A stretch of 63,829 bases of DNA, filler included, from Atractiella rhizophila (lineage: Eukaryota), in the NCBI GenBank assembly GCA_021432655.1. It is 4 parts of 4 records of this genome, joined end to end, with 100 filler letters (N's around TTAATTAATTAA, not from the genome) between each part and the next. Parts side by side here need not be neighbours in the genome. Positions count along the whole stretch, not along the records: positions 43,299 to 61,939 come from MU271811.1; 3 more parts are not named here. The stretch is one strand, 5' to 3'. Position 1 is the first letter of the stretch. The number at the start of each line of letters is the position of its first letter. The translations under genes were made by a program, and so were the position numbers. The notes under the pieces are model-generated. The model worked only from the letters and a program-made list of their open reading frames with translations. It was not told the origin of the DNA and ran no database searches. Positions 1 to 63,829 of this stretch are shown here, in pieces.

Positions 1-230
1 CATCATTTGCATTTCGTTTTGTCCAATCTTCAAATAGCAACATTATGTATTCAATTGGGATAAGCATTATGCTGCATTAAAATATCCGAATGTACTACTA
101 CAAACTCTACTGCAATCTATCCACAAATGCAACTTTGTACCCTTTCCAATGAGAAGATAATCCCCTGCGAAGTGTTGTCCTAGGGCTATCCATAGGTCGC
201 TTCGCCTAAGTGGACTTCCAGGCATTTGGA

Positions 231-2923
231 TCATGCGTGGAAAGTATTTTGTTTTGCGGCGTCCTTACCTATCTTGCGCGCCAGCTGCCTTTTTAGCACA
301 TCGGTCTTCTCTTGTCCTAACCAGTCTACGACCCATCTCCACATCGCCCAAATCTCAACCTTTCCAGCCTTCCCACTATTTTGCCACGCAGAAAGCGCCT
401 GCACCATGGTCGTTGTCTGGACGTCGAGCTCAACCGCTCGCATCCAAGTCAACAGTAGGGGTATGTTGTCTTCCGATCTTGTGACCCTGAAGAGACGGAT
501 AACAGATCGGAAAACCATGTTGTTGAACGTGATGTGAGGGTATTCGGAAGGATGAGCTGAGGAGAGACTCGGGAGAGGACGAGCGACTCCTTCTGCTGTC
601 CACACATTTCTAGGGATACCATCCGCCCGTTCCTTTTTAACGTATTCGGTGATGAGGAAATCCAAAGGTTTCTTGGACGTGGGCAGGATGATGGTTTGCA
701 CGAGATGGGGGTAATTGAGGTATAGAGCACGCCAAAAGATGTCGGCAACGAACTGGGTTGGATGAGCAAACTCCTGGGCTGCCTGGCGAGGCTCGCTATT
801 CCGCTTGTGGGTTGCGATGCTATCAGGTAACGAGCCGTCAAAACCCGAAATGAATCGATTGGAAGACGGAGAGGCGTTAATTGAGGCATGCAGGAGATGC
901 ACGAAACTGACATGGTTCGGGATCACTCCCCAAGTTCGCTCCATAGTTGACCAGAGGCGATAAGCATTGTTCCAGTCATGTCGATAACCCCACATCAGGT
1001 TGTTCACTACGTTATGTGTGATCTTTATCGACTTGTAACATCTCACAGTGAGGAGATTGAGCAGTTTATTCCCTCCAAAACTGGAATCGAAATCGCCCAG
1101 AGTCTGAATCGCGAGTCCTTCGACAGGAGGGAGAGGAATGGGTTCTTCTTCATCCACATCATTAGATTCAGAGGCAACAGGCTGGGCGAGCGTCTCGACG
1201 AATTCGTTGGCCAATTCCGTCTTCCCAACTTGGTTGTACATGATGACCAAGGTAGTAAGCATGTTGGCGTCGATTTTAAAGCTCGGGTCCTTCTCGAGAA
1301 TATCGATCAGAAAACCTTCAACTAGGTTCTGTCTATTCTCACTTGAACCCGGTGCCTTCACTCGCAATCCCGTTAGTCCATTTTGAACAATATTCCGATC
1401 TCCAGACTCCGTAAACCCAAGAGTATCTGCATTCGCTCCTCCGGCTTCCCTCATCGCCTGATACTTGCCCTTCAACTCCCTAAAAATCCGTATAAACGAC
1501 TTATAATCGTACGATTGTTTCGTCGCCAAATCAACCCTCACTCTCCAAGCCCAGCCCAAGGTTCTCGTCTCTAACACATCTTCGCCACTGATTTCGAGCT
1601 TCGGCCATGATACCTTCAGGTTTTCTGGAATATCGAAGCGACCTTTGGCGTGAAGAAACGATTCTAAGAAGTCAAAGTAGCGCTCTCCGTCATCCGGGTC
1701 GTGGTAAAATGAAGCGAGGTACCAGACGTGATCGCGAGTCACCGTCCGCCCTTCATCGATCCAAATGTTCACAGGATCTTCGCCCGCTTCTTCTAGGGCA
1801 AGAACCTCTTGTAGGTCACCGACCAAGCGACCAGGCAGGAGCCTGAGACATTTAGCGCTCTCTGCGGTTTTCCCTTCCTTGGAATAAACCACCAAAGAAC
1901 TCCTAACTATGTGTTCTGTTGCGGCTATACCTCGTCGTTCCATCTCCTCCAGCAGCATCTTCATAACATTTGAGTTCGATTGACGGTATTGGAAGAGGAT
2001 TCGGAATGTTAGAGAGTCAGGGGAGCAGTTAGACCGATCCATCGCCTCGAAATACAGGGGGAGCATCTCGAGCCAAGCATCCAATGGAAGGTTAGAGTTT
2101 TGAGCCGCGACAAGGACCCTATGATACTGTCCGCTCTTTCGTCGCATGTCTGGAGGAGTAAAGAAAAGATAGTATCGCATGATCTCTCGCACTCCGTGCC
2201 AGTGCCCAACATTGGCCAAACTCTTGATAGTGCTGATGAGGAATTCGAACCGATTAACCGGAGACATTTGCAACCAAACAGGAGAGGCGAGAACTCCAAT
2301 TGCCAATGTTCCTTCGTATCGAGTGCGGAGTTTGTGGGGGATTATTCGAAGGAGGTTGTCAGGCAGAGGAATAGGCGATTCGTCCGCAATGGTGGGGTGG
2401 TAGGAGAATGGGTCGTCCGGTTTAGATTCGAAAGTCTCCCATCTTTCGACGAGCTGTAGCGCATCCAGTGTGCCTAAGAAATCTGGTGCTTCGGCAGCAT
2501 CTACCCATGCTTGGAGCGTCTCGTTTCGCTCAGGTTGAGAGACGGGAAGTAGGGAGGAGAAGAGAACTGTGCTTGGAGGTATGTTGTGCTGTTTGAGATG
2601 GTATGCTAGCCGACCTTCCAGGGAGTTTGGTGGTATATTGGCTAAAGAGTATGAAGTGCTTCTTGGGATATTGGCATGACGCTTCTGCGGGAGAGTGGAA
2701 GGAGATGGACGTCGTTGACCGGGTTGAAGTCCTTTTTGGCGTTTTTTCGCATTTTCAACTCGTTCTTTGAACCTTTGTCAGTCATTAGCTCCAATTAAAC
2801 AATACACGTACGTCTTAGACTGAATATTCGCTTAGAAGCTAGGAACGACGAACTATGGACGGTTCTGACAGAATTCTGGACAAACAGTAGAGGCGGCGTG
2901 GAGAGAAGGAAAGGGATGCGCAT
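231..2923 (-). CDS. Pentatricopeptide-repeat (PPR) protein, probably mitochondrial
   Basis: 691-aa ORF with PPR-like segments (PDSLTFRILF, IDANMLTTLVIMY, GVIPNHVSFVHLLHA). The frame stays open upstream to ~2764. An ATG at 2923 (MRIPFLLS..., R/S-rich presequence-like) joins it via a 47-nt GTACGT..AAG intron at 2811-2765. Confidence 0.7.
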
Positions 2924-3181
2924 TATGTGGCATTTTGGCTCTATATAAAGTCATCAGATTTACAAAATGGATGCTATGAAGGACTCACCGTAGTCTCAGC
3001 ACTCAGAAGTCATCTCCAGTTTGTGCTACGTTTTGCTGTCCAAAATTTCTCGTGACTGTTTATTTCATCATCATCCTCATCAACAATCGTCAACCGTGCA
3101 CATGCAACCCGACGCCACAAAGAACCACCAACATCCTTCACATCCTTGTGAAACCCCAAAAAGTAGCGCTAAACCGTTAAT

Positions 3182-4447
3182 ATGGCACCTAAGAACACCC
3201 TTTTTGTCGCTGGGTAACTCTTTTACTCCTTTTCAACACAACACACAATATTGACCATCTTCGCTTGAAGATTTGGCACTTCAATACGTGCGAAGGACCT
3301 CGCTTATGAGTTTGAGCGGTATATATTTAAGTTCCCTCTTGAACTCCGCTGAGCAAGCATTCTGCAGATTTGGAAGGTTGATAAGATGCGACATCCCCGC
3401 TGCTAGGACCTCGTCCGCGAAACCGTGAGTGCCTCCTCATTTTTCCTACTTTTTCTTTGGGAATGTGGTCAGAGTGACGAGAGACGGGGTAAAATGAATC
3501 TGAGAGGGAAGTGTTATGGTTCAGAGCCATCGAGCCTCGGAATTGCCTCTCTTTCATGTTTATGACGCTCGAACCCCAAAACAGTTTACTCGAGAACCCT
3601 CGAACGTTTCGTATCCTGACCTAGCCTGACGGACGAGCGAGGTCCCTTCTGCGCTCGAGCGTTGACGACCAGATTATTCTACGCTCTCTTTCCTACGAGC
3701 GAACTAGTTGCGAGCGAGTCGACTCGTCTGATCTCAATATTTGCTCGAAAACCTACCTTTTGCGACTAGAGCGAACGAACGAGTTTCCCCGTTCCTGCCT
3801 TCCTTCCTTCGTAACCTGACGAGCGAACAATTACCTTCGTTTCTTCGAATCGCCTCGGTTTCGACAGTACAGTGACGATGGTAATAACGAGTTGATCACA
3901 ATAGGTATGCATTCGTGGAATTTGAAGACGACAGAGATGCGGAAGATGCATACTATGAAATGCATGGGAGGAGACTCGGTGGCCACACGCTGAATGTGCA
4001 GGTTTGTCCTTCTCCCCCTTTCGAGACAAATAAGTTTCTGAAATCTGCTCTATAGTGGGCTAAGAACGCTCCTTCCTCCTCCTGGAGATATGAGAGACGC
4101 TCTCCCTCTCCCGGGAGGTCTAGGAGGAGGTCAAGGAGTCCTCCCAGGAGGAGAAGGTCTCCTAGGTCTGTCTTTCCTGTCGCATCCTTATCGCCACCGA
4201 ATGATAAAACGTGAACAGTCCAAGATATTCCAGAAGTAGGCGGGACGACAGTCCTCCTCGTAGATCGGACAGAGACAGAGATTATGATGACAGGGACGGA
4301 GGAAGGGATGGAGGAAGGGATAGGGGTGACAGGGATAGGGAGAGAGGAAGGGACAGAAGCGTCAGCCCGAGGGGTGCGAAAGAGGATGTGGACGGAGATA
4401 AGGAGCGAGACAGGGAGAGGGAAGAGGAGAGGCCGAGGGATGATTAA
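3182..4447 (+). CDS. srp1: SR-family splicing factor (single RRM + RS/RD tail), Srp1-like
   Basis: Spliced exons read [11 protein letters not shown] / [16 protein letters not shown] / [19 protein letters not shown] / [32 protein letters not shown] / [12 protein letters not shown], followed by RS- and RD-rich repeats. Confidence 0.85.
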
Positions 4448-5677
4448 ATTCGTCCAGACGATCCTTTTTCCAATAGCGCATGATTGGGCCAGTAAAAGTA
4501 TGATTTCTTACGCTTGACTGCTTATCCAGTGACTTTGCAATTCAATACATGACATTGTGCCCCTAGTACGAGTTATGCCGGTTATTCCCCATTCAGTACC
4601 TGAGTTATTGTATCCCTTCCTTTGAAAAGAAGGATTGGATTGATTCCAATGTGCTATAAAGTCACGTGATCAGATCGCCTCTTTGAGTAGATTTTCATTG
4701 AACATTACGACTTTGACAATTTGTGATCAAACACTATGGCATCGTCTGCGTCCTTTCACCCCTTCCTCCTGCCATATTCCCCACATCTCCAGCCAGAACA
4801 CTTACAAAACCTCCCGAAGCCTTTAATTGTTGCTATCCATGGATTACTCAAGTTCATGCAGTGCGTCTGCTTGGTTGGATTGAACGCCGCGTTGATTGCC
4901 TGGCAATAGAGACGCATTGGGACATGAGGGGGAGGGAACCGAAGCAAAGAAAGTATGTTGTCTTTTGATTAGTTCGAGTGGTTGAAGGAACTGAGGGAGA
5001 TTGACAATACCTGCAAATTTCTTTGCATGTTGAGCTACTGTGCTAAGGCGCGATTCTGCCATTTGTGACCTCCCCAGGTAGTAGAGATTATTAAATTTGA
5101 TCAACCCATATTTGTTGGAGACTTTCCGCTTGCAATAATGCTCTCCCGAGAATATAACTGCCTGCTGCGTCAATCGCTCTGTGACCTGTAGTTTTTAAGT
5201 TCTCGGAACATAGAATTATTCCTACCTTCAGCTGGAGAGGCGATCTATCTATCGCCTATTCATTGTATGTGAAGGAAAACATAGCATTTTCGAGCCAGAA
5301 TTGGCGAAGAACCAATCTGATCCTCATTGACAGATAGCACACCTTCATCGTTCACTCACTCATGTCACGCAACTCTCCGCTACACTCTCCAGCCGTCTAA
5401 ACCAAGCCCTCGACGATCTAGCTCTCATACAATCACGCAGTTCGTCGCGAATCGAAAAACTAGAACAAGAGAGGGATGCCGTCATCATGGTGAACGAGAT
5501 GATGAAGCGTCGACTGGCTGCTCAGACTGGAGCAGCCCCACATGTTCCAATGAAGGGGAAAGGAAAGGAGAGGGTGCTGAATGAGGTTCCCGCAATGAAA
5601 ATCCACGTCCATCATCCGCGTTGGTTCCTTTTTGCTCTTGATTGTCCCAAGTGACGAAATGGCTGGATTTAGTTCGC

Positions 5678-7090
5678 ATGCGGCCACATTCTCCTGATAC
5701 CTCCTCCATCTCCTCAGGAAGCTCTCACTCTCATCATGCAGACGACAATTACGACGATAGTCGAGAAGAACGTAGTCGACACCTGATCGCTGATCTCACA
5801 AAGGCGTTGGAAAAGGAGCGTCATAGTCGTCAAGAAGAGCGTCACGAACACATGCTGAAAGTTGGTCCTTTCTCCTGTTCTGTCTACGGCCCTCTCACAT
5901 ATACTGTTATGACATGTTAGAATGAGGCTTTAAAACAACAACTGACCGTCCGAGAGGAGGAACTGACAAAATTTTGGGAGGAATTGGACGACTTTCTTGG
6001 ACTTAAAGGATTTGTCTATAGCAAGAGTATGGGATTAATTGAGGCATCAGAAACCGAGTCGGTATGATGATGTACTTGGATGAAAACATGTTGATTGGTG
6101 ATGATAGGAGAACAATCGACGAAAACCTACCAAACCCGACGATGCTGTGAAACAGACCTCCATACGACAACTGGAAAGGGAAATCGAGGAGCTTGAACAG
6201 GAGGTATGCCTTCTTTGCGCTATTGTTTCAAGCAGTTGAAAAGGATATGCTAGTTGAGGATCGTGCAAGAACGGAGATCCTTCTCACGTCCTGTCGATTC
6301 AAGCGGAGACGAGAGTCGGGAAGAGCTCCTCGTGTTCGTTCACCTTCTACCTACTTTCTGCCTGTATGACAAGAATTGCAGGGAGCGATCTCAATTGAAA
6401 CGCACTCTTCAAGCTCTCAACTCTCAAATCACTGAGCTGAAGGTCGATCTGAAGGAGGTAGAGAGAGAACGCGATCAACTCAAAGAGATGTCAGTGCGTA
6501 CTTTCTCTGGTATTAAAAAATATTGTTCGATCTGTTACTCGCAGAAAAGGCTAGGACCATCGCCGCCTGCAGCCTCACAAATAGATTTTGACGCCCACCG
6601 TATGGAGCTGGAGAATGAGAACCAACAGTATGCTTCTTTTAAGCTTCTCCCTTGCGCTCGTTTAATAACTTGGAATAGTTTACTGAACCTCTTGCGCAAC
6701 TCCGAGTCGCATGTGCGAGCCTTAGAAGAGCGTCTCGCTGTTCAAGAAGAAGAATTCGAAGCCATTGCTCAACGTGTCAAGAAGAGACTGGAAAATCAAG
6801 CGTCCAAGGTCCTTTCACTCCTGCGAGTCTTTAAGCAAACATTCTAACACTGTTTCTAGCTTGAGGAGTCGGAGGCTGATATTCTTACCATATTCGAATC
6901 CCTGGAGGAAGCTGAGAACGCTTTGGATGCAAACGCTGAACTGCTCAAGAAGGAACAGGAGCGGAGTGCACGTTTAGAAGCCTTAATCAAAAGTTGGAGC
7001 AAGGATGAAAAGGATGCTGGACGGAGTGGAAGCGTCGAAATAACCAGAAAGAAGCTACAAAGGGGGAGCGATAAGGAGTCGCCATCATAA
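5678..7090 (+). CDS. Multi-exon coiled-coil protein of unknown function
   Basis: E/K/R/L heptad-rich exons (LTKALEKERHSRQEE, LQALNSQITELKVDLKEVERERDQLKE, VRALEERLAVQEEEFEAIAQR) separated by short introns; stop TAA at 7088-7090. Confidence 0.6.
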
Positions 7091-8511
7091 GTTTCAAGTG
7101 CGCTGTCTCTTCACTCTTCAACTCAGCCTTCCCAGTAGTATCCTCTCTTCGCCGTTGATTGTTGTTCTATCATTGAATCTTCAGTGTGTACGAATCTCCC
7201 TCTTGCTCAATTAGCCGAGCCGACTCAGCTCATTTGCTCCATAAGAACGTATTGTGCTTGATGGTCTCTCCCGTTGCACGGCGAACGCTCGTCAGCCTAG
7301 TGCAGTACACTCACCATATTCGGAGATCCATTTGACTTTCAACCATAAATTTCAACTTTTGAGAGCAATGGGGAGTATCTGTCCTGTCATGCGTTGCTTT
7401 CCCCACTCTCTTTCGACTGGGTCGATGCCCGAGGATCCAACTTTTTGCATCTGTCATCTTCAAGCTCTCAACTCTCAAATCACTGAGCTGAAGGTCGATC
7501 TGAAGGAGGTAGAGAGAGAACGCGATCAACTCAAAGAGATGTCAGTGCGTATTTTCTCTCGTATTAAATGAACATGTTCGATCCGTTACTCGCAGAAAAG
7601 GCTTGGACCATCGCCTCCTGCAGCCTTACAGATGGATTTTGACGCCCACCGTATGGAGCTGGAGAATGAGAATCAACAGTATGCTTCTTTTAGGCTTCTC
7701 CCTTACGCTCGTTTACCACTTTGGAATAGTTTACTGAACCTCTTGCGCAACTCCGAGTCGCATGTGCGAGCCTTAGAAGAGCGTCTCGCTGTTCAAGAGG
7801 AAGAATTTGAGGCCATTGCTCAACGTGTCAAGAAGAAACTGGAAAATCAAGCTTCCAAGGTCCTTTACTCCTTCGAGTCCTTAAACAAACCTTCTAACAC
7901 CATTTCTAGCTTGAGGCGTCGGAGGCTGATATTCTTACCATATTCGAATCCCTGGAGGAAGCAGAGAACGCTTTGGATGCAAACGCTGAACTGCTGAAGA
8001 AGGAACAGGAGCGGAGTGCACGGTTAGAAGCCTTAATCAAAAGTTGGAGCAAGGATGAAAAGGATGGTGGACGGAGTGGAAGCGTCGATATAACCAGAAA
8101 GAAGCTACAAAAGGGGAGCGATAAGGAATCGCTGTCATAAGTTTCAAGTGCGCTGTCTCTTCACTCTTCAACTTCTTGGTAGTATATTGTCTCTCGATCT
8201 GGGCTGCCTTTGATTATTGTTCAATCATTGAATTCTTCAGTGTGTACGAATATCCTTCCTGCTCAATTAGCCGAGCCGACTCAGCTCCTTTGCTCCATAA
8301 GAACGTTTTGTGCTTGATGGTCTCTCCCGTTGCACGGCGAACGCTCGTCAGCCTAGTGCAGTACACTCACCATATTCGGAGATCCATTTGACTTTCAACC
8401 ATAAATTTCAACTTTTGAGAGCAATGGGGAGTATCTGTCCTGTCATGCGTTGCTTTCCCCACTCTCTTTCGACTGGGTCGATGCCCGAGGATCCAACTTT
8501 TTGCATCTGTC
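6406..8511. repeat. Direct tandem duplication of ~1.05 kb (copy 1 6406-7455, copy 2 7457-8511)
   Basis: Both copies begin TCTTCAAGCTCTCAACTCTC and end TTTTGCATCTGTC, with scattered substitutions between them. Confidence 0.95.
7457..8140 (+). pseudogene. 5'-truncated duplicate of the coiled-coil gene's 3' exons
   Basis: Repeats the exons from QALNSQITELK to the stop codon, with no 5' exons or start codon. Confidence 0.6.
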
Positions 8512-8917
8512 CGAAGGGAGGAAATGCACTTAGCTGTTTGTCATACTCTTGGCAAATCATCAAACATTGTTTGCAACCTGTGTACTTACCACCTACCGAA
8601 CGCTCGGCTTCTGCTCTTTTCTTTCCTTCCGGATCGAGAGGTGTCACCCCCACTTCGTCCTTCGGAAGAACAGTCCGATGGAAGCTGCCAATCCTCCCTG
8701 CGTGCAGACTCCTTCCATAACATGCGTTTCATGTTCCAGTTGCGGCTAAGGTGAAGGAGAGGCGTAGTCCGCTTCACCTTCATCCATAGCCCACGGTTGA
8801 CTAAGAAAGCCCAAAATCTGCTAACCTGAATATCGATAATCAAGTGGAATTGATACCCAAAGTATTCCAAGACTTTTCCAGCTTTAAGACTTGTTAACGT
8901 AACATTTGATTGATAAC

Positions 8918-9766
8918 ATGAAACTTTTGATTCCGTTCCTTTGTTTAGCGGCTTCAGCGGTGGCAACGCCAGTTCAGCTTGAAAAGGTATGTTATTTTTG
9001 CTCAAACGCCATTCTGACATCCCCAGCTCAGCGTCAAGGATGTCGTGACTGGACGACGGCGATTCCTTTCTATCGACTCCTGAATTCAGCACGAAGCGAC
9101 CATTTCTACACAAGTGTATGGCGTTCCCTCAGTTGTACCTCTTCCCACTTACATGCTACGTCATAGTCTGCTTCTGAGAGGTCCAACGCAATCAATAGTT
9201 TGGGCTACAAAGATGAGGGACAAATTGGGTACATATTTCCCACGCAACTGGCTGGTTCTGTGACTGTTCCTCTCTATCGATTCTGGGGGTAAGTGTTTAC
9301 AAGCCTTTAAATTTGGGCTGAACAACCCTTTAGGGCTTCTGCTACGGCCCATCGATACACGATCGAGTAAGGTTACACAGCTGCCCTGATTTCACACATT
9401 TATTCTTTCTCCTTTCTCCTTTATCCTTTCTCCAGCCCCAGTGAACGTGCCGCACTCCTAGCTACCGGTCTTTGGAGAGACGAAGGGATTGCTGGATATG
9501 TCTATCCTGAAGCAACCGGGTGTCCCGACGTGGGGGGATTGTACTATGGTGAGCATACTCCTACCACGAAGCCATAGTTAATGAATGGAACAGCTTACGC
9601 CCCAAATGCCGATTATGTTCTGGTTCTGGACAAGAGAGAGTGGCTTTATCTCCAAGGTCTTGGTTATGTTGACGGAGGTAGACCTTTTGGGGTTGCTTTG
9701 CCTTTGGAACCTTGTCCCAATCCTGATCCCGTAACTGGCGATTGTCCTTGGCCTGAGAAGAAGTAG
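8918..9766 (+). CDS. Small secreted protein with HFYT/PLYR repeats (DUF5648-like), paralog 1
   Basis: Signal peptide MKLLIPFLCLAASAVA and a KR Kex2 site; motifs PFYRLLN..DHFYT, GYKDEGQIGYIF, VPLYRFW, HRYT, WRDEGIAGYVY; multi-exon. Confidence 0.8.
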
Positions 9767-10742
9767 CGCCCCTTCATACTATCTTCCAATGAAATTCGAT
9801 GAAACATGTTAACGCTAACTGTCTTCCTCACTCGAGTTCTGAGTAATTTGAATCAGTCGGTGTATACGGTTGAGAAAGGGAGCTCGCGCAGTTACAATTT
9901 CATGCCAGTGATAACGGAGATTGAGGAAACATGATATTGACATGGACAAGGTCCAATTTCGAAACCTCTAGTCTGTTCAAGGCTTTAGTGACCACTGGTA
10001 GCTAGTGGGTCATTCACTCGCTTTGCTTACGATTTACATACTTGCACTATTTCAGATTTTCTTTCGCGTTGATCATCTGAGATGAGATCCTCTCTCTTCT
10101 CTCTTTCAATGCCTAACGCGTTTACGAGCCTTTCTGAGAAAGCACTGCCACTGAAAGCTACACGTTCAAGTTGACCGTGTATAGGGCACTTTGTCATCCT
10201 TGTCATTTCTCAGGAAAACATTCTATTTTCGTCGACGGTCGTCCTTTACTCAAACTCATCAACATCCCTTGCCGTCGTCTACGGTATGCGAACTTTGCCC
10301 TCCACATTGACCGCGGGGACTTAATCAGCACCTGGGCACTTCTCTCTTATAATCCCCACAGAGCACTGCAGCTTGATGTCGAAAACAACAAGAGGAACGT
10401 TTTTTCACCGTCGAACCCGAGAGATTTGGGAATGAATGCAGTGGTCGGGTTCGTCCCGCTTTCCCCCACTTGACCTTCGACAGAAGAAGTAGAAGCAGTG
10501 TTGTCTTTGACAAATATCGCCCCCTTGTCTTCCATTGCACGCGTTTTCGTTCCAATTGCGGATGAGGTGTGTCGTGGGAGAGGAAAGCAGTCCGCTTTCA
10601 GTAATGGCCCACCCTTGAGTCGACAGGGTCAAAAGTTGTCCTTTCGATGCTATCTTTTCTCTGTAAAGTGAAGGAGTAACATTGCCAGAGTCCAGACGAG
10701 TTTGAGTACTTGTTCTTCGAGAACACTTGATTGCGATTCCAG

Positions 10743-11576
10743 ATGAAATTTGTCCTCCCGTTGCTTTGTCTCGCGACTTCAGTGGTTGCAAGTCCCGTTC
10801 AGCTTGAAAAGGCACAAGTTTTCTGTTCTTGCAAGTCTATGCTGATTCGAACCTAGCGTCAAACTGGATGTCGCGACTGGTCAACAGCTAAGCCGTTCTA
10901 CAGGCTTTTGAATTCTCTACGCAGTGATCACTTCTATACTTCCGTGGGTCACTCCAATTCCTGAGGTCGCTCTCTCATGAAGCTAGTTGGTTAGGATGCT
11001 GCTGAAAGGTCTCGTGCAATCAGTAGTCTCGGATACAAAGATGAAGGGCAAATCGGCTACATCTTTCCCACCCAACTCGCAGGTTCTCTAACCGTTCCAC
11101 TTTATCGATTCTGGGGGTAAACTTTGCCTAGATGTCCACAATAGAGCTGAAGGATCTTTAGAGAGTCCGCCACAGCTCACAGATACACTATTGAGTGCGG
11201 AGTTCAGGTTTTTCTTGGAAAGCTACTGATCTGCTCCTACGGTCTTGCAGTGCCAACGAACGTGCAGCCATACTAGCTACTGGCCAGTGGAGAGACGAAG
11301 GCATTGCTGGCTACGTCTATCCTCCCGCTGCTGGATGTTCTGATGCAGTCGGGGTGTATTTTAGTGAGTAGCCTCCATCCCCAAATGTTTGGTATGTTGG
11401 TCGCTAAAAAAGAAGCAGCCTACGTCGCCAACTGGGACTACGTTTTCGTGGTGGACAAGAGAGAATGGCTCTACCTCCAGAGCTTGGGCTATGTCGATGG
11501 AGGCAGACCTTTTGTGCTTGCGGACCAGCCCGCACCTCCTTGTACTGTCGATCCTGTGACGGGTATCTGCGCTTAA
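10743..11576 (+). CDS. Small secreted protein with HFYT/PLYR repeats (DUF5648-like), paralog 2
   Basis: MKFVLPLLCLATSVVASPVQLEK-RQTGCRDW..PFYRLLNSLRSDHFYT; same exon layout as 8918-9766. Confidence 0.8.
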
Positions 11577-11956
11577 AGGAAAGAAATGGTTTGGTGCTTG
11601 GTGTCTGGCAGTCTTTAACACGTTTTGCTTTCCTCATGGACATCGTACGCTATACGCTACCTTCCCCACCTACTCAATCTGGGCTTTTCTGTGTATCCTG
11701 TCATGAATATTGACGATGAACGAAGAAAAGTGTCGCTACCTTGAATGTCAACTAGTATCACTTCAGGCAGGATTTGAAGCCCTTCACTGAGATGATGAAC
11801 GTTATTGGATTATGAACAGCGCTGATTGCAACTGGCATCGATCCGGAAGACATTGGGACTTGTGGATGCATACGATAATAAAGATTACAACAAGCACTAA
11901 CCACTAGCACATCTACAAACAACGAACAAAAGCGGGAAACAAGTCCTCCAAACCAA

Positions 11957-13530
11957 TCAAAGGAAGTATTGCTATGCAAAAAGCTCTCAGCCTCGGTGCC
12001 GGCTTCACGCATAAAATAAAAAGAGGAGAGGTACTCACACTGGCTTCTCCCAGACGCACGCCCGGCAATCCACCTGGACGCTCCTGATTCGGCACGGCGT
12101 TGAAGAGGAGGAAGTCGCGGTCGTCGATCTTCCTCTTTCCTCCGTCGTCGGGGATGGCGAGGACGGAGGCTACGTTGCCACATCTAACACACTCAGAGTC
12201 AACGTCCGCGGCTGATGCACAGGTACAGGTGAAGAGAATGGCTTAGAAGGGTAGGATGCGATTGCGGTTTTCGGGAGAGGGGAGAAAGGGAAGTCGCACC
12301 GATAACAGTAATTCGGGGCTGACCAAACGGTCACCAGGACATCGTCGAACATGAACTTGTAACCTTCCTGAACGAGCTGGTGCGCGCGAGCGATAAGCGA
12401 AAGATTGTTGAGATGGTTGAACTATTTCACCCAATCATCAGGTTGAACAGGGACTCAGGTGAAGGAGCGGGAGAGGGACAATGGAGAAATGGTGCTAGAA
12501 CACACCTCATGCGTGACCTTGGCCCCAAACAGCCATCCCGCTCCTCTCGGCGAAACTGACCAGGAATCGATATCGTCTGGGTCTGACCACATCAGATCTG
12601 TCCATTCCAAGCAATGTCATCCCGAGGTTCGTAAGTAATTCATATCCGAGCTCCGGAAGGGGAAAGGCGGTCCTGTTGGAGAGGAGGTGGAGGGAACGCA
12701 CCGCAGAACGCTCCTTCGTGAGGGATCTCCTGTGCTCGACTTATTACCCTCACTTGGTCCAGTGTCCGGATTTCGGGAGAAAGACCGCCGTGGACGCAGA
12801 GGATGGAGTTGTCTATTATCTGTCCTCCAACAAAGGGAAATAAAGAATATCATGAGCAATAGACAATCAGTGAAAACGTGAGGTTTAGAAGATCACGGTA
12901 TGATGAGGAAGAGGAGGACTCACAGCGGCTAAGTTGAGAAAGTCGAATACTCCACAACAAGCTTTCCAAACCGTCGCAGATCCGTACTTCTGCAAACACT
13001 CATCTGGTGTGATCCCAAACCTCCATGTCAGCTTTTCATATTGTCCCGTTGAGCTGAGCGAAAGACGGACCGTAGAACCCATATACTTGGGTGATCTGTC
13101 GCGACTCGTGGTTTCCGCGCAGGAGAGTGATCCGGTCCGGATAACGCGCTTTGAGGGTGAGGAGAAGGGAGAGGGTTTCGAGTGAGAAGTAGCCACGGTC
13201 GACGAAGTCTCCCTATCCACGCACAACGGATCACTACCGAATTCAACACGAGCCATGTCTCCCAATCGAAGTTCACCAGAGAAGACTAACCATGAAAACG
13301 TATCGCGTGCCGTCTTCCACCTCTCCACCGACATTGAAAAGCTCCAAGAGATCCCACAGCTGCCCGTGTATATCCCCGCAAACTACAACAGGGGAAGAGA
13401 CGGGCTGGATGTTGCACTCTTCAATGAGTATAGTCTTGACGAGCTCGCAGATCCACTTTATTGTCTCTTCGGGGAGGAACTGACATCGGCGGAGGAGGGA
13501 GAGCGAGTCGTCTAGCGAAAGAAGCGTCAT
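11957..13530 (-). CDS. SIT4: PPP-family Ser/Thr phosphatase, Sit4/Ppe1/PP6 type
   Basis: Motifs [44 protein letters not shown] and [11 protein letters not shown], ending QYFL-stop. Confidence 0.85.
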
Positions 13531-13853
13531 AATGTTTCTCTGAATGTTTTTTGGACGATGAACTACCGTGCATTGTCTACACTATCCGGTAGTCATAGTC
13601 AGAAGCTCAAAGATAAATATGACTATTCCGGCACACGAAACTCCTCCTGGTGAGAACCTCCTGAAGTGGAATCTGCTGGTCTGGAGAAAACTTAAGGTCT
13701 AAAGCCGGTGCATATCAAAGGATAGTATGGTGTGAGTTCTGGTACATTCATGTTCCATTTCACATCTCCTCCACTGCTTGAATCCTTTTTTGCAGACTTC
13801 TTTTGAGCGTTACTAATATTTTTTTTTGGCTAAATCATGAAAAGACCACTTCG

Positions 13854-14360
13854 TCAGGCATGAACCTCGCCTGTTTCGCTTTTGCATTTGTTGATTTTCT
13901 TCATCTTTTCTGACATAGGATAAGCGTCCATCCAAGTAGCCATCGCTGACACTTTCCATCCAAGTTTGCTGTCTTTCTGCTCTTCAAGTTCGATGTAAGA
14001 GAATTCAGAGATTGGAACTTTCTCCTGTTCTTGGTCCTTCTTCACGATCCTGACACAGTCGCCCTCCCAGAACACCATTCTCTTGTCCCCCACCTGCATC
14101 TCCCAAGCCATCTTCAGATCGTGATGAAGGAAAGACCAAAGGTTATAGCCATCGGGGTAGAATGACTTGGCACTTTCGAGGAATGGCATTGTTTGCGCCT
14201 CGCCGTTGAGGGTGAAGATGGCAGTTGGGTGCATCAGGTCTGAAAGGGAAGCGGGAACGCTGGAAGACAGTGTATCGAGCGTGTAGAGCAGCTCTTTCAA
14301 GAGTATCAGCCCCGCACTGGCGGTGGGTGGTATCGTTTCGTATGTGCCAGAGTAGAACAT
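13854..14360 (-). CDS. Hypothetical fungal protein, possibly NTF2/SnoaL-like fold (5' end uncertain)
   Basis: 168-aa ORF with a coding-like alpha+beta pattern (LMHPTAIFTLNG..HDLKMAWE..VFWEG..WMD). The fold call is inference. Confidence 0.5.
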   Translation of the reverse strand: MFYSGTYETIPPTASAGLILLKELLYTLDTLSSSVPASLSDLMHPTAIFTLNGEAQTMPFLESAKSFYPDGYNLWSFLHHDLKMAWEMQVGDKRMVFWEGDCVRIVKKDQEQEKVPISEFSYIELEEQKDSKLGWKVSAMATWMDAYPMSEKMKKINKCKSETGEVHA

Positions 14361-14695
14361 CTACTTGATAATGTAAATCAGCGGTCATAGATCGGAAGCA
14401 GTACTGTACATTACTTGAGCGAGTTGACAGCGACGATGGGAAGGGGAAAATGAGAACTGTGGTGGATTCTTGAGGTTCATCAGCCTATGACTGGTTTGAC
14501 TTAGGTCTTTGCGGGACTTGCTTTGAATATGTTCGGTGGCGCTGCATGAATGAAATACTAAATGCAAGCGAAGAGATGCATTTACTGACTTGTGAGTAGA
14601 ACGTGGCATGTGGCTCATGTCGACTACGGAGGGGAATGCGAATGAATTCGACTGAAGCTGCTTTGAATCATACTGCATTGCAATGTGTGCAGAAA

Positions 14696-15853
14696 TTACA
14701 ACAAGAACTCCTGCACAATTTGTGCAAACGTTTCCGGAAACTGGAGGTGTGCGACATGACTATGGTCACCCAGTCAGCTTCGCGAATGATCAATAGGAGA
14801 GAGAACATACTGAGCGTCCTTTATGATGGCGTGCTTCACATTCTTTATGTTCTCAATGAACGGTCGATGACATTCGGCTGAAGCTTCATCAAATTGACCT
14901 CTCAGACTGAGAGTGGGCACATTGATCTTGTACAATTGGTCAGATATGTCCCAACTCTTCAAAGTCCCTTTGCACTCGAACTCGGAAAGTCCATACTAAG
15001 TTTACATATTGTCAGACTAGTTGTCTTCAATGTTGTACAGATGGCAGATTGAACGCACCATTGTCTCTAATACTTGCGGATTCTTCTCCGCATGGGCAAA
15101 AACATCAAGGATACATGCGGGAACCGGTGTGAAACCAACCACAACCTTCTCTCTCCACGTATTCACCGCCTCCTGAAGCCATGTTAGCAGTGTCGCTCTT
15201 CTGTCAGTAATCATGGACTAAACCTGATATTCAGGTGAATCTGTAGTTCCCGCTTTCTCGTGTTCGTAAAATATGTTTTGCAGTTCAGGGTCCATCGTGC
15301 CCAGCAGATTGAGGACGGATTCATCCCAATTCCTCATTCTCGCCAAACTGCTGTAGATAACAAGCTTCCTCAATCCAGGGAGCGCGCCACGAATCGTGGC
15401 TTCGGCTGCGAGCATGCCACCCCAAGAATGCCCGATGAGGTCGAACGAATTGAGCCCGAGATGGGAAATCAGATTCGCCAACTCTTCGACAAAGAGTTCC
15501 ACGGTCCAGAATGTGGAAGGAGCTTTCGGAAGTAGAGTGGAATTCCCGTTCCCTAACTGGTCATACAAGATAATGACGCGGTCCGGAAAGAGAGCTCCAA
15601 AGTTTCCGAGGTAGCCCTAAGAAACGTCAGAAACAGTGCCATCTCCTCGCTATTATCAACTTACGTGAACCAGTCCAGGGCCGCCGTGCAGACCTGAAAT
15701 AGCACAGTTGCACCAGCTTCTTCAGAAAACAGGGAACGTACCAATCAGAGGTAGAGACTTCCTCTGGGCTAGTTCTCCATAAACGTAATAGGCAGTCTCG
15801 TATCCTTTGAAAGGGGCCTTAGCAACAGTGGTTGGTTTGATTTCCTCAGCCAT
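14696..15853 (-). CDS. Proline iminopeptidase / proline-specific peptidase (S33, alpha/beta hydrolase)
   Basis: LHGGPG, YDQLGNGNS, GHSWGGMLA nucleophile elbow, PTLSLRGQFDEA and SHVAHL..FLL-stop. Confidence 0.9.
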
Positions 15854-16235
15854 CTTAGCGGTTGCCGAGGGTTGTCCAAGAGAATGATTTTCTTGAAAGC
15901 ATGACATTGAAGTTTCTAGCTCTTTTATATGTTGACACGGAAGGTCATAGAACTCTGCGTCAAACTGAGCCGAGAAGTTCGCCACTTTGCATTGCAGCTG
16001 TAACTCCACTGCTTTACGCAGATATTGCGCTTAACTCCTGCTACTGGATTGTGATAAACAGACAGAAATCTCGCTGACAAGAGCCGAAAATCACTCGAAT
16101 CCTGCAAAAGTTATACTGTAGATCGAGAGGGAAAACTGTGCTTCACACTTGTGATGCCCTACGCATAGATTACAGATTTGAGAACACACAGAACAATTAG
16201 GAAAGGAGAACGTTCGTAGATCGTAAGCCGTGACA

Positions 16236-18904
16236 TTACTTACTGTGAACAATTTCAACAAAGTAAGAAATGGACTGAAATTGGAGATGAGCATCGTAAA
16301 AGGAGAGAATTATGTTTTCGAATCCGGCTTGCCTCGCATAGAAAGTATATCTCATCTCCTTGCTGGTTCCCTGTTGAAGAGGGATCTGTTCTGCACGTAA
16401 AAACACAACGTTTCCCTGCATGGCGTCAACGTTACTGCCGATGATTGTATCTGTCTAGAGTTGAGGGGAAAGAGATTTATTATTCGTGGTGATGTGCAAG
16501 GTGAGAAATAGACGCACACTACACATGACCTCGACTGAGAACGTAGTGCCAATTTGGAGAGGTTTAGCAGAAGCATTTTTGACGGAGAGACTACACTCTA
16601 GAGGGGACGTTTTATAGTACTCCTCAACTGCTCGTTGAAGAGGCGAGAGGAGTTTCTTCAGATCTCCCAAGCTAGGCATTCCTTTGAGTACGAATAGGAA
16701 AGCGATGCTGCGATCTGTCTTCTTATGTGACCAAACGGCAAAAGGTTGTCCATCAGTGGTCGTCCCGTTCATTCCTTGCGCGAAAGTATTGATAGAGGGA
16801 GCTTCTATTTCTTCTGACATTCCATCCTGATGCAGAGATGCCGAGCGATTGACATACTCGAAGTGGATTCTATCACAGTCATTAATGGCAAAGAGGTCGA
16901 TTCGGACAGCATCTTCGTCCTTGACACCAGCAGGATAAAAATGCCAGTTCGCGTTCATGGTTACCCCATCAAAGTGGATGTCGAGCTCGTCCAAATTTCC
17001 CTCTGGAAATGCTTCCTCGATCGCAGCCAAAACGCCAACTCCTCCCTTTGCATCAAGGCGCATATCTACAGGCGATACCAATCTCGTGACCCCAGGTCCA
17101 TCTCGCAAATCCCAAAAATGACCATCCTTGGCTGGCACAGGCTCTTTTCGGCCACCAGCTTCGTATGCTTTCTGAAGTCTAAATGTAGCCTCGTGATCTA
17201 TCGCTGAATCGATGTACCCTCGCAGAGAAACTAGCCCCTTCTCAGGACCACAGGTGATATCGACGACTTTCGGTCCCGTTCGCTCGTTTCGGTCGAGGGT
17301 GAGGAAAGCGTGATTGCCGAAGGAGGAGCGCTTGGGGTCAAGCTGGCATACCTGGAATGACTTTCCGTCTGGAGGCAAGGGACTGTTGCACCATTTCTCG
17401 ACTCCTATGAGAAACGTCGGCGTGATGTATCCGAAGGGACAGAGGTACATCATTCGGACTTTCGCCACACCTTCGTCCAGACCGAGAGAAAGCATAGTTT
17501 GGCCAAGGCCGGCGAGGTCGTAGCAATTAACCCACCGTCCTCTCTCTCCATTTTGATTCTGAACATGCTGAAGAAAGTGTTCAATATAACAGCTGGTGGA
17601 CACCTTCGCACCTATCGCGATCAGCAAAAATGTAAAGGTATCAATCACTGACTTGATCGGAAATGTCTGCGTTCCCTGAAGGTGCTGGCCATCCCGTATA
17701 GTTGCTTATTCCTCCAATCGACTCATATTGAAAGATTTGAGTGGACGTTCCGTCCTGAGGGCGAAAGAAATTGACGACGTGATTCACCCAAGTTTGGGAC
17801 TTGTCGTTGAAAGATGGGTCTATTGGAAGGACGAGCAATTGGAGAAGCATAGCAGGCACCCCATCGAGGATAAACTTGGGAAGGCGCGGAGGCAAAACGT
17901 AGATTTCTATGGCTGTGGTCGCCCGAGTAGTGGGCAGGTCACCTGAAGACTTGATCTCCCAATCTATGAAACCCTTGAATCCGAAGGGCAGGTTGTGCAG
18001 CAGCTTTGGGATACTGTAGGAGAAACTGGAACCTCCAACTCCTGTAGAAAGGTCTGGGAACTGCATCTTCGACTCGGACACAGATCGAAATTTGCCATGG
18101 AGCGTCCAGGTGACAGAAGAACTGGACCAGACATCGTCAATTTGTAGCTGGAGGTGCGCCTGAGAGCGTGACAGGGCTGCAGGAACGACTTCTTGATTCC
18201 CTTCCTTGCACCAGAGGACAAGGCGCTCTTGGTCGAAAGAGCAGGAGCGGGAGCCGTTCCTGGTGACGAAAACTGGACAGAAGGCGGGCACTGAGATGGA
18301 TCGTAAGGAAGGAGAAGGAGGATGGTTCTGAACTTCTAGGTAGACGTCGCCTACAAATTACCAAAGCGTCAGCTTCGAATATTTCCATGTGTAGTTAGCA
18401 AGCTCACGATATGCGTGAAGGTTCTTTTCAGACAACACTTCGTCTTCAATTTTGAATCGAAAGTTGTTATTGTCCTTGTCGAATTTCGGAATAATGCTGG
18501 TGGTCGCATCCCCAGTCGGTTCGCCATTCTTACGCCAAAGATCGATCCTGAATTCAAACTTGACTGAACCTGAGGGGCCTCCTGCTAATTGGTAGAATAT
18601 CCAGTTGCGCAACCCAACCCGGCTGTCTGAGAGGACAAGATCAAATCACGCTTGAAAGAAGAAGGCATGAGATGGAATACGAACAAGTCAATGTACTAAT
18701 CCGCGACTCGTTATCACCAGCTCTCATCTCTCCCTTCGAAACGGGATGTCGATCGTCTCCGGACCATTGATTGAAGCCCTGTTGCCCTTCTTTACCAGCG
18801 TTAACCCATTCGAGAATGAAAGGTGTCTTGTTATGAAGAACAATTTCGCAAGTGATGGGCTCACGAGCGTCGTTGTGCGATCCATCGAAATCCAGTGGTG
18901 GCAT
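16236..18904 (-). CDS. Multi-domain hypothetical protein with transglutaminase/papain-like C-H-D motif, paralog A
   Basis: Exons in ORFs 18641-18904, 18358-18612, 17641-18291, 16455-17648 and 16236-16421; motifs VNCYDLAG, PFGYI, CNSP, RSSFGNHAF, VVDITCGP. Confidence 0.7.
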
Positions 18905-19529
18905 TCAGCACTGTTGAAACTTCAAGAATAGTATTTGTGTAATTGAGATTTGATGAGAGCTCGTTACCGTTCAGGGACCCACCGTGGGGCTTCACCAGCC
19001 TCATTCTTCCACTTTATAGTTACCAGGAGCAGATCCTAATAATATCAATGACAGGTGAAAGAGCCTTAAGTGCCCCAAATGTTCCACAAACCATTCAAAA
19101 CAAAGGAGGTGTAGCTCCACGAGTACGTAGTGTGGCGCTGTTTTTGCCACCCACGCAGACTAATTGCGAACGTGAGCGAACTCCAATTGTACATAGCATG
19201 ATGCATGTGCATGAGGCCTGAGGCCTGAGGTGTGACAAACGTCAGCATAGAATTTCAATAGACCCAGCCGATTTCTTGACTAGACCCTTCAACTGGCGTC
19301 ACAGCATCTAGATATCTACCAAGGCAATATGCGAATGGCCCGATATTGTAGATGTTATACAATGCACTGTGAGTTTTCCCAGCTGGCGGTTGTTCGCCTC
19401 CCCACTGTGTTCTACTCATGTCTAGACGTCTGACATCTCTTTCTTCCCGTTCTTGGCCAACACCGTCCGCTCATATAAAACTTATCTTCGTTCACTGGAT
19501 TCCCCATCGTCTTCCACGATCGTGAACAA

Positions 19530-20943
19530 ATGGAGAATTCAGGTTTGTCTCTTAATATATAATATATAACCTTTGCATTGCTGATCGTCTTCTACCATTG
19601 TGAACGATCGGGGAATCCAGATTCTATCATACAACATCTCTACAGAATCATTTCAGTCAGGTCTGTGACCATCACAGTTAACAAGCTGTATTGCTGTATC
19701 ATCAGCTCTTGCAGCAGTCTACCTGGGAAGGACACGAGCCTTTTCCAATTCGTCGAACAGATCACGTTCCCCACCGACCATTTAGTCCATTTATCAAATG
19801 GAATGAGACCGAAAAAGTTTTCAGATCGAGATTTACAGTAATGACAATTTAGAAGAAGTGATCCTTTGACTTACATTTTAGCATTCACACCGTTCAGTAG
19901 CTCTGTAATGTATTGAGCTTGAAGTATCAATTGTATGGGCGTGGTTTGTTTCATTATTTTAGCCTTTTCTTGTGCTCCCACTTAATTTCTTTATTCAGCT
20001 CGAATGTAACTGCTAACACACCAATTTGAGGGTGTGTGTAAATTTTTCTTGCGCAGACGGCAAGGGGAAGTGCTGGATAAATAAATTGAACCTTGGACTT
20101 GCGTGTGCCAGCGGTATTCTCACGCAGAGAAACAACGGTGGCTTGGATGCTCTACATAGGCTGCCTAATGACGCTCAGATTTGAACTCTTCGATCTAGGA
20201 CAGCTCTCGCGCATCACACGCTGGAAAGACTCGAGCTCGTTGAAGGATTCGAACATGAAATGAAAGGGGTGGTTTCTTGCATCCAGTAGCTTTCTAAGGT
20301 TGGCAGCGAAATAGTTTGATTCTATTTCCGTGCGTTCATTCGCACAGACGAACGGTATCTGGACGTTTTACCAGCACCCTTATAGTTGCAGGGAAGACAG
20401 TGGAGCGGTCGCAAATACCATCACCCTGTGCGAGCTCGCCTTGTCTTGGATTGCAGCAGCAAGCAATAACTTTTTGATTGTTAGCAAACAAATGGATTCA
20501 CGATCCGAACTCACCGTTGCAATTCGGGAAATCTCAAACTGAGGAACAGGGCTATATGGTAATATGGTCAGCTTACGTGGCCAAAGAGCAAGCGGATCAT
20601 CCAATTTGGGATGGCAGTACTTTTCACATCCATCATGTTTTGAATGAATCAACTCAGGTTTGTCGTCTTTGAGCAGATTGAAGGCAGACTCGTTCTCATC
20701 TCATTCATGCTGTGGTTGGAAGATGGATGCCCTGTTGAGATTACGTTTCGGAGGCATGTCACCCACTGCCAGTGCGTATCTACGGCGCAATGCAACTTGA
20801 GCATCCGGGTGCGTAAGGTCGGGTTCCACCAACTTTGGTGTTATAAGCTGGATGCTGCGGTTAGGGCAGAAATTGCCTCAGTTCTACCAATATATCTAGA
20901 GGAAGGACTTTATTACACTTGTGATGCCCTGCAGATCGGTTAA
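19530..20943 (+). pseudogene. Possible degraded gene between the two paralogs
   Basis: Coding-like fragments interrupted by stops and frame changes, with a few splice-like signals; no family recognised. Confidence 0.25.
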
Positions 20944-21001
20944 ATGGTCGAGAACATGCAGAAAGAGGAAATATGAATGTTATATTTCGTAAACCGCACA
21001 A

Positions 21002-23552
21002 TTACTTGCGTTGAACGATTTCAACAAAGTATGAAATGGACTGAAATTGGAGATGAGCGTCGTAAAAGGAGAGAATGATGTTTTCGAGACCGGTTCGCCT
21101 GGCATAGAAAGTATATCTCATCTTGCTGCCAGTTCCTTGTTGAAGATGGATTTGTTCTGCACGTAAGAAGACCACGTTTCCCTGCATCGTATCAACATTG
21201 CTGCCGACGACTGTATCCGTCTATAAGTGCGAGGAAAGAGAATCAGCACTCGCGATGATGTACTAGGTGAGAAATGGACGCACACGGCATATGACCTCGA
21301 CTGAGAAAGTAGTGCCCATTTGGAGAGATTTAGCGGATGCATTTCTGAGGGAGAGATCGGGGTCTGGCGGCGACTCTTTATAGTAATCGTCAACTGCTTG
21401 TTGGATAGGGTTGATGAGTTTATTCAGCTCTTCGAGCAAAGGCATCCCTTTGAGTACGAAGAGGAAGGCGAGGCGGCGGCCACTCTTCTTATGCGACCAA
21501 ACAGCAAATGGTTGTCCATCACTAGTCGTCCCTTTCGTTCCTCGCACGAAAGTATTGATAGAGGCAGCTTCTATTTCTTCTGACGTTCCATCCAAATCTA
21601 GAGATTTCGATCGGTTGACATACTCGAGATAGATTTTATCAGAGTCATTAATGGCAAAGAGGTCGATTCGCACAGCATCTTCGTCCTTCACACCAGCAGG
21701 ATAGAAATGCCAGTTCGCGTTCATGGTTACCCCATCAAAGTGAATGTCGAGCTCGTCCAAATCTCCATCAGGCAATGCCTCCTCAATCGCGGCCAAAACT
21801 CCAACCCCTCCCTTTGCATCTAAGCGGAAATCGACAGGCGAGACCAATCGCGTTACTCCAGGTCCATCTCGTAGATTCCAAAAATGACCGTCCTCCGCTG
21901 GCGCACGTCCTTTTCGGCCAGCAGCTTCGTATGCTTTCTGAAACTTAGCCGTAGCATCATGATCTATCGCTGCATCAATGTACCCTCGGAGCGTGAGCTG
22001 GGCTTTCTGAGGACCACAGGTGATATCGACGACTTTAGGTCCATTTCGCTCGTTTCGGTCGAGGGTGAGGAAAGCGTGATTGCCGAAGGAGGAGCGCTTG
22101 GGGTCAAGCTGGTCTACCTCGAATGACTTGCCGTCTGGGGGGAAAGGACTGTTGCACCATCCGTCCACACCTATGAGGGACGTCTTGTTGATATATCCGA
22201 AGGGATAGAGGTACATCATTCGGAGTTTCGCTACACTTTCGTCCAAACCGAGAGACAGCATGGTTTGGCCAAGTCCGGCAAGGTCGTAGCAATTGACCCA
22301 TCGTGACCTATTCGCTTTTTGATTTTTAATGTGCTGGAGGAAGTGTTCGATGTAACAGCTAGTAGATACCTTTGCAGCTATCAGATCAACCAGAGTATTC
22401 TAAAAACGCAAACACTCACTTGATCAGCAATGTCGGCCTTCCCTGAAGGACCTGGCCACCCCGTATAGTTGCTCATTCCGCCATTCGACTCGTACTGAAA
22501 GATTTGAGAGGACTTTCCATCCTGAGGGCGAAAGAAATTGACGACGTGATCAACCCAAGTCTGAGATTCATCCTTGAAAGATCGGTCTATCGGAAGGACA
22601 AGGAATTGGAGGAGTAAAGCGGGCACGCCATCAAGAATGAACTTGGGAAGATGCGGAGACAAAATGTAGATTTCTACGGCTGTGGTCGCTCGAGTAATCG
22701 GCAGGTCGCCCGAAGACTTGATCTCCCAATCGATGAAACCCTTGAATCCGAACGGCAGATTGTTTAACAATTTAGGAATACTGCAGGAGAGAATGGACTC
22801 TCCAACTCCTGCAGAAAAGTTAGGAAACTGCATCTTCGACTCGGATGCTGGTCGAAATTGGCCAAGGATTGTCCAAGTGACAGAGGAAGTGGACCACACA
22901 TCGTCAATTTGAAGTTGAAGATTGGCATGAGAGAGCGACACCGCCGCAGGGACCACATCTTGGTTCGCCCCTTTGGACCAGAGGACAAGTCGCTCTTGAT
23001 CGAAAGAGCAGGAGCGAGAGCGGTTCGCGGTGACAAAAACGGGACAGAAAGCGGCTACTGAGATGGATCGCAAGGAAGGCGAAGGGGGGAGGTTCTGAAC
23101 TTCGAGGTGGACATCGCCTAAGCATTCCGTCCAAACCAATCAGCGATGAATACGTCCGTAAGAGGAGTACAAACGTACGATATACATGACGATTTCCATC
23201 AGACAACTGTTCGTCGTCAATCCTGAATCGGAAGTTGCTGTTGTCCTCATTGAACTTCGGAACGATACTTGTTGTTGCATTCGCAGTCGGTTCGCCATTC
23301 TTACGCCAAAGATTGATCCTGAATTCAAACTTGACCGAACCCGATGGACCTCCTTCAAGTTTGTAGAAAATCCAGTTTCGCAACCCGAGGCGATTATCTG
23401 AGAAAGCAGAATAAATGTCTGCGCTGATGGTGAGAATGAAAGAGGAGGTCAGACTCACGAGTCAATGTACGAATCCGCGACTCGTTGCCGCCAGCTCTCA
23501 TCTCTCCCTTCGAAACGGGATGTTGATCGTTCCCGGACCATCTGTTGAGACC
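21002..23552 (-). CDS. Paralog B of the C-H-D motif protein (5' end lost in the assembly gap)
   Basis: Highly similar exons and the same intron layout as paralog A; NCYDLAG, FGNHAF and VVDITCGP are retained. Confidence 0.7.
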
Positions 23553-23652
23553 NNNNNNNNNNNNNNNNNNNNNNNNNNNNNNNNNNNNNNNNNNNNTTAA
23601 TTAATTAANNNNNNNNNNNNNNNNNNNNNNNNNNNNNNNNNNNNNNNNNNNN
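23553..23652. other. Assembly gap with artificial TTAATTAATTAA linker
   Basis: N run + TTAATTAATTAA + N run, 100 bp in total, identical in form to the gaps at 43199 and 61940. Confidence 0.95.
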
Positions 23653-24156
23653 ACAAATGTACTTGGTGAGTCGGACGATCCGGTGAATGTAGATCGCTTG
23701 GACAAGGAGGGTGACAATTCCTTGAAAGATTGCAACGGGAACTACATGTCATCGTCACTTGGTCGTGATACTTTCGACCAGCAGAGCAGGACTGACCAGT
23801 GGCAGAAGCAGGATGCCCCAACAGAAAAATAGGACCCGTCCGAGTCGTGTCCATGTTTTGAATGAACAATACGTATTTATTCGCCCTACATTCCAAGGTT
23901 TTGACACATGGACAGGAGGAGAGAGAAAACTGTACGTGTCTCCAAGATTTATCCAGAACAAGGTGGTGATGATCCACCATGACTTTGTGTATACGGCTCC
24001 TCGCTCATTCAAGAGTCTGTAAATTGCCAGGAACTGGTGCAAAGTTATACCAAAGAGGATGAAGGTGAAGCTGCCACCAATCATGAGCGGGTAAATGTGA
24101 GTGCGGTAGAGGTCCTTCGTCCATGGCACAAACTGTTCTACAGGCTCGCCGCTCAT
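23653..24156 (-). CDS. Integral membrane protein, 5' part (basidiomycete multi-TM, DUF6534-like)
   Basis: PLMIGGSFTFILFGITLHQFLAIY..WWIITTLFWINLGDT and further hydrophobic exons; truncated by the gap. Confidence 0.55.
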
Positions 24157-24835
24157 TTTGCCACAAGAGGTAGATGGGACTCAGAGTGATGACAGCCACG
24201 ACCAGTCTTCAGCTTTAATGCTCAGCAACAATTTAAACAAGGTCAGGGCGGTTAGTTTAGATGTGAGATCCGAGGCCAGATCACTTCAGAACGCAGCCCG
24301 GTTCCCCAAATGAAATGAATGTGAGAGGTTCGGCGCCCCAAGCAATGAGCTTACCCCACAGACGAAACAAAACCGATGCTTCTAACGAGTCATGGCAAAG
24401 CTATCTTTGATTAAATTTGGTGCTTTGATGAACTTAACATTTACGTCAAGTGTTGCTTCACTTGGTTCTGACGACAAACGATGCGGGGAGAGTCCCGACG
24501 TGTCTACATTACCATTCAAATTTGCGACGCACATGAAGAAAGCATTCAACTCATTCCGACTAAAGGACCACGGCTGAAGGCGAAGATCCCCATTTGGAGA
24601 TTGGAGATCGCACAATAGAAGACAGCTGATAGCAAATTGATTGACGACAAAGCTCCAAACCAAAGCACGAGGGATGTCACATGAGACACCCAATCAGCCC
24701 AACATTCTTTGCTGAGTTCATCGTTCTACTTTCAAGCTTCCATCAGTTTAAGGTAGATAGCACGGTGTTCCTATCTTGGCCGCACGGGATGCTGAAAGCG
24801 AAAGGTAGCCGGACATATTGGAACGGTCACCAGCT

Positions 24836-24920
24836 CGAAGGGATAGAGAGATTTTCGATTATCGAATTATCTCTCTTCACATGAGATAATTCGATAATCG
24901 AAAATCTCTCTATCCCTTCG
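24836..24920. repeat. Perfect 38-bp inverted repeat with 9-nt spacer (MITE/TIR remnant candidate)
   Basis: CGAAGGGATAGAGAGATTTTCGATTATCGAATTATCTC-tcttcacat-GAGATAATTCGATAATCGAAAATCTCTCTATCCCTTCG. Confidence 0.9.
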
Positions 24921-25303
24921 CACCGAATCTCATCCGCTTACTTCAGACGCGTTCCGTGAGAAACAGCTGGAGCTGTGCTGGAGCTGGAGCTCAGAACCTG
25001 AGAAACTCAACGTTGACTCCCGTCACAAGTTGTAGGCTTCCTCTCAGATGCCAGAATCAGTGTTAGCAACATAATGCCGCAACATACTTTCTCTTCTCCA
25101 CACCGTCCCTCAAGGTCTCCAGGCCTCAGCCTCAAGTGCGACTACTCATGGGAAATTGGATTGACGAACCATTTCTGTAGTATCTCATCCTGACCGACCC
25201 TAGACCCACGACAATCCATTATGAAGAGATAAAAATCCATTTCTTACTAGCAGCGTCCCTCCTTCGCGATGGCATGGAATTTTTTTTCAAGGGTTGAGGC
25301 ACA

Positions 25304-25327
25304 CACGCGCCGCAACACGTGACGCGT
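25304..25327. promoter_or_regulatory. MCB-like (ACGCGT/ACGCG) cell-cycle elements and a CACGTGAC motif upstream of FEN1
   Basis: ACGCGC..CACGTGACGCGT lies ~80-100 bp before the FEN1 ATG, with another ACGCGT near 24946. MCB boxes are typical of fungal G1/S replication genes. Confidence 0.5.
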
Positions 25328-25406
25328 TCAAGCAAACGGACGCAAGTTGAAGCTTGAAGTCTGGCAGCCAAATCATTGACGAGCACGTCCCCTTCCTTTA
25401 TTAAGC

Positions 25407-27663
25407 ATGGGAATCAAAGGCCTCACGAATTTGATCGCGGATGTGGCTCCAAAAGCCATGAAAGAGGCGGAAATCAAGACGTTGTTTGGAAGGAAAGTTG
25501 CCATTGACGCCAGCATGTCTATTTATCAGTTCCTCATTGCTGTAAGGCAACAAGATGGTCAACAACTCATGAATGATGCGGGAGAGACCACGAGGTGCGT
25601 GTCTCCACGCGTTCTTATGGTATTCTTGGGGTAGAGGATTGATTCAGGAACGACGTGTAGTCATCTAATGGGGCTGTTCTATCGGACTATAAGGATGGTA
25701 GAGAACGGCATCAAGCCTGTCTACGTGTTTGATGGGAAGCCGCCTCAGCTCAAGAGTGGAGTGGTGCGTTCCAATTTCGAGTTGTGTTCATGAAAAGGTT
25801 AAGATTAAGAGCTATGTCGTGGTACGTAGTTGAGCAAGCGGTTTGAGAAGCGGGAGGAGGCAAAGGAAGAGGGAGAAGATGCTAAGGAAATTGGTCAGTC
25901 TGTTTCCTCCGATTTAGATAGTCGAGGTTCTTGGGAGATGATGGCGTGAAGGGGGACACGACGCACAACTGCATTCATGGCTCTATGTGCACCAGCATTT
26001 TCGCTCGTAGTAGAGCCATTTCCTGTTTAGTGGAAGCCATGTTTGCTTATTCTGAGTATACGTGCCAATGCAATGGCTGCCCTTTATTTCATGAAAGAAA
26101 CTGAAAACTTTGTCTATGATATCTTTCTCTCAAGTGGAGGAAGAATGGTTGATGTCAATCTCTGTCTTAAAGCCCGTACATTATATCAGAATCTAACTGC
26201 CTCTCTCCTTAACCCTCCCACTCCTCCTCCTTCGCCTCCTCATTCGTCACCACAAATACATTTACGTCGTCCGATACTGGAACGCATACCTCTCCTCCGA
26301 CCACCAACGGTGCCACAAATACCACAATATACCTCGTTGTCTCCAACGAACTCTTTCGAATACCACCTGGCTCGTCTACGACAACACCTGCCTCCGGAAA
26401 TTACAACGGCGAACGCTGTACCCTCGCCATCACCGCCGGATGACCCAATGGGTTCAATATCATCTTCTGCATCGGACTGTGTCCAATTTTCGCCCGAATC
26501 GATATCCGCCTCTTCGCCTGACATCGCTCTACCGTCGAACCCACCTTCGTTACCCCCGCTTGTACCTCTGTCTCCTGCGGATGCATCAATGTTGGACCTG
26601 CTGACAGGTACGACGGAGGATATTGATAAGCTATCGAGAAGACAGGTGAAGGTTACTAGGGAGCACAATGAGGAATGCAGGAAGCTGCTCAAACTTATGG
26701 GAATTCCTTATATCGATGTGAGTTAACACTCGTTACGGGAAGGAAACGAAAATTGAGGCGAATGTGTGAAGGCACCAAGCGAAGCGGAAGCGCAATGTGC
26801 TGAACTTTGTCGAGGAGGAATCGTGCGTCTCTCTAATCCTGTTCAAATAAAAGTGTTGAAGATGCGCATAGGTTTATGGCGCCGGTAGCGAGGACATGGA
26901 TACTTTAACCTTCAATTCACCTATTCTACTTCGCCATCTCACTTTCTCTGAGGCTCGCAAGATGCCGATCAGCATTATCAAACTTGAAGATGTATTGAAA
27001 GGGATGGACATTAGCATGGACACCGTTTGTTAGCTCACTCCCAATCGTTTCAGTGCTAATTCTTTTGGATGCGCCAGTTTATCGATCTCTGCATGCTGTC
27101 AGGATGCGACTACCTCGAACCTCTGAAAGGAGTCGGAGCGAAGAAAGCGTACAAGATGCTTCAGGATCACGGCGATATCGAATCCGTTCTCGAGCATTTG
27201 AAGGGTTCGAAGAATCCGCCGCCCGATGAATGGCCCTGGCAAGAGGCAAAAGAGTTGTTCAAGAAACCAGATGTCATCCCTGCTGACCAGTGCGATGTAA
27301 AGTGGGACAAACCTGATATTGAGGGGCTGGTTGATTTCTTGGTGAAGGATAAGGGCTTCAAGTTTGTGTCTCCTTCGTCCAAAGAATGCTCACAGTGCTG
27401 ATGCTGAAGGGGACAGCGAGGACCGTGTTAGGAAAGCAGCAGAGAAAATCAACAAACAGATGAATGCTCCACAACAGGGTCGGCTTGACGGCTTCTTTAA
27501 AGTCCAGCCTTCAACATCTTCAGGTAACACAAGTAAAAAGGAGAAGGAGAAGGAAAAAGGCAAGAAACGCAAAAAAGGAGATGATGAGGAAGAAGGAAAG
27601 AGCAAGAAGAAGCCTAAGGTGGACGATAAGAAGGGGAAGAAGAAAGTGAAAGGAAGTGGATAG
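25407..27663 (+). CDS. FEN1: Flap endonuclease 1
   Basis: [62 protein letters not shown] box QGRLDGFF and a basic tail. Confidence 0.97.
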
Positions 27664-27996
27664 ATCTTGTCCTACATTAGTGTTTCGATTTTCGTTTCTT
27701 GTGTATGGGTATAGGATCAATTGGTGTTCCGATAAGTTAATTTTTGTCGCATTGTAATCGCATAACACCCTTGGTCATTCAATTAGCGGCGCAAGTACAA
27801 ACACATGCCACAATGGAGTTCGACAAAAAAATGATTTGAGACGAAGAATGGTTAACGATGATGTGTGATTTGGGTATCCTTGGAACATCCTAGTCGTGAA
27901 ATTGATAGCTCAAAGTATCCTTGTGCAAGAGGTCAAATGTGTAGAAAGAGGTGAGACGGGAACTTAGGGGTGTGCTAGAAAGAGAAGGGACAAAAC

Positions 27997-30900
27997 TCAG
28001 AATCTTTGACGTTTGCTTCTTCTTCCTTCTAGGCTCTCTCCTATCCGCTTGGTAAACATGGCCTGCAGGCAGGGCTCGATGATTGGCTAGTGGGTATATC
28101 AGAGAGACACTGAGGATTGAGAAACTGGGCAGCTAACCGTTGCCTTCATGACCAGCGGTGTCGGCGACAAAACACGCGCCGTAACTACCTCCGTTGTAAT
28201 TGCTTCCGCCTTCAGGCATAAAAGGTCTCGAAATGCAACTTCGAGGGCGAAAGTGGAACTTTTCGAACCACCGAACTCGAAGCGGTTTCCTTTTTGTGAA
28301 TCAGCTCGTTTGAATCGCAAAATATATGCGTATGAAGCCTGGCAAATGTTCAATAGATGCGAATTGGTGATTTTGAAAGGTACCTTGAGCGCTCGAATCG
28401 TTTGCTGACCGAATATTGGGGTTAGCAATACAGAAGAGGACACTGTAGCTGGGTTGCGCGTAAACTTTTCTGAAATTCGTGAGAATTCCTGTTTCAATCG
28501 GAGATTGGATTTGTTATAACGAGAAATTTTCAAAAATTCCTCAAAGCACGACTAACAAGCTCATGAGTATTCACTAAATTTGAGAAAGCAAGCAAACAAT
28601 CTTACATCCACCGATGCTCGGATTTTTGCTAGGTCGGACTGTAGGACGGCATCATTTTTTGCAAATCTCTCCATTGCATACCAGTAGTCTGAAATGTCAA
28701 GATCTTCAGTGCTAACGACGGTACCGAGACCTTTCTCCAGAAGCTGTTCAAACTCGCTCTGAAAATTCGCGCAGCCTTTAAGGATGTCATCCATCACAAA
28801 ACTAGGCAAGTCATCTCGTCGGGCTGCCAAAATGAAGATAAATACATAGGGCAACGAAATGAAATGACTGACCCGGATAATTACTAATCTGGTCGTTCTG
28901 CTGGGAAGATTTGGTCTGTGAGCGTCGTTTCTTTGTCGCCAAGTCTTCAGTGTGGTATTTGGGCATATTGCCTCCACCGGCACCGTGGCGTTGGAGGATT
29001 TGTTTGAACTCGGCATACTTCCCGTCCTTCAATACTAATCCCTGTTTTCTAGCATCTAGCGTCTGCTCGTACAGCTAAAAAAAAGGGAGTCGGCAAAGCA
29101 AACAAGACAGAAAAGAACGCACCCAGCCGGCTTCCATGGCGAGCGGGTGGTCAATGCCTAATATGTACTGTAGCCTGCAAGACAATCCCTGATTAGCTCC
29201 GTATGCATGAACCAGGGAGCGTACTTCGTTTGAGCATTGGAAACTGTTCCCTGTCAGTCAAGATCAGACGATTGGCAACAAGAACGTACAGAATCCAAAT
29301 TGCTTCTCCTGAAAAATGTGTTCGATAAGCTTCTTTGATAGCCACTGTGGATCTCGAGCCTTCTCGTCGCTCAAGACTTGCTGAACAGTCTGTTGGTCAA
29401 AATCAAAATAATCCTACTAATTGCGTCAGAGCACATTCGGGTGTGAGGTTTGTTCTTACCTCTGCTTTCCAAGGAGGTGAGGCGGATCTTCTCAGTGCAT
29501 CTTCTGAGTGTGCCTGGAAAGCATCCACAATTTCTCGATCCCAAATTACCGTCACCTTATCGCCTTCGACGAGGCATCAACGCAATCGTTAGGGAAAGGA
29601 AGACAAGAAGAACCATCGTAGTCTCCGCCTGACAAATAGTCACATTGAGGTCGGCTGCCGCAGTTCGCAACGATCAGGACGTCATGATACCCACAACGCA
29701 AGAGGTCCGGATGTTTGACTGCTGTCAGCTTTTGAACTCCCGTTGGGTGGGTGACAGGGGAGCTTGATGGTAGCTGTTATCTTAGCCCCTAAGGAAGTTT
29801 GAGAATCTACTGACCGAAGAACGAGCACAGATCCTTCCAGTGACAAAGTTTTCCTTCTTGAGACTGGAAAACTCTTCAGTCAAAAGACTTTGCGGGAAAG
29901 GCACTTCACCTGGATCGATGAACGGCTCTGAAAATACTAACTGGATTTGACCAGGCTCTAACACGCCAATCTGTAACTGTCTCAGTGAATGCAAGAGTTT
30001 CCAGAGACGCTGACAGGATCTATCCGATGCGGCGGGGCATCCATCAGCACAGTTACACTAAATTTAAGAGTACTTGCCAACTACAATAAAACCGAACCAT
30101 GACAGCGGAAACGATATCCGAAAATCAAGAGCGTTTCTGATGACCTTCTGCCCGAACTTGACCAACTTCCCTGCTAGTGCCGCATCTGTTCGCGGGTCGA
30201 ATCCAGCTCTTAACAGCTGTATGCAGACTTCCTCGATATTTTCTGGTGCTCTAATTTTCTAAGAAGTTTTATCTGGTCTACAACAATTCACGCACTGGCA
30301 GTACCTCTCGAACCTATCTCGATAGTTCAGTCCATTATCTGCTTCCATGAAGATATCGTCGTTTGACAGAGTTCGCGAAGGTGCTGAACGTAGATCTGCT
30401 CTCAGCCCCTCCATCCGAATACTATACATGAGTGTCAGTGGCGAATCTTCGACAGATAATAAGCCAAAGGATGGTAATACGGACAACATAACGTTGCCTA
30501 GCTTTTCGATGCGTTCGATCAACGAATTCGTATCTTCCTATTTGAACTTAGACCAATTCCTAAAAACTTCGTGCGACTAACCCAGTGTGTGAGAGCTTCA
30601 GTCTTTCGTTCCAAATCTTCTCGAACTCTCTTGACGAACAGTTCATTTGGCACTCCGCTGTGTGCGAAGAACTGCAGCTTTCAATTAGGGTTCTTGTCAG
30701 AACGTCGAATCAGCGAGGCGAACCGGAATTGCCTGCTTGCCGACTGCAGAGGCACCGCCGGGTGTGGAAAAGTCGTTCACTTCCAGTACAAATTTATCCT
30801 CTCGACGCTCGTTCCACTTCGCTTGGGAGTCTCGAATCTCGATCCATGCTTCTTCAATATCTTCCTCCCGTGGATCCTCTAACCACAAACCTTTCACGCA

Positions 30901-32790
30901 TGTCAGACTACATATTTCTGTAAAGGGAAGTCATGTACCTTTGGCACAGCCACATCGGGCTTGTACGACGGCTAGAGCTTCCCTTAAGCGAAGAAAATTT
31001 GATAGAGGAGAAAGCTTGCATGGGACTGAGGACTCCTTTAGACATTCTGCCATCCTCCGGAATGCTCCTTTAGACATCAATCCACACCCGTCGGTCATTT
31101 CCATGTGTCTCTCCGGCTCTGGACTCTGGACTTGCAATACTTCATCGTCCGAAAATATGACAGGCAAGCCTTCGACCTCGGTTCCCTCCAAATTTGTAAA
31201 CACAGGTACTAGAGTGACTCTACTTTTATCCGCCTCATTCTGGCTGAGAAGAGAAGAACGCAGTTCAATTTTTTCTCGTGTCTTCAGCCGTCGATGATTT
31301 TGCTCGAGATCCGTCCACCACGTCCGTTTTTCTCCATTAGGATATCTAGCGGCTATTGTACCTAGAAATATGTCTACATCACTTCCTAATATCAGAGATA
31401 TAGTGACGGACTCGGAACATAATCAAGATTCAGCGCGTCTTTCATCCGCTCCATCCCTTCCATTGAAATCCGCAAGCTGGTATTAAATACGTCCGGCACC
31501 CTCCTCACATTCTTCAACTCGAAACCGAACGCCTTAGCCGTTTTAGACAAACCCAAATCAAAACGGGCAGTGAACTTTGCCCATTTCATCGCACCGTTTA
31601 AATTCGAAGCTATGTGATTCCTGACGAAGGCAAGGAGGGTCAGACGGCGACATCGTGGATCTAGAAGTAGCGGATGGGTGTTGGTCGCGAAGTAGAAAGC
31701 GTGAGAATCTTTGACCGCGACTGGACGGTAAATTCGTCCGAGGAAGAAGATCGGTTTGATGAGGAGCGAGTGGATAAATTCTCTTGGTTTTCGGCTCGAG
31801 ATCACCCTTTCGAGACATTCGGTGTAGGTGAGGGAGAGAAAGCGATCTGTTCCACAATATCGGCGGTAATCGGTGTAAGCTTTGATGACGGAAAGCTGTC
31901 GTGAAGACGCACCACTCCCTCTTGTAGGCCCTTCCCGGGCAAATCGGTAGCCGTCATCCCAACTCGGTGGGCTGAGGGAAATCGATATTTCTGGCATCGA
32001 CTTGTCCTCATAATGAATGCGTCCTCTAAAATGGATGAAACCATCGTCCATGGCACGTTCTTCCATTCCTTCTGCAGCTGATCCCAAGCTATTGAAGTCT
32101 GGACGAAGGCGCCTCCAAAGACCAGACGGGGCTGTCTCTGGCTTCTGGGTCGAAATCAGCCTGTGCAACTTTCCGGAGCGGATTGACGTACAATTGCCCG
32201 TTTCTCGCGATGGGCCATCCGAGCTGGGGATGATGAGGGACTACTGAATAAGGGATTGAGAGTCATAAACTCGTTCTCTGCCTCCAACACAGCTTCATCG
32301 TCTGAAGAATTGAGCTCTTCGTCGTCCGTGTCAGGAATGGTGATCACTTCTCTCTGCTGGGTAGATCTCTCGCTCGTAGAGACAGAAGTAGACCTTGTGG
32401 TTGAGGTGGATGAACTGATGGAAGGAGAGTAGGCATTTCTCATGATATCGTAGACATGTTCGGTCTCTGCGACATCGAGTCTTTCGTAGATCGAGCTGTC
32501 GGCTTCGAGCTGAGACAGAGAAAGAGGTCCGATAGGTTCGAGCCAGCGTTCAATTTCGTACCGCTTAAGCGACGTGAAAGATTGGATGCTTTTGAGGTGC
32601 TTTTCAGAATAGATGTTGAGTTGAATGCATTCTAATCCCCATATTGCAGAGCGAGTGGGTGCCCAAGTGATACATCAATCGGGAAGAACCCACCACCATC
32701 GTCCGTCTCCTTCAATCCCGGCACACCTCCAAGAAAGAATCCAACAGGTTTCGCCCATCCCTTTTGTCTCTTTTCTGGCCTGGCTTGCAT
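27997..32790 (-). CDS. Eukaryotic RNA-dependent RNA polymerase (RNAi; QDE-1-like)
   Basis: DRFL, FFLGRIY, KFTARFDLGLSKT, MTDGCG, VVQARCGCAKG, GVLEPGQI, and catalytic SGGDYDG/D split by an intron near 29610. Gene ends are approximate. Confidence 0.9.
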
Positions 32791-33126
32791 AATTGAGGGA
32801 GACTGCGAACAGATTTTGAGCAAAAGCTCGAGCCTAGCGGAGGCAGTGATATACGTGTACAAAGCAGCTGATGAGGTGTCTTGTTCAGGGTAGTGTTCCT
32901 TGTTTATGGAGGCAGAAAAGAGGTAGCTCGGGAGGAGCGAACGCTGAGGATGCCATCAAAGTTTCGGTTTCGACGTGTTGACCATCCTGACCAACGCGTA
33001 CAACAGTCGGCCTTCTGTTAAACAAACAAACTTTATTAACTTCCGCACAAGTGACTGTCTACCCTTGATGCTCAGCAAGCTGTGGCCCAGCAAACGTGCG
33101 AATAGAAGGGAGAACCTAAGCTGAGA

Positions 33127-34227
33127 ATGTTTCAAGCAAGACCTAATCTCTCGATTTGGGTTGGTTGTCGAAACCTTTCCATTCTCCGAAAAAGCATTTC
33201 GACAAGTACCAGGACAACGCTGTCGCGCCTGCCTCGCAGTTCACGGTCGCGCCATCGCTTGAAGGTATGAAGCGTGGCCTTCTCAAGTCCATTGCTGAGC
33301 TTCACAACAGATCTACCACCACGCGCCATACCACTACAACCTCGTCGGCGGACAAATCAGTCGGTATCGAACGACGCCATGGTCCAGCGCCCGTTCACGA
33401 CTTCCCAAGAAGACTCATGTCATCCGTAAGGCTTTGTTCACCATCACCGCCCTCCCCGTTCCGCCATCAAAACTGCACCGGAAGACTATCCAAAGGGTGC
33501 ACATCCTCCTCTTAGCTTCCAAAGGACTGCATCCGAAGGCATGTGGTCGAAAGCTCGTCAAGCGCCGTCTGGTGGAAGCTCTTCGCTTGTATGCTGCTGG
33601 TGTGAAGGTGGACAACGCGTGGAAGGAGTTGAAGAGGTGGACAACAGAGTGGCATCAGAAGAGGGCGACCGCGCTCGAAAAGAGGAAGAAGGTGCCGGGG
33701 AGCATTGGGAAGGGTTCGTCGTATGGACAGCTGTTGGAGAAGGTGGAAGATGAAATTCGAATGGATTTGGAGAAGCCGAAAGAGAAGAGTCTGAACGTGG
33801 AGCAGACTCTGATGAAGGAGCCGGGGACGAGGGACAGGATACCTCAAGGTGTTTCCTACTCCTCTCCTGCTCTGAAACCGAGCTAGAATAAGGAAACAGA
33901 TTATCATTACATTTTCTTCCCAACACAACAAGTGTTGACGGCACCAATGGAGATATTGATCGACCAAATGGATCAGGTCTTTGTGTGTTCCTTTCAGGTT
34001 CACTTTCGCAGTCCTAGCGACTGACTGTTGAACAGAGTACGCTGAAGCATGCCATTGAGCAAGAGTCAGCCGGGAATAAACAAGACCGTTGTCCTCCAAT
34101 ACATCCAATGGAGCCTAAGCAACTCAAATCGTCACTTCCAAAACTGGAGTGGGAGAGTCGACTTCCCGCCAGCCTTTCACAGAAAGCAAAAGGGCTCGAA
34201 CACGGCGGTCTCACGCACACAAAGTGA
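33127..34227 (+). CDS. Mitochondrion-targeted protein with a bacterial RNase P protein (RnpA)-like domain
   Basis: R/S/T-rich presequence-like exon 1 (33127-33264); HILLLASKGLHPKACGRKLVKRRLVEAL resembles the RnpA SKK..KAVxRNRxKRRLRE motif; a later exon gives DYHYIFFP. Confidence 0.6.
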
Positions 34228-34306
34228 CAGTAAATGGTTCGTTTTCACAATACTCATTACGACCAATACTCGATACTGACACGAACTTTTGTTTCAATAA
34301 TCTATC

Positions 34307-36084
34307 TCAACCAGAAAGCAGGCTCTTCCTCTTGCTCGTCTTCTCGCTCCCTCCCACGCTCGGCATTCGTGCATCCTCGTCCAAATCGTCGTACTTCTTC
34401 TTCAAGTAATCGAATCCCGCGTTGCCCACTCGGTATCCAAAGTCGGAACAGACGACTATGCCTCCTACGATGCCTGCGAGCCGGATGAGGAGGTACGAAA
34501 GCGTGCCTGTCCGTTCGCGGATCTCCACCATCAGGGGTTCGATGTCGTACTAGTCGATGTTCAGGTCAGAAGGAAGAAGGATGTTGGGCAGGGGAAGATA
34601 CGGACTTTGAAGAATATGCCGGGCACCCCTCGCCCGTGTGTGGTTTTTCGAGACATGTCTGTCACGGAGTACTGGTTGGTGTCGATAAGGAAGTTTCTGG
34701 AGTCGATGTAGCGGGTAGAGACGACAGAAATGAAATATTGGAACTGCACATTTCAGTCTCAGCTCGCACTATTCTAGAGCGAGAAAACGGGGTATCGTAC
34801 GATGTGGAAGTCTGCGACAGTCGAACAATCATTCATTTTGCTGAGTGGGTGAAAGAAAGAAAAGACATACGCGCATCTGTTGTCTCCAGGGACAAATCCA
34901 GAGGCTGGCTAATTTTTGGAAAGTACGGTCCAAACGAGAACTCGTTGATGACATGACTGAGGTTCATCACTGTTCCATCCGACCACCACGCGTCAGCCCT
35001 CAGCCGCTCTCTTTATCTCTGAAGGAGGAAAATCAACAAAACGCACATTGATGATCCGTATGCTCCCAACTCAGGTATCCATGTCCCAACGTCGTGATGT
35101 GCAAGTTCCCCGTGACCTTCTTCACATCGATGCTCCCGTAGATTCGACACGCAGGCCCATCCTCCACCGGGTTCTGCGTCGCGGCGAACACGCGCTGATT
35201 CGAGCGTGCGTCCCGCACTTTCGCTCCTACTCCTGGGTCGCCAATGGTTGGGAGGGAGGACATGCGGCGGGCGGAACCGGTTTCGAATGAGGTCTGGGAG
35301 GAATGGTCAGTGTGAGTTTTGTTCTGTGGTGTGAACCTGCGAAAGGAAAGAAGGAATTTTGTTTCTGATTCTGAAGCACTTTGACTCTCCTTTCAAACTA
35401 GCTAGACACGGAGTTCAGGATTTGCAGTTACTGGCTCTGTTAAATACCCATTTCTCTCATACAGAAAAGCCACAAGGTTGCCGTATGTTCAAAGTAGCAG
35501 ACATATGCAGAGTCTATCGTTCTCTCCTTTAATTACTTGACTACGGAGCCAAAGGATTGGTCGCGCAGTCAAAACACAACGCTGGAGTGCATGCGTATCT
35601 GCACTTGTTGAGGTGCAGTGACGGTTCAAGAGACTGGTTAACATCAGAATGGCAGCCTTTAAGGGCAGAGAGCTACCACTGAGGTGCCGTCCCGGTTTAT
35701 TGAGAATGCCACAGCTTCTCTTTCCAGTGTTCCAATTTTCCAACGCCATGGACTACTAAGCAAAAGACTCACTCCTTCCTTCTTCAGCCCATCCGAAACA
35801 TGGAGTCTATCTCCCACTGCATCCCTGACATCCACGCTCAAATAATGACATGGCATTGCCACCGTAAGGTCCACATTAATCTGCAACATCTTCCCTATGC
35901 CCTTATCGACACTGAAGCTCCACCTCGGCTCGCCCCATATGTATTCGTTGAGTTCGTGTGCCACGAGCCAGAAGATGAGCAGGGCAACGAAGACGGTCGC
36001 GACGCCTCCGCGGGAGCTCCGTTGGCGGTAGGTTGGAAGGGTCTTTGGGAAGGCATCGAATTCGCGGATTGGCGGGAGGTCCAT
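34307..36084 (-). CDS. ERV41: ER-Golgi vesicle protein Erv41 (ERGIC family)
   Basis: FDAFPKT..SRGG, LQINVDLTVAMPC..VDVRDAVGD, ACRIYGSIDVKKVTGNLHIT, FQYFISVV, VPGIFFKYD and LIRLAGIVGGI. Confidence 0.9.
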
Positions 36085-36257
36085 GGCCTGATGGCCGCAG
36101 GAGAGAGAAGTGCTGGGAGGCTGCTGTTGGTGGGAGTCGTGGCAATTGTTCACGATTCCGCCCGCCAAACACGTCCACGAAAATCGTGACTTCCACTTCC
36201 AGCAAGAAGGATATAGTCAGGAATATCTGCTGCGTTGTGACAGCAGAAGGTAAGGAC

Positions 36258-39200
36258 ATGCACCTCTCCTACCTCCTTCCGACGCTCCTGCCCTCGCTAC
36301 GGCCACCCCCTTGCACATCCCCCTTCTGGGCCTTCCCTCAGACTCCCCAACACAAAGTCCCAGTTCGAGCTTCGTCTACCCTTCATACAGGAGCGCAAAG
36401 AACACTCAAAACTCATATTACATCACCCGCACAGACCAAAACATCCTCGCTGCATTGCGTCCGAAAAACGGAGAAATAAGTGCGTGTCCTGCCTCCTTCT
36501 TTTCCTCAGTATTTATTGATAATATTCATGACATAGTATGGCGCCATGCATTTGATTCCCTACACGAACGATTAGTGGACCATAAAGTCCACCACGAATT
36601 CTTGTATACGATCTCCATCCCCCGTTCGCCTGCTCACTCCCCCAAATCGTCCGGTTCGCGGCTGAGGAAGATCGACGTCTTCTGGGGACGGGTGGTCTGG
36701 GAACGCTCGTTTCCGGGGCTCGTCGAAGGACTGAGCGTGAGGGAGACAGAAAAGGGAGAGGAGGTGGTCGTCTACAATAACGCTGAACCTGTAATCGTGG
36801 TTCTTGGAGAAGGAGACGATTTGAGAGCGGATGCGAAGCAGAAAGGATGTGGTGTCGTTGGATGGGACGCGGAGGGAAGGAAGAGGTGGGGGTGGGAGTG
36901 CGGGTCGTACGTTTATTTCTTCCCTTTTCTTCCCTCTTAGTTGTTTCCCTTGATTGGAAGAACGGCTAACATGGAAAAACTCTGTGTAGGGAAGGACCTT
37001 CCATTCTGCTCAGTGCACCTACTAAGGAAGGCTTCGCCGTCGTCACGCCCAGCTCTCTCCTCCGCTTGTCCGCAACCGGCACTCTGCTCTCGCGTCACAA
37101 GCTCCCGCACGCTCTCGACTACAGCATGCCTTATTCTGTCCTCCCCATGCCATCTGGTCCATCCTCGTGTACATCCCCGACACGTACAACGTCTACACTC
37201 TTGCGCTGGGCGGAGAGAAGGAACCAAAAGCCCAGCTCAGCCAATGGAAGCACAAGCTGATGGGCGAGAGGGGTTTGAAGGATATCGGACTGGGAGAGGA
37301 TGGGTACATCATGGTTTCTGAACAGGAGAGGGGTTGGGTCGTCGCTAGGAGCAACAGTGATGGAGCGCTGAGCCAAGTGTGGGAGTTCGGGAAGGATGTG
37401 AGCTCTCCTTGTTTGAAGACCCACTCTGACGGACCTACTAATTGCGCAATGTAGGAGGCTGTCTATACTGGTTTCAAGGAGCTGGAGAAAGGCACGCCTC
37501 ATATCATTCGCATTTCGTACTCTCCTGTCCTAGGGGTAGGTTTTACCACCCCTTCTTCCAAACAGTTGACTTAGTAAAGATATAGCTCGCCAACTTTCAA
37601 CATCTCACTCCCAACCCCAAATCATCCCCCATGATGTCCGGATCCACCTTTCCTTTCAAACAATCCATATACGGAAAGGATAGCGGTTCGTTTTCCTATC
37701 GTCCCTCTTTCCCGGCTCTCTCCAAATTCAAGTGCAACTTCTGATTTTCTTGACGTGACAGGCAACCATTGAACTCAAGCCTTCCGCCTCTGGCGCGCTC
37801 GCGAGTCGCATAATGATGTATACGGACCAAGGCACCATGCAGTTATGGCAGGAGGGAAGGGAGATGTGGACGCGCGAAGAAGGAATGACGAAGTGGGGAG
37901 AAGGCAGGGTCGTCCTTTTGGAGGATCCCGAGGAAGTTGTGGAGAAGTTGGAACATGACGCAGCTGAGGTACGTTTGAATACGCTTTCTCCTTTTCAGAG
38001 CGAAGGAAGTGATATTCGGACTGTACCGCAGATTCCGTTGCCCTTCATGAGCCTTGCTGGAAACGTATCTCTTGCGGAAAGAACGGGAAAACCGATCGCT
38101 GTCGGCTCCAGCCTTAACGGATTGGTGCATGCGCTCGATATGAGCGAGGAGGCGAAAGGGAAGGTTCTCTGGTGTCTCTCGCTCGGTGCTGGTGTGGAAA
38201 TCGAGAAGGTGGAGCGAGCGGAGGAAGGTGGACGCGTCGAGGTGTTCTCGAGGCAGAGGAGATGGACCATTGAAGCTAAGACCGGACGAGTTATACTCGA
38301 CCTACCACGTCCACCCGTGAAGAGATATGATGTCGAACCCAAGACTGTCGACGTAATCAAAAGTTCGTATCCCTTCCTTCTGCCTCGAACTAAAACCGTG
38401 AATGCTCATTTAAGCGACGTGGAATAGCTGTTGTTACTTCTCCTATCCGTACGCTCGGAGATGGCACGCACCTGGTGAAATACCTCAATCCACACCTCCA
38501 AGCACGCCTACTTGGCACAGCCCTCGAGATCGTTGATTCGTCGACAGGCTCTCTGATTGACCAGTACGCGGTGGCGGCGACGCACGCTCTTCTTGCGGAG
38601 AACTGGCTCATCTTTACTTACGAGCCGAGCGAAGTCGGCAGATGGACTACCATCGTTAGTGTGGAATATTATTGGGATCAGAAAGAGTCAGGGTTAGTTT
38701 CGTTCTTTGTCCCTCGTCAGCCCACTGACTTAGCCATAATGTTGCCATTTCTAGAGTGATGAAGATCGAGCAAGCTTTCCGATGGGTCGGAGGAGTGAAG
38801 ACACTTGGAATTACCAGTACGCGAATGGGAATCACGACAAAGAACCTGCTCGGTGTGTCTCTCCTTCCCATCTCGCAAAGTACACACGGCTGATTATGGT
38901 GGTGTTTGATATTTGAAGTGGCAACTGAAAATGGTCAAGTGTACAACATTCCACGCAAGTTCCTCGACCCACGTCGGCCGATCGGAAAGCCCTCGAAAGA
39001 TGATCAGGAAGAGATGCTCATCCCTTACGATCCTGTCATTCCCCCCGAACCACGTTGGATCGTTTCAGGCCCTTCACAGGTACGTTTCATCTTTGTTCCT
39101 CACGACCTTCCCGGAGTGCTGACCGCCGATGTCTCCGGTGGCACAGGTGCTTGGTGTGGAAGGAGTCGTGTCTGCGCCGAGCAGGCTTGAATCTACATCC

Positions 39201-39386
39201 TTCGTGCTCGCTTATGGCGCGGACCTGTTCCTCGATACCGTGGCTCCCAGTCAACCTTTCGATATCCTATCGGACAGCTTTAATAAACATCAACTTGTGG
39301 GGACTATCGCTGGTTTGATGCTTGGGGTGGGCATTACGAGACCCATGGTGAAGAAGAAGCAGCTAAGGGCAAAATGGTATTCGTAG
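36258..39386 (+). CDS. EMC1: ER membrane protein complex subunit 1 (apparent frameshift near the 5' end)
   Basis: NILAALRPKNGEI/VWRH, WTREEG, KYLNP, ENW, FLDPRRP..LIPYDP, LESTSFVLAYGADLF..PSQPFDILSDSFNK and a C-terminal TM ending W. Confidence 0.88.
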
Positions 39387-39469
39387 AGTACATTTACATC
39401 GTAATGATATTTGTTTGTTACATATCCTCTAAGCCAAGTCATTCTGAACGATAGCGGTCGCTCTTTAAT

Positions 39470-40589
39470 TTACCAATGGGATAGTAAGAAGTCGTACATC
39501 CCCTTCATCTCGCTCGTCTCAGAGTCGTCGAACTCGTGATCCGCGCCGTCGATTTCGTCGTATACGTGTTCCACGCCAACCGCACGCATTTTCTCGACCA
39601 ACTTCAAAGTGGGTGTCTTCAGAGTGAAGCTGCATACAGGAAGAGGAACCGAGCTCACCGACCGGGATTGTTCGACTCCAGCCCAAATATCAGCGGATCC
39701 ATGTGTGACATACGTCTATGAAATCCATCGTCAACTAAACAGGTGGCTAGATATCAGCCAGAGAGTGACGGACAGGTGGGAAGTCTTTCGTCAACCTCTT
39801 TGCCGGCACATGCTTCTCTTCATCCATCCTCAACAGCGTGGCCAGATTGCCTTCCTGGACCATCCACGAATAGATGTTCCACCTATCACCCTTCCCAACC
39901 TCTCTGTGAGGGTTTCGATACTCGCTCAACACCTCTCCTTCGAGGTCGAGGTGTGCCGCTAAATCGGAGGTGTTGGATTGGGAGAAGGACGGGCGGGGAG
40001 TGGTGAAGAAGGGGCCGAGAGGGTTCGTGATCGGGTAGAGGCAGAGAGTTGATGTTGGTTTTGGAGATATGGAGGAGGACAGTGAGAGGAGGAGAGCGAG
40101 GTATCCCCCTATGTCCACTTGGGTTGGCACGATCTGGCTAGGAGAACGGAGGCAGAGAAGTAGAGAACGAACCTGCGGAGGATCCGCTCAAGGCGTACCG
40201 CGTCCTGTCGAGCTGATACCCTTCTGGAAGTAGGGAGGGAAGTTCAGATAAGGTCCAGGAAATGGCGGATTCTCCATCTTCTATCACCTGCTGGAGTGTG
40301 GCTTGTGGTGCCAGACGATAGTCAGGGGATACGAGTGCGAAATCGTACTTTTCTGCCTGGCAACATCGTCACACATTGGCATCTGCACAGTGTTGACTCG
40401 GAAGGAACGCACTGAACGCTTTTGGTGAGGCATGAGAGATGTGCGGGAGCCCATTAACAGACCTCCCCCGTGGAACCAAAATAGAATGGGGAGCGGATTC
40501 GCGGGCGGTTTTGAGGGGAGATAGACGTCGAGCTCTAGGTCGAGAGATGGGCTGATTCTCTTGAATGTGAAGGAAAGGGGGGACGTCAT
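39470..40589 (-). CDS. Alpha/beta hydrolase (HSL/esterase-like)
   Basis: LDVYLP..PILFWFHGGGLLMGSR, GxSAG/GYL elbow split by an intron, and C-terminal GADHEFD. Confidence 0.85.
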
Positions 40590-41233
40590 GCTTAAATAAC
40601 TGAAATATGGATTAGCTTTGACTGTTCCACATCGACGCATGATAACCTTTAAAGCTTTTCGATTCTCTCAAGAAGGTATATCTTCTCTTTGCTGCATTCA
40701 TGTCATTTGGTCTAATATGATAGAGACAGGGTTGGCTGCAATGTAGAGAACATGCAAAGGGCCACAGCACGATGGAATGATCAAACAACAAGCGCCCTGC
40801 TTCAGACTATCATGTCTACAAGAAGTCTAGACAATTGAGATAATAAAAAGGTTACTTCGATGTCATTTTTGAGCTGCTCGATGGGGTGGTAGCTCATCAG
40901 ACCGATATATAGTGCAGTAATGATGATGCTTTGGACAGCTGATACCACTTGTGAAACAAGGAAAGGGCTCACAAACAGCTCTTCAGACAGTCAAGGCTCC
41001 TCCCTGTATCGCTATGCCTAGCTATACCATTGGTATTTATCAAAAGAATCAGGTGAATCTTGGAAATGCGCAACTACTCCCGCGCAAGCGTAGGCTTTCA
41101 GGTGCATTAGCATAAGCACGCGACCACCGTCAGCAGCAGCCTACAGTAGCCTTCACCCGCACCAAGGCCAGCAGCCACAAACATCAAGCTGGCCGCGTTC
41201 GAGTCTCCGCTGACGACTCCCTTCCTGCACATC

Positions 41234-43137
41234 ATGTCCCCTCCCCCCGCCAAGGCAGCCTCTCTCTCCCCCTCCCAATCCACCAGCCCCTCCTCGTCCA
41301 CGTCCCACTCGCCCAGCTCCATTGTCCTCTCCACGCCCCCGCCGCTGCTGTCCCTCCTCGCCTTCGAGCCCTTCCTCGCGCTCGTGCTGAGCTTCCTCCA
41401 GATACTTAACTGGAAGCAGGGGAGCAGGTTCGCTGCGCTTAGCGTCACTACGGGGTGGGTTCTCGTGTGTCTTTCTGGGAGGATCGGGATGGTGGCGAGC
41501 GTAGGAGCGGGTGTGTGGCTGTTTCGTCGGAGCGGACGAGGTGGTGGTGGGAAAACCAAAAAGAGAGCCAGTGTGGAAGCTGTAGGAGAAGGAGAAGGAG
41601 AAGGAGAGGCGATCCAAGACCCCGAGCGGGTGGTGAAGAAGCTCGTGACGCTCCAAAAGCTCAAAGAAGAGCTCGAGCTCTTCTGGACGCCCACGTCTCC
41701 CATCCTCCCTCCCCGGGCATGGAAGGCGAGAACCCTCGTGCTCGCGCTCGCCCTCGTCTTCCTCCTCCCACCGCACATCTCGCTCCTCCTCCTCGGCCTC
41801 GCCATCCTCACCCTCCGCGCGCCGTTCACCCCTCCGCTCGTCAAGTTGGCGACGTTTTGGACGCGCAGGGGAAAGTCGGCGATCAGGAGTACGAGCAAGG
41901 GAGTGCGTTTCGGTGCGGGAAGTGCGGGAGGGAAGGAGGAGGAGAGGGAGGGAAAGGAGAAGAGGGAGCTTTTGGTCCTCTTTACGGTGTGTGAGAACCA
42001 GCGGTGGTGGATGGGATTGGATTGGACCGCCGCGCTGTTGCCGAACGAGAGAGCGAGCTGGTGAGCTCTTTCTTCTCCTTCATCTTCTTGCCCTCTTGTT
42101 CGAAGTTGGGACGTTTCCTCAACTCTGATCGAACAAAGAACAAAAAGACATGATCTGACATCAGCATTGCTGTTGCTGTAACAGGACAGACATCCACAAT
42201 AACCCGGTCTCTCCACCATCCTCCTTCCAACTCCCTCCCTCCACCGTCCTCACCACCTCCGCTCCGACCTCCAAATCGCCCAACCGCACCATCCGGAAGA
42301 CGCTCGAGTGGAAATGGGTCGACAACGACTGGGAAGTCAAGTTTTCGGACGAGAAGGGACGCAAAGCGGATTCCGCAACCAAGGGGACATTTGACGATTG
42401 GAAGAACAAGCTTAAATCTCACGGAGGTTCAGAAAGCTTTTCTTCGTCCTCAAATGTCAAAGAGAGGGAGAAGACGACACAAGCTTCTCCAGAAACGAAT
42501 ACCTCGGGCATTCACCCTCCCCCTTCTCCGGCGAAGGAGTCGGGTGAGAAGAAACCATCGGTTCCTTCAGCGACGAACCTGGCCACTTCGACCCTGGGCA
42601 ACTACCTCGCCTCCTCCCTCATCCCCTCCTCCATCTCCAACCCCGCCTGGGTCCAATTCTCCCGTTCCCAACCTGGATCCGGAACGACCTCAACGTCGAA
42701 TCCACAAGACTCGTACCTGACCTCGTTGGAGAACGTGGCGATGGGGAGCACGGAGGTTTTGGATGGGTGGGAGGTCGATAATGAGGGGTGGCAGTATGGA
42801 GATAATCATTGGGAGAAGATGGGAAGTAAGGGAGGGATGGGGAGGTATACGAGGAGGAGGGCTTGGTGGAGGAGAGCGGTGTTAGTCGAGGTTCGTTCTC
42901 CTTTATTTTTCCCCTCAAATTGCTTATATTGCGGAACAGGTCGTGGAAGTCGTGGAGGGTAAACCGAAGGAGAAGAAGGAAAAGGAAAAGGAGGCGAGGA
43001 AGAGACGATCGTCGTCTAGACATTCGAAGCCCAAGATTGTGCTCTCCGAGAAGGAAAAGGAGAAGCTGAAGGAGGCGGCGATCGAGGAGGAGGAGTCGCC
43101 GGGGAAGTCTTCCGCCGTAAGGATCGTTCTTATTTAA
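41234..43137 (+). CDS. Peroxin of the Pex23/Pex30-32 family (TM hairpins + dysferlin domain)
   Basis: ENQRWWMGLDWTAALLPNERASW, WKWVDNDW and EGWQYGDNHW..RYTRRRAWWRRA. Confidence 0.85.
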
Positions 43138-43198
43138 TGTAGTGCATAGGAGGAAGAGTACAAAGCAAGCAAAGACACGGAGGGATAGAAAACTTAGC

Positions 43199-43298
43199 NN
43201 NNNNNNNNNNNNNNNNNNNNNNNNNNNNNNNNNNNNNNNNNNTTAATTAATTAANNNNNNNNNNNNNNNNNNNNNNNNNNNNNNNNNNNNNNNNNNNN
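43199..43298. other. Assembly gap with artificial TTAATTAATTAA linker
   Basis: Same 100-bp N/linker structure as at 23553. Confidence 0.95.
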
Positions 43299-43510
43299 GT
43301 TTTGTGAGAGATTTTGAGCGGAGAAGCTATCGTAAGTCCTCTCGCAGGTTACTCTGGGTTTCCCTCCAGTTTTCATCCGTTCCCTCCAGCTCTTACCAAT
43401 CCCATAAGCCCCTTCCACAAAGCCGTACTCCTCCCTCCCCAGGTTCCCAGTGTCCGGTGTTGTTGACCGTCCAATAACTAACAAACCCGTTTCTCCCACT
43501 CCCTTGACCA

Positions 43511-45247
<1,737 letters not shown>

Positions 45248-45446
45248 GCATTGGAACGCTGATGTATGCATTCCTAAAAAAAAGCCATTTATACATTTCC
45301 TACTTAGGCACTTCGACGTTTTGTATTTCTTAGGGTGTACTGGTCACTGCTGATTGCGCGTTAAAATTGTTACATGTCTCGCAGCTCCAGAGTCCAAATA
45401 ACAACTTGCAAATCACATTCAGGTAAAGCTGGGAACTGCTTGGTTG

Positions 45447-49781
<4,335 letters not shown>

Positions 49782-49978
49782 TGTGGTCATCCAACCTGTC
49801 ACTACAGAACTTCTACCCGAACTTCTACCAGGACCAGGAATCCCCTGCAAATTTCGACCAACGACAAACTGCTCTCCTTCGGCCACATCCCTCCCTCATT
49901 TATCCACATACACGCCTGAAACTGTCGGCATAATTTCTGGCATAATTTGATACTGCTCTTCAGCTTTGGTTGAGTGGT

Positions 49979-50932
49979 ATGCCTCGCTTTCAAAACTTTC
50001 AGGTGCGTTTCTCACTTGCTTCTAAGCGACACAAGCGACACTCACACCGGGTACTAGCGCGATTACAAGCACCTTGTACTTCCTGCACGAAAGTCTATTG
50101 CCTTTTTCCCATGGTTCCCCCAATACGGTGGAGGATGGAAGCAGTTACGGGAAGTACCTCTGAAGGACCGTATCCCTCACTGGAACATTGTCCCCGGCGA
50201 TCGTGTGCGCGTAGTACGCGGGCCACCAGGCATGCAGTTCTGTGATGGGAGAGTAAAACGTGTCCTTCGACGTTTCAATGTCGTGTTTCTAGCAGGACGG
50301 CCATTCCAAGTAAGTTCTTCTCACAAAGCCAGCAAACAATTGCAGACCTCTGTGTACAGAAAAAAACGGTCCACAAATTCCGTTCCGCAGACCTTGCGCA
50401 TCATTTTAAACGTCCACCCATCTCTTATGACGACATTCCAATACATTACAGTACGGTCAGACTAATCAAAGAGGGATCGGATGGCAAAGTGTGAGATCTG
50501 GCTATGAACCGCCGCACGCATGCTGAAGTCAGCTCTAGTAAAGTTGCTTCTCGCGTCAAGAGAGGTCCTGTTTCCCGTCACCCCAATGGAATGTTGTTTT
50601 GGAAACGATGGGGTCTCTTTAATGGGGTTTGGGAGGAAATCCCGGTACAAACGGCCCCCGTCAAAGTGAAAGTAAAGCAGGAAGCACCAGACGGGTTAGG
50701 TGAGCACTTCTACGCTCCAGTCCGCCGCCCTCCTTCTGACCACGCAAATCCAGCCTTCAGCCTGACAGATTGGGAGGAAGCATCGAAAGTTACATATCAA
50801 CCGACGTTGACCCCGAAGGCGGAGATCTTGCTGGGAGGTCTTCAGGCGGCCAAGCGAAAGAACAATGACTTGCCATCTGAGATGATCTTGAACACATTAG
50901 AGTTACGGAGAAACTTGAGGCGCAATAAATCT
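49979..50932 (+). CDS. Mitochondrial ribosomal protein uL24m (MRPL40)-like KOW domain, probably the N-terminal part of a fusion with the PPR ORF
   Basis: Spliced reading MPRFQNFQ/RDYKHL..VPLKDRIPHWNIVPGDRVRVVRG..GRVKRVLRRFNVVFL..IPIHYS. Confidence 0.7.
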
Positions 50933-50977
50933 GTAGGCCTCTAATCTATGTACTGGTAACCAATAGGTATTCAGTAG

Positions 50978-53434
50978 GATTTTGGAAAGCCACGGCCAAG
51001 TTCTTCCAGTATCCTCAGCGGGAGTACCCGGCAAGGTCAAAAACGCATGTTGTCGAACACTGCCCATGCTAGGGTGCATCCCAATGCCCAGGACCCCCAC
51101 TCTCCCCTCTTACCTCAAAATGGCACCAAATGGGATGCACCTGCTTTAGACAGTCGCTTAGATGTTTCTTCCATGCCTTCGATCGGGGAAGGTTTTGACG
51201 AGCTCGACTTTCCTAACGATAGCACCACCAAGTCAACCCCTTCACCGTTGCTCCCTTCGGATGTTAAGGACGAAAGTCCGCTGTCTGTCATGAACCAACT
51301 TTGGGAACCTCCTCTTCCACCTGCTCAAAGAGACGAGCATAACAAGGCGATGCAATCCATTCTTCTCGGCCTTCGCCAGCGACAGCCTAACCGTCTCCTT
51401 CTTGATGGGTGGAAAGTTTTGGACCGTCTAGGAACAACCGAAAGAATAAAAAGAGATGAAGATGTGGTGCAGATGGTTCACATTATTACTAGTGAAAAAC
51501 TTGACTTCCTCTACGGCAATTGGGACTTAGCTAAGAGATTTCTGTTATGGGCGTTGGAGCGATGCGGTGTTCGGGTCATTGAGATCGCATGTTGGCAACT
51601 CCTTCGACAGCTCGAAACTAAGAGGTGCATCGAGATCTGGGAAACGGCCAGTCCGCACCTTTCCAGTGTCGAAATCAACAACAAGAGCAGTCTCTCCATC
51701 GGAAACTCATTTTTGGCGAGTGTTTTAGCACACGCTTTGGCAAAGGATCGCAAATCGTTCAAGGAAACGCTTCCCCGTCTCGTGCAAAGTTGGCCAGACC
51801 TTCCATACTTGCATATTCGCTCCCTGCCTCGCCAGAAAGTAGACTCCTTTTTTCGAGATGTACCAGAAATTAAAGATGACGCCGACCGATGTCTCCAATG
51901 GGCAAAGCAAGCCATATTTGTCATCAAGCTCAAAAACGCGGAAGACCCAGACGAATATGTTCGCAGCTCCGCAGACAGTTGGACTAAGAGGAATGTGCCA
52001 AGAGATCTGGAGGATCTTTGGGAAGACTACCGCGCGGCGCTAAACGAGGGCGAAACTCAATGGATCGAGTCCTTCAAGGCGGTCGATGATTCAGAGGCGG
52101 TCGACGACTTCGCGCGTCAACTGTGGGGCAGCAGTTCCAGACCCGTGGAAGGGAACCGTCAATTGATTCCTAATGCCACCATTAATCCTGCTGTCCTTCA
52201 GGCTTTCCTGATGTGTTTCACCCAGCATAAACTCGACACCCATGCTGCGGAAGTTTGGTCGCTGATAAAGTCTTTCGGTTTTCATCGATTCCGCTCCAGC
52301 TGGTATTCTGTTCTGTGGATCAATATGAAGACTCGCAACCTGAGGAATCTCAAGATCGCAATGGTGGATATGAACCAACTGGGACTCAAGCCCGACGCAT
52401 TCTGCTATGCGTTGTTGACTAAATGCCTTATGCAAGAGGCGAGAGGATCTCATGAGCTCGATTCAGACAGTCGGAGACAAATTGAACTTCAGGCCCAGAA
52501 ATATATGGATGGTATCTTCCAATCGTCAAAAATGCGAGAACTAGAACGGGACAACCGATTCCACCCAATAGTCTTCACCACTCTCCTAGAAGGATTTCTA
52601 CCCATGCGACGAGAGCAGGATGTCGAAAATCTCTTCACTCTCGCCAAGGAACTCTGCCGTGGATCACCAGTGGAGCTATACAACACTCTTCTTGAATTTC
52701 ATGGGCGAAATAAAAATCCTGCCATTGCCATGCAGACTATGTCGATGACGTTGAAACGAATGGTTGCTGCCAACGTCGAACCAAATGGTGGGACATTCGC
52801 CATCCTCATGAAATACGGTCCACGACACGCCATCCCTTCCATCATCGAAAACATGCGTAACATGGGGCTGCATGTTTCCATTGGCACTGTCATTCAAAAA
52901 TACATTGCCTCTCTGACACTGACTGGGAAGCTGGCGGACCTAGAGACTGCAGTTTATGTCATTTCGCAAGTTGAAAGTCGATTTTCTGATCGAGACGGCT
53001 CCATAATTTACACAACTTTGATGGACGGTTTTCTGAATGCACTGAAATTTGCGGCAGAATCGGAATATCACCATAAATGTCTAAACAGTGCTCTTCAATG
53101 CTTGGAACATATGATACACAAGAAATACCCTGTCACCACGACAACTTATAACATTCTGCTGTCCGAACTTTTGCAGGTTGGCACAGAAGAGACGGTTACT
53201 CGGGCGATGGAGGTTTACGAAGCTCTTCGCAAACGTCTCCAAGGGTCTGCTCGCTCTCCGAAACTGGAGCGTTCGTATTACTTTCTTCTGAGGACATTAT
53301 GGCGAATGGGCAAAACGGATGAGCTGCTGAAGGTACTGTCAGACATGCGTGCAGATGGGATCCTCCCCACAACTGAACGATTCAAGAGGCTTTTGGAGCG
53401 GATATATGGTGACAGCAGCCCTTTCAATTTCTAG
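50978..53434 (+). CDS. Large PPR protein (single exon), probably spliced to the upstream uL24m-like exons
   Basis: 795-aa ORF with PPR motifs (GLKPDAFCYALL, VELYNTLL, NVEPNGGTFAIL, TTTTYNILL, DMRADGILP); frame open back to the acceptor at 50977. Confidence 0.85.
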   Translation, partial: DFGKPRPSSSSILSGSTRQGQKRMLSNTAHARVHPNAQDPHSPLLPQNGTKWDAPALDSRLDVSSMPSIGEGFDELDFPNDSTTKSTPSPLLPSDVKDESPLSVMNQLWEPPLPPAQRDEHNKAMQSILLGLRQRQPNRLLLDGWKVLDRLGTTERIKRDEDVVQMVHIITSEKLDFLYGNWDLAKRFLLWALERCGVRVIEIACWQLLRQLETKRCIEIWETASPHLSSVEINNKSSLSIGNSFLASVLAHALAKDRKSFKETLPRLVQSWPDLPYLHIRSLPRQKVDSFFRDVPEIKDDADRCLQWAKQAIFVIKLKNAEDPDEYVRSSADSWTKRNVPRDLEDLWEDYRAALNEGETQWIESFKAVDDSEAVDDFARQLWGSSSRPVEGNRQLIPNATINPAVLQAFLMCFTQHKLDTHAAEVWSLIKSFGFHRFRSSWYSVLWINMKTRNLRNLKIAMVDMNQLGLKPDAFCYALLTKCLMQEARGSHELDSDSRRQIELQAQKYMDGIFQSSKMRELERDNRFHPIVFTTLLEGFLPMRREQDVENLFTLAKELCRGSPVELYNTLLEFHGRNKNPAIAMQTMSMTLKRMVAANVEPNGGTFAILMKYGPRHAIPSIIENMRNMGLHVSIGTVIQKYIASLTLTGKLADLETAVYVISQVESRFSDRDGSIIYTTLMDGFLNALKFAAESEYHHKCLNSALQCLEHMIHKKYPVTTTTYNILLSELLQVGTEETVTRAMEVYEALRKRLQGSARSPKLERSYYFLLRTLWRMGKTDELLKVLSDMRADGILPTTERFKRLLERIYGDSSPFNF

Positions 53435-54839
53435 CTACTCTGTCTATAGATATTGTTCCTAATTACGTGCAATGCATTTTTTTAGTGTTTGGATGCTGTT
53501 AAACCATTGACAAAGGGACAAGGGTGGATGGTGTGCTCATGTGAGGTATGAAGGTTACATTTGTGATGTTCTCAGCAACAATAAATACATAATGTTGGGA
53601 TCCCCAGGTGGTCTTGGCTAGTGCAGAATTTGAGGGGCAATGACTATGTCTGTTGGTAAGCACTCACTTATTGATTGATATTTTGATGCCATGCAACAGC
53701 AACATATTTGTGATCATACCTGAATGGAATTAATTCACTGTAGCCCCTCAACAGAACTAGGAATATTTGATTCGCTTTGAACATTTGCTACTCTTGCGCT
53801 ACCCTTGTTAAAATAGGATGGACAACCTAGGATAATAGGCTAGCAGGAGTGATGCTGTAGAAGCCAAATCAGGCTTCTTTCGTATCAGCATGTGACACAT
53901 GTTTATAATCAAAATCCTCAATATTGAACTGAAAACAGGAACGAACATAAAAGCTGATGCATGAAATGCAAAATAACTCCGGCCCACAACCGGACCATGA
54001 GTCATAGTTAGAGCAGCTGAAAATTATTTTCCAAGTTCGTCAGACACAATTTCGCTCCTCAAGTTCACTATTGACATATCAACTCCTCCTACAGTCTCAG
54101 ATACCCCTATCGACTAAATTGGGATGGCAGTGCCGTTTGAAACACACTCTCTTCCTCTCCTAATCTTTCCCTCTTCCCTCTCCCACCTCTCCTGTCTTCC
54201 TACAGGATGTACTCATTCTGGATGCTTTCCATCCTATCCTACACCTCCATGACTTAGGTTTTACCTCTCTTTCCAGCTTTTTACCTAGAATGAAGAGCCT
54301 GCAGCCATTGATAGGAGCACGAAACACCTTCTCCAATCAACTTTTTTGCTAGTTTCGTGTGAGGTGGAAATTGGAATGAGCCGAAATCAGAGGAGATCTT
54401 GGGTTGCCATTTTGTGTCAACAAGCAGAAGGAAGGGAACATGGAAGCAGTAGGTATAGGAATATACAGTAATATAATTACTTTCTAAATCACAGTTGATC
54501 CAGAAGCAAACCATACCTGAAGAAAACTCCAACCTAGAGAATGCTAAATGAATGAACACGGAACGAAACAAGAACACTATAAATACCGCATCCAAAGACC
54601 ATTGAACAAAATAGGGAACACTATCCTAACACCACTTTACCACTATCCAAACTTATTAACGAGCTCAAGTAGCACCAATTTGATGTTATTGGATGTTGTT
54701 CCAGTAGTATGATTTTGGCCAAGATTTATGCCACTTGAGCATCAACCCCTAAGTCAATACCATAAGACCACTAACTAAAGGAAGCATGTTATTCTAGGGC
54801 CCGAACTTTAACACACACTCTTTACCTTGGTAAATTATA

Positions 54840-55102
54840 AATATTAAAAGACGAGAGAAATGGACACTGGATGGAGCTAGGGGACAGCAGTTAGTGGTCA
54901 AAGATGATGACCAAGACTGCCCCTTAGGTATGTGAAATATTAAAAGACGAGAGAAATGGACACTGGATGGAGCTAGGGGACAGCAGTTAGTGGTCAAAGA
55001 TGATGACCAAGACTGCCCCTTAGGTATGTGTTTCCTCATCAATCTAAGCATCTTTGACCACCAACTGCTGTCCACTGGCTCCATCCAGCATCCATTTCTC
55101 TC
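54840..55102. repeat. Rearranged LTR fragments: ~95-bp tandem direct repeat plus a foldback
   Basis: AATATTAAAAGACGAGAG..CCCTTAGGTATGTG occurs twice (54840-54934, 54936-55030), followed by the opposite-orientation LTR 3' end ending CTCTCA. Confidence 0.8.
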
Positions 55103-55289
55103 AGAAAGAAGTACTGGGAAGGGGCCAAGCATCTTCTACAATACATCAAACGCACTCAGAACTTATGAATCAAGTACTCTGCAGCTGGTTTTGACCTCAA
55201 GCAACCTTTTTACACCTTCTGCAATGCAGCTTTTGTCAGATGCAAGGATACTGGACATTCTACCAGAGGTTATCTCCTTAAGATAGGCA

Positions 55290-56067
55290 ACGGGGCAGTC
55301 AGTTGGAACTACAATCCCTCGTTGCCCTTTCTACTATGGAAGCAGAATATGTCTCAGGAGTCTCAGCTGGCCAAGAAGTCATCTGGCTAAGGAATCTTCT
55401 AGAAGGAATTAGCTTCGCTCCTCAAGGCCCTACTCCCCTCTTCACAGACAGCAGCAGCACTCTCCAGGTATCCAAGAACCCTGAGCACCACGGTGGAATG
55501 AAACACCTGGACCTTCGCTTTTATTGGCTCAGACATGTTGTTGAGATGGGCAAGATCAGTCCAGTCTTCTGTCCAGGAGTCGATATGCCAGTAGACCTCC
55601 TCACCAAGGAACTTCCAGTAGCTAGTGTGGACAAGTTTCGAGTTATGATGGGTTTGCGCCCCTACCCAAGTGTCTGAGGCAGTTATGGGGCGCAATAAAA
55701 TTCCTTTCCTCCTCTGTGCGGTTATAAGACGCCGCTTTCAGCCCGTACGAGGACTTTTTCCTCTTCTTTTCATTGCAAAACTAATATGCTTTCTGCTTTA
55801 TATTGGGTATACATTGTACGAATTCGGTGGGAGATTATCTGGATTGGTGGGAGCGTCAAGAGACAGCTGCCCAGGTGGGAGTATTAGTTTTAGTGTGTTG
55901 TTGTTGTTTTGTTCATCTGCCTCTTCTGACTCATATGAGTCATCACTATATAGTTTAGTTTTGCCTAGGAGTGTTGGTGCTCATTATTGACCACCAACTA
56001 CTCCTAGGTATGTCTCTCTATACTTTTCTAATGTCTCATTATTGACCACCAACCACTCCTAGCCTTA
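55290..56067 (+). mobile_element. Ty1/copia 3' fragment: RNase H, 3' UTR and degenerate LTR
   Basis: QSLVALSTMEAEY..TDSSS..KHLDLRFYWLR..DLLTK; PPT-like GGTGGGAG before the LTR-like sequence. Confidence 0.85.
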
Positions 56068-56081
56068 GATCCTTACATATT

Positions 56082-56759
56082 TGAGAGAATCTGATGCTGG
56101 ATGGAGCTAGGGGACAGAGATTGGTGGTCAAAGATGAGGACATTGATAGGAAAACACATACCTAGGGGACAGAGATTGGTGGTCCGATGATGACCGCCTA
56201 AACTGCCCCCTAGGGGGGTAAAACTCCAAAATGAAGCAAACACAACAAAGGTGGCTGACCACACAACACAAGACCACAAAATATAACATCTAATCCAACA
56301 CTCCCACCTGGGCAGCCACCTCTTGAAGCTTCCACCAAATCCAACAACCATCCAAGATAGCCACCGAACAAAGCTCCCACCGAATAAAGGCCTCATGAAA
56401 TAGCATGGCAAAAAGAAAACATATTAGTTGACTGTCTAAAACCAGTAGAGAGATCCTCGTACCGCTGAAAGTGGCGTCTTATAACCCCCCCGGAAGGAGG
56501 ACAGAGTTTTATTGTGCCCCATAACTGCCTCATACACTTGGGTAGGGGCGCAGACCCATCATTTCTCGAAATTTTGCAACTCCAGCAACCGGTAAAGCCT
56601 TGGTGAGGAGGTCTGCAGGCATAGACTCGCCAGGACAGAAGACTGGGGTGATGAGTCCAGACTCTACTGTGTCCTTGAGCCAGTAGAAGCAAAGATCCAA
56701 GTGCTTCATGCGCCCGTGGTGCTCAGGATTCTTGCTGACTTGCAAAGCGCTGTTGCTGT
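56082..56759 (-). mobile_element. Ty1/copia 3' fragment (RNase H end + 3' LTR 56082-56300)
   Basis: KNPEHHGRMKHLDL..MPADLLTKAL; LTR TGTTGGATTAG..CTCTCA preceded by GGTGGGAG. Confidence 0.85.
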
Positions 56760-58261
56760 TGTTGGATTAGCTATTAAATTTCATGGTGTTGCCTTTGTGT
56801 GGTCAGCCGCCCTTGCTGTGTTTACTCACTTCGTAGTTTTTCTCCCTAGGGGGCAGTCTTGGTGGTCATCATCTGTGACCACCAACTCCTGTCCCCTAGG
56901 TATGTGTTTCCTCATCAATCCAATCATCTTTGACCACCAACTTCTGTCCCCTAGCTCCATCCAGCGTCTATTCCTCTCATGGTAGCGAGAGCAGTGGCTA
57001 GGGATTGACGGATCAGTTTTGCCACCCACTTGGTTGAAAATTTTGACCACTCAGCCATCCTTTGTCCAATCGATTCAAGACTTTGGGATCATAATCGAGA
57101 CCCTCCTACGGCCCTATCCCCCCATTTCGACGAAGATCAGACGATCCAAACTCGAATTTTATCGCCATGTCTGAAGAAAGTAAAATTTTTGATCGCCCCC
57201 CTTGGAGAGAAGAACTATGGCACCTGGTCCATCGATATGCAAGCTGAATTAATGCGAAAGGGGCTATGGGAGATTGTGTGTGGAGAGGAGAAGAAGCCTG
57301 TTGATTTGAAGGAGGAAAATGGGAAAAGGAACGCTCTAAAGCAGCAGGATGCTGTTCCTCAGCCTGGAATCCACCCAGAAGGCTCATGTGGTGTCTGTCA
57401 TTCCAAGATCCAGTCAGATCTGGTCCACCCTTCCAAGAAATCCACCAGCCAGAAGAGGTCTTCCACGCGTTTTTCGTCCCTAAGCGCTCCTGCCTTGCTC
57501 TTCCAGGAAGCGAGAGATGATGGCTAGGATCACATTTGGTCACACCTATCACCTACCCCCTCCTCCAGACCACAATTTTCACCCTCCCACACTCAAATTT
57601 TGCTCAATTTCGATAATCAGAACAGATTTGAGACCCTCAAACGTTCCTTTACCACCTTAGAAGGTTTCTGTCTACTCAGGAACCAAGAAATCTATCACCT
57701 TACCACCCATCTCCTGCCTCAAAACGCACTTTGCCACCCTGATGACTCAAACTGATCTCAAATTCGATTAAACAAGCTTTTTTATCGGATTCAGGCCACC
57801 AGAACTTCAGAGGAAGCCATCTTCACAACACCCAAATGGCAAATCAGGCGTCCAGCAGCAACAGGGGACGTCCTGTAGGACGTGGGAGAGGTGCAAGGAA
57901 TGGTGGGGATCTGGGAGAAGGGATTGGTCACCTGTGGAGTGCTTCAACTGCCACAAAGAAGGGTCATATCGCTTCCAACTGCCCTGGAACATCTTCAGAA
58001 GGTCTCAAAAGCGAGTTGGAATGATATAAAGCGAAGTTTGGGAAGTTGGAAGATGTTAGGGAAGCCAGAGTCGAAGGGAAAGGGGGGAGAATTTGCTGGG
58101 GAGACCAGCTATGCAGCGGTAGACAATGCCATTAGTCGCCAGAGAGCTGGGACTGACTGGCTAATCGATACAGGAGCAACTTCATCAATGACTCCACACC
58201 CCCACTTCTTCAAATCCTATCGAAAACACATTGTCCCCATCAGAGTTGCGAATGGAGAGGT
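56760..58261 (+). mobile_element. Ty1/copia 5' part: LTR 56760-56979, PBS, decayed gag, zinc knuckle and protease
   Basis: TG..CA LTR, PBS TGGTAGCGAGAGC, NYGTWSIDMQAEL..GLW, CFNC..GHIASNC and WLIDTGATSSMT; frameshifted. Confidence 0.9.
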
Positions 58262-58682
58262 TGTTGGATTAGGTGTTATGTTTTGTGTGGTCAGCCACCT
58301 GTTTTGTTTGCTTCACTTCGGAGTTTTTGGCCCCCTAGGGGGGCAGTTTAGGCGGTCATCATCTTTGACCACCAATCTCTGTCCCCTAGCTCCATCCAGC
58401 GTCAGATTCTCTCATGGTAGCGAGAGCGGTGGCTAGGGATTGACAGATCAGTTTTTGCCACCCACTTGGTTGAAAATTTTGATCACTCAGCCATCCGTTG
58501 TCCAATCAGTTTGAAACTTTGGGATCATAAACGAGACCCCCTTACGCCTATATCCACCCATTTTCTACGAAGATCGGACGATCCAAACTCGAATTTTATC
58601 ACCATGGCTGAAGAAAGTAAAATTTTTGATTACTCCCCTTGGAGAGAAGAACTATGGCACCTGGTGCATTGATATGCAGGCG
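58262..58682 (+). mobile_element. Nested Ty1/copia copy: LTR 58262-58414, PBS and gag start
   Basis: A related LTR/PBS interrupts the protease region (IRVANGEV) of the previous element; ends at the N gap. Confidence 0.85.
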
Positions 58683-58707
58683 NNNNNNNNNNNNNNNNNN
58701 NNNNNNN

Positions 58708-60055
58708 CAGGGACTGGAAAAAGCATATAAGACAAAAAAAGACCAAACGAGTCTAACCGAAGTCAGTCTACTCGTATTGGACCTAGACGAATTTTAAAAC
58801 TTTTTTGTTTGTAAAAATCGTTTTAAAAACCTCTTTCCTCAAAAACCTGTCCCGATCACCCTGATGTCACAATCAAGTACAGTGATTACGTAAGAACTAC
58901 CTTGTAACAAGATTCAGTGTTTTGAATACTCTAAATATCTACAATTAAGGATCCACTATAGGTACTCAATCTGTTTCGGGATATATCTCACACGATTCGT
59001 CCCACGGTTATCACCTTCTCCTACTTACCCCATAGATAACTCGATCCAAAACCATTTATATATTCCCTCACATACAATATACTTCTCTTCTCGGAGTTAC
59101 ATTATTAATCTGACCATATCTTTAAAAACGTGACAAATAACATCTTTATCAGTTATGGACCCCTAAGAAGTACGATGTTGGTCCCGGTCGTTAAGTGAAA
59201 GGACTAATTCCTCCTTCTACACCCTGCATAGTTGTAAATGACTTTCTTATATACTGTTGTTAATGGATAGCTACGGGATCGTCGAAAACGGAGAAACTAT
59301 ATTTATGGAACATAGTTCTAACGGACGGAGATAGGTCTAAATGCTCCCGGTGTCGTCAAGATCTCCTTAAGTTCGGTTCTAAATTAACCCCTACCCATAA
59401 CACACACCAACCCACATTGGCACACACACGGTTATAGTTCCCGTTATGGCTTTCATCGTCTAATTAGAGACAGTATGGACTTGGTTTCTAGGATCGGACC
59501 GTACCTAATTTGAATAGAGAAGATGGGAGAGTTGTTCCACGAGTGATAACAAGTTTTTTCGGAAGTCGCTCATAAACGATGAATAATCGGGGAAGTTAAG
59601 GCGGAGACATCACGGAAAATGGTACTAATGCTGTAGGGAAGATGGAGGAGAACACCGGTGAGGTAAGTGAGAATGAGAGTGATGGTCCTTTAGTAATATG
59701 TACGTTTCTCCATAGGTTACCATTGGTGTACATCAAGGGGCTAAGTGGGAACTAGGGAGTGGAGTCGGGGACGGAAATAATTCTTAACACTAACACTGCT
59801 TTCGGAAAACCTGCCTCTCACTGAACTCCGGACGTCGCCGTTTACGTATGAAAGAACCACCCGTTCCGACACGTTCACTCAACAAGGCCATAGACATATA
59901 AATATATCTGATCTACTGTCCCAATACTTGTACAAGTTTCGTATATCTTTGTTCCTTGGTTCTATTTCGAAACAAAGTCAAGTCCCTTATAAGTCACGTT
60001 AAAAATTGAAGAACTAGTCCTGGGTCAGTAGGATTAAGTACACAATCTTATGCTC
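58708..60055. other. Segment with inverted dinucleotide signature (appears reversed without complementation)
   Basis: CpG is frequent and GpC nearly absent, the opposite of the flanks; starts right after a 25-N gap. Confidence 0.6.
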
Positions 60056-60239
60056 TCACCCCCTATGCTTTTGCATGAGCTAGTTGGACCAGAGATTTAA
60101 GACTGAAGTTCTGCAGCTAACTCCAGGAGCTCTAGCCTTAGGGTGAGCTCTTCTCTGAAGAAACTTGATTTTTTTTCTCCCGAGTCTTATTGTTGGACAT
60201 AGATACGCCCATGGCATGTACATGAGCTGCTCTCCACTA

Positions 60240-61711
60240 TGCCTCAAGCAAGCCTTGAGTGGATAGCAGACACTGGTGCAACTTCCCACATGTCTCCCCA
60301 TTGGTTCAGAACCTATCAGAAGAAAGTTATTCCTATTAGGGTAGCAAGTGGAGTGCTGGGATTGGGAGCTTGATCTTTGAAGCCAAGTTGGGGGAGAAGA
60401 AGACCATCACCATCACCATCTCAGATGTCCTACATGTCCCCAAGCTCTACAACAACCTCCTATCAGTCTTCAAGCTCACCATCTACAAGGGAATGAGGGT
60501 CTCCATCAAGCACAACAAGGTTCTCTTCTTCCAGGGTCAAAAACTCTGCCTTACTGCCACTGTGGACTACAAGAATGGAAGCATGGCTGGGATACTTGAT
60601 GGGAACACCCTTCATGCTCCAGAATTCGCTGGAAATGCTTCTACACTGCCCATGGATGCTTCTCTATGGCACAGAAGACTTGGACATCTTAATTATGAGG
60701 ATATCAAGCGTCTGAAGAGGAAGGAGCTTGTGAATGGGATGATTTTGGACTTGGGAGGATGATCCAGACCCTATTTGCGAGCCATGGCTAACTGGGAAGC
60801 AGCACAGGGTCTTCAACAAGTCAGCAACAACTAGGGAGAAGGAGATATTGGGTAGAATCAGCTCAGACCTACATGGACCTCTTCCAGTCACTTCCAGAGA
60901 AGGGTATCGATATTGGGTCACCTTCATCGACGAAGCAACAAATCATTGCACAATTGCCTTCCTCAAGAAGAAATCAGAGGCCCCAGAACTCTTCAAGACC
61001 TTCAAGAATTGGGTAGAGAATGCCACTGGGAAGAAGATCAAGAGGTTTAGAGAGGACAAGGAAGGCGCTTATTCCTCTAAGGAATTCGGTCAATACCTCA
61101 AGGCCTGTGGTATTCAGCGCGAACAGACGATCAGGAACTCTCCTCATCAGAACGGCAGAGCAGAACGAGCCAATAGGACGATTCAGGAGACTATGGTCGC
61201 CATGTTTGAAGAATCGGGACTTCCGCTCTTTCTCTGGCCATCCATCGCTTCAGCAGTCGTCCACATTCGCAACAGATCTCCCTCAGCATCAATCAACCAT
61301 GCTATTCCCCACATGAAACTCACTGGACTTACTCCAACCATCTCAAGATTCAGAATCATTGGATGCACCGCCTACGTTCAAGTTCAAAAGGATGAAAGGC
61401 CACACAGCTTAGGATCTCATACTCGAAAATGTGCATTTATAGGCTATTCCCTTGCAGCGAAATGGTGGGAGTTCTGGGATCCTGTTGCAAAGAAGGTCTA
61501 CGTTCGAGATGGTGCCAGATTTGATGAGAGAGAGATGCTCTGCAAGGTGAGGAAGGAGAAGATTACGTTAGAAGAGCCACAGGGACCACTTGATGAGTGG
61601 AAGGAGCGTCAGGATCAGGTGGGAGATGGACAGAATAATGCTCCAGCCGCTCCTCCAGCCAGGATTTCCTCTGAGACTCTTAGATCCGTACACTTGAGGA
61701 CAGGTTCCTAG
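60240..61711 (+). mobile_element. Ty1/copia pol fragment: protease, GAG-pre-integrase and integrase
   Basis: WIADTGATSHM, VLHVPKL..NLLSV, LWHRRLGH, SDLHGP..YWVTFIDE, PHQNGRAERANRT and KCAFIGY. Confidence 0.92.
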
Positions 61712-61939
61712 AGAGACGTACCCACATGACTGCTCCACCCCCACACAAATCCGGCAAGTCCATGCTCGACATCCCCCAGACCTCTGACAAGAGAAAGAAG
61801 TAGAAGAAGAAGAAGTTGGACTTCCCCGACTTTAGACAAACCTCTGACATAAGGTTCGCCAGACCCAACAAGGACTCCACATCCTCCACGAGGACCGACA
61901 ACTTAGGTAGGAAGAAGAAGAAGTAGTAGTAGTAGATCA

Positions 61940-62039
61940 NNNNNNNNNNNNNNNNNNNNNNNNNNNNNNNNNNNNNNNNNNNNTTAATTAATTAANNNNN
62001 NNNNNNNNNNNNNNNNNNNNNNNNNNNNNNNNNNNNNNN
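61940..62039. other. Assembly gap with artificial TTAATTAATTAA linker
   Basis: Same 100-bp N/linker structure as at 23553. Confidence 0.95.
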
Positions 62040-63382
62040 ACACGGCTCTACTAAAGATGGCATAGGAATGAAGGTTGTTATCATGCCACGCTTTGATCTT
62101 GAGGGTTATTGTTCGCTGGTACAAAAGCACAAGATTACATGCACCATGCTAGGTAGGCTTACAATTGATTTTCGAGTTAGGCTTTAACGATAACCTGAAA
62201 GTGCCTCCCGTCGCACTTCTTCTCGCTAAAGACCCGCGAGTTTCTTCATATGATCTCTCCTCCTTAAAAATAATAGTTTCCGGCGCTGCGCCATTGGGGA
62301 AAGAGATGGAAGATACATTATCTGCTCGGCTGGGTGGTAATTGTTTTGTCGTGCGCTCCCTCCTCGACATCCTACTAGTACGCAATCAAACTCGACATGA
62401 GTATATAGACTCAAGCCTACGGACTGACGGAAACTTCTCCCACCACACACTATCGTACACCCGAGTTCGCCATGCCAGGAAGCATTGGGCCGCTCCTCCC
62501 ACGCTTAGAAGCGAGAATAGTTAATCCTGAGACGCTAGAAGATGTAGCTGAGGAGCAGGAGGGTGAGATGTGGATACGCGGTCCCAGTACGCACTTCCTT
62601 GTCAAGCCTGGGCCATACTGATGAAAAGTGTACATAAAAGATGTCATGCTTGGATACCTTAACAGGCCAGAGCAGACGAAAGAGTCCATCGTTCAGGGTG
62701 GATGGCTGAGAACTGGAGATGTAGCTTATGTCAAAAACAACTGTTTCTTTATAACAGATCGGGTAATCTTTTCGCTCTCCTGATATCTCAAGTTGTTGAT
62801 GCATCCGTCGACAGATAAAGGAATTGGTGAGCCCTTTCACAACCACGGCCACGCCTAACGACCTTTTGATTGTAGATCAAGTACAAAGGCTTCCAGGTAC
62901 CCCCGTTCGTATCCATGTCCCTCCTTTCAATTCTGCTTCAGTCTGATTGATACGCAGAGCGGAACTGGAGTCCCTTCTCTTACAGCACCCAGCAATCGCA
63001 GACGCCGGCGTAATAGGGGTATATAATGCCTCTGAACAGACAGAACTACCGCGCGCGTACGTAGTGCGTTCGGAAGGATCGAAGGTGGCAGAGAAGGAGA
63101 TCGAGGATTGGGTGGCTTCAAAGGTACTACCGCTGGCTGGATCCTGGTATTGAGACCTTGGGACGGTCTATACTGATTGGGCGATGGAATAGGTGAGCAA
63201 TCCAAAGCGCTTGAGAGGTGGAGTGAGGTTCGTAGAGGTCATTCCGAAGAGGTAAATCCCTTCAGATCTCCTGTGAAATGAACTGACCAGCCTTCTCAAG
63301 CCCGTCTGGGAAGATATTAAGGAGGGTGATAAAGGACTGGGCGAAAGCTGAAGAGTCAAAGACTGCAAAGGCAAAACTGTAA
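62040..63382 (+). CDS. 4-coumarate-CoA ligase-like adenylate-forming enzyme, 3' part, peroxisomal (PTS1 AKL)
   Basis: SGAAPLG, QAYGLTETSP, GEMWIRGP, GWLRTGD, KYKGFQVPPAELE, LRGGVRFVEVIPK and SGKILRR; ends AKAKL-stop. Confidence 0.92.
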
Positions 63383-63829
63383 ATTTAGATAAGTATTGAA
63401 GGTCAATATAAAAGTGGAGTAACAGGCGTATGTCATGACCATACTTCTAGTATCACAATTTACCTATGCACAATAACATTCTAAGCCTAATCGTATGTTG
63501 AAGAAGCGAACTTTTTGGGCACTCCCAACTTCTTGCTTCCATTAATACCTCCAGGAGTGGGAATCACAACTAGGTTATTGGGGTCAGTGATTTCACGTAG
63601 ATCGAAGTAGGGTGGAACGCACCAGCTCTCTTTACTCCCTCTCCATTCCCTAGGGCCAATCCAGCTTTGATAGTTGAAGGAGCGTTGGACCTCCCCCTCA
63701 GTTGGATATCCATCGGTTTCTTCTTAAACAGGGCACGTCTCACCAGCAACTTGCTGGCTGGAGAAACCGATGAAGGCTGCACTCCATCTCCCACGCTGTG
63801 AGAAAGGCGCTGGATCGTCGTATTGCTAT

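Follow-up and report, generated by a model that had tools for sequence, protein, structure and literature searches.

A four-exon nuclear gene of Atractiella rhizophila for a putatively mitochondrial protein with a candidate, diverged RnpA-type domain

Bacterial RnpA (PF00825; structures 1A6F, 1NZ0 and 6D1R), the protein partner of RNase P RNA, is about 120 aa long and binds the 5′ leader in a central cleft bounded by the sheet and by helix alpha1, which carries a conserved aromatic residue. Nuclear RnpA genes serving organellar P RNAs have a single precedent, in the alga Ostreococcus tauri (PMC4919922, citing Lai et al. 2011), whose protein is described as recognisably bacterial-like, working with P RNA and complementing E. 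coli (PMC4919922). Another nuclear-encoded protein partner of a mitochondrial RNase P RNA, Rpm2, is a 105-kDa PPR protein (PMC6097661, PMC4919922), for which close homologues are reported only in the Saccharomycetales (PMC6097661). According to a 2012 review, knowledge of the proteins of fungal mitochondrial RNase P 'remains scarce', the seven polypeptides of the Aspergillus enzyme having never been identified, and fungal mitochondrial P RNAs are highly reduced (PMC3790967). Fungi apparently do without PRORP, the protein-only enzyme, by one account (PMC10941002). The 2012 review places rnpB in no basidiomycete mtDNA then known (PMC3790967), and a 2024 review names it in Microbotryum, Schizophyllum and Ustilago, one of them a pucciniomycete (PMC11277600); for Atractiella, the literature searched gave no record of it. 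Within the full-text literature that we searched, a scope outside which most subscription journals lie, no description of a fungal RnpA-type protein was found.

The window analysed here is a stretch of 63,829 nucleotides from A. rhizophila (Pucciniomycotina, Atractiellomycetes), in which a nuclear gene for a mitochondrion-targeted, RnpA-like protein with a degenerate RNR motif had been predicted at 33127..34227. Translation of the sequence recovered the three peptide stretches quoted in that original prediction, all on the + strand and where it had placed them. The reading frame opens with an ATG at 33127-33129, preceded seven codons upstream by an in-frame stop, and its own stop codon ends at 34227. 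Once spliced, it comprises 316 codons, giving a protein of 316 aa with a computed mass of 36 kDa and a pI of 10.4. Four public runs were compared over the region, and a spliced contig of 980 nt was obtained from one of them, X3. This contig spans 33108-34233 and skips exactly three introns, which bears out the predicted splicing (Table 1). The exons had been placed correctly, but two of their ends had been drawn short: exon 1 extends four residues further (to ...HRLK) and exon 3 two residues further (...MDQ-VF), the latter as in the public model P0001. The X3 contig differs from the window at 16 letters, and its source is therefore a close relative or another strain. The gene is thus real, transcribed and nuclear, has four exons and belongs to an Atractiella-like basidiomycete of the Pucciniomycotina. 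P0001, an A. rhizophila 'hypothetical protein' of 120 aa, is the sole public gene model found for the locus. It begins within exon 2 at an internal Met (window 33716-34227) and is truncated, being without exon 1 and most of exon 2. Unlike this model, the full 316-codon frame is backed by the spliced X3 contig.

Table 1. Parts of the RnpA-like gene and elements of its predicted core, in positions of the window.
Feature	Position	Strand	Description and support
Exon 1	33127..33264	+	46 codons, presequence-like; translation, splice-site listing
Intron 1	33265..33310	+	46 nt, GT..AG; joint in X3 contig (record 18)
Exon 2	33311..33848	+	Residues 47-225 and first base of codon 226; N-terminal half of the putative RnpA-like core and charged insertion
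Intron 2	33849..33899	+	51 nt, GT..AG, in frame, contains TAG; joint in X3 contig, same residues joined in P0001
Exon 3	33900..33982	+	Rest of codon 226 to residue 253; predicted strand YHYIFFP and start of last helix
Intron 3	33983..34035	+	53 nt, GT..AG; joint in X3 contig and P0001
Exon 4	34036..34227	+	End of last helix, tail of ~55 residues without recognisable family, stop codon; covered by P0001
Predicted strand, residues 88-95 (contains FTITAL)	33434..33457	+	Aligned to RnpA beta2; hhalign, MAFFT, threaded AF2
Predicted strand, residues 108-116	33494..33520	+	Aligned to RnpA beta3; HMMER, hhalign, MAFFT, ESMFold2, threaded AF2
RNR-like helix, residues 122-141	33536..33595	+	HMMER piece 1, MAFFT; helix in both AF2 runs
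Charged insertion, ~83-85 residues (142-224)	33596..33844	+	19 K/R, 14 D/E; predicted helical in both AF2 runs

The DNA runs X1 and X2 gave unspliced contigs which, in the region 32800-34600, occur in two versions over several stretches (e.g. 33186-33319 and 33823-33970). One of these versions has most of its differences in common with the X3 transcript contig. With their many differing sites, the paired versions look like the two haplotypes of a dikaryon, or like two strains in one sample.

The genes on either side are ordinary nuclear genes. Upstream, one long exon on the - strand (31395-32240) matches the eukaryotic RNA-dependent RNA polymerase family (PF05183, E 1.3e-7). Downstream lies a convergent gene on the - strand (34310-36216) for an ERGIC_N / COPII-coated ERV-type protein (Erv41/46-like), whose last exon ends ~80 nt from the stop of the RnpA-like gene. 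An X3 contig that ends at 34549 resumes with letters matching those from 34606 on and so points to a 56-nt intron of this neighbour at 34550-34605. Beyond it, an ORF on the + strand (36254-36937) weakly matches the EMC1 N-terminal beta-propeller (PF25293, E 9.8e-6, below the cut-off).

Comparison of the window with the X3 contig revealed nine synonymous and six non-synonymous codon changes over ~220 synonymous and 728 non-synonymous sites, giving a rough dN/dS of ~0.2, albeit from small numbers. All six amino-acid changes fall in the presequence-like part, the insertion or the tail, and none in residues 80-141 or 225-262. These small counts would agree with a functional protein whose core is the more constrained part.

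The first 46 residues, which resemble a matrix presequence in composition, contain 11 K/R, 13 S/T and no D/E, and the first acidic residue of the whole protein is residue 135. On this composition, the acid-free, Arg/Ser/Thr-rich N-terminus is fairly likely to direct import of the protein into mitochondria. The maximal hydrophobic moment of the presequence (0.49) was reached by 882 of 2000 shuffles and does not discriminate.

The order of elements in the protein had been read as that of RnpA. Pfam and NCBIfam gave no RnpA match at E up to 10 for any single exon, for the exon 2-3 read-through (P0002) or for P0001. The only other match in these searches, TrfA at E 0.041, was dismissed as noise. 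A phmmer search of PDB sequences found nothing relevant, its match being a designed helical protein (8d06, E 0.34) on the charged insertion. Homologues were similarly scarce: the word-indexed search returned one match among 155 candidates, P0001, and a full phmmer search over 1.84 billion representatives returned the same single match. None of the 39 candidates of a region-restricted search matched at E up to 10, and a metagenome scan in which 186 pattern stretches matched yielded no relatives. An alpha-proteobacterial RnpA alignment, used with 'longer' lengths to look for long RnpA-like proteins of eukaryotes, returned 269 matches at E up to 10, and among the best 120 of these all look bacterial-type and none is fungal.

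One protein encountered in these searches, P0035 (375 aa), is labelled as coming from the nematode Ditylenchus destructor and consists of ribosomal L34 (PF00468) fused to RnpA (PF00825). It has 51% identity to an alpha-proteobacterial RnpA and looks like an rpmH-rnpA read-through from a bacterial contaminant or symbiont in a eukaryotic assembly.

Because homologues for a profile of the protein's own family were not obtained, we built our own profile from 71 proteobacterial RnpA proteins and scored the spliced protein with hmmsearch without filters. It reached 8.4 bits (E 1e-4 for one sequence; the curated cut-off of PF00825 is 22.3 bits) through two pieces that are collinear. The first aligns profile positions 40-67 with residues 113-141 (the end of a strand and the RNR-like helix), and the second aligns profile positions 71-100 with residues 225-254 (the YHYIFFP strand and the next helix). 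This score was reached by 2 of 5000 global and 1 of 5000 local shuffles, and the reversed sequence scored -1.3. With an alpha-proteobacterial sub-profile the score was 4.0 bits (reached by 33 and 21 of 5000 shuffles), and with a profile of the other 41 sequences it was 3.5 bits (77 and 55 of 5000), the second piece being lost. Hhalign gave a probability of 7.2% (E 0.0049) in local and 0.4% in global mode, and 1.8% in a second run. In a six-frame control with the 927 ORFs of the window, an unrelated ORF scored best, followed by the exon-2 ORF (7.1 bits, E 0.25), and the exon-3 ORF took seventh place. The profile signal is therefore weak, profile-dependent and fragile.

With such scores it has to be asked whether the likeness to RnpA is fortuitous, the gene encoding instead a fast-evolving, lineage-restricted and very basic protein of another fold, or a largely disordered one, in which a short K/R-rich helix mimics the RNR helix. 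We consider this unlikely, at odds that still demand attention. It would account for the lack of any curated family match, for the low hhalign probabilities, for exon-level scores inside the noise of the window, for the lower scores with sub-profiles, and for an A. rhizophila fragment being the only homologue among 1.84 billion representatives and in the word-indexed searches. A weak RNR-like motif in the helicase Hera has, moreover, proved to be coincidental (PMC2566870), so that such a motif alone carries little weight. Against a fortuitous likeness, successive parts of the profile find their matches, in the correct order, in two distinct segments of the protein. A MAFFT alignment of the protein with 40 bacterial rows reproduced this register throughout the domain and opened a single long gap, at the insertion. 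The collinearity of the two pieces, together with the independent arrival of MAFFT at their register, argues for a signal beyond chance.

Language-model searches bear on the same question. When the ESM Atlas was queried with the exon-2 ORF (recognition 2683), 16 of the 30 nearest clusters belonged to the set carrying PF00825, and the nearest clusters had 189-198 of 256 features in common with the query, which speaks against a coincidental resemblance. The best PF00825 cluster is eukaryotic and mostly basidiomycete (98 members, 286 aa; score 0.93, 189/256 features), and PF00825 is found on 18% of its members. No other named cluster lies closer by language-model features; it comes from the same phylum, and its proteins are of a comparable length. 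Like it, the other top rows are clusters of 'hypothetical proteins', from ascomycetes. Fungal proteomes thus seem to contain RnpA-like proteins, and the protein described here resembles them. However, shuffled proteins obtain a first match of at least 0.9 in 4 to 10 of 100 cases, a caveat on these scores that leaves room for chance. The C-terminal part of the protein (P0001) gave a weak result in the feature search (0.84). Nonetheless, in an Atlas structure search with its own low-confidence model, this non-overlapping piece returned a bacterial RnpA cluster as the top row for residues 30-71 (TM 0.43, under the tool's bar).

The two halves of the putative domain were then presented to ESMFold2 as separate chains, without alignments and with the insertion omitted (residues 33-104 of the exon-2 ORF and residues 26-68 of P0001, the latter identical to the window). 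They assembled with a score of 0.73 in all three runs, as against 0.27 for the best of three controls, which again speaks against a chance likeness. The mark of this test is reached by 51 of 78 solved complexes and by 2 of 108 mismatched pairs. The runs had at least 98% of contacts in common, and the partner pLDDT was at least 88. In the tightest predicted contacts, the FTITAL and YHYIFFP strands pair in antiparallel orientation and the last helix packs on the end of the RNR-like helix, with the RVHILLLA strand at the same interface. Such contacts would be expected of a single compact domain whose RNR helix and fourth strand have come to be separated by an inserted charged segment of ~85 residues. 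The pass could derive from likeness to solved RnpA structures, in which case it would itself be a sign of RnpA likeness. As all are ESM-type models, the Atlas features, the Atlas structure row and the ESMFold2 result are not mutually independent.

The original prediction had proposed AlphaFold and Foldseek as a check. From the single sequence, the AlphaFold2 model was unusable (pLDDT 46.4, pTM 0.28). With 40 bacterial RnpA rows the mean pLDDT rose to 72.1, with core blocks at 81-96, and the model showed three strands and a helix, followed by an insertion of three helices and then by a fourth strand and the last helix. A Foldseek search of the PDB with this model gave no match at E 0.001 or better; its top rows were nevertheless RnpA structures, namely 6d1r (E 0.14, TM by target 0.59), 6ov1, 6max, 1nz0, 1d6t, 1a6f and 3q1q_A. 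Modelling with RnpA rows amounts to threading and is circular: it could have refuted compatibility with the fold, which it did not, and so weighs somewhat against coincidence, but it cannot confirm the fold. A direct-coupling analysis of sheet order with 190 RnpA sequences (effective number 90) was dominated by gap artefacts.

Taken together, the sequence alignments and structure models suggest that residues ~80-141 and ~226-262 probably constitute one diverged RnpA-type domain. It would consist of three strands, the RNR-like helix, a fourth strand and a last helix, and a charged, helical insertion of ~85 residues would separate the fourth strand from the RNR-like helix. The element order claimed for this locus finds partial support in the collinear profile pieces, the MAFFT register, the PF00825 neighbours in the Atlas and the ESMFold2 assembly; it is weakened by the want of a curated match, by hhalign probabilities of 0.4-7%, by the unusable single-sequence model and by the loss of most conserved residues and of alpha1. 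The protein would have in common with bacterial RnpA the order strand-strand-strand-basic helix-strand-helix, as predicted here, a basic helix that aligns with the RNR helix, and a very basic overall character. As in bacterial RnpA, the last strand is predicted to lie against the earlier ones, and the two helices to contact each other; HMMER (piece 2) and hhalign both align the YHYIFFP strand of exon 3 and the last helix to RnpA beta4-alpha3. In contrast to the ~120 aa of bacterial RnpA, there are 316 aa here, with an N-terminal extension, the ~85-residue insertion and a tail of ~55 residues. It further departs from bacterial RnpA in having R-K-L for RNR and a missing or shortened alpha1, in scoring below every curated threshold, and in being encoded by a eukaryotic, nuclear, intron-bearing gene. 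The insertion is a gap in all 40 bacterial rows of the MAFFT alignment, where bacterial RnpA has a short alpha2-beta4 loop. Its presence in the spliced X3 contig means that it is not an intron.

A closer inspection of the aligned residues confirmed that RNR has become R-K-L, this being the register chosen by both HMMER and MAFFT. The first Arg of the motif and the K-R that follows are retained, and the Asn and the second Arg are lost. Within the RNR-like helix, A123, R126, K130 and R131 are kept. The 41-row MAFFT alignment has nine columns that are invariant or nearly so, and the protein retains three of them (A123, R126 and R131), R126 and R131 being invariant in all 41 rows. Five are mismatched, these being the Arg and the Gly of beta3 (replaced by H and L in the aligned strand), the Lys that precedes the helix, the Asn of RNR and the Asp of beta4. 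In the remaining column, that of the nearly invariant Phe (the conserved aromatic) of alpha1, the protein has a gap. The MAFFT alignment shows no counterpart of alpha1; this region is ~13 residues shorter, and the aromatic belonging to the cleft is missing. As far as these alignments go, residue decay therefore reaches beyond the RNR change that had been singled out.

This pattern raises the possibility, also put forward originally, that an RnpA-descended core has been repurposed. The protein would then bind RNA in mitochondria outside RNase P, for example in mitoribosome assembly or other RNA handling, the insertion and tail carrying the new function and the leader-binding cleft having decayed. 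Such a change of role draws on the same fold evidence as a cofactor of RNase P and would fit a protein which has lost most of the residues defining function in bacteria (R-K-L for RNR, the alpha1 aromatic in a gap, six of nine columns lost), and which has gained ~85 residues inside the domain and ~55 after it. It would also suit the basidiomycete mtDNAs known to the 2012 review, in which rnpB was not reported (PMC3790967). Nevertheless, we judge it unlikely, though by no means remote. The protein retains the K-R pair and the initial Arg of RNR, the gene appears to be under purifying selection with a core free of amino-acid changes between strains, and no result points to an alternative partner. 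Later work, moreover, finds rnpB in some basidiomycetes, a pucciniomycete included (PMC11277600). As fungal mitochondrial P RNAs are described as highly reduced (PMC3790967), a changed protein surface would be expected even if the role had been kept.

We tentatively favour a role in mitochondrial RNase P. Within mitochondria, the protein would bind RNA by means of its basic helix and sheet and would serve as a cofactor of an RNA-based mitochondrial RNase P. We put this whole chain, from mitochondrial import through RNA binding to the cofactor role, at a probability of roughly 0.4. The case would be akin to that of O. tauri in that a eukaryotic nuclear RnpA-type gene would act in an organelle together with an organelle-encoded P RNA. 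It differs in its fungal lineage, and in that here homology is only probable and the role predicted, whereas the O. tauri protein is reported to be recognisably bacterial-like and to function (PMC4919922). The role proposed is also that of Rpm2, a nuclear-encoded protein partner of a mitochondrial RNase P RNA. However, the protein described here, at 316 aa, contains neither PPR nor any other Pfam family, in contrast to Rpm2 as it has been described (PMC6097661, PMC4919922).

A bolder and rather doubtful extension is that the gene is one member of a Dikarya-wide family of mitochondrial RnpA descendants, now filed as 'hypothetical proteins', which would form the protein subunit of fungal mitochondrial RNase P outside the Saccharomycetales and persist even where no rnpB is annotated in the mtDNA. 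Persistence of the family in such lineages would imply that an unrecognised, very reduced or imported P RNA is present there.

If the RnpA descent is true, the gene would illustrate the extent of drift that an RNase P protein can undergo without losing its fold, having lost the RNR consensus and alpha1 and having taken up a large insertion. A nuclear RnpA descendant with a presequence would be a natural candidate for the protein partner of fungal mitochondrial RNase P outside the budding yeasts. The protein described here offers one concrete candidate of this kind, which would make an old question testable.

Follow-up and report, generated by a model that had tools for sequence, protein, structure and literature searches.

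Two neighbouring genes in nuclear DNA of the root-associated fungus Atractiella rhizophila, the upstream one encoding a uL24m-like mitoribosomal protein and the downstream one a PPR protein, were found to be joined in frame in RNA by splicing of an optional 57-nt intron, and this fusion joint is real. It lies in the window, i.e., the whole stretch of 63,829 nt of DNA that was analysed. The joined frame encodes 1063 aa and, by analogy with known composite precursors, one precursor may yield both uL24m and the PPR protein, a reading that we consider plausible, with a probability somewhat short of even. No description of a uL24m-PPR fusion was found in the literature searched, which was judged mostly by titles and the beginnings of abstracts.

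The uL24m-like gene has five exons and extends from ATG 49979 to a TAA stop at 50942–50944, with ...RRNKS as the last residues before the optional donor GTAGGC. Its stop is separated from the PPR ATG at 51047 by 102 nt, in agreement with the approximately 100 bp given in the original prediction. Both genes are on the + strand, the two ORFs are in the same genomic frame, and the PPR frame upstream of ATG 51047 stays open back to 50978. The gene model of the original prediction did not include intron 4 and had to be revised, since this intron was spliced in all four RNA runs aligned; its removal is in frame, which gives 252 aa for uL24m and 1063 aa for the fusion. An estimate of gene spacing from long ORFs was dropped, as introns are too frequent in this genome for such an approach. 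The features of the locus are as follows.

49862..49978, + strand: 5′ leader of the uL24m-like mRNA; contigs start at 49862 (X1), 49867 (X20), 49873 (X19), and 49893 (X3)
49979..50002, + strand: uL24m-like exon 1, ATG 49979, 8 codons; joint 50002/50058 (listed as 50000 to 50056, cut shifted by +2) in 4/4 runs
50003..50057, + strand: intron 1, 55 nt, GTGCGT..TAG; removed in 4/4 runs
50058..50309, + strand: uL24m-like exon 2 with the KOW-type core; phmmer match to uL24m of the plant mitoribosome
50310..50359, + strand: intron 2, 50 nt, GTAAGT..CAG; removed in 4/4 runs
50360..50490, + strand: uL24m-like exon 3; RNA contigs and translated gene model, also in the annotated model P0068
50491..50538, + strand: intron 3, 48 nt, GTGAGA..TAG; removed in 4/4 runs
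50539..50699, + strand: uL24m-like exon 4; RNA contigs, translated gene model, and annotated P0068
50700..50753, + strand: intron 4, 54 nt, in frame, GTGAGC..CAG; joint listed as 50697 to 50752 (cut shifted by +2) in 4/4 runs
50754..50944, + strand: last uL24m-like exon in its short form, stop TAA 50942–50944; unspliced contigs cross the stop
50924..50929, + strand: AATAAA hexamer close 5′ of the optional donor, the sole AATAAA within 50700–51100; candidate poly(A) signal
50933..50989, + strand: optional terminal intron, 57 nt, GTAGGC..AAG, which takes out the uL24m stop; joints in X19 and X3
50975..50977, + strand: TAG acceptor of the original prediction (45-nt intron); no joint to 50978 in four runs
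50990..51046, + strand: 19 linker codons before the PPR ATG, in frame with both ORFs; open, no D/E, 4 K/R
51047..53434, + strand: PPR ORF, 795 aa, intronless, with PPR_2/PPR_3; identical to annotated P0001

RNA contigs were aligned from four of the 23 listed runs (X1, X3, X19, and X20). A joint from 50932 to 50990 with GT..AG ends was found in X19, with 181 letters on its shorter side and zero letters shared between the two sides, which argues against a template-switch artefact. The contig that carries this joint is 3196 nt long and leads from the uL24m leader across the joint into the PPR ORF, reaching at least 51600, with all four upstream uL24m introns removed. A contig from X3 starts at 50990 and has a 16-letter loose end identical to 50917–50932. 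Full bridging of the joint was seen in one of the four runs only (X19); X19 and X3, which share the joint, differ in their organism and study labels. The spliced frame is open across the joint for 1063 aa and the X19 contig is unbroken, yet a contig over two genes is not proof of a single molecule. Contig ends are likewise not proven transcription starts: RNAs with the joint could have their 5′ ends within the last uL24m exon, and the 16 letters of upstream exon in the X3 joint contig may reflect either low depth or a start near 50917.

Both joint-bearing contigs use the donor at 50933 (RRNKS/GTAGGC) that had been predicted, and the predicted in-frame splice into the 795-aa PPR ORF was found in RNA. 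The acceptor is a different one. No joint to the TAG at 50977, which would give a 45-nt intron, was found in any of the four runs (rare use is possible, as contigs can drop rare variants), and the acceptor used in RNA is the AAG ending at 50989. Of the expected 50932/50978 junction, the donor half was recovered and the acceptor half was replaced by 50990; the frame is equal with either acceptor. Unspliced RNA through the uL24m stop was present in three of the four runs (X20 to 51007, X1 to 50971, and X3 to 50964), which makes the fusion optional and one of two forms. Coverage gaps in single runs (X1 past 50971; X20 from 51008 to 51344) were not counted as absence. In line with optional use, the splice sites of the 57-nt intron (donor GTAGGC, acceptor AAG) are weaker than those of the four introns that are removed constitutively. 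The locus shows the arrangement of a tandem-gene chimera, with neighbours on the same strand, splicing from an upstream exon to a point before the downstream ORF, and an upstream gene that is also expressed alone.

The similarity of the upstream gene product to uL24m, as originally predicted, was supported. Residues 38–81, encoded in exon 2, matched plant uL24m by phmmer (9evs_1V, E = 0.0015; 6xyw_Au, E = 0.0019), and the best ten ESM Atlas matches all belonged to uL24 families, the top one with 194 shared features and a score of 0.89, which, being below 0.9, counts as a lead only by the rule of the tool. An ESM Atlas model gave a TM of 0.47 to a uL24m-like cluster. The original prediction had staked this identity on a match to uL24m/KOW HMMs, and here the outcome was divided: the phmmer and ESM Atlas similarities spoke for it, and the Pfam KOW hit on exon 2 was below threshold (E = 0.67; 10.3 bits vs. 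a cut-off of 22.3). No Pfam/NCBIfam family reached threshold on the last uL24m exon, exon 3, or the 186-aa annotated model, the Pfam scans having covered single exons and this truncated model. Besides, a phmmer search of PDB with the truncated P0068 gave no match, and a single-sequence AlphaFold2 model of P0068 was discarded (pLDDT 37). The N-terminus of uL24m, with Asp at residue 10, resembles a presequence only moderately.

The downstream gene was confirmed to encode a true PPR protein. Its ORF contains PPR_2 (1.3e-12; 48.1 bits, cut-off 30) and PPR_3 (2.4e-9; 37.6 bits, cut-off 25), both of which are present in 16/16 aligned family members, and the orthologue profile matched PPR10 and designer PPR structures in PDB (E down to 6e-116) and also the mitoribosomal PPR chains mL101-mL104 and mS39. 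The M-L-S opening of the ORF is common to the orthologues P0002, P0007, and P0012, and ATG 51047 looks like the ancestral start. As this ATG and the M-L-S start are retained, the PPR protein can probably be made alone. ATG 51047 has a C at −3, a poor start context. Judged from alignment offsets, the N-terminal regions of the orthologues are 70–155 residues longer than that of the 795-aa model.

Residues 240–283 of the 1063-aa protein, which include the joint (249|250) as well as the PPR Met (269), form its longest acid-free stretch (44 aa, 10 K/R), and of the 31 windows of 30 residues without D/E and with a net charge of at least +4, 15 fall within it. This agrees with the original description of the linker as acid-poor and basic and makes it appear presequence-like by what is a crude composition test. 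The linker also holds predicted MPP-type motifs at the junction. The R-3 pattern has a single match in the whole protein, at R268, and the R-10 pattern has four matches, one of them at R268. The stretch R-M-L-S-N-T-A-H-A-R does fit the R-10 pattern as had been proposed, yet with four matches in the fused protein this pattern is not rare; the specificity of MPP motifs is low, and the definitions used were those of the original prediction together with further ones. In shuffles of 50945–51046, the chance of a matching frame (1/3) and a stop-free stretch of 57 nt (0.36) was approximately 0.12; a stretch both stop-free and acid-free was obtained at 0.073 irrespective of frame, and at approximately 0.024 when frame, absence of stops, and absence of D/E were combined.

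Presence of the same fusion in related fungi, where the original prediction had proposed to look for it, was not supported in the relatives examined. The PPR orthologues in other Pucciniomycotina stand alone, and a uL24-like part was found in none of 79 fetched non-self proteins, including orthologues from Rhodotorula, Mixia, and Microbotryomycetes. In a metagenome relative (L001/L002), an unrelated 898-aa ORF precedes the PPR orthologue, and tblastn matches of the uL24m isoform on L001–L003 were rejected as spurious (E ≥ 0.53, in other frames inside this unrelated ORF). L003 has a GC content of 0.38 and a partial match, and may represent a different PPR paralogue. An exact 30-nt pattern from 50990–51019 gave no matches in JGI metagenome contigs. 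Word-index homologue searches returned the window's own proteins only; that they yielded neither uL24m orthologues nor fused forms carries little weight in view of the limits of the tool.

We tentatively propose that the two genes, adjacent in nuclear DNA and both coding for mitochondrial proteins, are at times transcribed as one unit. Some RNAs from the uL24m promoter would end soon after the stop and give the ordinary 252-aa uL24m. Others would read on and be spliced at 50933–50989, which would take out the 3′ end region together with the stop and the three codons before it, so that the uL24m frame would be joined to the PPR frame in a 1063-aa composite precursor consisting of uL24m, the basic, serine-rich, acid-free linker, and the PPR protein, which would keep its old presequence. 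If the analogy with Atp25, Arg5,6, and Rsm22-Cox11 holds, the linker may act as an internal presequence-like segment, and a cut by MPP at R268 (R-2/R-3), possibly followed by Oct1, would set uL24m and the PPR protein free in the matrix as two proteins. Joint-bearing RNAs would then be full length and translated, and their product imported and cleaved. The coexisting unspliced form, the retained PPR start, the lack of fusions among the 79 proteins, and the different upstream gene in L001/L002 argue against a fixed, ancient polyprotein.

The same RNA joint can be read in other ways. The 57-nt intron may be a leader intron of a separate, overlapping PPR gene that starts inside the last uL24m exon, so that the 795-aa protein would be made from ATG 51047, the shared frame would be due to chance, and no fused protein would exist. 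We regard this as doubtful, since an X19 contig assembled without a break would imply, with a 31-letter word graph, joint reads reaching at least approximately 30 nt 5′ of the donor, since the matching frame and the 19 stop-free, acid-free, basic, and serine-rich codons would be a coincidence at the approximately 0.024 obtained above, and since the context of ATG 51047 is poor. It would nevertheless suit the X3 joint contig with just 16 upstream letters, the spliced 50917–51047 sequence, which has no ATG and has lost a 3-codon upstream ORF at 50948 with the intron, the M-L-S start shared by three orthologues, and the stand-alone PPR genes of relatives; in X20 and X3 the PPR contig depth was also lower than the uL24m contig depth, contig depth being a poor measure. 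It is unlikely that the chimeric mRNA, though real, is a by-product of read-through, with PPR made mainly from its own transcript and a rare fused protein without a role. In Agaricomycetes, read-through and polycistronic RNAs are described as widespread for tandem genes that also have transcripts of their own (PMC4503453), unspliced RNA in X20 passes the acceptor, the splice sites are weak, and the fusion was not conserved in the relatives examined. Noise would not be expected to yield a common frame and a presequence-like linker, to recur in a second run labelled with another organism and study, or to leave a spliced path that was kept by the assembler at a mean depth of 224.5 (X19).

Two further readings concern the protein made. 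A PPR transcript from the last uL24m exon could be translated from the in-frame ATG 50882 into an 832-aa precursor, the last 17 uL24m codons doubling as a PPR presequence. The ATG is a codon in both frames, the sequence encoded between it and Met 269, across the joint, is basic and contains one Glu, and the N-terminal regions of the orthologues are longer than that of the 795-aa model; the reading would require a promoter inside the uL24m gene, and a 6-codon upstream ORF at 50865 precedes the ATG, and we consider it quite improbable. Still less credence is given to an uncut fusion, which would leave some mitoribosomes with a uL24m that bears a PPR extension of 800 aa where the polypeptide tunnel ends: the linker resembles a presequence of the cleavable kind, MPP motifs included, the PPR orthologues occur as separate proteins, and the characterised composite precursors, as far as they are described in PMC8734313 and PMC5063612, are all cut. 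An in-frame fused RNA does exist, however, the mitoribosomes of plants and mammals contain PPR proteins as integral subunits (mL101-mL104 and mS39 in PDB), and yeast uL24m is placed by PMC12242767 at the tunnel exit, where protein-biogenesis factors and, in the repressed state, COB translational activators dock.

The proposed composite precursor can be compared with several known systems. MPP is reported to cut composite precursors at internal presequence-like linkers (PMC8734313, PMC5063612), and those named in PMC8734313 are Atp25, Arg5,6, Etp1, Rsm22-Cox11, SPAC22A12.08c, and rice RPS14, the last as an MPP-processed polyprotein. Atp25 of Saccharomyces cerevisiae (Rsf and M domain) similarly joins a mitoribosome-binding protein to a domain that stabilises a mitochondrial mRNA, through a presequence-like linker with MPP sites, and each half is import-competent with its own signal according to PMC5063612. 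However, Atp25 is a fixed single ORF with experimentally shown MPP cleavage, whereas here an optional intron connects uL24m and PPR and the cleavage is predicted. Rsm22-Cox11 of Schizosaccharomyces pombe and Arg5,6 are tandem mitochondrial proteins with a presequence-like segment and an MPP motif at the junction (PMC8734313), and Rsm22 is given as a mitoribosome assembly factor in PMC12375894. They differ in being constitutive gene fusions, Arg5,6 being conserved across fungi, whereas none of the relatives examined was seen to have the uL24m-PPR junction. In the grass sdh2/rps14 genes, the joining of a mitoribosomal protein to the targeting part of another mitochondrial protein depends on alternative splicing (as described in PMC1543663), but rps14 sits in an sdh2 intron and borrows a presequence, whereas here two complete neighbours are joined end to end with the ribosomal protein upstream. 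Transcription-induced chimeras and fungal polycistrons share with this locus same-strand read-through and a splice that skips the terminator, and both of their genes are also expressed alone (PMC4503453), as uL24m is here and the PPR gene may be. As far as that source describes them, the Agaricomycete polycistrons retain the coding potential of their loci without ORF fusion, in contrast to the removed stop and single open frame found here; its units are mainly from Agaricomycetes, and A. rhizophila belongs to Pucciniomycotina.

If correct, the proposed reading adds to the few composite mitochondrial precursors known a new pairing, of a core mitoribosomal protein with a PPR RNA-binding protein, the two being joined only upon splicing of an optional intron. 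It would be a fungal case in which the synthesis of two mitochondrial proteins as a single chain depends on splicing rather than on gene structure, and the locus could serve as a simple system in which to test internal MPP cleavage and the coupled supply of a ribosomal protein and an mRNA-specific factor. We also give a very slim chance to the optional intron being a dosing switch, in which the balance between 3′ end formation and splicing would set the share of uL24m covalently paired with an mRNA-specific PPR protein. The pair would then be cut beside the assembling large subunit or stay uncut on a subset of ribosomes, and an RNA-binding factor at the tunnel exit, the docking place of translational activators and assembly factors in yeast, would couple ribosome biogenesis in a hard-wired manner to the translation of specific messages in mitochondria. 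The public annotation of the locus is also corrected by these results: the uL24m model P0068 is truncated at 186 aa and lacks intron 4, and the fusion form, absent from the public gene set, was observed in RNA.

The comparison with RNA covered Logan contigs from four of the 23 runs listed (X19, X20, X1, and X3). These runs were shown to be RNA, because the four internal introns of the upstream, uL24m-like gene were removed in every one of them. From the sequence and the contigs together, this gene was found to consist of five exons encoding a 252-aa product:

Exons of the uL24m-like gene
49979–50002, exon 1
50058–50309, exon 2
50360–50490, exon 3
50539–50699, exon 4
50754–50944, exon 5 in its short form, with the stop codon TAA at 50942–50944

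The internal introns measure 55, 50, 48, and 54 nt. The original prediction did not include the fourth (50700–50753), which was spliced in 4/4 runs; it is in frame and stop-free, so its retention would add 18 residues and keep the frame intact. The public model P0068 (186 aa) has its start at a Met inside exon 2, with the first 66 residues missing. The contigs support two more 5′ coding segments (49979–50309), and the resulting 252-aa protein contains the beginning of the KOW-type core. At positions 49920 (A>C, leader) and 50108 (synonymous C>T, codon 25) the window differs from all four runs, which indicates either that the assembly represents another strain or allele than the runs or that it contains two base errors.

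The window is fungal nuclear DNA, and the sole database protein matching the upstream gene was a hypothetical protein from Atractiella rhizophila (Pucciniomycotina, Atractiellomycetes). The upstream protein is strongly divergent. Scans of the single exons and P0068 against Pfam and NCBIfam gave no match at threshold (KOW, E 0.67), and a single-sequence AlphaFold2 model was unusable (pLDDT 37). The predicted uL24m-like identity nevertheless drew support from the alignment of exon 2 with a plant mitoribosome uL24m across the KOW-type core (E 0.0015) and from the ESM Atlas, in which the best ten feature matches were all uL24 families (top, Ribosomal_uL24m-like, 0.89 with 194 shared features), with uL24m-like and bacterial uL24 clusters as the structure matches. 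Both results are indicative of a bacterial-type L24; for a fungal protein, this means uL24m.

The downstream ORF of 795 aa (ATG at 51047, end at 53434) is identical to the annotated protein P0001 and encodes a genuine P-type PPR protein. HMMER detected 66 relatives among 1.84 billion representatives, the best with 25% identity; those with names were from Rhodotorula species, Mixia osmundae, and one Microbotryomycete. The ORF is intronless over 2.4 kb, next to a gene with four introns within 0.97 kb, and its orthologue at the metagenome locus L001 is likewise one open frame (930 aa). The predicted spacing of about 100 bp agreed with the 102 nt measured between the uL24m stop and the PPR ATG. 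The PPR frame stays stop-free upstream as far as 50978, and both genes are read in one genomic frame.

In X19, a single contig of 3196 nt (mean depth 224.5) runs from the uL24m leader (49873) through all four spliced introns, joins 50932 to 50990 and extends into the PPR ORF up to 51600, the limit of the region compared. The joint skips 57 nt with GT..AG ends and zero shared letters. The same joint was found in X3, in a contig from 50990 preceded by 16 loose letters corresponding to 50917–50932, which falls short of the 31-letter bridging rule. Besides, contigs of X20 (to 51007), X1 (to 50971), and X3 (to 50964) are unspliced here and extend past both the donor and the stop codon. Thus, both forms exist. 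The donor proposed originally (50933) was borne out, but the splice joins 50990 rather than 50978, since the acceptor lies at 50989, 12 nt beyond the proposed 50977. The spliced frame is open for 1063 aa, and this in-frame splice is very probably real; the RNA data thereby partly confirmed and sharpened the observation. Of the five introns, the optional one is bounded by the weakest splice signals (donor GTAGGC, acceptor AAG, three AGs bypassed), and an AATAAA hexamer lies immediately 5′ of its donor (50924–50929), which together suggest that 3′ end formation and splicing may compete at the end of uL24m.

A frame match (1/3) combined with 57 stop-free nucleotides (0.36, from shuffles) has a chance of about 0.12, or about 0.024 when absence of Asp and Glu is also required. 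Residues 240–283 form the longest acid-free stretch of the fused protein (44 aa, 10 K/R), a region that takes in the joint at 249|250 as well as Met 269, where the PPR protein begins. The predicted acid-poor linker with an R-10 motif was thereby recovered; one of the four R-10 matches in the fused protein lies at R268, as does the single R-3 match. MPP cuts Atp25 and Arg5,6 at internal presequence-like linkers (PMC5063612, PMC8734313), which the present linker resembles in make-up by a crude composition test.

By definition, the uL24m-PPR transcript qualifies as a transcription-induced chimera, and its use of alternative splicing resembles that reported for grass sdh2/rps14 (PMC1543663). A full-length fusion mRNA made optionally, with a 1063-aa product predicted to be imported and cut at the linker, is a tentative reading that we hold at somewhat below even chances. 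Such a precursor would act as Atp25 and Rsm22-Cox11 do; Atp25 is described as a mitoribosome-binding protein and an mRNA-stabilising domain separated by MPP (PMC5063612). Membership in this class of MPP-cut composite precursors is not established, the linker showing the expected features by crude tests only. In yeast, uL24m serves as a marker of the tunnel exit, a site occupied by assembly factors and by COB activators in their repressed state (PMC12242767); this makes the pairing with a PPR factor suggestive without counting as evidence for a functional link in the present fungus. The literature searched, judged largely from titles and the starts of abstracts, contained no report of a uL24m-PPR fusion.

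The polyprotein interpretation was partly supported: the in-frame splice and the linker, presequence-like by the crude test, speak for it, whereas the relatives and the retained PPR start speak against a dedicated polyprotein. The original prediction had proposed seeking the same fusion in related fungi, and no conservation was found in those examined: a uL24-like part occurred in 0/79 non-self proteins, and in a metagenome relative (two near-identical loci, L001 and L002) the PPR orthologue is preceded by an unrelated 898-aa ORF, so that the junction is a lineage-specific novelty at most. The PPR protein starts with M-L-S as in the orthologues P0002, P0007, and P0012; the N-termini of the orthologues are themselves presequence-like. 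This start would also fit a separate, overlapping PPR transcript translated from ATG 51047, with the 57-nt intron as its leader intron, a reading to which we give a minor but appreciable weight. The contigs are uninformative on 5′ ends: all that the unbroken X19 contig establishes is that joint-bearing reads extend at least some 30 nt past the donor on its 5′ side, and the X3 contig reaches 16 nt. The joint may accordingly derive from a PPR-specific transcript starting within the last uL24m exon. A functionless chimera produced by read-through between closely spaced tandem genes, a process documented in Agaricomycetes (PMC4503453), is unlikely. Translation of a PPR-specific transcript from the in-frame ATG 50882, which would lengthen the presequence of the PPR precursor, seems quite improbable, and a fusion that is made and remains uncut on the ribosome slightly more so.

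In L001, the 898-aa ORF (1610–4306) is rich in proline, serine, and arginine, is not uL24m-related and stops about 270 nt ahead of the likely PPR start. In the window, a divergently transcribed gene (46638–49895, minus strand), whose start is some 190 nt 5′ of the uL24m ATG, has a 505-aa open N-terminal segment followed by a Helicase_C domain (E 9e-13); a conserved motif near the end of this segment presumably resembles those of PRP16/DHX38-type splicing helicases. Downstream of the PPR gene, the ORF at 57009–57524 contains DUF4219 (E 6e-7). Gag-Pol proteins of copia-type retrotransposons typically carry this domain, so a remnant of a mobile element may be present here.
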